Positions 1-25,513 of a stretch of DNA of 25,513 bases are shown in pieces. The first letter of the stretch is position 1. Each line of letters starts with the position of its first letter. The stretch lies in the IMG/VR virus record IMGVR_UViG_3300020335_000027, positions 1 through 25,513 of that record, one strand, 5' to 3'. This stretch comes from a virus. Its lineage: Duplodnaviria; Caudoviricetes. Under the pieces are notes generated by a model. The model was not told where the DNA came from. It worked only from the letters and a program-made list of their open reading frames with translations, and did no database searches. A program made the position numbers and the translations under genes.

Positions 1-297
1 CAAACTCTAGCGGGAGCTGGGGTTGCATTGTATAATGCATTAACCGGTACTGCAGTTACAAAAAAACTTATGCCTTCTCAGCAAAGAGTTGCCGATGATT
101 TAAAAGCCGCTTTCACTGCAATGGAAGCTAGCAAGTTTCATAACACACAGGGTGTAGTAATTGGAAACATTGACAATAGCACAACTTCAACCTCCTCAGC
201 AGTAGTTGGCGGACATGCTCCGGCTGGATCTTCTTTTGCCAAAATGGACCCTAGATTTGAAGGATGGGGGCCACCAAATAGGCAACACCTTCGATAG
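1..297 (+). CDS. C-terminal part of a protein truncated by the window edge (possibly a late/virion gene convergent on gp32)
   Basis: Frame 1 is open from base 1 (QTLAGAGVALYNAL...) to TAG at 295-297. The tail is Ser/Thr/Asn-rich (NIDNSTTSTSS) and ends at a convergent terminator. Confidence 0.55.
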   Translation, partial: QTLAGAGVALYNALTGTAVTKKLMPSQQRVADDLKAAFTAMEASKFHNTQGVVIGNIDNSTTSTSSAVVGGHAPAGSSFAKMDPRFEGWGPPNRQHLR

Positions 298-309
298 GCA
301 ACACCTTCG
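278..309 (+). repeat. Perfect 16-bp tandem duplication ATAGGCAACACCTTCG x2
   Basis: Bases 278-293 and 294-309 are identical. Confidence 0.95.
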
Positions 310-320
310 CGTATATTAAT

Positions 321-352
321 AAAAAAAATGCCGGCATAAAGCCGGCATTTCT
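321..352 (-). terminator. Intrinsic terminator after gp32, probably bidirectional
   Basis: 10-bp stem AAATGCCGGC/GCCGGCATTT (326-335/341-350) with a 5-nt loop. The A8 run on + gives the U-tract on -. It sits between convergent genes. Confidence 0.85.
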
Positions 353-369
353 CAGTTATATTTAGCTAT

Positions 370-1269
370 TTAATCATTGACTAAATTAGCAAAATGGGAC
401 ATAATATCATCTTCATCATCCGAACTTGACACCGCACTCATTGCAGGTTCAGGCACTGCTTTAATAGCAGGGGCTGGTCGTTCTTCACCTAGACTACGCT
501 CCTGAGCCATGGTAGGCGCGCCGGCAACTGCTGCCTCACCTAGTACACTCATTAGCTTGGTCTTTAGTTCGGCATAAGACTTAAAGCCATCTTTTGTATA
601 TGCATTTAAATCGTGCATAGAGTTGTAAAGACCTTCAAGTTTTGCATCATCTTCAGAAAGTACTTCTTGAGAAGCAAATTCTGATTTATCGTAGTTGCGA
701 TAACCTTCAACATCCCGAATTTTTAGTTTGAAGTTAGCACCAGTCCAAAAATCAAATGGATTGATTGGTTCTTCATCTGCAAATTCTGGCTGCATAGCAT
801 CCATTAATTTGTCAAAGATTTTCTTACCGTATTGATAGAGAAATACCTTACCTTCATTGGCAGGATTACCTGGATCAGATACAACTAGGATATTTGACAC
901 ATGATGTAGACGACGTTTTTGTCGGCGAGCTGTTTCTTTATCAGCTTCCAATCCAGTATTCCATAGCTTACTATTAAGCTCTCCAACTGGATCATCTTGA
1001 CCAATAGATGTAAGCGATTTTTCAATATACCATTTACCGGTAGGACCTTTAAAACCATGATCCCAATAACGAACCCATGGAAGTTCGGCACCTTCGGTAG
1101 CTGGAAGAAAGCGAATAACGGCATAACCGTTATTCTGTTTATCAACAGTAGGCTTCCACATACGATCATCTGTATATTTATTTGAAGAAGCCCCTCCACC
1201 AACAGCTTCGGCTGCTGCGACGAGTTTACTGATTTGACCGCGGTCACGTTTAAGATTTGCAAAAGACAT
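370..1269 (-). CDS. gp32: T4-like single-stranded DNA-binding protein gp32
   Basis: Motifs DDRMWKPTVDK..NGYAVIRFLP, YWDHGFKGPTGKWYIEKSLTSIGQDDPV, GKVFLYQYGKKIFDK, NPFDFWTGANFKLKIR..EGYRNYDKSEF, and an acidic C-terminal tail. Confidence 0.97.
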   Translation of the reverse strand: MSFANLKRDRGQISKLVAAAEAVGGGASSNKYTDDRMWKPTVDKQNNGYAVIRFLPATEGAELPWVRYWDHGFKGPTGKWYIEKSLTSIGQDDPVGELNSKLWNTGLEADKETARRQKRRLHHVSNILVVSDPGNPANEGKVFLYQYGKKIFDKLMDAMQPEFADEEPINPFDFWTGANFKLKIRDVEGYRNYDKSEFASQEVLSEDDAKLEGLYNSMHDLNAYTKDGFKSYAELKTKLMSVLGEAAVAGAPTMAQERSLGEERPAPAIKAVPEPAMSAVSSSDDEDDIMSHFANLVND

Positions 1270-1315
1270 ATTATATTCCTTATATTTGCTGAAGTATTTT
1301 TTATATTACTGAATT

Positions 1316-1344
1316 ATTATACAATGTATTGTACGCTTTGTACA
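1316..1344 (-). promoter_or_regulatory. Sigma70-like promoter for gp32
   Basis: Minus strand TGTACA-N17-TATAAT, about 45 nt upstream of the gp32 ATG. Confidence 0.75.
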
Positions 1345-1357
1345 TCACTATATATCA

Positions 1358-1552
1358 TTATTTCCTGATAAACATAACTGTTTCTTTACCAGTGTCTGGA
1401 TTAACTGATGGGATTGCGACATGACCTTCAGGAACTGGTTGAGTTCCAGTATATTGCCATGTACGGCCAGCTTCTTTATTTGCCGGTCCGGCATTAAAAA
1501 ACTCTTCATTGTCATTTAAAAAGAGCATTGTGATCATAATTAGTTCAAACAT
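1358..1552 (-). CDS. Hypothetical protein (64 aa, hydrophobic N-terminus)
   Basis: ATG with AAAGGA RBS, in the same operon direction. Confidence 0.7.
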   Translation of the reverse strand: MFELIMITMLFLNDNEEFFNAGPANKEAGRTWQYTGTQPVPEGHVAIPSVNPDTGKETVMFIRK

Positions 1553-1679
1553 TTTGGTTCCTTTGTTTTGTGTGTTTATATAGTTGATAGTAATAGTCGA
1601 AAGTTGCCGGATAGTTGTCTGGGTCTGGTAACACTCCTTTAAACATTTTAATAAATTCTTGTATTTCGTTATCTGTCAT
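1545..1679 (-). CDS. Small hypothetical protein (44 aa, MTDNEIQEFIKMFKGVLPDPDNYPATFDYYYQLYKH...)
   Basis: Read by hand, below the ORF-track cutoff. It fills the gap and overlaps both neighbours by a few bases. Confidence 0.7.
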   Translation of the reverse strand: MTDNEIQEFIKMFKGVLPDPDNYPATFDYYYQLYKHTKQRNQNV

Positions 1680-1845
1680 TTTCCATACTCTGTCTTTTAT
1701 CGCAGTACATTACCCACATATACCAAGAAGCGTACAGAGGTATGATAGCGTTAAAATTAATTATTGGAGGTAATATCATTATTGCGGCTGGAAACATGAA
1801 CACTGTCATGATAGCCACTGCTACATAATCGTACCAACGTATCAT
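1669..1845 (-). CDS. Small membrane protein (58 aa, MIRWYDYVAVAIMTVFMFPAA...)
   Basis: Read by hand. ATGA overlap with the gp33 stop, and two hydrophobic segments. Confidence 0.7.
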   Translation of the reverse strand: MIRWYDYVAVAIMTVFMFPAAIMILPPIINFNAIIPLYASWYMWVMYCDKRQSMENDR

Positions 1846-2075
1846 TCAAATAGCAATTCATTTTGCTTTGGTAAAAAATTAAGACTCATCGCTTCAGCCT
1901 CGATTTTTTCTTTAATTACTTTTGAGATAAACTTTTTAACATCTTGTGGATCGATATTTGTCATATCACACGTTTCAATTACTGCATCCATATACGATAG
2001 CTTCTTATCAATTACCTGTGATTCAATAATTTTACTAAATTTTGCACGATTCATAAATTGTATTTCTTCGCTCAT
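1842..2075 (-). CDS. gp33: Late promoter transcription co-activator gp33
   Basis: Pattern FSKIIE...LSYMDAVIETC....IDP..VKKFISKVIKEKIEAEAMSLNFLPK, located just upstream of gp32. Confidence 0.9.
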   Translation of the reverse strand: MSEEIQFMNRAKFSKIIESQVIDKKLSYMDAVIETCDMTNIDPQDVKKFISKVIKEKIEAEAMSLNFLPKQNELLFE

Positions 2076-2086
2076 TTTATTCCTTT

Positions 2087-3220
2087 CTACTTTGCCAAAG
2101 CTCTTAATATGATAACATCTTTATTAATACGACCATTAACATTTTTTGATATTTTAGTCGTAAGCTTTGACCATTCTTTATTGATCTGTGTTGATGATTT
2201 ACTCAAGATTGCTGGAATAAATTCATCAGGCTTACGGAGACGTGTACTACGACATAAGTCAGCATCTAGACCAAGGATAGTCGTACCTTTGACTTCAAAG
2301 CCGATTGCCTTTTGGCACACGTATTCAGTTAATTCTCTATACTTTGTATTAAAAGTGTAAAGCCGCATTGCACCAATAATTGAAGTAGGTGTAATAGACG
2401 TTAGCTTATATTCTTTTGACTCTTTTGCGTAGTTAAGTTTTTCAACTTGTTTGTCTGCGGTTTTAACTTTAGGCTTACGAGTAGCGCGTAAAGCTTTTTT
2501 CGAAGCCATATACTTTTCGATTTCAGCACATAATTCGGTAAGAAATTTTAAATACTTTTTACGACGTGATGTTGACCAGCTTGAATATGCCTCAAGAAGA
2601 TCTTCAGGCTTATCATTGACAAGCTCATTGATTTCATTCACCTGAGGTGTATAATATGCGAAAGCAGTCTTAGCCATATTATATGGAGCGTCGATTTTCT
2701 TTAATTCATCATAGACTGAATAGTCGCCAGCAGTTTCCCAATTATCTACTATATTATCAATACCGCCAATAAATTCGGATGTGCGCTCTTGAATAATTTC
2801 TTGAATTGTTTTCTTTACTAGACCAGCTTCTTCTGGCTTATTAGCCTTTTCAGCTTGTTTAGCTCTACCGCGTGCTAGTAATTCCTTCACATGCTTTTTC
2901 AGAACCTTATCAGCATCCCACCATGCTGGGAATTCTTTATCCATTTCTTTCCATACAATAGTAGATGCCAATAAAGGTAGACCCGCAAAGGACCACTCAG
3001 GCGCGTCCATAGCAATTCTGGCATCAGCTTTAGGAACAGATTTTCTGATATAAGACTTAATCTTGCTTATAACATCTTTCTTATCAACTTCTGTCCGGAC
3101 GTAATCATTAAAATCACGAAAGTTATCTTGAGGTGCTGCCGCAAAACCAGTCTGTGCACGTCGAGAAAATGTTGGCTTAACTTTAACTTTTCTTGCTGTC
3201 TTACGCGCTACCATTATCAT
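2087..3220 (-). CDS. Conserved T4-like phage hypothetical protein (377 aa)
   Basis: Long ORF with a basic N-terminus. The C-terminal LRKPDEF...NGRINKDVIILR motif is typical of T4-like phage proteins near gp33. Confidence 0.8.
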   Translation of the reverse strand: MIMVARKTARKVKVKPTFSRRAQTGFAAAPQDNFRDFNDYVRTEVDKKDVISKIKSYIRKSVPKADARIAMDAPEWSFAGLPLLASTIVWKEMDKEFPAWWDADKVLKKHVKELLARGRAKQAEKANKPEEAGLVKKTIQEIIQERTSEFIGGIDNIVDNWETAGDYSVYDELKKIDAPYNMAKTAFAYYTPQVNEINELVNDKPEDLLEAYSSWSTSRRKKYLKFLTELCAEIEKYMASKKALRATRKPKVKTADKQVEKLNYAKESKEYKLTSITPTSIIGAMRLYTFNTKYRELTEYVCQKAIGFEVKGTTILGLDADLCRSTRLRKPDEFIPAILSKSSTQINKEWSKLTTKISKNVNGRINKDVIILRALAK

Positions 3221-3434
3221 AATCCTTTATCTTAATCAAGTCGTAATCGCCATCATCCATTTCTTCATAATGAATATAGCCTTCATGACATAATTTTGTA
3301 ATTACGAGATCCACAATACCTTCAACTTCGGCTTCCTTAGCATTACGCTGGCCGAGTACATAAGAAACAAAAATAAGACCAGCGATGCATACACCGAAAG
3401 TAATATTAGAGTTAATTGATAAGAATTCGTTCAT
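3201..3434 (-). CDS. Hypothetical membrane protein
   Basis: Start moved to ATG 3434 (AAGGAG RBS, downstream of the promoter). One transmembrane segment. Confidence 0.7.
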   Translation of the reverse strand: MNEFLSINSNITFGVCIAGLIFVSYVLGQRNAKEAEVEGIVDLVITKLCHEGYIHYEEMDDGDYDLIKIKDYDNGSA

Positions 3435-3457
3435 TGATATCTCCTTAGCATAAGATA

Positions 3458-3498
3458 ATACTATCACAGTTTAAAAGCAATGTACACCTTTAAATGCG
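3458..3498 (-). promoter_or_regulatory. Repeated early promoter, copy 1
   Basis: CGCATTT-N5-TGTACA-N17-TAGTAT. Confidence 0.8.
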
Positions 3499-3504
3499 TT
3501 TTGT

Positions 3505-3732
3505 TTAATTTTTTCCGTTAGTAACGTATGAACCTTCAGCCATATCATAGGCCGCTATCAATTCTTTTAACATGTAAGGTGATATCACAACAATATTAAA
3601 ATCATCGTCATCACTGTATTGACGAATATAGCAAAGTTCCTCATCAACTATAATTTCTACATCATCAGTCTTTCCTTGATTATCGAGGATGGTGATGATA
3701 CTGTGATCAAATTCATGTTCAACTGTAATCAT
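3505..3732 (-). CDS. Hypothetical acidic protein (75 aa)
   Basis: ORF coupled to the upstream ORF through an ATGA overlap. Confidence 0.7.
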   Translation of the reverse strand: MITVEHEFDHSIITILDNQGKTDDVEIIVDEELCYIRQYSDDDDFNIVVISPYMLKELIAAYDMAEGSYVTNGKN

Positions 3733-3848
3733 ATTTTTTTAATTAAACCCTTTAATCTTGATATTTCAGCATTTGTAAGCGTACGAACCGAAGCATTTAT
3801 TAATCTTTCAACTGTCTGAATAATAAAGTCTCTATCGTTCTGATTCAT
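3729..3848 (-). CDS. Small hypothetical protein (39 aa, MNQNDRDFIIQTVERLINAS...)
   Basis: Read by hand. ATGA overlaps at both ends. Confidence 0.65.
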   Translation of the reverse strand: MNQNDRDFIIQTVERLINASVRTLTNAEISRLKGLIKKI

Positions 3849-4132
3849 TTCTTAACGGTCTTTCTTAAGTTCTCCAGCGCATCAAGAACGATGTTTGGAT
3901 ATTTTCCAATATAACTACCAGCTTCTAACATGTCTTTACTCAATAGATATTTATGATAGTGTTCAATACTATCCCACTGTTTTAGAATTTTCTTTGCTAA
4001 TTTATCGTAAAAATCATCAGACAATATAGGATCGTCTTTCTCATAATAAGCATACGATGCCATAAGATAATATGGCACCGTCATATTCACATTATCACTG
4101 ATCACTTTAATAACATGTTTATCTAAAATCAT
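3845..4132 (-). CDS. Stand-alone NAD-dependent DNA ligase domain Ia-like protein
   Basis: YAYYEKDDPILSDDFYDKL matches the LigA Ia motif YY..D.P.ISDAEYD.L. No adenylation domain follows. Confidence 0.75.
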   Translation of the reverse strand: MILDKHVIKVISDNVNMTVPYYLMASYAYYEKDDPILSDDFYDKLAKKILKQWDSIEHYHKYLLSKDMLEAGSYIGKYPNIVLDALENLRKTVKK

Positions 4133-4461
4133 CGGCGCATATTAGCTGCATCGATGATACCTTGCTTGTTATCTTTACGAATTGGCATAAGATTACTTTT
4201 ATGCGTAACAACAATACCAGCGATCTCATTACCAGTGTATTTATTCGTTTCTTTGAGCACACCATTGTCGATAGTATTTGACAGCTGATCTCTTGAAACT
4301 TTAAACTTTGGACGCTCGTGACGATAATCTTGCTTAGTACCTTTCACACCCATACGATCAAGAAAAGCCTGATGTTCAGCTTCTCTTGCTTTCCAACCAG
4401 GCTTCTTTTTAATTTTAGATTTGCCGTGTACTTGTACACCTTGAATCATATGCATAGACAT
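4129..4461 (-). CDS. Conserved phage hypothetical protein (basic, YTG..I.GI...HKSNLMPI motif)
   Basis: AAGGA RBS; first gene after a promoter copy. Confidence 0.75.
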   Translation of the reverse strand: MSMHMIQGVQVHGKSKIKKKPGWKAREAEHQAFLDRMGVKGTKQDYRHERPKFKVSRDQLSNTIDNGVLKETNKYTGNEIAGIVVTHKSNLMPIRKDNKQGIIDAANMRR

Positions 4462-4486
4462 TATATATTCCTTTTTTGTTAATACG

Positions 4487-4527
4487 ATTCTACCATAGTT
4501 TTAAAGCGATGTACATAGTTAAATGCG
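4487..4527 (-). promoter_or_regulatory. Repeated early promoter, copy 2
   Basis: CGCATTT-N5-TGTACA-N17-TAGAAT. Confidence 0.8.
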
Positions 4528-4528
4528 G

Positions 4529-4813
4529 CTATACAGAATAAACTTTTTGGCGATAAACATATTTACATTCCTGCACGCCATCAACACGAAAAGACCGCCA
4601 GCCTTCTGCCTTTGTATCCCAGCAAGGAATGACTTCAGGATTTACGGCACGAACTTTCCTTTGAGTAATAGGCTCATCTTTTTCAGCCGATGGAATCATA
4701 CCTTCTAGCAAAGTACAAGTCATAACTCGCTTATCGCCATTTACTTTTGTAAAGGTCACTTCACATACGCCTGATGTAAGCATATTCATATAGTTATCAC
4801 GATCTTCAGTCAT
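4529..4813 (-). CDS. WYL_2/Sm-like SH3 beta-barrel protein (DUF2693-like)
   Basis: Motif VTFTKVNGDKRVMTCTL...WDTKAEGWRSFRVD. Start moved to ATG 4813. Confidence 0.75.
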   Translation of the reverse strand: MTEDRDNYMNMLTSGVCEVTFTKVNGDKRVMTCTLLEGMIPSAEKDEPITQRKVRAVNPEVIPCWDTKAEGWRSFRVDGVQECKYVYRQKVYSV

Positions 4814-5180
4814 TGATATTACCCTTTCCGGTAAATGCATCATTTTCTAAATGATACTTGTTAATAAGTTTTCTTAAGAATTTATTAGTATCGCTTGCTT
4901 CATCTCTTTGCCGTTCGATACGACTCATAGATCTCCACATATGATCTTGTATTTCCTTTTCTTTTTGCAAAGCATTTTCAAGCTCAATAATATATTCAGC
5001 TGCTTTCCAAGCATAATGCTCAGTACATCTGGACTTCCATTCTTCACCTGCTTGATTTTTAAGTGATTGAACAACTTCAGATTGCTGTGGGCGAGGCTTA
5101 ATATCTAAATAAACCTTGTCCACAACATCATGTTCATTTTCCTCCTTTTCGAACCCGTGAGTTTGAATTTCTGATACCAC
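4806..5180 (-). CDS. Hypothetical protein (124 aa, coiled-coil C-terminal half)
   Basis: GTG start with a strong AAGGAGG RBS. Confidence 0.7.
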   Translation of the reverse strand: MVSEIQTHGFEKEENEHDVVDKVYLDIKPRPQQSEVVQSLKNQAGEEWKSRCTEHYAWKAAEYIIELENALQKEKEIQDHMWRSMSRIERQRDEASDTNKFLRKLINKYHLENDAFTGKGNIND

Positions 5181-5211
5181 TATTGCCCTCCTTTAAAATG
5201 CCAGCTGAATA

Positions 5212-5760
5212 TCAGCTGGACCATTGACGATCCAAAAGTATCTTACGATATCGTTCAGCTTCTGTATAGTATTCGTCGTCTTGCATACCCATAGCTTCAA
5301 GCAATTCATCAGTTTCTTGCTTGAATATTTTATAGAACTTTGGATCATGCTTTTTGATACTTTCGCAGTTGTGCTCGATATCAAATTTCTTGATCAATTT
5401 TACCCACTCTGGCGCATTTGCCAAACGATCACGATCAAGCTTTTTACGGAGTTTACGATTGCCAACAAACGATTCAGTGTCAGTCAGAAACCATACACCC
5501 ATTGCAATCTCGTCTGAAAACCGCTCTCTGATGTCCATATGATCAAATGATGTATCTTCAACAACATCATGCAGCATAGCCACAGACATCGCCACAGTGG
5601 TTGAGACATCAACCACGTGCGTGTCCAGGTACTCTTCGATCATATCAGAAACCGCTACACAATGCGAAAAATATTTCTCATCTGTATACTTACGTTTTTG
5701 ATTAGCGTGAGCACGTTCTGCAAATGAAAATGCTTTTGCGAATGTTTTGCAATCTTCCAT
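5212..5760 (-). CDS. HD-domain protein, RelA/SpoT hydrolase-like (small alarmone hydrolase/Mesh1-like)
   Basis: FAERAHANQKRKYTDEKYFSH...VAMLHDVVEDT...V.FLTD...LIKKFDIEHN matches the SpoT hydrolase domain motifs. Confidence 0.85.
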   Translation of the reverse strand: MEDCKTFAKAFSFAERAHANQKRKYTDEKYFSHCVAVSDMIEEYLDTHVVDVSTTVAMSVAMLHDVVEDTSFDHMDIRERFSDEIAMGVWFLTDTESFVGNRKLRKKLDRDRLANAPEWVKLIKKFDIEHNCESIKKHDPKFYKIFKQETDELLEAMGMQDDEYYTEAERYRKILLDRQWSS

Positions 5761-5906
5761 TACATATCCTTACGTATAAACATATCCCAAAACATCCACA
5801 CTAAAGCGGCGGCTTGCATCAGCATAATTCCTACAAGTACACTTACAAGTAAACTAAAAGAAATTATTTGTAGTAATTCTAACAATTTATTTGTTATGTA
5901 TTCCAT
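5760..5906 (-). CDS. Small membrane protein (48 aa)
   Basis: Read by hand (MEYITNKLLELLQIISFSLLVSVLVG...). TAATG coupling at both ends. Confidence 0.6.
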   Translation of the reverse strand: MEYITNKLLELLQIISFSLLVSVLVGIMLMQAAALVWMFWDMFIRKDM

Positions 5907-5992
5907 TACCGGTTTCCTACATCTACGCACATTACTATTACAGCAATTACTACAGGGACTGTAACCATTAAGATAATAAGCTCATTAGTCAT
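5906..5992 (-). CDS. Small membrane peptide (28 aa)
   Basis: Read by hand (MTNELIILMVTVPVVIAVIVMCVDVGNR). Coupled to its neighbours. Confidence 0.5.
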   Translation of the reverse strand: MTNELIILMVTVPVVIAVIVMCVDVGNR

Positions 5993-6164
5993 TTTCATAA
6001 TCCTCATCATCTTCGATGAACAGTTGACCTGTATTGTTTGCTACGAACAACCAACCCAATACACCGAAGCAAATTAAGTATCCTGAAAGCGAGTCTAGTA
6101 CTATAAGACAAATACCAAGCCCACCGAAAAATAGAGTGAATGCGATCCATAATGGATTAATCAT
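5985..6164 (-). CDS. Small two-TM membrane protein (59 aa)
   Basis: Read by hand (MINPLWIAFTLFFGGLGICL...EDDEDYEND). TAATG coupling with the upstream ORF. Confidence 0.65.
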   Translation of the reverse strand: MINPLWIAFTLFFGGLGICLIVLDSLSGYLICFGVLGWLFVANNTGQLFIEDDEDYEND

Positions 6165-6454
6165 TAGTAGTTACCCCAATCTGTGTCATGACGAGTTGTC
6201 TCGTGAAGAGTTTCGCCATAATATGTTTTAGCATACTTAGATGCGTCAGTATAGTGATTGATATTTTCCTGACCGCCAGTGAAATCTGAAAGCTTTTTAT
6301 CTTCAGCTGTACGCTTTTTACGAGCTACGACCTGAACCTTTGCAGTGTTTTTGCGAATGACTGAAAGCCGATTTTTACGAGCATTTTCATTCTTACGCTT
6401 TTCAGCAATCGCGGCGATCATTGCAAGACGGTCTGCCATATTTGTTGCAATCAT
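6164..6454 (-). CDS. Hypothetical basic early protein
   Basis: Start moved to ATG 6454 (GGAGA RBS, downstream of promoter copy 3). Confidence 0.75.
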   Translation of the reverse strand: MIATNMADRLAMIAAIAEKRKNENARKNRLSVIRKNTAKVQVVARKKRTAEDKKLSDFTGGQENINHYTDASKYAKTYYGETLHETTRHDTDWGNY

Positions 6455-6479
6455 GATATTCTCCATTTGATTTAAGGTC

Positions 6480-6520
6480 ATACTACCACAGTTTTAAAGG
6501 GATGTACACAGTTAAATGCG
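6480..6520 (-). promoter_or_regulatory. Repeated early promoter, copy 3
   Basis: CGCATTT-N5-TGTACA-N17-TAGTAT. Confidence 0.8.
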
Positions 6521-6907
6521 GTTCCATGAATAAAAAAGCTCTTTTTCTTTCTTAAATGCATCTATTTCCCATGGACGATCATTGTAATCGAGATGTCCGA
6601 ATGACTCTCCATTCCAAGTTTTTTCAAAGTCATCAAAGACTCCGTGAAGAACTTGCTGTACGTGTACCAGCTCGTGAAATATTGTAGTAACAATCTCATC
6701 GATAGTATTTTTTGTGTTGACTTCAATACCAGCAGTAGAGTCATCATCAAATCCATCGAAGTAGCCACAAGCATCATTCTGTGCTTTAAAACGAATTACT
6801 AGTTCATCAAGATCTGAAAGATCGAGAACCTCGTTCGCATGATTAACAATTGAGTCAATCATTTCTGGTTTAATCTTTTTTGGAAGATTGATTGTATCAA
6901 GAATCAT
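6512..6907 (-). CDS. Putative zinc metallopeptidase (HExxH)
   Basis: Motif TIFHELVHVQQ...Y.DRPWEIDAF. Start ATG 6907 with GAGG RBS. Confidence 0.8.
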   Translation of the reverse strand: MILDTINLPKKIKPEMIDSIVNHANEVLDLSDLDELVIRFKAQNDACGYFDGFDDDSTAGIEVNTKNTIDEIVTTIFHELVHVQQVLHGVFDDFEKTWNGESFGHLDYNDRPWEIDAFKKEKELFYSWNRI

Positions 6908-6911
6908 ATTA

Positions 6912-7112
6912 TTATACCTCGATAAGGTCAAAAGGATCGTAAGGATCGTCGTATAGTTGTTCCCAGCATTCTTGAAGGGCATCCTCATTGTTTGAAGAAA
7001 AAGTAACAGTGTTATCAGGATTGATTGTGTAGTTAACTTCTAATCCATCAGTGAAGATAGGAAGAAGTGAAAATTGAAAGGTTGGGTTAGGTTGAAAAGT
7101 AAAAGATTTCAT
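6912..7112 (-). CDS. Hypothetical early protein (66 aa)
   Basis: AAAGGA RBS before the ATG. Confidence 0.65.
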   Translation of the reverse strand: MKSFTFQPNPTFQFSLLPIFTDGLEVNYTINPDNTVTFSSNNEDALQECWEQLYDDPYDPFDLIEV

Positions 7113-7158
7113 TTGGTTTCCTTTTTGGTTGTTTTGTTTTGATATTGATTGGATATTT

Positions 7159-7371
7159 TTAATTAAATTCGTGTGGAGTATTTTTGAATGTTTTAATAAG
7201 TTGATTTAAAGTTAAAAGAAAGAATGTAGAAGTTATTTGATTATGTGATGGAAAAATCATATATTGTGTGTTTTTTGGAAGATTTAGTGATTTGATATGA
7301 GAGATGATTTGAGGAATGGTATCGAAGTCGGAAAGTGAAGTTTGGTTTTGATTTAAAAGTGCGTATGTCAT
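7159..7371 (-). CDS. Hypothetical early protein with a nearly G-free coding sequence
   Basis: ATG 7371 with GGAGA RBS, directly after promoter copy 4. Confidence 0.6.
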   Translation of the reverse strand: MTYALLNQNQTSLSDFDTIPQIISHIKSLNLPKNTQYMIFPSHNQITSTFFLLTLNQLIKTFKNTPHEFN

Positions 7372-7394
7372 GTTTATCTCCATTTGATAATACC

Positions 7395-7476
7395 TTTGTA
7401 CAATACTTTTAATAGAATGTACAACAAAAAATGCGCCGAAAAGCGCATTAATTTAGAGTGTGACATAAATGTTACA
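7395..7476 (-). promoter_or_regulatory. Early promoter copy 4, with upstream hairpin and 18-bp operator
   Basis: TGTACA-N17-TACAAA. Hairpin AATGCGC/GCGCATT at 7430-7449. Palindrome TGTGACATAAATGTTACA at 7459-7476. Confidence 0.75.
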
Positions 7477-7482
7477 GCAGCA

Positions 7483-7689
7483 TTACCACTCTTTGTGACA
7501 ACCATCGGATTCATTTTCATCAAATCCAGCCCAATAGTCGTTTACTTCTTCTTTTGTCATTCGATCTTCAGTGATATGAATACCCTGATAAGATCCACCA
7601 GTCCAATAGTGCGGTTCTGGATAACGACGGTACCAGCTATCTGCTGATCCTCTATCATATGGCCCACCATGACGTTTATTGTATGCCAT
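7483..7689 (-). CDS. Conserved phage hypothetical protein (HGGPYDRGSADSWY motif)
   Basis: AGGAG RBS; the motif is common in environmental phages. Confidence 0.75.
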   Translation of the reverse strand: MAYNKRHGGPYDRGSADSWYRRYPEPHYWTGGSYQGIHITEDRMTKEEVNDYWAGFDENESDGCHKEW

Positions 7690-7728
7690 TATATTTCTCC
7701 TATGTTAACGTTGCAATAAGAAGACATG

Positions 7729-7938
7729 CTAGGAAGATGCCTTCGAGAATTGGTTGCTCGAACATTTTTGTACCTCAATTTGTTTCATTGTGTATTCCAT
7801 GTAGGTTGATCCTACTTTGTTCTTTACTTCTTTAATAATCAATTTGTCATCAATGTTGTCAGCCAACCGTTTTGATACCAGCTTAGAAATAAATTCTAAA
7901 TCGTGATAATCATATAAGGCTGGCTGACATATTTTCAT
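7729..7938 (-). CDS. Hypothetical protein (69 aa)
   Basis: ATGA overlap with the upstream ORF. Confidence 0.6.
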   Translation of the reverse strand: MKICQPALYDYHDLEFISKLVSKRLADNIDDKLIIKEVKNKVGSTYMEYTMKQIEVQKCSSNQFSKASS

Positions 7939-8573
7939 GATGACATCCTTTCTTTCCGAGCGGCTGTTAACCGATCATAGCTTTTCTTCCAGACTTCTGG
8001 AGATTTGATATTCGATGACTCGGTAACTTTTAACTTCTTTTCTTTGAAGCAAGCTTTGAGATAAGCAGCATTTTCGCTACTCATAAAACGAGAAACCAGT
8101 TTAAGAAGAGTGATACGAAAGCGTACATCATGGTGCATATTGCCTGCGCTATGTGCCATCTCATGGAGAAGAACATATTGATTTAAACCGCTTCTACGAT
8201 TAAGATCAATATTATGAGCCCATGCACGGCCAGCTGTTCTGCTACCAGACATTTCAGCCAAAGCAATATTTCTTACACCGGCAGTTGATATTTTTTTCCA
8301 AGTCTTTGAAGCTAAAACTTTGTCACAATATTTTTGAGCTTCTTCAAGATTTTGAAACTTTTTACCCTGACCATAAGTACGTTCGTACTTAAACTCAGCA
8401 CTATAAACTTTTGATTTGTCTGAGTCACGAGAATATTTACCGTTCTTACGACCAGTTTTAATCAAAGTTTCTTTCTTATTTACATAGTCAAGAAACTTCA
8501 TAATAGTATCATCGTCCCAACCTTTACCTTTGAGATCAACTACAACTGGCTTTTGATAAGAGTGATAAATCAT
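7935..8573 (-). CDS. HExxH metallohydrolase (SprT-like/Rv0185-like)
   Basis: KVYSAEF motif and YVLLHEMAH....HH..RFR..LL.LVSRFM. Confidence 0.75.
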   Translation of the reverse strand: MIYHSYQKPVVVDLKGKGWDDDTIMKFLDYVNKKETLIKTGRKNGKYSRDSDKSKVYSAEFKYERTYGQGKKFQNLEEAQKYCDKVLASKTWKKISTAGVRNIALAEMSGSRTAGRAWAHNIDLNRRSGLNQYVLLHEMAHSAGNMHHDVRFRITLLKLVSRFMSSENAAYLKACFKEKKLKVTESSNIKSPEVWKKSYDRLTAARKERMSS

Positions 8574-8743
8574 AATTCATTCCTTTGCATTTCTACAATC
8601 ATATCCAATTCGATACTGTCGGCTTTATCATCAAAAAGTTCTGATAGAGCCAGGATACGACCCGCTGGAATTGGATCTTCTGATGATTGCGTGTTGGCGA
8701 TTAGCTTCCGAAGCATCTGAGAAATTTCACGATATTCTTGCAT
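8570..8743 (-). CDS. Small hypothetical protein (57 aa, MQEYREISQMLRKLIA...)
   Basis: Read by hand. AAGGAG RBS, first gene after promoter copy 5, ATGA coupling. Confidence 0.7.
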   Translation of the reverse strand: MQEYREISQMLRKLIANTQSSEDPIPAGRILALSELFDDKADSIELDMIVEMQRNEL

Positions 8744-8766
8744 TATGATCTCCTTATCATGGTACC

Positions 8767-8848
8767 TTTATACCACAATATGAAGAGAATGTACAACAAA
8801 AAATGCGCAGTTAAGCGCATTAATTTAAAGTGTAATATATTTGTTACA
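8767..8848 (-). promoter_or_regulatory. Early promoter copy 5, with upstream hairpin and 18-bp operator
   Basis: TGTACA-N17-TATAAA. Hairpin at 8802-8821. TGTAATATATTTGTTACA at 8831-8848. Confidence 0.78.
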
Positions 8849-8849
8849 G

Positions 8850-9098
8850 CTAACCTTTATAGATTTTTGTAAGATGCGTTTCAAATGATTCAACTTTTGC
8901 AAGTCTATCCGGCCAAAGAATGTATTCTTTTTCAGGATTTTTCTTTAGATTATTTAATAGTGGAATAATTGCGTTATACAAATCGTCTAATCTTGTTTGA
9001 CTTGATTCAGCATCAACGGCTGAATTCATAGCTTGTTTTGAAACTTCTAATTCATCTTCGGTAACAGCTGTAAAGCCAAAATCAAACATATCACTCAT
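8850..9098 (-). CDS. Conserved T4-like hypothetical protein
   Basis: Motif FDFGFTAV...PLLNNLKKNPEKEYILWPDR. Confidence 0.8.
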   Translation of the reverse strand: MSDMFDFGFTAVTEDELEVSKQAMNSAVDAESSQTRLDDLYNAIIPLLNNLKKNPEKEYILWPDRLAKVESFETHLTKIYKG

Positions 9099-9297
9099 CG
9101 GTAGTTCCTCTATCTTTTAATATATCTTTCATAGTATCGGATGCTGTAGTAGTAAATAGACTTGGAACAACACTATGAACAAGCAAAAGTGGTACTAATG
9201 CCTGTAATTTAACTGCAATTGTTACTGCATTATACATATGATCTATTGCGGTTTCATTTACCTCATTTAAATGTGATTGACATTGCTTGCTAAACAT
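9091..9297 (-). CDS. Small protein, DUF6356-like
   Basis: Pattern HL.EVNET..DHM...LLVHSVVPSLFTTTASD. Confidence 0.6.
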   Translation of the reverse strand: MFSKQCQSHLNEVNETAIDHMYNAVTIAVKLQALVPLLLVHSVVPSLFTTTASDTMKDILKDRGTTDE

Positions 9298-9502
9298 TAG
9301 TGGTATCCTCTATTTCTTTATATCTTCTAGCTATGTACGCATGATAACTTTCTTGTTTTTCAACTGGTGTAACACTTAAATCCATTAGCTTGCTTCTTTG
9401 TTGTGCTTCATGCATGTTTCGTCTGAAATTTTTTGATCGTTCAATATGATAATAATCAGACATTTGTCTACTCAATTCAATTTCAATTTCAGCTTCAGTC
9501 AT
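9290..9502 (-). CDS. Hypothetical protein (70 aa)
   Basis: Overlap-coupled ORF. Confidence 0.65.
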   Translation of the reverse strand: MTEAEIEIELSRQMSDYYHIERSKNFRRNMHEAQQRSKLMDLSVTPVEKQESYHAYIARRYKEIEDTTNV

Positions 9503-9771
9503 ACCATTTCGCCTTCTGGTTTCTTTTCTTTGTTTTTATTAATTATTGGAACCCTTTTCATAGGATCACCACCTTTTTCTACGCATCCAATTTCTAATGC
9601 TTTCCATGTATTTTCGCCATAAGTATTATTTAATTTTGATATTAGCGATTGAGATAGTTCTACAATATTTTGTGTTGTCATTTGGACGCATTGAGCTTTA
9701 CTATGATATTGTGTTCCTTCAAAGACAAATCTCTCATTCGGCTCTACAAGCAAAAAAAGCGAGTATAGCAT
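9499..9771 (-). CDS. Hypothetical exported protein with two Cys
   Basis: Start moved to ATG 9771 to avoid overlap. Hydrophobic N-terminus. Confidence 0.6.
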   Translation of the reverse strand: MLYSLFLLVEPNERFVFEGTQYHSKAQCVQMTTQNIVELSQSLISKLNNTYGENTWKALEIGCVEKGGDPMKRVPIINKNKEKKPEGEMV

Positions 9772-9781
9772 CCATACGCCG

Positions 9782-10231
9782 TTACCCACCGTCTCTGCCG
9801 CCAGCAATAAAGTCAGTGCCAACTGTTATAAGACATGTATAGCCACTTTGGCTTACAACCATAGACCATTTACCACTATCCATATTTACATAAAAAGATA
9901 CAGGGGCTGTGAATGGTTGAGCAAACTGTGGAGGACGACCAGGAGGAATCATATACAATACGCCTGCTGCATCAAATAGTTTTTTCTCACCATATCCTTC
10001 TAGCAAGTTGATTACATATTCTGTATTATCACACGGAATTCTCATTGCCTGCTGGGTCGGATTTCTTGGAAGTTCTGTAGGTGGAGCCGCATAGTTTTTA
10101 TCTTTTTTGTCATTTAATGTATTAGGCGCTGAGGGTTCTAAATACAGTTCTGGATCTGCTTTTACTGATATACTCGCTGTACATGACGTAACAATGAATA
10201 CTGCACTTGCTAATAATACTTTTTTAAACAT
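9782..10231 (-). CDS. Putative lipoprotein/exported protein
   Basis: Signal peptide MFKKVLLASAVFIVTSC ending in a lipobox-like Cys, followed by a Pro-rich linker. Confidence 0.7.
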   Translation of the reverse strand: MFKKVLLASAVFIVTSCTASISVKADPELYLEPSAPNTLNDKKDKNYAAPPTELPRNPTQQAMRIPCDNTEYVINLLEGYGEKKLFDAAGVLYMIPPGRPPQFAQPFTAPVSFYVNMDSGKWSMVVSQSGYTCLITVGTDFIAGGRDGG

Positions 10232-10379
10232 TTGTTAATTCCTTAATTCTTTTTATATAAGCATACTTTTCTTTCACTTCTTCTTTTATTTGTTTTCTCA
10301 ATATTTCTATTTCATTTGCTTGTTGCAAAAGTATTTTACGATAGCGTTCAGCTTCTGTATCGTCTGTTAACTGCACCAT
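10224..10379 (-). CDS. Small coiled-coil protein (51 aa, MVQLTDDTEAERYRKILLQQ...)
   Basis: Read by hand. AAGGAG RBS. Confidence 0.7.
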   Translation of the reverse strand: MVQLTDDTEAERYRKILLQQANEIEILRKQIKEEVKEKYAYIKRIKELTNV

Positions 10380-10397
10380 AATTATACTCCTTCAACT

Positions 10398-10673
10398 CTA
10401 ATGTATATATTTGCTTTGTGAAGCCATTATCATATCTTCAATACTAGCTTTTTCAGTTCGAATAAATGGACTTATACTATCTCGACTTTTACTAATTTCG
10501 TCAATCATAGCCTGATAGTCATCATCTTTTAATATTGATTTATAAATACTTAACGAACAAGCAGCCAATATGCCGGCAACTAATTCAGGTTCATTACCCT
10601 CATCCATTAATTTACAGCTAATATAATTTATAATCTCTGTCATTCTTTCCATGTCCATATCATCTCTTTTCAT
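10398..10673 (-). CDS. Hypothetical protein (91 aa)
   Basis: TAATG coupling with the upstream ORF. Confidence 0.7.
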   Translation of the reverse strand: MKRDDMDMERMTEIINYISCKLMDEGNEPELVAGILAACSLSIYKSILKDDDYQAMIDEISKSRDSISPFIRTEKASIEDMIMASQSKYIH

Positions 10674-11032
10674 TATGGTAACCCATCCACATATATTGTA
10701 GATCCTAAATATTGATCTCCTCGAACAATTGTGCTACCTCGATATAGTCTCCCATAACTTTGAGCCTGCCAAAAAACTGTTCGAACTTTATAGCATCTTT
10801 TGTTATTATTATTTAATGATGATAGCGCGGCCCCGGCAATCGCGCCTCGGTCATTTCCAGTAATTATTTTTCCGAGTGCAGCTCCAACGATTATAGAGGT
10901 TAAAAAATTAGAATTATCTTCACACTGATAACCATTATTTTGAATATGCGTCACATGAGCTAATCTTGTCGCAGCGCTACTAGACGTTGCGATGAATGTT
11001 AATGCTGAGCACATTAATATTAGTTTTCTCAT
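10673..11032 (-). CDS. Glycine-zipper 2TM-like exported protein
   Basis: Signal peptide ending SSA, and motif IIVGAALGKIITGNDRGAIAGAAL. Confidence 0.7.
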   Translation of the reverse strand: MRKLILMCSALTFIATSSSAATRLAHVTHIQNNGYQCEDNSNFLTSIIVGAALGKIITGNDRGAIAGAALSSLNNNNKRCYKVRTVFWQAQSYGRLYRGSTIVRGDQYLGSTIYVDGLP

Positions 11033-11057
11033 TTATATCTCCATTTTATCTCATATA

Positions 11058-11086
11058 ATTATATCATATTTTTGTACAAAAGTAAA
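11058..11086 (-). promoter_or_regulatory. Sigma70-like promoter
   Basis: TTTACT-N17-TATAAT upstream of the ATG at 11032. Confidence 0.65.
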
Positions 11087-11089
11087 TAA

Positions 11090-11167
11090 CTATTTGTGTA
11101 AAACAGACACCCAGTGAGTGCAGTCGTCACAGGGGTCGTCAATCAACCAATTTGCAGGAAAATCCAA
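11090..11167 (-). CDS. Putative 25-aa peptide (MDFPANWLIDDPCDDCTHWVSVLHK)
   Basis: TTG start with AGGAG RBS, and a CxxC-x-H motif. Confidence 0.45.
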   Translation of the reverse strand: MDFPANWLIDDPCDDCTHWVSVLHK

Positions 11168-11185
11168 AAGTAGTCTCCTGGATCT

Positions 11186-11953
11186 CTACTCTTTCATATT
11201 TTTTATATTCTCTATGTAACAATCCATACTATGATCGCTAAAGTTATCTATTTTTAATTTTATAATACCAGCAGCCATGCCTTTTAATCTATCCCAAAAT
11301 CTTTTTAAACCAGATACATTTACAAATTCTCCATTAGAATTCATATAATGCTCTGTTCCATGGTGTCTATAGCCCATCATTACCAAGGGCACGCGTGTAA
11401 CAACATCGTTATTATTTACGAATCTATGATGAATTACACCAAGAGAATTACAATATTTTTTAAATCCTACGCGAGGAGAACCGAATGTATATAACTCAAC
11501 TGGATCTTTTAGGAATAAATTATGTAAGCACCGTGACGACATGATAGTTGCCATACCAGCACCAAGAGAATGCCCGCAAAACCAAAGTGTTTTACTATTA
11601 TTTTGTTTTCTATTTAGATCTTCGCATATAGCTGGCCAAAGCTCATCAACTTCGGCTTTAAATCCTTTATGAACTCGGGAAACAGTTTCAGCCATTACTG
11701 GAATAGATTGTAAATCAGCTTTAATATCATTAAATTCTGTAGGCTGAGTTCCTCGGCAAGCAATGATACAATCATACTTATTCATAAATCTATATGCCTG
11801 TGCGCCATTGACATCATAAAATTCAATTGTATTGAATTCGAGCCTGCGCGCAGCGGCCTTAGCTTCTTTAAGGCCGGAGTACGCAATTGCTGATAGTTGA
11901 GCAAACAGGAGGCTTCTGGCTTTAAAACTTAATTGATTTATTGGTTGTGCCAT
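11186..11953 (-). CDS. Class 3 lipase (alpha/beta hydrolase)
   Basis: IACRGT, VHKGF, nucleophile elbow GHSLGAG, YTFGSPRVG, NNNDVVTRVP, and DHSM catalytic His. Confidence 0.92.
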   Translation of the reverse strand: MAQPINQLSFKARSLLFAQLSAIAYSGLKEAKAAARRLEFNTIEFYDVNGAQAYRFMNKYDCIIACRGTQPTEFNDIKADLQSIPVMAETVSRVHKGFKAEVDELWPAICEDLNRKQNNSKTLWFCGHSLGAGMATIMSSRCLHNLFLKDPVELYTFGSPRVGFKKYCNSLGVIHHRFVNNNDVVTRVPLVMMGYRHHGTEHYMNSNGEFVNVSGLKRFWDRLKGMAAGIIKLKIDNFSDHSMDCYIENIKNMKE

Positions 11954-11986
11954 AATAGTATTACCTTGTATTCTTTTAGATAATAC

Positions 11987-11994
11987 TATTTATA
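11987..11994 (-). promoter_or_regulatory. T4-type late promoter TATAAATA (lipase)
   Basis: Exact TATAAATA on the minus strand in the intergenic gap, 33 nt before the lipase ATG. Confidence 0.65.
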
Positions 11995-11997
11995 TAT

Positions 11998-12189
11998 TTA
12001 CTCGCTTAGAAAGACTGCTTGTCCCTTAATGACTCCGCCTTCCTCACGAAGTTCAGCTTTTGCTTTTTTTTCGTCTTCTAACTTTTTAATCTTAGCTGCT
12101 TGATCTCTAATAATTTTTTGTTGTGTTTCAATATCCATAAATTGTTTATCCAATTCTGATGTTTGAGGAAATTCAATAATTTTACTCAT
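11998..12189 (-). CDS. Small coiled-coil hypothetical protein
   Basis: AAGGAG RBS. Confidence 0.7.
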   Translation of the reverse strand: MSKIIEFPQTSELDKQFMDIETQQKIIRDQAAKIKKLEDEKKAKAELREEGGVIKGQAVFLSE

Positions 12190-12228
12190 TCACTATCTCC
12201 TTATAATATATACTATTCTATATATATT

Positions 12229-12338
12229 TGGCTCCAAGGGCAGGATTCGAACCTGCACGAATATAAATATTCTTTTGCTAAGACTATATATTCACAGCAT
12301 AAACAGTGCTGCGTGTCTACCTATTCCACCACCTTGGA
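12229..12338 (-). tRNA. Non-canonical tRNA-Asn(GTT) with a 38-nt variable arm
   Basis: Acceptor TCCAAGG/CCTTGGA-G-CCA. D-arm GTGGAATAGGTAGACAC. Anticodon arm CAGCA-CTGTTTA-TGCTG. T-arm GCAGG-TTCGAAT-CCTGC. Confidence 0.88.
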
Positions 12339-12344
12339 TTATTC

Positions 12345-13169
12345 TTATTTTTTAAGAGTATCAAGCGCACTAATCATGCGGGTCATACCAATTCCTCCAC
12401 CAACTCTTGGAAAGAAATCAAATTCAAGAAACTTTTCAAGTTCAGCTTCAACACGATCTTTACCAAATAACTGGTTAATAAGACCGGCATATTCACCATT
12501 TGAAATAGTGTGGAATGTGTCTCGCATTTGGTCTTTATCAGTGCTACGCTCAGCACTACCAATTGTTTCCATGCCACCAAGGATAACATCAATCTTCTTA
12601 CTTGTACCATCTTCATTTCTTGACATATTCCAAAATGGGCTTGTAAATTCTGGAAAGTCTGTAATCATACAACTATTAAAACCGGCTTGCATCGCTAGTT
12701 CGTGCTGCGCATCTAATTCAGTTGTAGCACTTAAGCCATAATGCTGTTGCCACTCTCTGTATGTTTTTTCTGTTAAATCATCGAATCCTAGATGGGCACA
12801 CAGTTGCCTTTCCATTACTCTGAGATCATTAATATCTCCTGGCATTTCGAATTCAAACATCGGGAAAATCGTGTCATGTCTGCCTGGAATTGCATTCGGT
12901 TCTTGTCTGTAAGAAGTCGAGATACAAAAAAACCCCTTCGAAGAGGGGCGAGTTAATAATTCATATTCCAACCACATTTGGCCAGTCTGCGGAAGAGGCC
13001 AAACTTGCCCTTCGTAGTTATATGTTGCAACATTTTCTGGATCTTCGCATGCTGCTAAAATGCTTAAACGGTTCTGCGTATGTACTTCATGGAAGCCTCT
13101 ATTTAAAAAAAATGACCTTAAAAGGTCAACGGCTTTTGTAAATTTTTGTGGATCAATCAATTGTGTCAC
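12345..13169 (-). CDS. Class IIb aaRS catalytic-domain-only protein (AsnRS2/archaeal-type asparagine synthetase-like)
   Basis: Motif 1 LRSFF...GFHEVHT, motif 2 STSYRQE....GRH...FPMFEFE, DVILGGMETIGSAER, and motif 3 GGGIGMTR. No N-terminal OB anticodon-binding domain. Likely GTG start at 13169 (GAGAGGA RBS). Confidence 0.88.
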   Translation of the reverse strand: MTQLIDPQKFTKAVDLLRSFFLNRGFHEVHTQNRLSILAACEDPENVATYNYEGQVWPLPQTGQMWLEYELLTRPSSKGFFCISTSYRQEPNAIPGRHDTIFPMFEFEMPGDINDLRVMERQLCAHLGFDDLTEKTYREWQQHYGLSATTELDAQHELAMQAGFNSCMITDFPEFTSPFWNMSRNEDGTSKKIDVILGGMETIGSAERSTDKDQMRDTFHTISNGEYAGLINQLFGKDRVEAELEKFLEFDFFPRVGGGIGMTRMISALDTLKK

Positions 13170-13206
13170 GAATATTTCCTCTCTATATGCAATGCTCAAT
13201 TGACAT

Positions 13207-13214
13207 TATTTATA
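13207..13214 (-). promoter_or_regulatory. T4-type late promoter TATAAATA (AsnRS-like gene plus tRNA)
   Basis: Exact TATAAATA in the intergenic gap. Confidence 0.6.
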
Positions 13215-13231
13215 CCGGAAAACGCTAAGTT

Positions 13232-13921
13232 CTAAGATAAAATATTTTTTATTTTCCATGGCGTAAAACATACTGATCCAAGGCTTACGTAATTAGCACC
13301 TCGATTAAAATAATTTTCAGCATCTTTTTTTGTAGTCACACCTCCACCAGCGATGATCGTTACATGAGGATATTTTGTTTTAATATATTCGATAATTCTA
13401 TTTGTATATGGTATTAATATTGTTCCGCTTTGGCCGCCATGAATAGAATATAAAGTATTACTAGCATGAATTTGACTGTATCCAGAATCAACTATTTGAT
13501 CAATAAGGCTTTCTGTTGCAGTAGGAGGTATTTTGCAAATACACCAATCTCTATTAGTTGATGGCCATAAGTCAAATCCTGGTAAACTAACTGCTCCAAC
13601 ATCTTTATCTAAATTAGGACAACTAATATTAATTTCTAAAGAAGTATTACTTGGAACAATGCTATCTAGATTAATCCAATCCCAATGATCAATAGCTGCT
13701 AAGCTTAAAACATCATTGGGACCAGATCTTTTTAGTCCTTCTTTTATTCCGGCATTCCTCAGACCTATTTTATTTCGCCATCCATCCTTAGTATAACGAA
13801 GTGTTTTTAAGATCTGAGGAAATAGCCCTGGGCGATTCTGATAAGTCCAGCTTCCAGTTACGCTAATCGCATTTGATAGTTTTATATAATTTCCAAATGG
13901 AGCAGCAATAAAATATTTCAT
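13232..13921 (-). CDS. pyrD: Dihydroorotate dehydrogenase-like FMN TIM-barrel protein
   Basis: NKIGLRNAG, EINISCPN catalytic Cys loop, NTL, GGQSG, IIAGGGV and GANYVSLGS. Shorter than cellular PyrD. Confidence 0.8.
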   Translation of the reverse strand: MKYFIAAPFGNYIKLSNAISVTGSWTYQNRPGLFPQILKTLRYTKDGWRNKIGLRNAGIKEGLKRSGPNDVLSLAAIDHWDWINLDSIVPSNTSLEINISCPNLDKDVGAVSLPGFDLWPSTNRDWCICKIPPTATESLIDQIVDSGYSQIHASNTLYSIHGGQSGTILIPYTNRIIEYIKTKYPHVTIIAGGGVTTKKDAENYFNRGANYVSLGSVCFTPWKIKNILS

Positions 13922-14118
13922 TCAAAATGCTTACTTAACATTTCAAGACGTTCACTTGCATGACCCATAGTGCTAAGCTCTTTTTGCATAGCCTCTACAA
14001 CATCACTATGTTCGCCAATGCCAGTAGGATTATTTAAATAAACCATAAAATTAGTTTTAGCTCTTTCAAGCTCACCTTCGGCATGCATACGACATGCTTT
14101 GATCAATTGTTCTTTCAC
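13918..14118 (-). CDS. Conserved phage hypothetical protein (NP.GIGEHSD motif)
   Basis: GTGA/ATGA coupled. Motif YLNNPTGIGEHSDVVEA. Confidence 0.75.
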   Translation of the reverse strand: MKEQLIKACRMHAEGELERAKTNFMVYLNNPTGIGEHSDVVEAMQKELSTMGHASERLEMLSKHFE

Positions 14119-14465
14119 TTAACTATCTCCCCTAGTGGAATTACATCTTTTGAATCGATATAATCGTTTGGTGTATATTTTCTTACATTGACTTCTTTTA
14201 TCATTAACCCATCACGCATTTTATACGTAATAAATTCTTGTCTAATTACTCCTTCTGTTGATGCTTCAAATGCAGATTTAAATGGGCCAGACGTGTCTAC
14301 ATCTGATGTAGTAATTGCTTTTCCACTTATAGAGAAAGCATAATCAGTCATATCATAAAGAGTGTCTACCATATAGCTTTGTTCATGTTTATTATGTTCG
14401 CCATGTCCCCAACCAGAATAGTATTTTGGTGGAACAATATCATTTGGTCCAATCGATTTAGTCAT
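14115..14465 (-). CDS. Hypothetical protein (116 aa)
   Basis: Overlap-coupled ORF. Confidence 0.7.
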   Translation of the reverse strand: MTKSIGPNDIVPPKYYSGWGHGEHNKHEQSYMVDTLYDMTDYAFSISGKAITTSDVDTSGPFKSAFEASTEGVIRQEFITYKMRDGLMIKEVNVRKYTPNDYIDSKDVIPLGEIVK

Positions 14466-14725
14466 GCTTGTATGTCCACTGATTTTCTAGTCGACCCTTC
14501 GACTGGTTGGGGTTCACTCTTAATTTTACCAGATGAGTTATATGTTTCAGCTGCAGCATCATAAGATTGTTTCATTTCTCTATGATTTTCTACAGTTTTT
14601 TCTACCCAGTTTCTTTGTTTTACTGCTAAATCCATTTGTATTTCTTTTGCCGCTTGAGTCTTTACTATTAATTCAAGTGGTTGAGTTGCGTAATGATGTG
14701 AATAACCTGGTCCTTTTATATCCAT
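14462..14725 (-). CDS. Hypothetical protein (87 aa)
   Basis: AAGGA RBS; follows the tRNA pair. Confidence 0.7.
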   Translation of the reverse strand: MDIKGPGYSHHYATQPLELIVKTQAAKEIQMDLAVKQRNWVEKTVENHREMKQSYDAAAETYNSSGKIKSEPQPVEGSTRKSVDIQA

Positions 14726-14744
14726 TTTATATCCTTTTAATTAT

Positions 14745-14820
14745 TGGTGTTCGGAGTAGGATTTGAACCTACGATCAACCCGTTATGAGCGGGGGGCTTT
14801 AACCGCTAAGCTATCCGAAC
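14745..14820 (-). tRNA. tRNA with CAT anticodon (probably Ile2/lysidine type; Met not excluded)
   Basis: Acceptor GTTCGGA/TCCGAAC-A-CCA, loop CTCATAA, T-loop TTCAAAT. Has C4:G69 and lacks initiator features (no C1xA72 mismatch, no GGG/CCC). Confidence 0.88.
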
Positions 14821-14825
14821 TTTAC

Positions 14826-14911
14826 TGGTGCTCCCACCCGGACTTGAACCGGGACGGCCTATGGCCAACAGATTTTAAGTCTGGCGTGTCTACCTATTCC
14901 ACCATGGGAGC
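14826..14911 (-). tRNA. trnL: tRNA-Leu(TAA)
   Basis: Acceptor GCTCCCA/TGGGAGC-A-CCA, loop CTTAAAA, variable arm GGCC-ATA-GGCC, T-arm CCCGG-TTCAAGT-CCGGG. Confidence 0.95.
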
Positions 14912-15109
14912 GCATGCATTGGCAAATACTTCTTTTATATTATCACCATTTAAATCTTTTGGTATTGGGAAACTAGTTACCCTACCATTTTCAGTATAGA
15001 CATTTAAACTGTCTCTAATCTTTAAAAAATAATATGTTCCTTGTGTGGGAAACATACGTGTGTCATCACCTATCCATAACGATCCTGCAATTATTAAACA
15101 TGTTAGCAT
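14894..15109 (-). CDS. Hypothetical protein (71 aa); the 3' end overlaps tRNA-Leu
   Basis: Strong AAGGAG RBS. The stop codon lies inside the tRNA-Leu D-arm. Confidence 0.6.
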   Translation of the reverse strand: MLTCLIIAGSLWIGDDTRMFPTQGTYYFLKIRDSLNVYTENGRVTSFPIPKDLNGDNIKEVFANACAPMVE

Positions 15110-15124
15110 TGCGCTCTCCTTATT

Positions 15125-15349
15125 TTATCCGCTTATATAAACCTCATTTTTTGGCCGGTACCACTCTTTTTGATTATGTAGTCTACCTAATAAATTATGT
15201 ATATTATTAATTTCGTAATCTATACGATTTATGCTTGAATTTTTCTTTACTTTTTCTCTGCTATCCGTCAATCTTTTTAGTCGATAAATCAATGAGGCTT
15301 CAATAATATCTATATCATTTAAATCTAAACTAAACTCATTGTTATACAT
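15125..15349 (-). CDS. Conserved phage hypothetical protein
   Basis: C-terminal motif LLGRLHNQKEWYRPK..VYISG. Confidence 0.75.
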   Translation of the reverse strand: MYNNEFSLDLNDIDIIEASLIYRLKRLTDSREKVKKNSSINRIDYEINNIHNLLGRLHNQKEWYRPKNEVYISG

Positions 15350-15531
15350 TAAGCTACTTTCACAAATTCTTCTACAACTTTAGCATTTAATATTTTGGCA
15401 ACTTCAAGTGCTTTGTCCCTATTATCAAATGTCAAATTAATTATAACCGGTGTTTTATATATCATATATCCTACTTCACCTGTCATGACAATTTGCTGGA
15501 CTATTTTATTATTTCTCATTAATTTATACAA
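15349..15531 (-). CDS. Hypothetical protein (60 aa)
   Basis: TTG start with AAGGA RBS, TAATG coupling. Confidence 0.6.
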   Translation of the reverse strand: MYKLMRNNKIVQQIVMTGEVGYMIYKTPVIINLTFDNRDKALEVAKILNAKVVEEFVKVA

Positions 15532-15547
15532 CTTGTTAATCCTTAAC

Positions 15548-15776
15548 TAATATTATGGTATTACTAATCGGCTTAAAATAGGTATTAATAATACCATTGT
15601 ATTATTAATTAATCAAAGAGGGCGCCTTCCTAGGTGCGCCCTCTTCTATCTGCATTTTACGTATGCAGCAACCGGCTGAGTTTCGCGGTATCAGCGAATG
15701 TACCGACCTATAAATTGGGGCCTCCAAAATCTATAGGGTTTCACTGAGTAATCGTTTAAACTTCATACTCAGTTTC
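15548..15776 (-). ncRNA. Candidate structured ncRNA downstream of tRNA-Arg
   Basis: Six consecutive stem-loops in an intergenic region that is partly GC-enriched and has no ORF of 60 aa or more. Confidence 0.5.
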
Positions 15777-15853
15777 TGGCGGACCCTAGAGGATTCGAAC
15801 CTCTGACCTAGTGCTTAGAAGGCACTTGCTCTATCCAGCTGAGCTAAGGGACC
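15777..15853 (-). tRNA. trnR: tRNA-Arg(TCT)
   Basis: Acceptor GGTCCCT/AGGGTCC-G-CCA with a T3xT70 mismatch. D-loop AGCTGGATA. Anticodon arm AGTGC-CTTCTAA-GCACT. Confidence 0.95.
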
Positions 15854-15862
15854 AATACTTAT

Positions 15863-15891
15863 ATTATATCACAGTTTGTTCAGTATGTAAA
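15863..15891 (-). promoter_or_regulatory. Sigma70-like promoter for tRNA-Arg/ncRNA
   Basis: TTTACA-N17-TATAAT ending 9 nt before the tRNA 5' end. Confidence 0.75.
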
Positions 15892-16100
15892 ATCATTTCT
15901 GGTCTTAATTTAGCATCTTGTTGCTGTTGACTGCCTGGAGCATCTAATTCAAAAGAATGAATACATGACTGATATTTTGGATTTCTCATAAGCTCAATGT
16001 TGCAAGCCTCTTGGGCTAGTTTTTTAGAACTAAATGTTCCAACTAAAATACTATGAGGATTTTCTGTATCAGTGTATACCATTTGTGCTACATAAATCAT
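15864..16100 (-). CDS. Hypothetical protein
   Basis: Start moved to ATG 16100 (ATGA overlap with the iscA stop). Confidence 0.65.
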   Translation of the reverse strand: MIYVAQMVYTDTENPHSILVGTFSSKKLAQEACNIELMRNPKYQSCIHSFELDAPGSQQQQDAKLRPEMILHTEQTVI

Positions 16101-16405
16101 ACTGCAAAACTTTCTCCACATCCACATTGAGCTGTTGCCTGTGGATTTTTTACAACTAAATAGTTTCCACCTAGTTCGGTTATATAATCAACCGTACAAC
16201 CAAATAAAAACATTTCAGCCATAGCATCTACAACCAAAGTACTATCTATAACTGTTCCCTTTGAGTCATCGTTTACATACGTCCAGTCATATTTAAATCC
16301 ACTACATCCCCCGCCTTTGACTTCAAGAAGTACATAATTTTTCTCGGCTAACGCTAGCTGAGTTATCATATATTCTTTTGCCTTTTCAGTGAGAGATACC
16401 ATCAT
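16097..16405 (-). CDS. iscA: A-type Fe-S cluster carrier, IscA/SufA/HesB family
   Basis: SLTEKA, VKGGGCSGFKY and NPQATAQCGCGESF. Confidence 0.93.
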   Translation of the reverse strand: MMVSLTEKAKEYMITQLALAEKNYVLLEVKGGGCSGFKYDWTYVNDDSKGTVIDSTLVVDAMAEMFLFGCTVDYITELGGNYLVVKNPQATAQCGCGESFAV

Positions 16406-16653
16406 TCCTGTATATATTCCAATAGTTCTTGATTGCTAGTTTCTAAAACAACGAAATGACCAAAATATTTTTCAAATACTTTTACTAATTTATAGTAATC
16501 TGTACCTGCACACATTTCAGACATAATGGGAGATGCTTTCATCCCCATTGAATGCGCGTATTGTTTTGCTACACCCATTAAATAAAATGCGTTACCATTA
16601 GGACCATCAAGGTCAATAACTATCTCAGAAGCTCGTGTTGATTTGCGAATCAT
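16402..16653 (-). CDS. Conserved phage hypothetical protein (IDL.GP.GNAF.L.G motif)
   Basis: Start moved to ATG 16653. Confidence 0.75.
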   Translation of the reverse strand: MIRKSTRASEIVIDLDGPNGNAFYLMGVAKQYAHSMGMKASPIMSEMCAGTDYYKLVKVFEKYFGHFVVLETSNQELLEYIQE

Positions 16654-16654
16654 A

Positions 16655-16777
16655 TTAAGGCACCGAATACATAAGGATTTCAAGATATTTGCACAATGCG
16701 CAAAAGGCTAAGAACCATACAATACTTTTAAACGTATCTGAAATGGTATCAATAAAAATTTTGATAGCTTCTATCAT
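16655..16777 (-). CDS. Small membrane peptide (40 aa)
   Basis: Read by hand. ATGA coupling. Confidence 0.5.
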   Translation of the reverse strand: MIEAIKIFIDTISDTFKSIVWFLAFCALCKYLEILMYSVP

Positions 16778-16884
16778 TTTTTAGAGTCTGCCCATGCATG
16801 TTTCATACCAAGAACATAGCCAATCACAAAAGCTGAGATTGACATTGTGCAAGCAATGAGGGTGATACTAACTTGATAATCCAT
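16774..16884 (-). CDS. Small membrane peptide (36 aa)
   Basis: Read by hand (MDYQVSITLIACTMSISAFVIGYVLGM...). TAATG coupling. Confidence 0.55.
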   Translation of the reverse strand: MDYQVSITLIACTMSISAFVIGYVLGMKHAWADSKK

Positions 16885-17126
16885 TATACATTACCCTCTT
16901 TAGTGTGAACTAAGATTTGTGGACCAAGAGCAATTGCAAAACCGTTATATTCGGTTTCATATACACTATTCTGTGGTTCATAACGAGGATCAACCACTTT
17001 AGCTTGAACCATCGATACAGACTGTTCGCCTTGAACGTCCGGTGCATGAATGCGTAGAAGCTCATTAACGATTGCTGATTTTACTAGAATTACTGGCTGT
17101 GGGGTATTTGCATTAATCATCATCAT
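16884..17126 (-). CDS. Hypothetical early protein
   Basis: AAGGAG RBS after promoter copy 6. The true start may be the second or third Met. Confidence 0.7.
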   Translation of the reverse strand: MMMINANTPQPVILVKSAIVNELLRIHAPDVQGEQSVSMVQAKVVDPRYEPQNSVYETEYNGFAIALGPQILVHTKEGNV

Positions 17127-17143
17127 CTCCTTTTGATATTACC

Positions 17144-17184
17144 ATACTACCATAGTTTTAAGGCAATGTACACAGTTAAATGCG
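17144..17184 (-). promoter_or_regulatory. Repeated early promoter, copy 6
   Basis: CGCATTT-N5-TGTACA-N17-TAGTAT. The CGCATTT is part of a hairpin at 17178-17198. Confidence 0.8.
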
Positions 17185-17201
17185 GCATAATCGCATTTTT
17201 T

Positions 17202-18218
17202 TTAATCTTGTTTATGGATCGTGCAATGATGTACATCGATTCTATGATGATCGTCATCGCCCTGATCTGGTAGTGTATGATAATGATGTGTAGTATGCGA
17301 ATATTTTAACTGTGTTCCAGGTGGAAGTACAGTTTCTGCTTCAGCAGCATGTGTGTTACCTTCTACGCCACTCATATGAATACCTTTATCACTAGCTTTA
17401 GCGTCAATGTGAAGCATATGTTTAGTTGTTTTACCTACATATTGAGTATCCGTATTTTTATTTAAAGGTCTAACATGCTCATTCTCGTGTCCGGAATGAA
17501 TTGCAAATCCAGCTGCGGTGTGCACATCATGAGTACCACAAACATGAGCCGATGAACGAACAACACCATCTGTATGTTTTTCTGCATGTTTGATAGCTTG
17601 TACAAATGAAGGATGAACACCAGAATAAAGATGTACCCTATGGCCAAGAGGTTTAGCTGCGGTTTTAAGATGTTCTGCAGTGTCTTTATCTTGACCAACA
17701 AGTGCATGTGGATGGTACTCACCCAATTTTTTATTTTCTGTCTTATGTTTGTGCTCAGCGATGTAATGTCGAGCTATCTGACTAGACGCCCATTTTTTAC
17801 CATCGCCAACTGTGTCAGATTTTCCAGTTGTAAAATGACGAAAAGCTTTGTGTTGCGCTGGTGTCATTTTTTGTTCAAGTTTACTTGATAAAGAGCCTAC
17901 TTCTTCTATGTTAGATCCACGATGTGCTGTGCTGAGTTCATGACCAGTTTCACCGTAAATATTTTCATTAAATTGAGCATCATCCATATGTGTTCTTTTC
18001 TTATTATCATGTAAGTCATTGCGAGGTTCGTGATGTTGATGATCGACCCGTTTTTCTGTTTTTGCTTGCTTAAAACCGGTAGTATCAAATCCTTCAAATA
18101 TACCTCTTTCAATTCTCTTTGTTCTAGGAGTTTTGTCACCTATAGCTTTACTGAGAGTAACTACACCATTGCTCATATAAAAGCCCTGATCTTTTATAAA
18201 TGAGTTGAATCTTTCCAT
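17202..18218 (-). CDS. His-rich ADP-ribosyltransferase-fold protein (Alt/VIP2-like), paralog D
   Basis: LYSGV / HVCGT / EAETVLPPG occupy the R, STS and ExE positions. 40 His in 338 aa by hand count. Confidence 0.7.
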   Translation of the reverse strand: MERFNSFIKDQGFYMSNGVVTLSKAIGDKTPRTKRIERGIFEGFDTTGFKQAKTEKRVDHQHHEPRNDLHDNKKRTHMDDAQFNENIYGETGHELSTAHRGSNIEEVGSLSSKLEQKMTPAQHKAFRHFTTGKSDTVGDGKKWASSQIARHYIAEHKHKTENKKLGEYHPHALVGQDKDTAEHLKTAAKPLGHRVHLYSGVHPSFVQAIKHAEKHTDGVVRSSAHVCGTHDVHTAAGFAIHSGHENEHVRPLNKNTDTQYVGKTTKHMLHIDAKASDKGIHMSGVEGNTHAAEAETVLPPGTQLKYSHTTHHYHTLPDQGDDDHHRIDVHHCTIHKQD

Positions 18219-19141
18219 TACTTACTCCCGTCGTGATGAATTTCAAAATGATCAACATGATGTTCTGTAGTATGTTCATCATAACTGCCATCCATATTTC
18301 TAGAAGCATGTTTGACGTAGTGCTTTGTAGTACCGATATGTTTTAATTTATCTTTAACTAAAACTTCCCTCTCTTCTTTCCATGTGCTATTATGTTCAGT
18401 ACTAAGAACTTTGTCTTTCGGTTTTGCATGTATGCACATGTAATGATGTTTACCATATGGCTGTTTTACTCCATCAGGACCTTTAGTCTTTTTAGCTGCA
18501 AAGGTCTGTCCAACATCTTTATCTAACGTAGTAGATACGTGGCCCCCACCTGGATGAATTATACCGTCTTTCGATTTTTTTACTGCTTTGCTAACTCTAG
18601 AAGATACTCCAGCCCATAGCTTGAAATGTCCTCCCATAGGATGATAAGCATCACTCAAATGTTTATGCATTACATCATGCCTAGCTCTTTCCTTGTCATC
18701 AGGAATTCCATTCATGCCATCCCAATGGTGGTCTGGAACTTTTCTACGAGACTTTAATGTGTGCTTTTCGATTAAATGTTTATTAAATCTTTCTGAAAAT
18801 CGCGTATATTCTTTGATAGAGTGTTTTTGATCACGGCTTAAAGGTTTTTTCTCTTGATGCTTTTCATGATGCTTCAATAATTGATCTGACTTTTCTTCAA
18901 CATGTTCGTCATTTTCTATTTCATCATCATCATCATGAATCGATTTATGACTCCAATTCAGCCAGCTTTTGTTTTTAGCCATATGTTTGACATCAGAAGC
19001 ATCTTCTTTAACAACTTTTTTAGGCTTATTGATACTTTTAGGTTTATCACCATGGCCTAAAATATCAGTGAATACAGCAACGCCGTCATCATCAATATAA
19101 TAACCTTCAGCTTCTTTTGAATGCTGTTTAAATGTTTTCAT
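18218..19141 (-). CDS. His-rich ADP-ribosyltransferase-fold protein, paralog C
   Basis: MKTFKQ leader, then SIKEYT..SERFNKHL, LWAGV, HVSTTL and EEREVL. Confidence 0.72.
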   Translation of the reverse strand: MKTFKQHSKEAEGYYIDDDGVAVFTDILGHGDKPKSINKPKKVVKEDASDVKHMAKNKSWLNWSHKSIHDDDDEIENDEHVEEKSDQLLKHHEKHQEKKPLSRDQKHSIKEYTRFSERFNKHLIEKHTLKSRRKVPDHHWDGMNGIPDDKERARHDVMHKHLSDAYHPMGGHFKLWAGVSSRVSKAVKKSKDGIIHPGGGHVSTTLDKDVGQTFAAKKTKGPDGVKQPYGKHHYMCIHAKPKDKVLSTEHNSTWKEEREVLVKDKLKHIGTTKHYVKHASRNMDGSYDEHTTEHHVDHFEIHHDGSK

Positions 19142-19178
19142 GATTCGTGCCTTTTATGAATGATCCAAATCTTTCCAT
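19128..19178 (-). pseudogene. 16-codon remnant of the paralog D N-terminus (MERFGSFIKGTNHENI)
   Basis: ATCTTTCCATTACTTA is present at both 18209-18224 and 19169-19184. The translation matches MERFNSFIK. Confidence 0.7.
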
Positions 19179-19181
19179 TAC

Positions 19182-20117
19182 TTATTTCCTTTGTAATGAA
19201 TTTCGAACCGTCGTCAGGTTCTTTTTTAAAAAATGTAAATATTTATTTTTTGGTTTACTCTCGTCGTGATGAATTTCGAAATGATCAACATGATGTCGGA
19301 TGTCGCCTGTGGTATAGCCAGTCTTTTCGTAGTGTGTTGTAGTGCCTATATGTTTTAATTTATCTTTAACTAAAACTTCTCTCTCCTCTGGGTGCGAGCC
19401 ATGTTTTTCAGTACTAAGACCCTTGTCGTGCGGTTTTACATGTATACACATGTAATGATGTTGGCCCGTATGGTTCCCCCAGTCAGTCTTTTTAGTTGCA
19501 AATTGGTGAGCGATGTGTTTGGCCAGTGAAGTAGATACATGTCCTCCGCCTGGATGAATTATACCATCTTTTGATTTTCTTACTGCTTCGCTAACTCTAG
19601 AAGATACTCCAGCCCATAGTTTATGATGTCCTCCAAGAGAATGATAAGCCCCGCTCAAATGTTCGTGCATTTCATCATGCGCAGCTCTTTCCTTGTCATC
19701 AGGACGTCCTTTCGTTTTGGCCCAATGATTGTCTGACTCTTCTCTACGCCAACGCGTGCCTGCATGCTTTTCGATTAAATGTTTATTAAATCTTTTTGAA
19801 TCATTTGAATACGATTTTATCGCTTTTTTTTGAGCATTACTTAAAGGATTTTCTTCTTGATGCTTTTGATGATGCTGCAATAATTGATGAGACTTTTCTT
19901 CAACGTGTTTATCATTACCTATTTTTGACCAATTGGTGTTTTTAGCCATATCTTCGACGTCAGAAGCATCTTCTTTAACAACTTTTTTAGGCTTATCACT
20001 ACTTCTAGACTTATCGCCGTGTCCTAAAATATCAGTGAATACGGCAACGCCGTTATCATCAATATAATAACCTTTATCTTCTTTTGATTCTTTTGAATAC
20101 TGTTTAAACGTCTTCAT
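19182..20117 (-). CDS. His-rich ADP-ribosyltransferase-fold protein, paralog B
   Basis: MKTFKQ leader, then AIKSYS..SKRFNKHL, LWAGV, HVSTSL and EEREVL. Shares long identical DNA blocks with paralog C. Confidence 0.72.
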   Translation of the reverse strand: MKTFKQYSKESKEDKGYYIDDNGVAVFTDILGHGDKSRSSDKPKKVVKEDASDVEDMAKNTNWSKIGNDKHVEEKSHQLLQHHQKHQEENPLSNAQKKAIKSYSNDSKRFNKHLIEKHAGTRWRREESDNHWAKTKGRPDDKERAAHDEMHEHLSGAYHSLGGHHKLWAGVSSRVSEAVRKSKDGIIHPGGGHVSTSLAKHIAHQFATKKTDWGNHTGQHHYMCIHVKPHDKGLSTEKHGSHPEEREVLVKDKLKHIGTTTHYEKTGYTTGDIRHHVDHFEIHHDESKPKNKYLHFLKKNLTTVRNSLQRK

Positions 20118-20899
20118 GATTTGTGTCTTTTAAAGTGATCTATAATATGTCTGCGACCTACACCACCTAGGTGTCTTGTAGTTCCTACATGTTTCCATAC
20201 ACTATGCGGTTTAATAGTAACTTCGTGTTCATCTGTATAATTTGGATCAGGATACACGGCGGTATGCGGATGAACATGACACACCTCATCGTCCTTATCG
20301 ATATGATAAGCAGCATAATGCAGATTATCTCCACTTATATCAGTATGCTTTTTTAAGTCTGCAAATTGTGTAGCGCCTGCAGGATGAACTGAAGCAGATA
20401 TGTGTGTATGCGACGTATGCAATTTGTCAGGAGAAGCTTTCATATTCTTATGAACTCTATTACTTACTCCAGCATATGCCACAAAACTAGTACCAGCTTT
20501 TCGATAGCCTTTCATCATATCATCGTGAACACTCATATCTTCTTCTGGATGAGGTAATGGTTTGTTTTGATGTTTTGCAATTAAGTTTTGATTGAGTTCA
20601 CGAGAGCCGGCTGAATAGCTTTTAATACCGGCCTTAGTTTTATCACTTAGCTTTGGTGATGTACGCTCTAGTTTGTCATGAATACTATCTGCGGTTAGAT
20701 CATGTTGATGATTACCGGTTTTATGATGAAGAAATAGAGGATTATGCTTTTTACCATCTATTTCTGGTCCAAATTCTTCTGAAACATTTTTGCTATTTCG
20801 AGGTCTATGATTACCAATAAGATCAAGAATGACAGTTACGCCATCCTTGTTAATATAATACCCTTTGTCTTCTTTTGAATGCTGTTTAAACGTCTTCAT
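20114..20899 (-). CDS. His-rich ADP-ribosyltransferase-fold protein, paralog A
   Basis: Start moved to MKTFKQ (ATG 20899). GIKSYSAGSRELNQNL, AYAGV, HISAS and DEHEVTI. Confidence 0.72.
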   Translation of the reverse strand: MKTFKQHSKEDKGYYINKDGVTVILDLIGNHRPRNSKNVSEEFGPEIDGKKHNPLFLHHKTGNHQHDLTADSIHDKLERTSPKLSDKTKAGIKSYSAGSRELNQNLIAKHQNKPLPHPEEDMSVHDDMMKGYRKAGTSFVAYAGVSNRVHKNMKASPDKLHTSHTHISASVHPAGATQFADLKKHTDISGDNLHYAAYHIDKDDEVCHVHPHTAVYPDPNYTDEHEVTIKPHSVWKHVGTTRHLGGVGRRHIIDHFKRHKS

Positions 20900-20996
20900 C
20901 TTCGTCGCCATCCTCGCCATACGGATATTTAAAATGGATAGGTTCAAGGATAACTGCTACACCGTCGTCATCAATATAAAAGCCTTCTTCTTCCAT
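20886..20996 (-). CDS. 36-aa acidic peptide consisting of the shared leader motif (MEEEGFYIDDDGVAVILEPIHFKYPYGEDGDEDEDV)
   Basis: Read by hand. AGGA RBS; first ORF after the late promoter. Confidence 0.7.
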   Translation of the reverse strand: MEEEGFYIDDDGVAVILEPIHFKYPYGEDGDEDEDV

Positions 20997-21021
20997 AATT
21001 ATTTTCCTAGATATTTTATTC

Positions 21022-21029
21022 TATTTATA
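21022..21029 (-). promoter_or_regulatory. T4-type late promoter TATAAATA heading the His-rich array
   Basis: Exact TATAAATA 25 nt upstream of the ATG at 20996. Confidence 0.75.
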
Positions 21030-21276
21030 AGTTTATACCCTTTAAGTTAGCTTCATCAAGGATATTCTTAATCATCTTAAGAGCTAGTTCAACTTCATCT
21101 TCATCAAGGCATTCAAGATGACCGGAATATGCATCCGCGATAAACATATCGATGATTTTTTCTTTATCAAACTTTGGCTGATGATAACCCGCTAAAAGCG
21201 CATGAACACATAGCTCATCCGCTCCGGTTGTAGGCACTGGACCTCCATCTCGAAATGAGTTTAAGAAATCTTCCAT
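21025..21276 (-). CDS. Hypothetical protein (83 aa)
   Basis: TAATG coupling. Confidence 0.65.
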   Translation of the reverse strand: MEDFLNSFRDGGPVPTTGADELCVHALLAGYHQPKFDKEKIIDMFIADAYSGHLECLDEDEVELALKMIKNILDEANLKGINL

Positions 21277-21377
21277 TAATAAATTCCCCCTGGAATTAAG
21301 AAATAATCGATAGCAATCATTACAGCTGCAAGATAAAAGCCATATAATACAACATCAAATGTATCTAAGTTTTTCAT
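21276..21377 (-). CDS. Small membrane peptide (33 aa)
   Basis: Read by hand. Coupled at both ends. Confidence 0.55.
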   Translation of the reverse strand: MKNLDTFDVVLYGFYLAAVMIAIDYFLIPGGIY

Positions 21378-21535
21378 GATTTAACCTTTTCTAAGTTTTT
21401 CATTTCGATAAGAGCATGACCTTCACGATGATACTCATTACAAAATTTAACAGCCATCGTTTTATTTATATTAGACGACCATGCAACGAGGGTTTTAACG
21501 CCCTCGATCCAGTCGTAGCAACGAACTTCATACAT
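21374..21535 (-). CDS. Small hypothetical protein (53 aa, MYEVRCYDWIEG...)
   Basis: Read by hand. TGATG coupling. Confidence 0.6.
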   Translation of the reverse strand: MYEVRCYDWIEGVKTLVAWSSNINKTMAVKFCNEYHREGHALIEMKNLEKVKS

Positions 21536-22044
21536 CAATAATCTTCCTCTTCGTCTTCGAACATTTCATTTAAATGGTCTTCGCAAGAGTCACATATATG
21601 ACCATCAAATTGATCTAATTCATCACCACATTCTTCGCAAAATTGTTGCTCTTCCTCTTCGGCATCAAACATGCTTTCAGTATTAAGCTCTGTTTCTAGA
21701 CCAGGATTCTTGATGATGTGAAAGAGAGTCTGATCAATAGCACTTTCAACCGCTTTCTGGAATGTATCACCATTGTAATTGCCTTCATAAAGACGACCAC
21801 GTGTAAATGGATAGATTATTTTATGAGTAGCAGCATCGATACAATCGTGGTTGAGAAGAAAGTTAGCAGCGCCTGAGCTGTTATTTCCCATGCCGTTATT
21901 ATATAGCTCATGTCCTAAGCGGCTAACGCTCCGGATCATTTCGCCTGCTACAGTATCGGCATCGCCGGTACCTGGCATTAGATTAACCAAACGAGCATAG
22001 TCTGATTGAAACCGGCCTTTGCCTGAGTAATAAGTATTTTCCAT
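21535..22044 (-). CDS. Early protein with a C-terminal CxxC...CxxC zinc ribbon and acidic tail
   Basis: Start ATG 22044 with AAGGAG RBS. Motifs GEMIRSVSRL..E.YNNG and CEECG....CDSC. Confidence 0.75.
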   Translation of the reverse strand: MENTYYSGKGRFQSDYARLVNLMPGTGDADTVAGEMIRSVSRLGHELYNNGMGNNSSGAANFLLNHDCIDAATHKIIYPFTRGRLYEGNYNGDTFQKAVESAIDQTLFHIIKNPGLETELNTESMFDAEEEEQQFCEECGDELDQFDGHICDSCEDHLNEMFEDEEEDY

Positions 22045-22068
22045 AGTATATCTCCTTTTGTTGATACC

Positions 22069-22161
22069 TTTATACCATAAGTAGAGATCAATGTACATAA
22101 AAAAATGCGCTGAAAAGCGCATTAATTTAGTATTAGATAACAGTGTGACATTTATGTTACA
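22069..22161 (-). promoter_or_regulatory. Early promoter copy 7, with upstream hairpin and 18-bp operator
   Basis: TGTACA-N17-TATAAA. Hairpin at 22104-22123. TGTGACATTTATGTTACA at 22144-22161. Confidence 0.78.
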
Positions 22162-22165
22162 TTAA

Positions 22166-22768
22166 TTATTTAACTCCTTTACGAACTTCAACATTTTTAG
22201 GCATTTTAATTAACGATGTATCAGTTGTTCTATTATGAATAACAAATTGTGTATCTTTAAATTCGTTAAATAAACCTTTCCATATAGGTCTCCAATTACG
22301 TGTGAGTCTTTCAGTATTGAGATTGTCTCTAGATGATTCAAGATAATAATCAGAAGATGATGTAATGTCAAAACCAAATATAGAATCAAATCCATACATA
22401 TGAATCTCATCACATTTTAGTTTATTAGCAGTATAATGTGTAGCCATATGTCCACAGTTAAAATCAGTATAATTCGAAGCATACTTTGGTAAAACCATAT
22501 AAAATTCTTTAATCTGTCGAGAGTATTTCATATAGAAATCATTACGTATTTCCATCCATTTATGCGGTCTTGCTCCAAGAACCCAATCACCAGGAACAGT
22601 AAGAATACCATCATGAATAGCCTTCATCATTTTAAAATCAACCATTACCGTAGCATATACGTTATTAACTGTCATGGGAGCAAGATTATTTAATATTTTT
22701 AAACCCTTTGCTGGTTTATAGAATCCAGCGCTTGGACCATTACCAATTACATGTGCAGTTTTTGTCAT
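22166..22768 (-). CDS. Sialyltransferase/GT29-GT42/Maf-like glycosyltransferase
   Basis: N-terminal AHVIGNGPS and later IHMYGFD motifs. Confidence 0.7.
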   Translation of the reverse strand: MTKTAHVIGNGPSAGFYKPAKGLKILNNLAPMTVNNVYATVMVDFKMMKAIHDGILTVPGDWVLGARPHKWMEIRNDFYMKYSRQIKEFYMVLPKYASNYTDFNCGHMATHYTANKLKCDEIHMYGFDSIFGFDITSSSDYYLESSRDNLNTERLTRNWRPIWKGLFNEFKDTQFVIHNRTTDTSLIKMPKNVEVRKGVK

Positions 22769-23436
22769 TTATTCATTAAGCTCCTGATATGATCTTTTCC
22801 TTTAATACCTGTCCAATGAATAGCCTTTTTCTTAACACTATTTTGACCATCTAATAATTGAACTCTTAACCAATTATATTCATTTGGCAAGTCAGTGATA
22901 TATATCATTCTTTGTATAGGATGTATTCTCAACATACTATGTAATACTTCTTGATCACCTCTTAAGTTAACTTTAGTAATATTTTCAGCCCAATCTAGTA
23001 AAATTTGAGGACTATCCTTAAAAGCGACAATGCCTGAATTATGCCAGGTTTCACCAGATCTTTTTGACCATGGTTTGTCTTCTACCATTGACAATCTATT
23101 TTCTTCTACATAATTAAATACACTTGACATATCTGAAAGTATTTCAAAGTCAGTATCAATCCAACACGTGTAGTTGCATAGTTTAGAAGCTTCTAGCATT
23201 GATTTAGGTTTTTTAAACCATCCTTTATCTTCTGTTTTTGTCATATCAATAGTATGTTTAATCGGATTATTTTTAGATTTACCCGATATAGCTTTTAAAC
23301 AATCCTTTGATACGCCAAAGTTTGCGAATATTAAAGGTGCATCATTATATTTACAGTAATTTTCTAGAAACCACGGTAGCATCCATTCAGTTGTTTTATC
23401 ACATCCAGTAAGAAAAGCTTTATTAAATAATGTCAT
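22765..23436 (-). CDS. GT-A fold glycosyltransferase (GT8-like)
   Basis: WIDTD (DxD), HNSGIV, GDQEVL, LPNEYNW and IHWTG. Confidence 0.8.
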   Translation of the reverse strand: MTLFNKAFLTGCDKTTEWMLPWFLENYCKYNDAPLIFANFGVSKDCLKAISGKSKNNPIKHTIDMTKTEDKGWFKKPKSMLEASKLCNYTCWIDTDFEILSDMSSVFNYVEENRLSMVEDKPWSKRSGETWHNSGIVAFKDSPQILLDWAENITKVNLRGDQEVLHSMLRIHPIQRMIYITDLPNEYNWLRVQLLDGQNSVKKKAIHWTGIKGKDHIRSLMNK

Positions 23437-24076
23437 ATGCTTCACCATATCCGTGTTTTGCTAAGCAACCTTCTGTTTGTTGAATAGTAGTAAAACTATC
23501 TTTTGCTTCGGCAACCCAGGGATATAATTCTTGAATCCATGGAAATCTGCCATTATTAATAAACACATCCGTAGGTTGACCACCTAATGCTCGAGCGCTA
23601 TTAATCAATTCTTTAGCTCCCGTGGGCGTGACCACGTACGCGTGTGCACCTGGCAGATATTGTTTTGACACTAACTTATTAATACCAAAATCTGGAGTTA
23701 CCCATTTACCATACGATGGATGACCAATGTTACATAAGTGTGTAGTTTTCATTTCAAGATTATGTGGTAACTGAGCCGTGAATACTGCATCGTGTTCACA
23801 GATAATAATTGTTTCTTCTAAGTGAATACAATATTCCCATAAACTAAGATGCGAACAAAACGCAGCTTTGCAGTTATCAGTTCTAGAATACACTTCATCG
23901 AATTGTTGTTGGCCAATAAAGTTATATTCTAGAATTTGTTTTGGATTATCTTTAGGTGTCTTAGCCTTCCACAACGCAGCGTCATGGATTCCATAATATT
24001 GCGCAGTTTTTACTCCACGTTTTGCAACCTGCAATGATCGAGGGTTATCCATAATCGTAATAAAAAAGGTTTTCAT
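23423..24076 (-). CDS. Glycosyltransferase family 25-like (LPS biosynthesis type)
   Basis: AFCSHLSLW, IICEHDAVF, GAHAYVVTPTGAKELI and PTDVF. Confidence 0.8.
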   Translation of the reverse strand: MKTFFITIMDNPRSLQVAKRGVKTAQYYGIHDAALWKAKTPKDNPKQILEYNFIGQQQFDEVYSRTDNCKAAFCSHLSLWEYCIHLEETIIICEHDAVFTAQLPHNLEMKTTHLCNIGHPSYGKWVTPDFGINKLVSKQYLPGAHAYVVTPTGAKELINSARALGGQPTDVFINNGRFPWIQELYPWVAEAKDSFTTIQQTEGCLAKHGYGEAYDII

Positions 24077-24077
24077 A

Positions 24078-24941
24078 TTAATAGCTCTGTGCGAGGCGCC
24101 ATTTCAAATACTCGAGACTCTCAATGGGTTCATGTTTATCAATACCGCCCATCAGATTCTTAACCATAGTACCAGGTGTAGGATCAACAAAGTGTGGCAT
24201 ACTGTATCTAGTCTTATGTATATGGCTGTTAACTACACGATGTTTGGTACTTTTAAAATAATCATTTGTCCAGCGCTGCAGTAAGTCACCAATATTACAA
24301 ACCACGCCGTTTGACGCATATGGAACTGGATGCCATTTACCTTCAAGATCTTGAACTTCTAAACCTGGAACATCATTGATTTGCCACAATAAAGTAATTG
24401 TACCATAGTCACTATGTTCACCAATCCGCATTTGACGATCTTCAAGAGGACCAGTGTAAGCCGGATAATGAATGACTCGAGTCGTGTTAAAAGGTTTTAG
24501 ATGTGTATCTACAAGCGTATTGCCGCATTTTAAAATTTCATCGAATTTAGATAAAATATTGATAGTAAGCTTATCAGCAACAGCCACACTTTGAAGAGCA
24601 GTTGATTTAAAGCTAGGTAGTTCTACTGGCCATAGTGCTTCAGACATGCGGTCAGTATTATTATAGTTAAAGCTTTCCTTCATATCCTTTGGTGCTGTTG
24701 GATCTACGTTTTCATCACCAACAACGCTATATCCTAAATTAGTATCACCTTCATATGGATATTTGTTCTTTGTCTCTTGATCTAATTCAAAGAATGATTT
24801 CATTTCATCAAACCAACAATTCATATCAGTTTGATCTTTTGTGTCAAGTGCATTTGTAAATACTGCAAATCCAACAGTAGTATAAGCATCTTCAATTTGT
24901 GTTAAAACATTTGAGCTTTTTAAATCAATTACTGGAATCAT
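24078..24941 (-). CDS. 2OG-Fe(II) dioxygenase, isopenicillin N synthase family
   Basis: IPVIDL, HYP, HSDYG (HxD), NIGDLLQRWTND, HRV and RYS. Confidence 0.93.
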   Translation of the reverse strand: MIPVIDLKSSNVLTQIEDAYTTVGFAVFTNALDTKDQTDMNCWFDEMKSFFELDQETKNKYPYEGDTNLGYSVVGDENVDPTAPKDMKESFNYNNTDRMSEALWPVELPSFKSTALQSVAVADKLTINILSKFDEILKCGNTLVDTHLKPFNTTRVIHYPAYTGPLEDRQMRIGEHSDYGTITLLWQINDVPGLEVQDLEGKWHPVPYASNGVVCNIGDLLQRWTNDYFKSTKHRVVNSHIHKTRYSMPHFVDPTPGTMVKNLMGGIDKHEPIESLEYLKWRLAQSY

Positions 24942-24951
24942 ATATTTTCTC

Positions 24952-24979
24952 CAAAGTAAGGGAGACCCGAAGGCCTCCC
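24952..24979 (-). terminator. Stem-loop/intrinsic terminator after the BMP gene
   Basis: Minus strand GGGAGGCC-TTCG-GGTCTCCC followed by TTACTTT (UUCG tetraloop). Confidence 0.7.
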
Positions 24980-24988
24980 AAATTAATA

Positions 24989-25513
24989 TTAGCCAGGGAA
25001 TCGAGCAGTGATTCCTTCGACATAATAAGTCATACTATTTAGTTCACCATCAGTAGCTACTTTACCAGCTTGAATGCGAATTTCGCCTGCTTGATCTTTA
25101 ATAGGACCAGTAAATGCAAAATACTCACCATCACTAATTTGTTGCATAACCTTAGTTGCCATAGCTCGGACATCATCTGGCATATTTGTGAATGGTGCCA
25201 TTTGAACAACGCCTTCATTCATATGACCAAAATAGTTTTCACTTTCCCAGTTACCATCGATAACAGCTTGAACCTTGCGAATATAGTAAGGTGACCAGTT
25301 ATCAATAGTTGCAGTCAATTGTGCTTCAGGAGCAAATGCAATTTGATCTGATGCCTGACCAAAGCCGTGTTTACCTTGTTGTTCTGCAGCTTGAAGCGGT
25401 GCTGGAGAATCAGTATGTTGTGCAACCATATCACAACCTTGACCCATTAGAACTTTAGCAGCATCTGATTCTTTTCCTGGATCATACCAAGTATTTACCC
25501 AAACGATATCCAT
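24989..25513 (-). CDS. BMP-family ABC transporter substrate-binding protein (C-terminal part; 5' end outside the window)
   Basis: WVNTWYDPGKE..AA..L..QG.D...QHTDSPAP...A, GFGQASD, FTGPIKDQ.G and M.YYVEGI. Confidence 0.92.
   Translation of the reverse strand: MDIVWVNTWYDPGKESDAAKVLMGQGCDMVAQHTDSPAPLQAAEQQGKHGFGQASDQIAFAPEAQLTATIDNWSPYYIRKVQAVIDGNWESENYFGHMNEGVVQMAPFTNMPDDVRAMATKVMQQISDGEYFAFTGPIKDQAGEIRIQAGKVATDGELNSMTYYVEGITARFPG

Follow-up and report, generated by a model that had tools for sequence, protein, structure and literature searches.

Asparaginyl-tRNA synthetase (AsnRS; PDB IDs: 8H53, 2XTI, 1X54; TIGR00457) is one of the closest described relatives of the phage enzyme analyzed here, sharing about 20% identity with it over the catalytic domain; the phage enzyme, however, is devoid of the OB domain, and its family differs further from AsnRS in new conserved residues (C41, N181, K192 and R255) and in a pyrimidine gene context. 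The absence of an anticodon-binding domain is shared with AS-AR/AsnRS2 (PDB IDs: 3P8T, 3REX; PRK06462). In contrast with AS-AR and AsnA, whose families it does not match, the enzyme has an Asn-type rather than an Asp-type pocket, is predicted to consume asparagine and, in phages, has a tRNA linked to it. The same fold is found in EpmA/GenX (PDB ID: 3A5Y), which, unlike the enzyme, derives from LysRS.

On the metabolic side, CarAB, PyrB and PyrC make the product predicted for the enzyme and feed the same downstream PyrD, PyrE and PyrF, but they draw on glutamine, bicarbonate, two ATP and aspartate, whereas the enzyme is predicted to use asparagine, CO2 and one ATP within an unrelated single fold; outside the Patescibacteria the two distributions are nearly complementary. 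TsaC/Sua5 convert an amino acid, CO2 and ATP into a carbamoyl-adenylate, as proposed here, yet their fold is unrelated and their product is moved to A37 of tRNA instead of being cyclized. Staphylococcal Fem ligases provide a case of a tRNA reserved for non-ribosomal use, in the form of a non-proteinogenic tRNA-Gly, in contrast with which the use proposed for the phage tRNA is nucleotide synthesis. With the tRNA-Asn of the non-discriminating AspRS (ND-AspRS)/GatCAB route, as described in PMC1635274, the phage tRNA has GUU, G73 and U1-A72 in common; unlike ordinary bacterial tRNA-Asn, it has a Leu-type body, a long variable arm, an extra D-loop base and, mostly, a pyrimidine at position 37. A full-text search, with most subscription journals outside its scope, returned no paper on the enzyme-tRNA pair, on this tRNA class or on an enzyme converting asparagine to dihydroorotate.

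The window is a whole virus record of 25.5 kb (25,513 nt), in which Pfam identifies T4-like genes such as gp32. Its minus strand carries a gene resembling PyrD (dihydroorotate dehydrogenase, DHODH) directly upstream of the enzyme (positions 13232-13921; Pfam DHO_dh, 41 bits above the cut-off), followed by a T4-type late promoter motif, TATAAATA (13207-13214), the remnant of a leader hairpin (13194-13204) and a Shine-Dalgarno-like AGAGAGGA (13177-13184). The enzyme gene (12345-13169) runs from a GTG start at 13169 to a stop at 12345 and encodes a 274-aa class IIb synthetase catalytic core, predicted to be dihydroorotate-forming; a TTG at 13199 is unlikely to serve for initiation, as the homologues begin at the same residue as the GTG-initiated frame. 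A 6-nt spacer, GAATAA (12339-12344), separates the stop codon from a 110-nt tRNA gene (12229-12338) with an anticodon GUU at 12304-12302 and an encoded CCA, and this spacing suggests that both are co-transcribed. The nearest other tRNA lies at 14745, 2.4 kb away. These results confirm what the preliminary description had reported of the late promoter, the core without an OB domain and the isolated 110-nt tRNA with a GTT anticodon, to which we add U37, a Leu-type D-arm and the DHODH-like gene directly upstream. Elsewhere on the minus strand, the window contains a terminator-like hairpin with a U-tail inside the enzyme coding region (12949-12932) and four tandem His/Lys-rich open reading frames (17202-20947; 277-338 aa) that resemble one another at their starts and lack any Pfam match.

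The sole Pfam match of the enzyme is tRNA-synt_2. Structure and profile comparisons, together with alignment, place it in the class IIb catalytic fold with motifs 1-3 present, whereas in an alignment with full-length AsnRS and AspRS the OB anticodon-binding domain at the N-terminus is missing; no conserved neighbor able to supply such a domain was seen across the enzyme loci examined. Its score against the AsnRS model TIGR00457 is 21.4 bits, for a cut-off of 342.6, and it stays far under all synthetase cut-offs. As judged from alignments rather than from a ligand-bound model, the pocket is AsnRS-type (L67/E68, E106, E108 and R208), these residues presumably being the Glu without a Lys after the SxQ motif, the motif 2 acids and the Arg of the GxxR strand. 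L67 aligns with the AspRS Lys at the carboxylate-binding position, so that the Asp-type Lys is absent; AS-AR keeps this Lys in its carboxylate-binding role. The EpmA/GenX model TIGR00462 was not among the matches listed for the enzyme, and efp was absent from the 60 neighbor clusters scanned around it. Cellular homologues share the active-site residues of the phage enzyme. There are, in addition, residues specific to the phage clade, most of which are kept by close viral homologues without the tRNA, and a FastTree phylogeny joins the marine phage enzymes in one group (support 88) with the tRNA-less members nested inside. The family belongs to PHROG 29758 and includes the T4-GC 194 proteins of cyanophages P-SSM2 and P-SSM7; PMC3037559 gives this gene only as 'tRNA ligase' and reports one tRNA for P-SSM2. 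We estimate that about 1,300 IMG/VR stretches carry the enzyme gene.

Among 596 viral homologues, the best 80, which are 74-94% identical to the window enzyme, were inspected, and the tRNA is present at 75 (72 parsed, 2 recovered by a second parse and 1 cut by the contig end), mostly 4-11 nt past the enzyme stop, a position that stays constant while other neighbors change. The tRNA is missing at the other five loci (L004, L007, L020, L076 and L078). A downstream scan open to any anticodon found every adjacent tRNA to be GUU. In the reverse direction, a pattern built on the D-arm and anticodon of the family hit 119 viral loci, 117 with the enzyme upstream and 2 with less than 60 nt of contig upstream. 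Both P-SSM2 and P-SSM7 carry the pair, and in another phage an enzyme of 40% identity has the tRNA 6 nt downstream. The suggestion of a functional module thus finds support, the linkage being strong both ways within the T4-like marine clade and recurring with a distant enzyme.

The co-occurrence is nevertheless incomplete: none of 71 cellular loci, with enzymes of 55-62% identity, has a long-arm tRNA beside the gene, and the cells that encode the enzyme have only ordinary tRNA-Asn where any was found. The tRNA is also absent at both huge phages and at six of the seven distant viral loci inspected (nine fetched). A second D-arm pattern returned 134 loci, of which 99 parse as long-arm GUU tRNAs; the enzyme is present at only 2 of these, and is lacking in the available flanks of the other 97, 56 of which offer at least 400 nt upstream. 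Nine loci of this second lineage were viewed more widely, and none has the enzyme within up to 10 kb, while at five of them an ordinary tRNA-Asn adjoins the long-arm tRNA. The tRNAs of the second lineage (L557-L565; L423-L556) show U1-A72, G73, U37 and C38 and sit in tRNA/tmRNA clusters of large phage contigs, often beside a tmRNA whose tag starts ANNNN. Separately, two patterns found no tRNA-Asn(GUU) in the near-complete carrier genomes G001 and G004, which an intron or a variant may explain.

The window tRNA scores 49.5 bits with the Rfam model and escapes ARAGORN, which often misses or misnames tRNAs of this Leu-bodied GUU class. It combines U1-A72, G73 and U37 with a 38-nt variable region and an extra D-loop base, and its D-arm is that of the window's own tRNA-Leu(UAA). 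Leu-type traits in the GUU tRNA thus comprise the D-arm, A15-U48 and the long arm, whereas the A73 discriminator and a Leu anticodon are replaced by G73 and GUU. Across 100 distinct genes of the class, U1-A72, G73 and the extra D-loop base are invariant (100/100), the variable region ranges from 12 to 41 nt, and 77 genes have U at position 37, 18 have A and 5 have C, the purine being gone in 82; U37 and the rare non-U33 bases are poor for decoding. Ordinary tRNA-Asn traits, namely a short variable loop and a D-loop without base 20a, are absent, and A37 persists in only the 18 noted above. A distant enzyme-linked tRNA (L420:1558-1642) has A1-U72 in place of U1-A72.

Covariation, proposed as a check in the preliminary description, is extensive: in an alignment of 30 tRNA genes, 99.9% of the cells pair and compensatory changes occur at 20 of 23 pairs. 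Acceptor pairs 2-7 vary and covary freely, pair 1-72 alone in the acceptor never changes, and no private identity set is visible in the acceptor stem or the arm of the aligned tRNAs. From sequence, the GUU molecule is best described as a real tRNA that unites a Leu body with identity signals used in the indirect route to Asn-tRNA. G73 is listed as an antideterminant for LeuRS and, with the anticodon, as a signal for AspRS (PMC9976931), and U1-A72 is the signal for GatCAB (PMC1635274). Among the tRNAs tested there, which included no class II body, an extra D-loop base lowers GatCAB amidation about 10-fold for tRNA-Asn and 120-fold for tRNA-Asp (PMC1635274), and a steric clash with GatCAB has been modeled for such a base, again with no class II body among those tested (PMC2811023). 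The fixed GUU is not explicable by the linked enzyme, because the latter has no anticodon domain with which to read it.

Several arrangements connect the enzyme with pyrimidine synthesis. The DHODH-like gene that precedes it in the window is of the short type and forms one sequence cluster with other phage copies and with the pyrD of Bandiella, where the gene order is enzyme-pyrF-pyrE-pyrD, an order present at three loci that are Rickettsiales-like or alphaproteobacterial. In Aureispira, pyrD or pyrE-F lies near the enzyme at four loci, phage loci L047 and L056 read pyrD-enzyme-tRNA-pyrE, and of two longer relatives of the enzyme, each a single-member cluster, one is a fusion with DHODH and the other a fusion with OMP decarboxylase (PyrF). 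No pyr gene lies within 4 kb at 69 of the 80 viral loci and neither P-SSM2 nor P-SSM7 has a pyrD match, and at such loci host enzymes would therefore finish the pathway.

Three observations on the same neighborhoods deserve mention. A 133-aa PyrE-like protein (L021:57-455; relatives at L333-L411) is common to marine phages and the Bandiella operon; the L021 copy has no Pfam or NCBIfam match, and the enzyme lies within 10 kb at 25 of 80 such loci. At the Patescibacteria loci (L092-L164), dus is upstream of the enzyme in 18 and dnaX is near it in 18, with L131 reading dus-enzyme-pyrE-dnaX. Some loci also carry permuted tmRNAs and an ALA-synthase-like gene, which we take as a hint of alphaproteobacterial phage hosts.

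Fifty of the 71 carrier genomes, most of them incomplete MAGs, were scored for pyr genes. Transcarbamylases appeared in two (one ornithine enzyme and one true pyrB) and carB in one. No pyrC scored above the cut-off in any of the 50, nor was an E. coli-type pyrC found in any of five, and the three best pyrC matches proved to be an allantoinase, a dihydropyrimidinase and a relative without assignment. In two family samples, pyrB was found in 0/2 and 0/3 carriers versus 76/79 and 76/98 non-carriers, contrasts that represent only two or three independent events. Outside the Patescibacteria, the carriers keep pyrD (15/15) and pyrF (11/13). Patescibacteria carriers, assigned partly from the tree, have pyrD in 16/40 and pyrF in 15/37, and their pyrD is not enriched relative to non-carriers (86/246, scored at a different E-value limit); neither pyrD nor pyrF was found in the single-contig carriers G001 and G003. 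In the Patescibacteria, an additional function of the enzyme is possible. Canonical AsnRS also occurs in carrier G004 and was not found in some carrier cells, and gatB is present in all five carrier cells tested. For the Midichloriaceae, PMC10847448 describes nucleotide synthesis as absent 'besides few genes'.

The regulatory regions were compared across homologues. By itself, TATAAATA is not above chance in the window (6 occurrences for 4.5 expected); in the 120 nt that precede the enzyme gene, [AT]ATAAATA is found at 15 of 64 distinct homologue starts versus 54 of 3125 background windows, and we read it as a promoter on the assumption that the T4 late consensus applies. A run of at least seven T within 80 nt upstream marks 45 of 61 distinct viral leaders, compared to 6 of 496 other open reading frames. 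Among the cellular enzyme genes, 46 of 71 have a terminator-like element in front of them, compared to 19 of 619, often together with a short leader open reading frame of unbiased composition (38/48), and Asn stands at codon 3 or 4 of the enzyme in 57 of 71 cellular genes. UTP-sensing attenuators of pyrBI and pyrE resemble these U-rich leaders, and the resemblance would lend the pyrimidine link independent support. At L008, L010, L015, L046, L047 and other loci, the late promoter is followed by a hairpin with a U-run in its loop, a second U-run and the ribosome site, an attenuator-like arrangement of which the window keeps a hairpin remnant without the U-run; by analogy, this phage leader is a candidate UTP-sensing attenuator of a late gene.

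A further copy of TATAAATA lies antisense in the variable arm of the window tRNA (12262-12269, plus strand), directed back into the enzyme gene. Among the arms of at least 27 nt, 56 of 59 keep TATTTA on the 3' strand, the opposite DNA strand of which is the late-promoter core TAAATA pointing into the enzyme gene, while the partner strand of the arm varies with wobble and is never TAAATA; a GYAA/RCAA-type apex is likewise found in 56 of these 59. In the other 41 of the 100 tRNAs the arm is shorter and the motif is missing. The motif may be a promoter on the antisense strand or may serve in RNA binding.

Taken together, these data suggest that the enzyme is an AsnRS-derived core that has likely ceased to charge tRNA, and its role at the entry to pyrimidine synthesis is probable. 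Since the pyrB, pyrC and carB steps are all missing in the carriers, the product should be dihydroorotate; asparagine supplies every ring atom but C2, which points to a reaction of asparagine, CO2 and ATP through a carbamoyl-adenylate, a chemistry to which we give somewhat better than even chances. On the basis of gene context, atom mapping and the analogy with TsaC/Sua5, the alpha-amino group of asparagine would take up CO2, the carbamate would be adenylated in the class II site, and the side-chain amide would close the ring to yield dihydroorotate, AMP and PPi. PyrD, PyrE and PyrF of the phage or its host, neighbors of the enzyme at several loci, would then complete UMP, and the U-rich leader seen in relatives would tune expression to UTP.

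For the tRNA, a part in asparagine supply has slightly less than an even chance. Host non-discriminating AspRS would read GUU and G73, GatCAB would read U1-A72, and the resulting Asn-tRNA would release asparagine to the enzyme without decoding, a route suggested by the identity elements and presuming hosts short of free asparagine. The combined reading, in which the enzyme takes free asparagine into pyrimidine synthesis and the tRNA is its non-decoding source via host AspRS and GatCAB, is our preferred one, held with less than even confidence. More tentative still is its most specific form, that of a one-step dihydroorotate synthase acting on asparagine and CO2 that marine phages have paired with a ribosome-avoiding, Leu-bodied tRNA so as to turn AspRS and GatCAB into an asparagine source for viral nucleotides. 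Most carrier cells live as symbionts, predators or heterotrophs; they could take up asparagine from outside, and would therefore not need the helper tRNA. Several results count against the preferred reading: pyrD is not enriched in Patescibacteria carriers, and G001 and G003 show neither pyrD nor pyrF; pyrB is present in one carrier and carAB in one; most carriers are incomplete MAGs, and the family contrasts reflect few independent events; most viral loci have no pyr gene within 4 kb, and both cyanophages are without a pyrD match; the D-loop antideterminant of GatCAB is present in 100/100 tRNAs, and the L420 tRNA has A1-U72; and either member of the pair also occurs with its partner absent from the vicinity. 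Among the roles raised in the preliminary description, that of aminoacyl donor in non-ribosomal transfer comes closest to the preferred reading, although the pyrimidine link was absent there.

Two alternatives retain the pyrimidine-entry enzyme and assign the tRNA differently. It might have a separate job, as a nuclease-resistant or decoy tRNA-Asn or as a translation supplement while the enzyme drains asparagine; every stem shows the covariation of a functional tRNA, changes in the anticodon loop could give protection from nucleases, and the second lineage places the same tRNA type in tRNA/tmRNA clusters away from the enzyme. This proposal, which we consider unlikely, gives no account of a tRNA that stays 4-11 nt behind one gene amid changing neighbors, U37 and the rare non-U33 are ill suited to decoding, and five of the nine wider loci keep an ordinary tRNA-Asn alongside. 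A direct co-substrate, with asparagine esterified to the tRNA throughout activation and closure or with the enzyme loading or unloading it, would agree with the tight linkage across 40-100% identity, the intact class II motifs and the phage-clade-specific residues of the enzyme; it too is improbable, given that cellular homologues have the same active-site residues with, where any was found, ordinary tRNA-Asn alone, that close viral homologues lacking the tRNA retain most phage-specific residues, and that acceptor pairs 2-7 are not conserved.

The orthogonal pair put forward in the preliminary description, in which an enzyme blind to the anticodon would attach asparagine to its dedicated tRNA for translation and recognize it by the long arm, draws on the AsnRS-type pocket and fold, the matching amino acid, the linkage, and the failure to find canonical AsnRS in some carrier cells. 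It fares poorly, and we regard it as quite unlikely: arms of 12-41 nt and free pairs 2-7 leave identity conserved only at U1-A72 and G73, GUU is kept though unread, purine 37 is mostly lost, no cellular locus has the tRNA, G004 also encodes canonical AsnRS and gatB accompanies the enzyme in every cell tested, and the pyr fusions, operons, U-rich leaders and the pyrB/pyrC/carB gap are left unexplained. A further reading makes this core without an anticodon domain an AS-AR/AsnA-like asparagine synthetase or, as anticipated in the preliminary description, an amidase that converts Asp to Asn on tRNA and bypasses GatCAB. The AsnRS-type pocket speaks against it, as do other results: PRK06462 models give no match at an E-value of 0.001 while control AsnRS and AspRS do match, the profile score is 30 bits to 3p8t versus 61 to AsnRS, and the Lys at the AspRS carboxylate-binding position is lacking, all of which makes this reading very improbable. 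Finally, the 3' position of the tRNA-like element and the antisense TAAATA conserved in very long arms would suit a cis-acting element or a processing site at the 3' end of the enzyme mRNA, or a mere carrier of an antisense late promoter; such a regulator, also anticipated earlier, is hardly credible in view of the invariant GUU, G73 and U1-A72, the shorter arms without the motif and the same tRNA type found away from the gene in an enzyme-free lineage.

If the preferred reading is correct, the enzyme would constitute a new de novo entry into pyrimidines, with one enzyme in place of three; apparent pathway gaps in symbionts and Bacteroidota would be closed, a widespread marine phage gene annotated as 'tRNA ligase' would be reannotated, and the only tRNA of cyanophage P-SSM2 would gain a purpose, as a metabolic shuttle rather than a decoder. 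Should the chemistry differ, the GUU tRNAs with a Leu body and U37 still form a conserved class. Growth of P-SSM2 or P-SSM7 on Prochlorococcus offers a cultured system in which the idea is directly testable. For the tRNA-Asn of P-SSM2, the RefSeq annotation (6825-6910) appears to be about 2 kb off: the real gene follows the 'tRNA ligase' at L081:4813-4900.
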